Position numbers and translations under genes: made by a program. Positions 1 to 13,926 of a stretch of 13,926 nucleotides of DNA are shown here, in pieces. How positions within the stretch are numbered: the stretch's first letter is position 1; each line of letters starts with the position of its first letter. The notes beneath the pieces are model-generated. The model ran no database searches. It saw nothing but the letters and a program-made list of their open reading frames with translations, and was not told the origin of the DNA. Origin of the DNA: Promethearchaeota archaeon (GTDB lineage: Archaea > Asgardarchaeota > Lokiarchaeia > Sigyniarchaeales > SOKP01); contig JAFGOA010000084.1 of NCBI GenBank assembly GCA_016926735.1, positions 1 through 13,926 of the forward strand, given 5' to 3'.

Positions 1-30
1 AGATAGAATTTCGTTATATACGTAAGGATA

Positions 31-61
31 ATTTTTTATAAAAAGAAAAGAGAGAAAAAAT
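31..61 (-). terminator. Probable archaeal oligo-T/pyrimidine-rich terminator of the 86-709 gene
   Basis: The + strand purine tract aaaaagaaaagagagaaaaaa reads as a U/C-rich tract on the minus strand about 25-50 nt after the stop codon. Confidence 0.4.
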
Positions 62-85
62 ATATTTAATTTCCATTATTTATTT

Positions 86-709
86 TTAACCCAAATCTGA
101 TGTTGCATCCTTTAGCTTTAACCATAATTTACTAACTTTAGATTGTATTTCTAAATATTGTTCGATCTTTTTTAATTGAATATCTCTCGATCTATCGAAT
201 TCTCTTTGCGCATCATTGAGATCTTGGGTTAATATATTTATTTTTTCGTCTTCTGTCATTTTATCTTTAGCTTTAAACAAATCAAGACCTTTTTTTATAG
301 AAGTTTTTCTTTTTGAGGCCACATCACTTAATGAATTAGCAAATTCATTTCTTAAATTTACTAAATATTCTTTTTCAACAATTAAATCCTTTAATGCTGT
401 TAAATAACGTTTGTTTGCTTCGATATTATTATCATTAGCATGAATTAAATCATCCATGAACTTTGTATCTTCATTTTTAACATTAGAATTATCTTCTCTA
501 GCAAGCATTTTCATCTGGTTGAAAACATCTCTCATAGTTATCCCTAATGAATCTCTTGCAGATGTTAAATCTAAAATATTTTCAGCTAACTTCTTTTGAG
601 TCTTTATTATTTTATATTGTTCTTTATTGAGCCCAGCTAAAGCTTTAACTAATTCTTTTTCAAAACGACTTAGATCAAGTTCATCTTCTGTTGTAATTAT
701 AGGAGACAT
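86..709 (-). CDS. All-helical coiled-coil protein, candidate BAR-domain-like (three long helices)
   Basis: 207 aa, no Pro after residue 3, no TM segment. Three long amphipathic helices (about 13-72, 80-148, 153-205) separated by short polar loops. Size and layout match BAR domains. CDS is well supported, the BAR call is inference. Confidence 0.6.
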   Translation of the reverse strand: MSPIITTEDELDLSRFEKELVKALAGLNKEQYKIIKTQKKLAENILDLTSARDSLGITMRDVFNQMKMLAREDNSNVKNEDTKFMDDLIHANDNNIEANKRYLTALKDLIVEKEYLVNLRNEFANSLSDVASKRKTSIKKGLDLFKAKDKMTEDEKINILTQDLNDAQREFDRSRDIQLKKIEQYLEIQSKVSKLWLKLKDATSDLG

Positions 710-824
710 TTTTTATAATTTCTCAATTAGTTTATTTTATAATTATAATTGAATGAAAAATAATATCTTACTATAGGAAAAATACTTTATTATTTTTTTT
801 CATAGTTTTATAAAACAGATTTCA

Positions 825-1856
825 TTAAAATGGAGCAAAAGTAGTTATAATATTATCATTTGGACTAGATTTTAGTATTTTCACATTTATATTTTTTCCA
901 ATATAATCTTCAGAAAAATCTAAAGCTTTATTTATTAGAATTTTTGTTGAAAATTCTTCATTTATTTTTCCTATATATTCATTGTTCCATCTCCCTTTAC
1001 TCATAATTTCAATAGGAATAATGTCTCCTTCTTTAAATTCTAATTTAAATAGTTTTCTTTTATGTATTCCAAAATCTCTTGGTCCAAGTTTCAATTTTAT
1101 ATCATATTTTTTTTCTAGATAGGAAAGTTGCTTATAAAAATACCCCCAAGTCTTTGGTTGAATTTTTTTCAATTTTCTCCCTGTTTTATAGACAAGATAT
1201 TTCTGAATTCCAATTTGAATTTTTTTTTTTGAATATCCATTATCTCTAAGATTAACTACATATTTTATAATTTCCTCTATATCAAGATCATTCTGACTTG
1301 GAAACCATACTGGTGCAATTAGTAAATTTATTTTGGATTTTAAAATAGAATTAAAATTTTCTAATAAAAATTCAATATTATAATCCTTACTTGCGGTTAG
1401 ATATTCAGCCAGTTTTTTATTAAATGTATTTAAACTTATATTTATTCTTGTTAATCGTGATCTTTCAAGTTTTTGAATAATTTCTTGATTTAGAAGTAAA
1501 CCATTCGTTTGCATTGAAATTGTTGTAATCCCTTCAATTTGCCATAATGATTCTAATAAAAAAAATAGATCTTTATATAGAAGTATTTCTCCATAAGGTG
1601 CAATATGGACTTCAATGTTGTTCTTTCCTTTGAACTCAACAAGATCTCGAACTTTTTCCAAGAGAAAATTTGGATCTACAATGAAATTTGAAAAATATCC
1701 ACCACATTTCACAAAACAATATTTACATTTTAAATTACATAATGTTATTGGTTTAATCTCAATAATATTTGTTCCTCTATCAATGATACCTATAAAATCC
1801 AAACCAAAAATTGGTATTGCCGAATCTTTATTTATAGTTTTAATTTCATACCCCAT
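825..1856 (-). CDS. Radical SAM protein with C-terminal TRAM-like domain (archaeal COG2100-like family)
   Basis: Canonical CxxxCxxC (CNLKCKYC). N-terminal IPIFGxxxxGIIDRGTNIIEIKP signature, QTNG and RINISLN motifs. Beta-rich C-terminal KEGD...GRW...IGK...VKI TRAM-like segment. Confidence 0.88.
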   Translation of the reverse strand: MGYEIKTINKDSAIPIFGLDFIGIIDRGTNIIEIKPITLCNLKCKYCFVKCGGYFSNFIVDPNFLLEKVRDLVEFKGKNNIEVHIAPYGEILLYKDLFFLLESLWQIEGITTISMQTNGLLLNQEIIQKLERSRLTRINISLNTFNKKLAEYLTASKDYNIEFLLENFNSILKSKINLLIAPVWFPSQNDLDIEEIIKYVVNLRDNGYSKKKIQIGIQKYLVYKTGRKLKKIQPKTWGYFYKQLSYLEKKYDIKLKLGPRDFGIHKRKLFKLEFKEGDIIPIEIMSKGRWNNEYIGKINEEFSTKILINKALDFSEDYIGKNINVKILKSSPNDNIITTFAPF

Positions 1857-1875
1857 AGCAAAATTTAGAAGTTAG

Positions 1876-2949
1876 TTAAATTTTATATCTCAAAATTGCG
1901 ACAATAGATCCTAAACCCTCTAATTGCTCTCCAGCAGGATGATTGGTATTTAAAATTTTAAATTCTCCTCCAATCTTTTCAAGACTATCGATCATTTCCT
2001 CAATTCTGATTTTTTTTGTTTTTGAGGATCCTCTTATTTGTGTATCAGAAATAAGTAATTGTTTAACAGCTCCCATATTCAATGCTTTAGTGATTTCATC
2101 AAATCCTATTGCAATCAAATCAGGATCTTTGCTTAATAAAGTCATTATTTCTTCGATTCTTTCAATTTCCTCAAGAGCTTTAATTTTATCCTTCAATTTT
2201 ATTAATTCATTTGATTTTAAAATTTCATAGATTGCACTTTCAGTACCAGAGCTTGCTAATAAACTTCTTAGTTTACTGGAATAATTCATTTTTGATTTCT
2301 CTTTTAAGAATTTAATTAAATGATCTTTTATACTACCTGGGCCACAAACAATAATAAGATCTATATTTTCATTAGAGACATTTGTTTCAATAATAGTTTT
2401 AATCTCTTCAAAAAATTCATTGATATATTTATTTCTCATTGATTGTTCATATCGTTTTCCAGGTATATTTTTATTAATTGTCGCTATTTTATTTCTACTA
2501 TAGTTTGTTATTAAAAAAATATTAGAAAGTCCAGATTCAACCGCTATGATAAATAAATTAAAAGTTGATGATAGTTTTGAAATTTCTTTAATTCTTTTAA
2601 GATCCTGTTTCATCCATTTTTCTTTTTTGATCATAAGTTTTTGATTTATTTCTATATTAAAAGTATGATAAGAACCAAAACTTACGAAATCATCAGGACC
2701 TTGGATTATTCTTCCTTTTATTCTTAACCGATTTGAAAATTCATGAAAGGATATATCTTCCACATCTAATGTTAAATCCATAAGTCTTCTTTCACCAGAA
2801 GTACCTTCATTAATAATTACTCTTCTTTGAGTAAGAGCTCTTATATAGTCTCCTTTTGAAATTATGTTATAAAGAGTCCATAAATCATTTAAATTTTCAA
2901 CATTAACGGTAATTTCTCCTTGTTTTAGATTTTCTTCAAGAATTTTCAT
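1876..2949 (-). CDS. pelA: Pelota/Dom34 mRNA surveillance and ribosome rescue factor (eRF1 family)
   Basis: ENLNDLWTLYNIISKGD, FHEFSNRLRIKGRI, GSYHT, IPGKR, GPG, GAVKQLLISD and HPAGEQLEGLGSIVAILRY motifs. ATG at 2949 (MKILEE) preferred over TTG at 2958. Confidence 0.96.
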   Translation of the reverse strand: MKILEENLKQGEITVNVENLNDLWTLYNIISKGDYIRALTQRRVIINEGTSGERRLMDLTLDVEDISFHEFSNRLRIKGRIIQGPDDFVSFGSYHTFNIEINQKLMIKKEKWMKQDLKRIKEISKLSSTFNLFIIAVESGLSNIFLITNYSRNKIATINKNIPGKRYEQSMRNKYINEFFEEIKTIIETNVSNENIDLIIVCGPGSIKDHLIKFLKEKSKMNYSSKLRSLLASSGTESAIYEILKSNELIKLKDKIKALEEIERIEEIMTLLSKDPDLIAIGFDEITKALNMGAVKQLLISDTQIRGSSKTKKIRIEEMIDSLEKIGGEFKILNTNHPAGEQLEGLGSIVAILRYKI

Positions 2950-3046
2950 ATTTATCAAGTGATTTAGTATCTACTTATAGTAAAATAAAGTAAAAGTAAG
3001 AAAATAAGATTATTCTTAACTAAAAAAATCAATTTAACATAACATA

Positions 3047-3075
3047 AAAAAAAAAGAAAAATATAACAAAAAAAA
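3047..3075 (-). terminator. Oligo-T terminator downstream of the 52-aa ORF
   Basis: Long A runs on the + strand (about 3047-3061 and 3068-3075) are T tracts directly after the TAA at 3077. Confidence 0.55.
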
Positions 3076-3076
3076 T

Positions 3077-3235
3077 TTAACCTTGTTTTTCAAGAGCTGC
3101 CTTTACTTTTTCAAGCTCTTCTTGTCTTTTCTTCTTCTCCTCTTCTCTTCTCTTTAATTCTTCTTGGTCAACCTTATCTAAGGACACACCTTTTTTTATT
3201 TGGTTTTTTAGCTCATCATCAAGTTGTGGCGTCAC
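3077..3235 (-). CDS. 52-aa microprotein with a WH2-like motif followed by an E/K/R-rich single alpha helix (not in the ORF track)
   Basis: Manual translation GTG(3235)..TAA(3077): MTPQLDDELKNQIKKGVSLDKVDQEELKRREEEKKKRQEELEKVKAALEKQG. Shine-Dalgarno-like AAGGTG lies 8 nt upstream, oligo-T tracts follow the stop, and the ORF is purine-rich with higher GC than its flanks. Confidence 0.82.
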   Translation of the reverse strand: MTPQLDDELKNQIKKGVSLDKVDQEELKRREEEKKKRQEELEKVKAALEKQG

Positions 3236-3559
3236 TCTTTTAACACCTTTTATTTATTAATTTTAAATTTTATATTGAAAATTTATATTCTAATTTTTAA
3301 TTACCAATATAATAATAGTTTCATTATTAAAGGTTTTCGAAATTTAAGATACTACTATATATAGATGATTGATTCTTTTATCCTTGAAAATTATGTTAAT
3401 AAAAATCTATACAAATCTTCAAATGTTTTAAATAATTTCTTAAAACGAAATTTCCTTATTTTCTTTTAACAAGAATAACATCATGAAGAATTGTAAGGTA
3501 TTTATCTTCGATAGTTTAACTTGATTTAAAATTAGTTTATAGACGTTATAATTTTTTAA

Positions 3560-4705
3560 TTATAGATTAAATTCTTTTTTGAATAATTCTATAGGTATTT
3601 TTTCAGTAATTTGTCTATGCTCTTCTTCTCTAAAAGGTAAAGTTTCTATGATAAAAGCATCCAATTGTAAATTTTTAATTTCTTTAAGTATAATATCCTT
3701 AATTAAAATATAATAAGGTAATTCGATTGCATTATCTATAAGATTTATAAGATTTTCTGATAACTTGAATTTTTTTATGATTGTATCACATAATATCTTT
3801 AAAGAATTTTTATTTCCCTCAACAATTCCATATATCAATAATCCTTCATCAGTTATTTCTTCATAATCCTTCTTTATATTTTTAGCTCTCTGTAAATAAC
3901 GATTTTTAAGTTGATAATAATCTTTAGCTATAATCGAACAAAAATGAAGTTTAAGATTTTTAGTTTGTGCTGATATTTTATTTATCAATTCTAAAGCACA
4001 GATTTGACTATTTTTTACAGAAGCGATTGTACCTTCTTCTAGCTCAAATCCTCTTTGTTTTAAAGAGTTACTATTTGGAAAACAATATTCGAATTCATTA
4101 AGATTTATAAAAGCTGCACCAATATTATCTAAATATAAAATTAATTTTTCTAAATATTTTAAATATTGTTCATTAGGAATGATTGGTATTTCTATCCCAG
4201 CAGAAATGCCTGAATTTAGAGCATATCTAACACAATTCCAATTATCTTGAGCAGGATGAAATCTAATTTCATCAAGACCAGCTTTAGCTAATTTAAGGGC
4301 TAAATCTTTATTAAATGATATTCCATTAGAATATAGATGTATATGAAATATATTTCCTTTTCTTTCTTTCAAAAATTTAATATATTCAATTGTCTTGGAA
4401 ATATTTTCTTTAGTTAAAGGTTCTCCACCGGTAATGCTTATTCCTTTAGCATTTATATTATCTAATTCTTTTATAATATCTTCCTTTTCAGATATTCTGA
4501 GTTCATTTATATATGAAATGTTCTTATCACGCCTTTTATCAGAAATAGGGCAATACCAGCTACAATGATCAGGTTTTTGGCATTTTCCATTTAAAAATAA
4601 TACTCCTTTCACACCTCTTAAACACAATTGACACCCTAGAGGAATTCCCCTTCTTTTTAAATAAAAATTACCCTCTATTGATTTTATTATCCTATTTTTA
4701 TTCAT
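3560..4705 (-). CDS. Radical SAM protein (archaeal COG2108-like, PFL-activating-enzyme related)
   Basis: PxGCxxCxxG N-terminus, cluster motif CQKPDHCSWYCP, GISITGGEPL, FHIHLY, AGLDEIRFHP, GIEIP, FINLNEFE and HFCS motifs. Confidence 0.9.
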   Translation of the reverse strand: MNKNRIIKSIEGNFYLKRRGIPLGCQLCLRGVKGVLFLNGKCQKPDHCSWYCPISDKRRDKNISYINELRISEKEDIIKELDNINAKGISITGGEPLTKENISKTIEYIKFLKERKGNIFHIHLYSNGISFNKDLALKLAKAGLDEIRFHPAQDNWNCVRYALNSGISAGIEIPIIPNEQYLKYLEKLILYLDNIGAAFINLNEFEYCFPNSNSLKQRGFELEEGTIASVKNSQICALELINKISAQTKNLKLHFCSIIAKDYYQLKNRYLQRAKNIKKDYEEITDEGLLIYGIVEGNKNSLKILCDTIIKKFKLSENLINLIDNAIELPYYILIKDIILKEIKNLQLDAFIIETLPFREEEHRQITEKIPIELFKKEFNL

Positions 4706-5409
4706 CGCTCTTTGTATTTTCTTCTTACAATTGAATTCTTATTTATTATCTTTTCCAATACTTGCTCTGGTGTTTCATCTAAGGATAATTCTCTCTTGAG
4801 AAAAACTCCAGTTTTACCCAATTTTTGTCTTTTAGATAAGACTCTGATTCTTTCATTGACTACATGAAGACTTACTCCTACTTGTTTAGCTGCAATACTT
4901 TCTTGATCAATAATAGATGTTTCTTTATGACCATTATGTGTAGGTATAATTAGCTGTAAATTTTTATTTATTCCAGATATTCTTTCGCCTTTGATTAATT
5001 GGTTATAGTTTATTTTTCCTCCAAAAGAATAAAACTCTAAAGAATTAGTATCTAGTTTAGTAAGCGGAATTGTAATAGATTCAAAATCATTAAGATAGAT
5101 ATAATATTTAATAGCGTCATTTGGAGTTGCCATGACAATTTCTTTTTTATAATTATTGATATTATTCTCATTTAAGATGAAATCAATCTTAAATGAAGGA
5201 ATATTGTATGGAAAAATGATATCGATATCACTATTTTCATTTACATCTCCACGAGCTATACTTCCAAATACATATGATTTATAGCTTTGTTTTTGAAAAA
5301 TTTCTAATAATTTTTGTGCTTGATTTCTTTTTTCATTGAAAATCTCCCAATGTTTTTCAGAATACTCAATCTCTCTAAAAAATTCATGATTAATCTTTTT
5401 ATTTGACAT
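4702..5409 (-). CDS. DNA polymerase beta-superfamily nucleotidyltransferase (archaeal COG2413-like)
   Basis: FGSIARGDVNENSDIDI (GS..DxD) motif, ATPN, EFYSFGG, ERISGINKNL, ERIRVLSKR..GKTGVF. 4-nt ATGA overlap with the radical SAM gene. Confidence 0.9.
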   Translation of the reverse strand: MSNKKINHEFFREIEYSEKHWEIFNEKRNQAQKLLEIFQKQSYKSYVFGSIARGDVNENSDIDIIFPYNIPSFKIDFILNENNINNYKKEIVMATPNDAIKYYIYLNDFESITIPLTKLDTNSLEFYSFGGKINYNQLIKGERISGINKNLQLIIPTHNGHKETSIIDQESIAAKQVGVSLHVVNERIRVLSKRQKLGKTGVFLKRELSLDETPEQVLEKIINKNSIVRRKYKER

Positions 5410-5421
5410 ACCAATTGTACT

Positions 5422-6243
5422 TTAATCCAGAGGTTTTTTTTTAGCTTTTTCTATTATTTGAATTATATTACCAATTAAAATAGTTTCGTAATATTTAAAA
5501 GAATATCTGGCATTTTTTATTATTCTAAAGTTATTTATTTCATAGAAATCATTTTTTTTCACAAAATCTCGTTTAAATTTTCTTAACCGAAGATTCGGAA
5601 GAATAAATAATGAAAATTTACTAAACAAGATTAGCAATTTCGACTTATTTTTATCATTATTTTTTAGAATAGTATATAAATTATTTAATTGTGTTTTTTT
5701 GAAATTAGGATTAATGAGAATTATTTTTATATTATTTTTGTCAAATAAAAAAGGATTATAGTTAAGATCTGATTTTGAGAAAATAACTAATACATATTTC
5801 TGAGTTTCAATCTTTTTTTTTTCATATAATCTATTAAGTAATAGAGATAGATCATTATTCAATACATTTTCACTCAGACTATAATGAGATTTAGAAGATT
5901 GATAGTAATTAGCACGTGTAACATTATAACCATAAGAAGCTAAACCTTCCGTAATTATCTCTAATATTAGATTATGAAAGTTAGATCTAAGAATAATTAT
6001 GTTTGGATTATTTTCATTCTTTATAGAATTAGGATTGGAAATAAATTTTATTTTTTTTAAAATTGCATAGTTTTTTTTATTTGATTCATCTAAATTTATT
6101 CTCGTTGATATTAAAAACTGATTTGATATATAACAACGCCATCTCGAAATTTGTCTAAAAATTTCTATAGATGTCAAAAAAAGGATTAATAAAATAATAA
6201 TTATGACATCAACTTGAATCCAATTTATTCTAAAAAGACACAT
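5422..6243 (-). CDS. Membrane-anchored hypothetical protein, degenerate alpha/beta-hydrolase fold
   Basis: N-terminal TM helix (VDVIIIILLILFLTSI). EGLASYGYNV, YVLVIFSKS, IKIILINP, KLLILFSK and RIIKNARYSF occur in the order of alpha/beta-hydrolase strands. Confidence 0.6.
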   Translation of the reverse strand: MCLFRINWIQVDVIIIILLILFLTSIEIFRQISRWRCYISNQFLISTRINLDESNKKNYAILKKIKFISNPNSIKNENNPNIIILRSNFHNLILEIITEGLASYGYNVTRANYYQSSKSHYSLSENVLNNDLSLLLNRLYEKKKIETQKYVLVIFSKSDLNYNPFLFDKNNIKIILINPNFKKTQLNNLYTILKNNDKNKSKLLILFSKFSLFILPNLRLRKFKRDFVKKNDFYEINNFRIIKNARYSFKYYETILIGNIIQIIEKAKKKPLD

Positions 6244-6274
6244 TTTTATTTAAAAATTCATATTTTAATGAATA

Positions 6275-6589
6275 TTATTTAAGAACATCCTTTAACCATT
6301 TTAAATATTTTTGAGATCCATTTTCTATTTTTATTCCAATACATTCAGGAGTATCATAACTATGGATCTTTTCAATAGTCTCGATGAGTAATTTTGATTT
6401 CTCTTCAGTTGTTTTCATAATTAATAAGAATTCATTTCCTTGCTCAATACTATTTTTCCAATGATAAATTGAAATAATATTTTCTAAAATATTAACACAA
6501 GCAACAATTTTTTTATCAACCAAATATTTGGCTATTTTAATTGCTTCTTCTTTTGTGGGAGTTGTACAAAAATATGTAAAATTAGTCAT
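6275..6589 (-). CDS. cutA: Divalent-cation tolerance protein CutA
   Basis: TTPTKEEAIKIAKYLVDKKIVACVNI, SIYHW, E-FLLIMKT, HSYDTPEC and YLKW motifs, 104 aa. Confidence 0.96.
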   Translation of the reverse strand: MTNFTYFCTTPTKEEAIKIAKYLVDKKIVACVNILENIISIYHWKNSIEQGNEFLLIMKTTEEKSKLLIETIEKIHSYDTPECIGIKIENGSQKYLKWLKDVLK

Positions 6590-6791
6590 ATTATGAATGT
6601 TTCAATAGTATAGGAATAAATTAAGTAATAAATTTCAAATTTACTATTATCAATATTCATGATATGAACCAAATTAATACAAATAGAAAATTATAAATCA
6701 TTTTTTTTTTTTTTAAAGTGTAGTAAAAAGAAATTTAAATAATTAAATTTTTATTAATTATCTATAAATAATTTTATGCATTTTTAGTAAG

Positions 6792-7526
6792 GTGTTCATC
6801 ATAATACATAATGTTTATATTATTGACCAAAAAACAGGAATTTGCTTACTCCATCGTAAATATGGATCTATAGAATTTAATCAAGATCTGGTAAGTGGTT
6901 TTTTAACAGCGTTAAAAGATTTTAGTATTGAATTTTCAAAGGGTTCAGGAGAATTAAAGGTAATTGATATGCAAGTTTTTTATCTTATGTTAGTTTTTAG
7001 AGACGGAGTTCTTGTCACTGCTGCTGCAGATAAAAATGACGATGCTAAAATAACCCATAAAATTTTAAATGATCTTATTGATAAATTTTCAGAGAAATTT
7101 GGAAATATACTTGAAAAATGGTCTGGAGATATTAGATTATTCAAAGATTTTGATAAAATTGTTGACGAACTCCTTAAACTTGGAAGAATAGCAGAAATTC
7201 CAATTAGAATTCCTATTTTAAAAATTTATAAAAAAGATTTTAAAAAATCTCAATCTCGATTAGAAAAGAAGGGTTTGGTATTATCAGAAGATGATCTTCG
7301 ACAAGTTACAGATCAAAAACCAGAATGGACATTAAAAAGACTGCCAAAACAAGTGATTACTCAGGGTTTTTTGAATAAAAAACAATATGAAATCGTTCAT
7401 TTAGCCGATGGATTTCATACAGTATCTGATATTGCTGAGGAAGTTGGAATACCTGAATCAAAAATACAAGGAATTATCGATAGTCTTGATAGTCTAGGAT
7501 TACTTGAATTTATTCAAATAAAATAA
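6792..7526 (+). CDS. Longin-domain protein with C-terminal winged helix-turn-helix
   Basis: The N-terminal ~130 aa follow the Asgard longin pattern (IHNVYII..GICLLHRKY..DLVSGFLTALKDFSIE..F..F..W.GD...F..F). The C-terminal DGFHTVSDIAEEVGIPESKIQGIIDSLDSLGLL is a wHTH. Confidence 0.82.
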   Translation: MFIIIHNVYIIDQKTGICLLHRKYGSIEFNQDLVSGFLTALKDFSIEFSKGSGELKVIDMQVFYLMLVFRDGVLVTAAADKNDDAKITHKILNDLIDKFSEKFGNILEKWSGDIRLFKDFDKIVDELLKLGRIAEIPIRIPILKIYKKDFKKSQSRLEKKGLVLSEDDLRQVTDQKPEWTLKRLPKQVITQGFLNKKQYEIVHLADGFHTVSDIAEEVGIPESKIQGIIDSLDSLGLLEFIQIK

Positions 7527-7588
7527 TAGAAAGATACATATTATGAATATTTTTATGCAAACTTCATTATAAATTTCTATATTTTCTT

Positions 7589-8026
7589 CTAAATATCGAA
7601 AACTAACCGAATTTCAAAATATTCATCTTTTTCTTCAATTTTCATATAAGAGTAGGTTATAGCTTTTACTTCAGTACCGATTTCATGTGTTTCTTTACTA
7701 AATTTTTCTTCATAAGATTCTACTTGTAGATAATATTGACCATCAATCAATTTTATTTCCATTTTTTCAAGATTATGGACAATTGACCCATATACATCAA
7801 AACGATACAACAAATATGAAAGAAAATCGAATAATAAGGCTTCTTTATCCTCAGCATTAATGTTTATAATTATCAATTTTAATTTTAATGAGGGAGAACT
7901 AGTTGGAGTAATTGTTTTCATAAGAGCATAAGCCGCTTGAGAAAAGGCTTCCTCTAAAGATTCACCCCAACATCTTACTTGTACATCAGCAGTATGCTCC
8001 TCAAATTCAAAACCAGTCTTTTCCAT
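7589..8026 (-). CDS. Archease (RtcB tRNA ligase activator)
   Basis: FEFEEHTADV, GESLEEAFSQAA, EALLFDFL, EVKAITY and C-terminal VFDI. Confidence 0.96.
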   Translation of the reverse strand: MEKTGFEFEEHTADVQVRCWGESLEEAFSQAAYALMKTITPTSSPSLKLKLIIININAEDKEALLFDFLSYLLYRFDVYGSIVHNLEKMEIKLIDGQYYLQVESYEEKFSKETHEIGTEVKAITYSYMKIEEKDEYFEIRLVFDI

Positions 8027-8120
8027 TGTTAAAATTCACGACGTATTTTAATTATAAGAATTAAATTTTCCAAATTAATTTATCTTAGGGTTTTTAATGT
8101 TAGAATAAAAGTGATTGATA

Positions 8121-8618
8121 ATGAATTTTGGGAATGAAAAAAAATTTTTTTTTTTTCAAAAAATATCTATAAAAAAACAATTCTCTAATCTAGAGATAGG
8201 ATTATATCAATATTTTTTTAATAAAACTGGAATTTATCCCAAAAATATTATTATATATCATGATTTCATCTTTTTTTTTGTAAGTAATCAAGACTTCTTT
8301 TTAATTTATAAACATTTAACCTCTATAAGAAGAGAAATTATAAAGAAGAAAATTTTAATAGTTAGAGATGAAAATTCTCTTATTACATTACTATTTAGTT
8401 TTTTTCCAGATATCTATATTCATGATATAGCTTTTGAAAAATCTGATGGAAAATATCAGATAATTATTAGTTTTCTTAGTTTTGAAGAAAGAAATATTGC
8501 AATTGGAAAAAATGGTAAATATATTAAAGCTGTAAATGATATAATTAATAAATATATTACTTTTCAAAAAGATAAAGTTTCAATAAGAATAAAATGTAAT
8601 GTTGTTTATTTGGATTAA
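8121..8618 (+). CDS. Divergent archaeal NusA-like protein (two KH domains)
   Basis: F...TGIYPKNIII..DFIFFFV matches NusA KH1 but lacks its GxxG loop. ERNIAIGKNGKYIK is an intact KH2 motif. Start uncertain (TTG 8115 or ATG 8121). Confidence 0.75.
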   Translation: MNFGNEKKFFFFQKISIKKQFSNLEIGLYQYFFNKTGIYPKNIIIYHDFIFFFVSNQDFFLIYKHLTSIRREIIKKKILIVRDENSLITLLFSFFPDIYIHDIAFEKSDGKYQIIISFLSFEERNIAIGKNGKYIKAVNDIINKYITFQKDKVSIRIKCNVVYLD

Positions 8619-8747
8619 TCAAATCTTCAAACCAAAAATATAATATGGAAAAAGCCTTTTATGATTAAATATTTGTTATTTTAATCATTATATATTCTGA
8701 AAATATTATTTCCTTATAGTCTTTATAGGAATGGGGATTAAGATATT

Positions 8748-9521
8748 TTGCCTAGCAATAATAAACTAAATGAATCTGATCAAAAGCATAAAAAAATAGC
8801 AGAAATATTAGCAATTTTATTTGGGATCTTATTTTTTGTTCAGTTTCTTATAATATCATTATTATATTCTTGGGCAGATTGGTGTGCAACCTTAATATTT
8901 GCACTTTTTTTAATTATACCTGCCTATATCTCAAATGCAGGAATGGTTCTTGTTGGCGGTGGAAAGCCAATCGATGGAGGAAAAAATTTTATTGATGGAA
9001 GAAGACTTTTTGGAGATCATAAAACATGGAAAGGAATTATTTTTGGTCCTTTATATGTAGGGATTCCAATTTCTATAGGAATTGGTCTATTATTTTTCTT
9101 TTTATGGAATAATATCATTCCAATTATTCAGGCCGCATCTGATGAGGGTCTTTATAAATTATACACAGATGTTTCTATTTATGAATACTATTTTGTTGGT
9201 ATAGGTTATCCTATAGGATTTTTTTTTTTAATAATTCGAATTATTTTATGTAGTTATGGAGCAGGAATAGGGGATCTTATTGGTTCTTTTTTGAAACGTA
9301 GATTTAATATAGCAAGTGGTAAACCTTTTTGGGTTGTAGATCAATTAGATTTCGCAATATTTACAATTATTTTCACTTCAATAATAGCATTATTATTACC
9401 AAATCATTTTTTATTACCAGATCTGAATATCATCATCTTTCTTTTAATCTTAACACCATCCGTGAGTATAATAGCCAATATAATTGCCTATTTTATCGGT
9501 GTTAAAGAAGTTCCATGGTAA
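8748..9521 (+). CDS. carS: CDP-archaeol synthase (CDP-2,3-bis-O-geranylgeranyl-sn-glycerol synthase)
   Basis: PAYISN, PIDGG, DGRRLFGDHKTWKG, GDLIGSFLKRR, DQLDF and C-terminal GVKEVPW. Multiple TM helices. TTG start. Confidence 0.95.
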   Translation: MPSNNKLNESDQKHKKIAEILAILFGILFFVQFLIISLLYSWADWCATLIFALFLIIPAYISNAGMVLVGGGKPIDGGKNFIDGRRLFGDHKTWKGIIFGPLYVGIPISIGIGLLFFFLWNNIIPIIQAASDEGLYKLYTDVSIYEYYFVGIGYPIGFFFLIIRIILCSYGAGIGDLIGSFLKRRFNIASGKPFWVVDQLDFAIFTIIFTSIIALLLPNHFLLPDLNIIIFLLILTPSVSIIANIIAYFIGVKEVPW

Positions 9522-9750
9522 GAGTTTTATTACTTTTTCTTTTACAGCTTAGAGATATTATTTTGTAAACAAAACTATTAAAAATTAAACGTTATTAATT
9601 TTAGATTAATAATTATTTCTGTACTAATAGTAATTTTTTATAAGTCCGACATAAATATTTATAATTACCATTAAAATTTAATATTGAACGAGCATATTAA
9701 ATCCTTAACATTTTCTTTATGAATTGGTGGTTAATAAGAAACTTTAAATA

Positions 9751-9814
9751 TTTTCTAATGAAATTATATTTATTCTCTATTGGAAATAGATGTGTTTCAA
9801 GTGGAAGTAAATGG
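9751..9814 (+). promoter_or_regulatory. Three phased mini-ORB-like repeats (putative Orc1/Cdc6 binding sites)
   Basis: TTTTCTAATGAAATTA (9751), TTCTCTATTGGAAATA (9773) and GTTTCAAGTGGAAGTA (9794) are 22 and 21 bp apart. They resemble the archaeal ORB core TTCCAGTGGAAA and sit directly upstream of cdc6. Confidence 0.6.
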
Positions 9815-9823
9815 TGTAATTAA

Positions 9824-11131
9824 TTGTTGACAAATAATAATGAGTATAAGAGTTTTAATATAGACCAATTTTATAAAAAATATCTTAAAGGTCCAATAAT
9901 CTTTAAAAATAGAAACGCATTAGAAACATCATATATTCCTGACGAATTACCTCATCGAGATAAGGAAATCGAGCAGATAGCAGGGAAAACTGCTTGTGCA
10001 TTAAGAGGGGATACACCACCGAACATACTTTGCTATGGAATGACAGGTACAGGGAAAACTGCTACAATTCGATATGTAAGTCAAAAAATAGCTCAACATA
10101 CTAAAACTAACGTACCTTGGTGGATCTATATAAATTGTAGTATAATATCAACTCCTTATAGAATATTAGCTCATATTTATAACACAATTATAGGCAGTGA
10201 GAAGATTCCACCAACGGGACTTCCAAAAGATGTCATTTTTAAGAAATTATTAGGTCTCTTAGACCATAAAGTTAAAGATTCAATTTGTTTCCTTGTTTTA
10301 GATGAGATTGATATGATTGCAAACGATCGTGGAGGTAATGAAATATTATATGATCTCACAAGACTTAATGAAAATCTAGATTCCTGTAGAACAAGTCTTA
10401 TAGGAATTTCAAATAAATTAAAATTTAAAGAATCTTTAGATCCTCGAGTTATATCAAGTCTAGGAAAAGATCATATTACTTTTCCGGTTTATAATGCTAA
10501 AGAATTAGGCGATATCTTAAACGAAAGAGCAAAAATTGCATTTAATGATAATGTATTAAAAGAAGGTGTTATATCTCTATGTGCGGCATTAGCAGCAAAG
10601 GAACATGGAGATGCTAGAAAAGCACTACAATTATTAAGAAAAGCAGGAGAAATAGCGGAAAGGTATCAAAATAAAATGGTTTCTCGAGAGCATGTAAATA
10701 AAGCACAGTTAGAATTGGAGAGAGATCATACAATCGATTATATCAAAGGTATGCCCCTACAAGCTCAATTAGTATTATCATCTATATATCTAAAGTCTGT
10801 ATTGGATAAAAATAGTGTTATTATATCAGGAGATGTCTATGAAATTCATAATGAATTAACTAATAAAATTCCAGGAGTAAGAGCTCTCACGCGAAGGAGA
10901 ATAAGTGATTATATTAATGATCTTGTTCTTGCGGGAATTATAACAGCAGAAAAAAGATCAATGGGTAAATATGGTGCTACAAAAATAATAAAACTATGTG
11001 ATGATATCTCCTTTTTAGGAAAGATTTTGGAATCTATTGATAAAATTAAAGATATAATTCAATATAATCCAAATTTGATTAAAAAGAATAAAATAAGAAT
11101 AAATAATAATATATTTAGAAAATTTGATTAG
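9824..11131 (+). CDS. cdc6: Orc1/Cdc6 replication initiator (AAA+ ATPase with winged helix)
   Basis: YIPDELPHRDKEI, Walker A GMTGTGKT, YINC, Walker B LVLDEID, LDPRVISSL, FPVY, sensor II HGDARKAL, and wH domain LTRRRISDYINDLVLAGII. TTG start with GGTG 7 nt upstream. Confidence 0.97.
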   Translation: MLTNNNEYKSFNIDQFYKKYLKGPIIFKNRNALETSYIPDELPHRDKEIEQIAGKTACALRGDTPPNILCYGMTGTGKTATIRYVSQKIAQHTKTNVPWWIYINCSIISTPYRILAHIYNTIIGSEKIPPTGLPKDVIFKKLLGLLDHKVKDSICFLVLDEIDMIANDRGGNEILYDLTRLNENLDSCRTSLIGISNKLKFKESLDPRVISSLGKDHITFPVYNAKELGDILNERAKIAFNDNVLKEGVISLCAALAAKEHGDARKALQLLRKAGEIAERYQNKMVSREHVNKAQLELERDHTIDYIKGMPLQAQLVLSSIYLKSVLDKNSVIISGDVYEIHNELTNKIPGVRALTRRRISDYINDLVLAGIITAEKRSMGKYGATKIIKLCDDISFLGKILESIDKIKDIIQYNPNLIKKNKIRINNNIFRKFD

Positions 11132-11814
11132 GACAGAAATTCCCAATTATTTATTGTATCTGCGATATCGCCTAATAATTGCTCAGTAAAGTTCTGGTTT
11201 TGTTCTTTTAATATTAAAAATAATCTTGCTAAGTGCTTGCAAAATTTCTTATTTTTGGCCCTTCTTTCATTATAATCATGACAATTATGTCGAATTATTT
11301 TTTTATTCTGATCAATCTCAATAAAATAGGATTCCTTTTCCCTTCCAATAAAAGTGACCCTAATAGATTTTTTCTCTTGATCAAATAAAGATAATTTTAT
11401 AGTATCTGTCGATATAGAGACGGCTCTATTTATTGTTCCTTTATCTGAAAAAGCCTTTAATAATGTATTAAAATTATTTTTTTTTTTATTCTCTAAATCT
11501 TCTAATATATCTATTCTCAAATTATTATCTTTTTCTTTTTTTTTTATATGATCTTCTCTTTTCTTTTGCCATATATCAAAATCTTCTCTTAATTTAGGAT
11601 TTAAAGAGATTTTTTTATCATCAGTTATTTCTATAAGATTATTCTCAATACTTTTTTTGATAAATTTATTAACTTTATCAGGGGATAATAAAAATAATCT
11701 ATATGATATATAGAATATTAGATTATCTTGAGATATTTTTTCTAAATCAATTATCTTCCATAAATATAAAATAAATTTCTTTGGATCTTCTTTTGGGATT
11801 TTAAATTCAATCAA
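11128..11814 (-). CDS. DUF2240-like N-terminal domain fused through a charged linker to a SWIM-type zinc finger
   Basis: LIFYISYRLFLLSPDKVNKFIKKSIENNLI resembles the DUF2240 winged-helix-like family. YFIEID...HNCHDY....KKFCKHL is a SWIM finger (HxC-x12-CxH). 4-nt convergent overlap with cdc6. Confidence 0.72.
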   Translation of the reverse strand: MIEFKIPKEDPKKFILYLWKIIDLEKISQDNLIFYISYRLFLLSPDKVNKFIKKSIENNLIEITDDKKISLNPKLREDFDIWQKKREDHIKKKEKDNNLRIDILEDLENKKKNNFNTLLKAFSDKGTINRAVSISTDTIKLSLFDQEKKSIRVTFIGREKESYFIEIDQNKKIIRHNCHDYNERRAKNKKFCKHLARLFLILKEQNQNFTEQLLGDIADTINNWEFLS

Positions 11815-11847
11815 TTTTTACACTTTAATTTTTTTTTTCAATTATAC

Positions 11848-13662
11848 CTAATTAAAAGCTTTTAAATCTAGTTCAAAATAATTTAATGAATCTAATTCAA
11901 TAATAGGAATGATTCCTGGTGTGGGTTCAATACCAAAACTTTTCATGAAATCTGTTTGACTTTGAAAACATCCTGAATTAATTAATTTTACTCCACGATA
12001 AGTACCATAATCATTTATGTGTATATGTCCCGTGTGAAAAATTTGAGGTATATCATCAATAACAAGCCAATCCTTAGAAATAGGTGCTATCTGAGTTTTA
12101 CTTCCAAAAGAGGGAGCTAAATGTCTACAAATTAATAATTCTTTCATAGTATCAACTGATCTAGTATTATCCAATCCAGGTATCAAAAAATTAAGATCAA
12201 TAAGACTATCTCCATGATAAATAAGTGTATCTACCTTATGGGTTTGAATATAACAAGGATTTCCTAAAAGCTCAATATCCATATCTAACAACTCTTGGGA
12301 ATATTTTTTAGGTACTGCGGGTCTAGGTAATGCATTTCTGACAGGTTCATGATTTCCAGAACTATAAAATATTTTTATATATTCAGGTATTTGAGACAAT
12401 AGTTTAGCCGCTTTGCTATATTGATTATATATATCAGCTATAACTAAATCCTTTTCTTGATTTGGATACACCCCAATACCATCAACTAAATCACCATTGA
12501 TTACAATATATTTTATTTTTTCTGCCTGTTTTCTTATTTTATCGTTCTTAATATCACCCCTCAAGAATGAGATAAATTTCTTCCATAATTTTTCTTCAAA
12601 TTCTCGACTTCCAATATGTATATCTGAAAGTAAAACAATTGATAACGGATCTGGAGATTTTTGAGGTTCTATTCCCATAGGAATATCAATTTTTGAAACC
12701 GCATTAGCAAAAATAATACCATTACTTCCATTTTCTCCAGGATTAAAAATTCCTTTAACAAAAAGCATTTGATCATTTATGGTTCTCTCTATTATTTTCA
12801 TATTTTCTCTATTATCAATATCTTTCTTTACAATAACATTTATTGTCCCTGTTAGATCTTCTAATGTTATAAAATAATTCCCTTTTTTTGTAATTCTAAT
12901 GTTTGTTACAAATCCAATAGTAGAAATTTCACTACTTTCATTAAATCTATGAATATTTTTTATCTCCTGTGAAGATTGAGTTTCTGGTCGTTTTAAGATC
13001 AGTTTACTTAATCGTTGAAATTTGTCTCGGGTTAAAGAATAGAAATCATCATAATCTCCTGAAGTGAATATTTTACCAGAAGGATCTTTCTTAATTTTAA
13101 ATTCAGGATCATAATCTTTGGCTAATGAATTGAATTTTAATTTTAATTTAGATGATTCCATTCTATTTATTTTTTTTTCAATTTCTTGGTTTATTATAAT
13201 TTCTTTATTAACAATTTTATGATTTTTATCTAAAGTCTTTGGGACGTCAATAAACGGGATTTCTTTCTTCTTATTTTGTTTTATTTTTAGTTCTTTTTTA
13301 TCATTTAATTTTGTAGAGTTGCTTGTATTTATCAAAATAGAATTCTCTTTTTCTTCAGATAAAGTCTTTTTAGAGGATGAAATTAAATTATTCTTTATTT
13401 TTTGATCATCATTTTTTTCTTGAATTTTTATATTCTTAAGTGATTTTTGAATATTTTCATTAGGAATTTTGGTTAGTGTATCTATAGTAAGATGACTTTT
13501 AAAAGTAGGAATAAAACTTATTTCTTTGATAATCAAATCTAAATTATACAATGGTTTATCTGTTGTTAGAAGAAAATCTAAAACAGAAGGTGAAATATTT
13601 ATTCCAGTACTTACCAATCTCTTTAAAATAATTTGTTTTTTTTGAAATATATCACTAGTCAA
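11848..13662 (-). CDS. polB: DNA polymerase D small subunit DP1 (calcineurin-like 3'-5' exonuclease)
   Basis: OB fold (TKKGNYFITLEDLTG), then SDIHIGS, GDLVDGIGVYPNQ, GNHE, YHGDS, RHLAP, HTGHIH and NSGCFQSQTDF. Helical N-terminal domain plus Lys/Asn-rich linker. TTG start. Confidence 0.97.
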   Translation of the reverse strand: MTSDIFQKKQIILKRLVSTGINISPSVLDFLLTTDKPLYNLDLIIKEISFIPTFKSHLTIDTLTKIPNENIQKSLKNIKIQEKNDDQKIKNNLISSSKKTLSEEKENSILINTSNSTKLNDKKELKIKQNKKKEIPFIDVPKTLDKNHKIVNKEIIINQEIEKKINRMESSKLKLKFNSLAKDYDPEFKIKKDPSGKIFTSGDYDDFYSLTRDKFQRLSKLILKRPETQSSQEIKNIHRFNESSEISTIGFVTNIRITKKGNYFITLEDLTGTINVIVKKDIDNRENMKIIERTINDQMLFVKGIFNPGENGSNGIIFANAVSKIDIPMGIEPQKSPDPLSIVLLSDIHIGSREFEEKLWKKFISFLRGDIKNDKIRKQAEKIKYIVINGDLVDGIGVYPNQEKDLVIADIYNQYSKAAKLLSQIPEYIKIFYSSGNHEPVRNALPRPAVPKKYSQELLDMDIELLGNPCYIQTHKVDTLIYHGDSLIDLNFLIPGLDNTRSVDTMKELLICRHLAPSFGSKTQIAPISKDWLVIDDIPQIFHTGHIHINDYGTYRGVKLINSGCFQSQTDFMKSFGIEPTPGIIPIIELDSLNYFELDLKAFN

Positions 13663-13785
13663 TTTTATTTCTCTTTACAAATGCATTACTATCTTTGTTG
13701 AATAATTGATTTTATTGTTTTTTATTAAAGAAAAAATATGATTATTTTTCTTTAAATTAAAAGAGTCTTGGAACCTTCAAATTAT

Positions 13786-13926
13786 TTATAAAAAATTGGT
13801 AGTTTCTATGACATTCCAAAATTTATGCCAATCATCAATCTTTCCCGTAGAGGAAAGACCAGCCCTAAGGTTATCAGACTGTGCGCTCGGACTCGATACC
13901 GAGTTCAAGACATACTTCATTTGTAA
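13786..13926 (-). other. GC-rich multi-hairpin element truncated by the window edge; possible structured RNA or mobile-element end overlapping a partial ORF
   Basis: About 50% GC over 13836-13910 against an AT-rich background. Three stem-loops, two of which gain G-U pairs on the minus strand. A minus-strand frame is open from the edge to TAA at 13786 (46 codons). Confidence 0.4.

Follow-up and report, generated by a model that had tools for sequence, protein, structure and literature searches.

No closer relatives of eukaryotes are known than the Asgard archaea. Beta-thymosins (PF01290), free-standing peptides of about 43 aa, sequester actin monomers, and a tandem-repeat architecture is known for multi-WH2 proteins. 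Formins and WASP-type activators are not known from Loki-type Asgard archaea. In the available text of the reports consulted, Asgard actin regulation is ascribed to profilins and gelsolins only (bioRxiv 10.1101/2025.11.30.690169; PMC13716822; PMC12050087); with regard to the published Lokiactin pull-down, the first two name Lokiactin itself, profilins, gelsolins, an ARF GTPase and BAR proteins, and WH2 is not mentioned in PMC13716822. The Asgard two-domain gelsolins have a WH2-like linker, which reads LVDV or LKDV in Loki 2DGel and LRRV and LKHV in Thor and Heim, the linker Asp of Loki2DGel binding Ca2+ at the actin interface (PMC9433394; bioRxiv 10.1101/2025.11.30.690169). Besides, trypanosomatid profilins are reported to have an internal WH2-like motif (PMC10907219). 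A free-standing Asgard WH2 or thymosin gene, of which the initial annotation knew no example, was not found in the literature searched.

The window analyzed here, i.e., the whole stretch of 13,926 nucleotides, carries a microprotein gene that the initial annotation had interpreted as a candidate stand-alone WH2-type actin regulator, an interpretation that our analysis partly supported. The 52-aa ORF was confirmed letter for letter, and its ribosome-binding site, the upstream intergenic space (324 bp for an estimate of about 320) and the oligo-T tracts after the stop were all recovered (Table 1). The gene presumably has its own promoter in the upstream spacer. Oligo-T tracts act in transcription termination in archaea, and the T-rich tract after the stop is a possible candidate terminator. 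The protein had been called unannotated, which did not hold for its presence in NCBI, where the exact 52-aa protein was retrieved by exact look-up, but did hold for its naming, as the orthologues looked up there are all entered as “hypothetical protein” (e.g., WP_371806818.1). No significant family match to the microprotein was obtained in the Pfam and NCBIfam scans. The 10 ORFs scanned in the window include two radical-SAM genes, pelota, a nucleotidyltransferase, CutA1, a TrmB-like gene and archease, and three ORFs without family. As anticipated for an Asgard genome, the source genome encodes a eukaryote-like actin, a 381-aa Lokiactin scoring 443 bits against Pfam actin and 541 bits against eukaryotic actins in PDB. 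This Lokiactin is near-identical to eukaryotic actin over the segments that we take to line the WH2-binding cleft.

Table 1. Positions of the microprotein gene, its signals, its neighbors and its predicted structural elements.
Feature	Position	Strand	Basis
52-aa microprotein CDS	3077..3235	(-)	ORF listing and minus-strand read; GTG start, TAA stop included
GTG start; TAA stop	3235..3233; 3079..3077	(-)	Read directly from minus strand
Shine-Dalgarno-like AAGGTG	3249..3244	(-)	8-nt spacer 3243..3236 before GTG
T-rich tract after stop	3046..3075	(-)	Read directly; T8 at 3075..3068, T4-C-T10 at 3060..3046
Upstream AT-rich spacer, 324 bp	3236..3559	(-)	Between radical-SAM gene end (3560) and GTG
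Radical-SAM gene upstream, same strand	3560..4705	(-)	Family scan of ORFs
Pelota downstream, same strand, 118 nt away	1876..2958	(-)	TIGR00111, 250.6 bits
Residues 3-15, predicted N-terminal amphipathic WH2-like helix (L5, L9, I13)	3191..3229	(-)	AF2 helix; aligns to N-WASP WH2 helix
Residues 16-23, G-V-S-L-D-K-V-D linker with LKKV-like L19-D-K-V22	3167..3190	(-)	Non-helical in AF2 model
Residues 24-51, predicted long charged helix (ER/K-like stretch, then L41, V44, L48)	3083..3166	(-)	AF2 helix

The conservation of this ORF identifies it as a real gene under purifying selection. Indeed, 48 of the 49 loci examined in relatives keep the frame open, with lengths of 48-59 aa (the 48-member set leaves out L048, a locus at which tblastn gave no match), and the median dN/dS is 0.36 (NG86, 126 orthologue pairs with 0.1 < dS < 1.5). 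Both the homologous ORFs and the ratio below one were thus in agreement with the initial annotation. Translation signals are kept as well: of the 48 orthologous loci, 30 have GGTG and 35 some Shine-Dalgarno-like word no more than 20 nt from the start. According to the profile search, small orthologues are present in 63 of 68 genomes of the source genome’s own family (f1) and in 7 of 7 of a sister family, while elsewhere in the phylum there were just 2 marginal matches among 225 other genomes; profile matches occur in 73 of the 301 genomes of the phylum. The window protein shares 39-98% identity with the other 47 members and scores 89.6 bits (E 4.7e-25) against the 48-member profile, itself built with the window protein. 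Its alignment to this profile is full-length, with K36, R37 and the conserved positions present. The 52-aa gene encodes a free-standing copy of a module of about 45 residues that, as far as searched, is confined to one Asgard order, that of Ca. Lokiarchaeum. A second match in the source genome itself, C33, is a 313-aa coiled-coil protein (E 0.24); as a relative of the module it was judged to be low-complexity noise.

In the AF2 model, the microprotein is predicted to form a three-turn amphipathic helix, a short extended G-V-x-L-x-K-V linker and a long charged helix, at the end of which L41, V44 and L48 make up a small hydrophobic face, with pLDDT blocks of 87-93 over residues 21-50 and of 72 for the last two residues. 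This predicted helix-linker-helix anatomy gave 0 matches at E ≤ 10 when the 52-aa model was compared with PDB using Foldseek. The conservation over the 48 orthologues is unevenly distributed along it. L9, I13 and L19, three of the five WH2 positions that had been expected to be conserved, are at least 90% conserved, whereas families f1 and f4 retain G16 and position 22 varies between V, P and L, with P in many orthologues (LQKPD). However, conservation, which the initial annotation would have centered on the WH2 positions, is not centered on these alone: the only invariant residues, K36 and R37, both lie in the C-terminal helix, where E33, E40, L41, K43 and L48 are also at least 90% conserved. 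No WH2 counterpart was found for this helix of residues 24-51, to which the PDB profile search brought just coiled-coil noise; the likeness to the C region of WAVE, suggested by the initial annotation, is speculative.

At the profile level, the comparisons point to a likeness of the family to WH2. When the 48-orthologue profile was run against 177,635 distinct PDB sequences, eight matches were obtained at E ≤ 10, the top one being the N-WASP tandem-WH2/actin construct 3m3n_W (E 0.0037, 20.2 bits), in which the query LkkeIkkgvkLqkVdee is aligned to LLDQIREGAQLKKVEQN. N-WASP 2vcp_D was also among them (E 0.38), and in the remaining six it is the C-terminal half that aligns, to coiled-coil proteins. 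In a library of 1.84 billion representatives, the same profile found 76 proteins at E ≤ 0.001, ten of which were retrieved and examined. Eight of these ten are Asgard-type module proteins and two are outsiders that align at profile positions 7-26 only. One outsider, P0125 (E 9.4e-4), passes Pfam WH2 with 40.8 bits for a cut-off of 23.1, the match spanning five tandem motif copies, and the other, P0102 (E 4.5e-8), reaches 18.1 bits, below this cut-off. Homologues in actin-lacking lineages had been named as evidence that would speak against an actin regulator; outside the actin-bearing phylum, none was found except these two WH2-repeat proteins, and the ten examined of the 76 library matches included no full-length homologue from a eukaryote. 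The score of 3m3n_W is summed from three stretches (8.4, 7.6, and 5.1 bits) and, because its E-value and that of P0125 sum several near-identical weak stretches, each of the two represents one short match counted repeatedly.

At the level of the individual protein, the Pfam WH2 model (PF02205, cut-off 23.1 bits), proposed at the outset as a yardstick, gave no row for the window protein and 0 matches in the whole source genome at E ≤ 10. The best orthologue score, that of the LKKV-bearing L035, was 13.1 bits (E 0.079), below the cut-off. A very narrow HMM of the five near-identical WH2 repeats of P0125, run against the 42,602 stop-to-stop frames of the source genome, gave a top E of 1.4, and the window ORF was absent from the 39 rows at E ≤ 100. 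Among the same frames, only the window ORF matches the pattern L...I..G..L.K[VIT], and residue-shuffled frames give 1-4 matches, i.e., the bare WH2-like motif is at chance frequency in the source genome. Hence, the WH2 resemblance rests on conservation and on profile-level evidence, not on a single match.

In form, the module is comparable to WH2 in several respects. The predicted helix of residues 3-15 and the coil of residues 16-23 align to N-WASP WH2 (PDB 3m3n, 2vcp), over 17-21 residues for the family profile, and both appear to share a three-turn amphipathic helix, a glycine and then L-x-K-V. Like WH2, the module is found on its own, as tandem copies and joined to other domains, and its predicted order within a larger protein is low. 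Unlike WH2, its motif reads L-D-K-V, with D-K in place of the basic pair of LKKV and often a P for the final V in orthologues, and it always carries the strongly conserved 28-residue charged helix, which WH2 motifs do not have. To beta-thymosins the resemblance is of form only: the microprotein is free-standing, with 52 aa, and is predicted to have an N-terminal helix, an LKKT-like linker and a second helix, but this second helix greatly exceeds that of beta-thymosins in length, is ER/K-rich and shows no sequence relation to it, and the lineage is archaeal. By eye, the sister-family orthologues (MSD..EI.EHDKSKM.KV) look thymosin-like. For two sister-family orthologues, Pfam Thymosin (cut-off 24.8 bits) listed nothing at E ≤ 10, and across five genomes it gave only noise of 11.7-13.9 bits elsewhere and none at the small gene. 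By language-model features, the first cluster with a Pfam family for the window protein is 52% Thymosin (score 0.85, 162/256 features), and the best named clusters of the sister-family protein L047 were thymosin beta-4 families (0.85 with 180/256; 0.84), a likeness taken as a lead only. The Asgard gelsolins share with the microprotein the organisms, the presumed target and an L-x-x-V motif with an acidic residue. Instead of a complete stand-alone helix-linker-helix, however, they have only a four-residue motif between two folded domains, with the acidic residue at position 3 rather than 2, and beyond the motif they are unrelated to it in sequence.

The module is also found in larger proteins. 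A fusion family of 52 clusters, mostly of about 250 aa, has the module after an N-terminal domain that scores 19.2 bits against Pfam Profilin, below the cut-off of 25. In the AF2 model, this domain has pLDDT blocks of 77-88, and the first matches of its structure search are the Odin and Loki profilin/actin crystal structures, with 5zza_P as the best match (E 1.4e-9, TM 0.88 on target, rmsd 1.8 Å) among 64 at E ≤ 0.001. The module is naturally fused to an Asgard profilin, an identity that this structural match confirms. Within the fusion protein, the module is modeled with low confidence (pLDDT ~38-62), which is what one would expect if the peptide folds upon meeting its partner. A further C-terminal domain follows the module in the fusions of about 250 aa, and P0094 consists of a profilin, then four modules. 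Trypanosomatid profilins are likewise reported to combine a profilin with a WH2-like element in a single chain, whereas the Asgard module is a separate unit behind the profilin that can be repeated, P0094 having as many as four copies, and is followed by the further domain. Proteins of 479-497 aa are made of 9-11 tandem modules. A ten-module protein of 488 aa (L058:1474-2940) is encoded in the organism of WP_371806818.1; two ten-repeat proteins were not found in NCBI by exact look-up, probably owing to a different start. In addition, the module is fused to Ras-like GTPases, leucine-rich repeats, ribbon-helix-helix domains and a zinc ribbon, a variety that fits any portable binding peptide.

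We give about an even chance to the microprotein being a WH2/thymosin-like binder of actin monomers; actin as the partner, as well as every detail of the binding mode, is what we infer. If so, the L-x-K-V stretch would run along actin subdomain 1, while the conserved second helix could add contacts further up the actin monomer, as in beta-thymosin. The microprotein might then buffer, sequester or deliver actin monomers, and the profilin-module fusions and the 9-11-copy arrays might hand over or gather several of them. That the module moreover corresponds in archaea to the eukaryotic WH2/beta-thymosin peptide, and may even have preceded it in evolution, seems to us unlikely. Should it prove true, the module would represent a third class of actin regulators of Loki-type Asgard archaea besides profilins and gelsolins, with the free 50-aa form as monomer buffer, the profilin-module fusions as delivery factors and the arrays as filament nucleators. 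As for the binder of actin monomers itself, a conserved free peptide of WH2/thymosin anatomy, together with the profilin fusions and the arrays of the same unit, would extend the pre-eukaryotic actin toolkit by monomer buffering and perhaps by nucleation, and would be a concrete candidate from which the WH2 motif may have arisen.

The same data could be accounted for by a portable protein-binding or spacer element, made of an amphipathic helix and a charged single alpha-helix, with a partner other than actin, an explanation that we find doubtful while granting it appreciable weight. In that case, the free-standing protein would compete with or regulate this other interaction, and its WH2 likeness would be a convergence, in a K/E/L/I-rich proteome, on a common pattern of amphipathic helix plus L-x-K-V. 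The strongest conservation indeed lies in the charged C-terminal helix, Pfam WH2 and Thymosin are without match, the motif is at chance frequency, six of the eight PDB profile matches are coiled-coil proteins and the module is joined to unrelated domains (Ras-like GTPase, leucine-rich repeat, ribbon-helix-helix and zinc ribbon). However, such an element leaves unexplained that the only outsiders among the ten examined of the 76 library matches are WH2-repeat proteins, that an N-WASP WH2 is the top PDB match and that the module is repeatedly fused to profilin, an actin-monomer binder. Even with another partner than actin, the module would still be an undescribed and widely reused binding unit of the lineage.

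Against both actin monomer binding and a portable element, it could be argued that the ORF is a mere chance open frame in an AT-rich spacer, being short, started by GTG and without family match. This has next to no probability and is already contradicted by the conservation data: the frame is alignable in all but one of the loci examined, the profile matches nearly all genomes of the family, the Shine-Dalgarno-like word and a low dN/dS are maintained and the same module is embedded in larger proteins. The surroundings of the gene rather bear on a role of the microprotein in translation or ribosome rescue, e.g., with pelota, aEF1-alpha or the ZPR1 chaperone, which we consider highly improbable. 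Pelota lies directly downstream on the same strand in 36 of the 48 loci, across three families and with a median gap of 147 nt, and ZPR1 is tail to tail with the small gene in five examined sister loci (L047, L049, L050, L051, and L053). Pelota and ZPR1 both act with EF1-alpha, which was counted in favor of such a role. Yet the oligo-T tracts and the 118-nt gap separate the microprotein gene from pelota, the flanking radical-SAM gene is syntenic as well, so that the block may be mere conserved gene order, and ZPR1 is not co-transcribed with the microprotein gene because it is convergent. Besides, no module fusion involves a translation protein, and no translation family of Pfam or NCBIfam was matched. 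TMA7 (PF09072), an identity raised by the charged C-terminal half and the pelota neighbor, gave 0 matches at E ≤ 10 in five genomes including the source. Against actin-monomer binding, the gene neighborhood shows no link to actin: no actin, profilin or gelsolin gene adjoins the small gene among the 10 window ORFs and 20 neighbors in eight sister loci. In the sister family, the neighbors are CDP-archaeol synthase and the convergent ZPR1, and in family f4 they are WD40 and MoxR-type ATPase genes.

The 52-aa frame described in the initial annotation is present in the window with an identical translation, and the AAGGTG ribosome-binding site and the oligo-T tracts following the stop were both read on the minus strand. 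The upstream spacer, put at about 320 bp, measures 324 bp between the radical-SAM gene and the frame, and the T-tracts past the stop argue for a separate transcript of the microprotein gene. The gene had been taken as unannotated, but the exact microprotein is already in NCBI, where every orthologue looked up is labelled “hypothetical protein”.

Features of the microprotein gene, its neighbors, the encoded module and selected module-bearing proteins
Feature	Position	Strand	Remarks
Microprotein CDS	3077..3235	minus	GTG start, 52 codons (ORF listing)
Shine-Dalgarno-like AAGGTG	3249..3244	minus	8 nt ahead of GTG
TAA stop of microprotein	3079..3077	minus	sequence read
T8 tract past stop	3075..3068	minus	sequence read
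T4-C-T10 tract past stop	3060..3046	minus	sequence read
Radical-SAM gene preceding microprotein	3560..4705	minus	
Pelota	1876..2958	minus	118 nt downstream of microprotein; Pfam eRF1_1/2/3; TIGR00111 250.6 bits, cut-off 177.65
Second, different radical-SAM gene	825..1856	minus	
N-terminal amphipathic helix	L5, L9, I13		AlphaFold2 and alignment
Extended linker	G-V-S-L-D-K-V-D		AlphaFold2 and alignment
Long C-terminal helix	L41, V44, L48		ER/K-type charged middle; these residues form a small hydrophobic face at its end
Tandem-array proteins	L057:1480-2919, L058:1474-2940, L059:1480-2955, L060:1483-2946	minus	also P0053, P0095
Ras/Arf-like GTPase fusions	L062:1671-2726(-), L063:1371-2441(+), L111:1279-2247(-)		Pfam Ras 112.8 bits

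The microprotein gene is real and under purifying selection. As anticipated, a translated search (tblastn) of 61 related Asgard genomes recovered orthologous small frames (48–66 aa), with E-values of 1e-25 to 1e-9 in the window's own family (f1), 1e-11 to 8e-7 in f4, down to 8e-6 in f3, and weaker matches in the sister family f2; the five genomes from other orders of the class gave E 0.07–4.9 at best. From 49 extracted loci, L048 was left out as having no tblastn match, and the other 48, encoding proteins of 48–59 aa, were aligned as A1. The median dN/dS was 0.36 (Nei-Gojobori, 126 pairs with 0.1<dS<1.5), below 1 as proposed, although this estimate is crude, the coding sequence being K/E-rich and AT-rich. 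In 30 of the 48 loci GGTG occurs no more than 20 nt from the start, and a Shine-Dalgarno-like word of some kind does so in 35. At E<=0.001 the A1 profile had matches in 73 genomes of a phylum-wide sample of 301, that of the window included: 63/68 in f1, 7/7 in f2, and 2/225 outside them, both marginal (5.6e-4 and 8.1e-4) and within frames of 267 and 744 aa. As far as searched, the gene is limited to one Asgard order, which also includes Ca. Lokiarchaeum ossiferum and Ca. Harpocratesius repetitus (names carried by two orthologues). Among 1.84 billion library representatives, 76 proteins, mostly of ~50 aa, matched A1 at E<=0.001, 37 of them at 1e-10 or better.

AlphaFold2 run on A1 predicted a helix (residues 3–15), a coil (16–23) and a second helix (24–51), with a mean pLDDT of 86.7 and a pTM of 0.39. 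K36 and R37 are invariant, and L9, I13, L19, E33, E40, L41, K43 and L48 each reach 90% conservation or more. Of the five positions predicted to follow WH2, L9, I13 and L19 are thus among the most conserved, but G16, retained in f1 and f4, is replaced in f2 by a stretch longer by two residues, and position 22 varies between V, P and L. Conservation thus peaks twice, around the WH2 positions and, more strongly, in the C-terminal helix.

The microprotein is outside the Pfam WH2 and Thymosin families. Pfam WH2 gave no row for it at E<=10 and no match at this threshold across its entire genome, Pfam Thymosin gave noise only, elsewhere than the small gene, in five genomes and no row on two f2 orthologues, and an NCBIfam scan of the microprotein returned nothing. 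Among the genome's 42,602 frames the pattern L...I..G..L.K[VIT] had a single occurrence, versus 1–4 in shuffled frames. The module is a helix-linker-helix unit of ~45 residues, and at the profile level its first half is apparently WH2-like. Against 177,635 distinct PDB sequences, A1 gave eight matches at E<=10, led by the N-WASP tandem-WH2/actin construct 3m3n_W (E 0.0037), in which positions 8–24 align with LLDQIREGAQLKKVEQN plus two sister repeats; each of the significant E-values adds up several near-identical weak stretches and so amounts to one short match. N-WASP 2vcp_D was also found (E 0.38), and the remaining six were coiled coils aligned with the C-terminal half. Ten of the 76 library matches were retrieved, namely eight Asgard-type module proteins and two outsiders, P0125 and P0102, matched at A1 positions 7–26 only. 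P0125 combines ankyrin repeats with five tandem motif copies and passes Pfam WH2 (40.8 bits); P0102 joins FHA, PP1-binding and a pair of SAP domains to seven or more IKAGVQLR-type repeats, to which Pfam WH2 gives 18.1 bits. The window ORF was absent from the rows of a narrow HMM built on the five P0125 repeats and run on the genome's frames. One of the f4 orthologues, in which the motif is the canonical LKKV, reached 13.1 bits with Pfam WH2 (E 0.079). By language-model features, the nearest named clusters were thymosin for both the window protein (0.85, 162/256) and the f2 orthologue L047 (0.85, 180/256), scores below 0.9 being leads only. P0125 (998 aa, signal-like N-terminus) resembles a bacterial effector that targets actin; P0102 is 762 aa long. 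Besides, L106:1180-1980(+), from a genome (G276) of a family outside the Loki-type order, encodes a helical protein of 267 aa that contains the very WH2-like stretch AELKASILSGVSLKKVDEE internally; A1 covers it at positions 1–33 only (E 5.6e-4 genome-wide), and it has no Pfam family match.

Occurrences of the module within larger proteins are the strongest indirect evidence for the WH2-type reading. In a family of 52 clusters, mostly of ~250 aa, the module (…LREELMxGLIDFFKKGGKLEKPDExDxKRREKERKxRMEELEKVL…) is C-terminal to a domain scoring 19.2 bits with Pfam Profilin, below the cut-off of 25; precomputed PF00235 is found on 2 of the 52. The AlphaFold2 model of this domain (residues 1–120, pLDDT 77–88) gave 64 Foldseek matches at E<=0.001, headed by five profilins of Odin and Loki, of which four belong to structures that include rabbit actin; the top one was 5zza_P (E 1.4e-9, target TM 0.88, rmsd 1.8 A, 26% identity). 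In this fusion model the module itself has low confidence (pLDDT 38–62), as is usual for binding peptides. P0094 (387 aa) carries a profilin followed by four modules, and f2 proteins of 479–497 aa, without any Pfam family match, consist almost wholly of 9–11 tandem modules, many reading LLxEIxxxxxLKKVD. Both tandem arrays and attachment to a protein that binds actin monomers would be expected of a WH2-type unit.

One-module profilin fusions of ~250 aa include L054:1833-2585(-), L055:1554-2327(+) and L112. Profilin fusions end in a conserved C-terminal domain (…TDYIYDDFQLL…; model helix 219–237). The profilin-fusion protein of genome G018 is publicly labeled both “Hodarchaeota” and “Thorarchaeota”, yet by the genome search G018 belongs to the window's family, in the order of Ca. 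Lokiarchaeum; submitters' taxon labels look unreliable.

Taken together, the microprotein is most likely a WH2/beta-thymosin-like binder of actin monomers, a reading to which we would give an even chance; what was originally observed is borne out, and its interpretation holds in part. If so, this would be a new form of WH2/beta-thymosin-kind peptide, from which it differs by its own conserved second helix. In the main alternative, which we hold less likely, the module would serve as a portable spacer or binding element whose partner is other than actin. The module also lies C-terminal to Ras-like GTPases, leucine-rich repeats and ribbon-helix-helix domains, fusions that show a portable peptide with no specific pointer to actin. 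The main text of a published Lokiactin Co-IP study reports an ARF GTPase (PMC13716822; bioRxiv 10.1101/2025.11.30.690169). The GTPase fusions run GTPase, module, ribbon-helix-helix and then another module-like stretch, weaker and not significant. Among P0110, P0119, L108:601-1656(+), L109, L110 and P0113 are leucine-rich-repeat proteins in which the module precedes a ribbon-helix-helix or zinc-ribbon tail, as well as short ribbon-helix-helix plus module proteins of 119–188 aa.

A role linked to translation is improbable, gene order being its one basis. The order rSAM-pelota-microprotein-rSAM-nucleotidyltransferase is conserved throughout the window's family; pelota lies 3' of the small gene, in the same orientation, in 36 of the 48 loci. 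These 36 span f1, f3 and part of f2, the gap has a median of 147 nt, and the radical-SAM gene past pelota is syntenic as well. The rest of f2 has CDP-archaeol synthase upstream and convergent ZPR1 as neighbors. Pelota and ZPR1 are both EF1-alpha partners. In f4, WD40 and MoxR-type ATPase genes are the neighbors of the small gene. Across the loci examined, no actin, profilin or gelsolin gene adjoins it. ZPR1 (zinc-finger/jelly-roll) is convergent in 5/5 f2 loci (L047, L049, L050, L051, L053), with CDP-archaeol synthase on the strand of the small gene in two (L047, L051).

In the portions of the literature consulted, accounts of WH2-like motifs in Asgard archaea are confined to a four-residue linker found in two-domain gelsolins, LVDV/LKDV in Loki2DGel, with an Asp that binds Ca2+ at the interface with actin (PMC9433394; bioRxiv 10.1101/2025.11.30.690169). 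These main-text passages on Asgard WH2, thymosin and Lokiactin partners yielded no free-standing WH2- or thymosin-like gene. The eukaryote-like actin expected of an Asgard genome is present: a Pfam actin search of the window's genome (3.88 Mb, 238 contigs) found four actin-family genes. The highest scorer, at 443 bits, is a Lokiactin of 381 aa, which reaches 541 bits when compared with the PDB's eukaryotic actins. The three others, C125:8999-10081, C100:44094-45065 and C202:7157-8254, scored 278, 224 and 149 bits, and one of them sits in a 517-aa frame.
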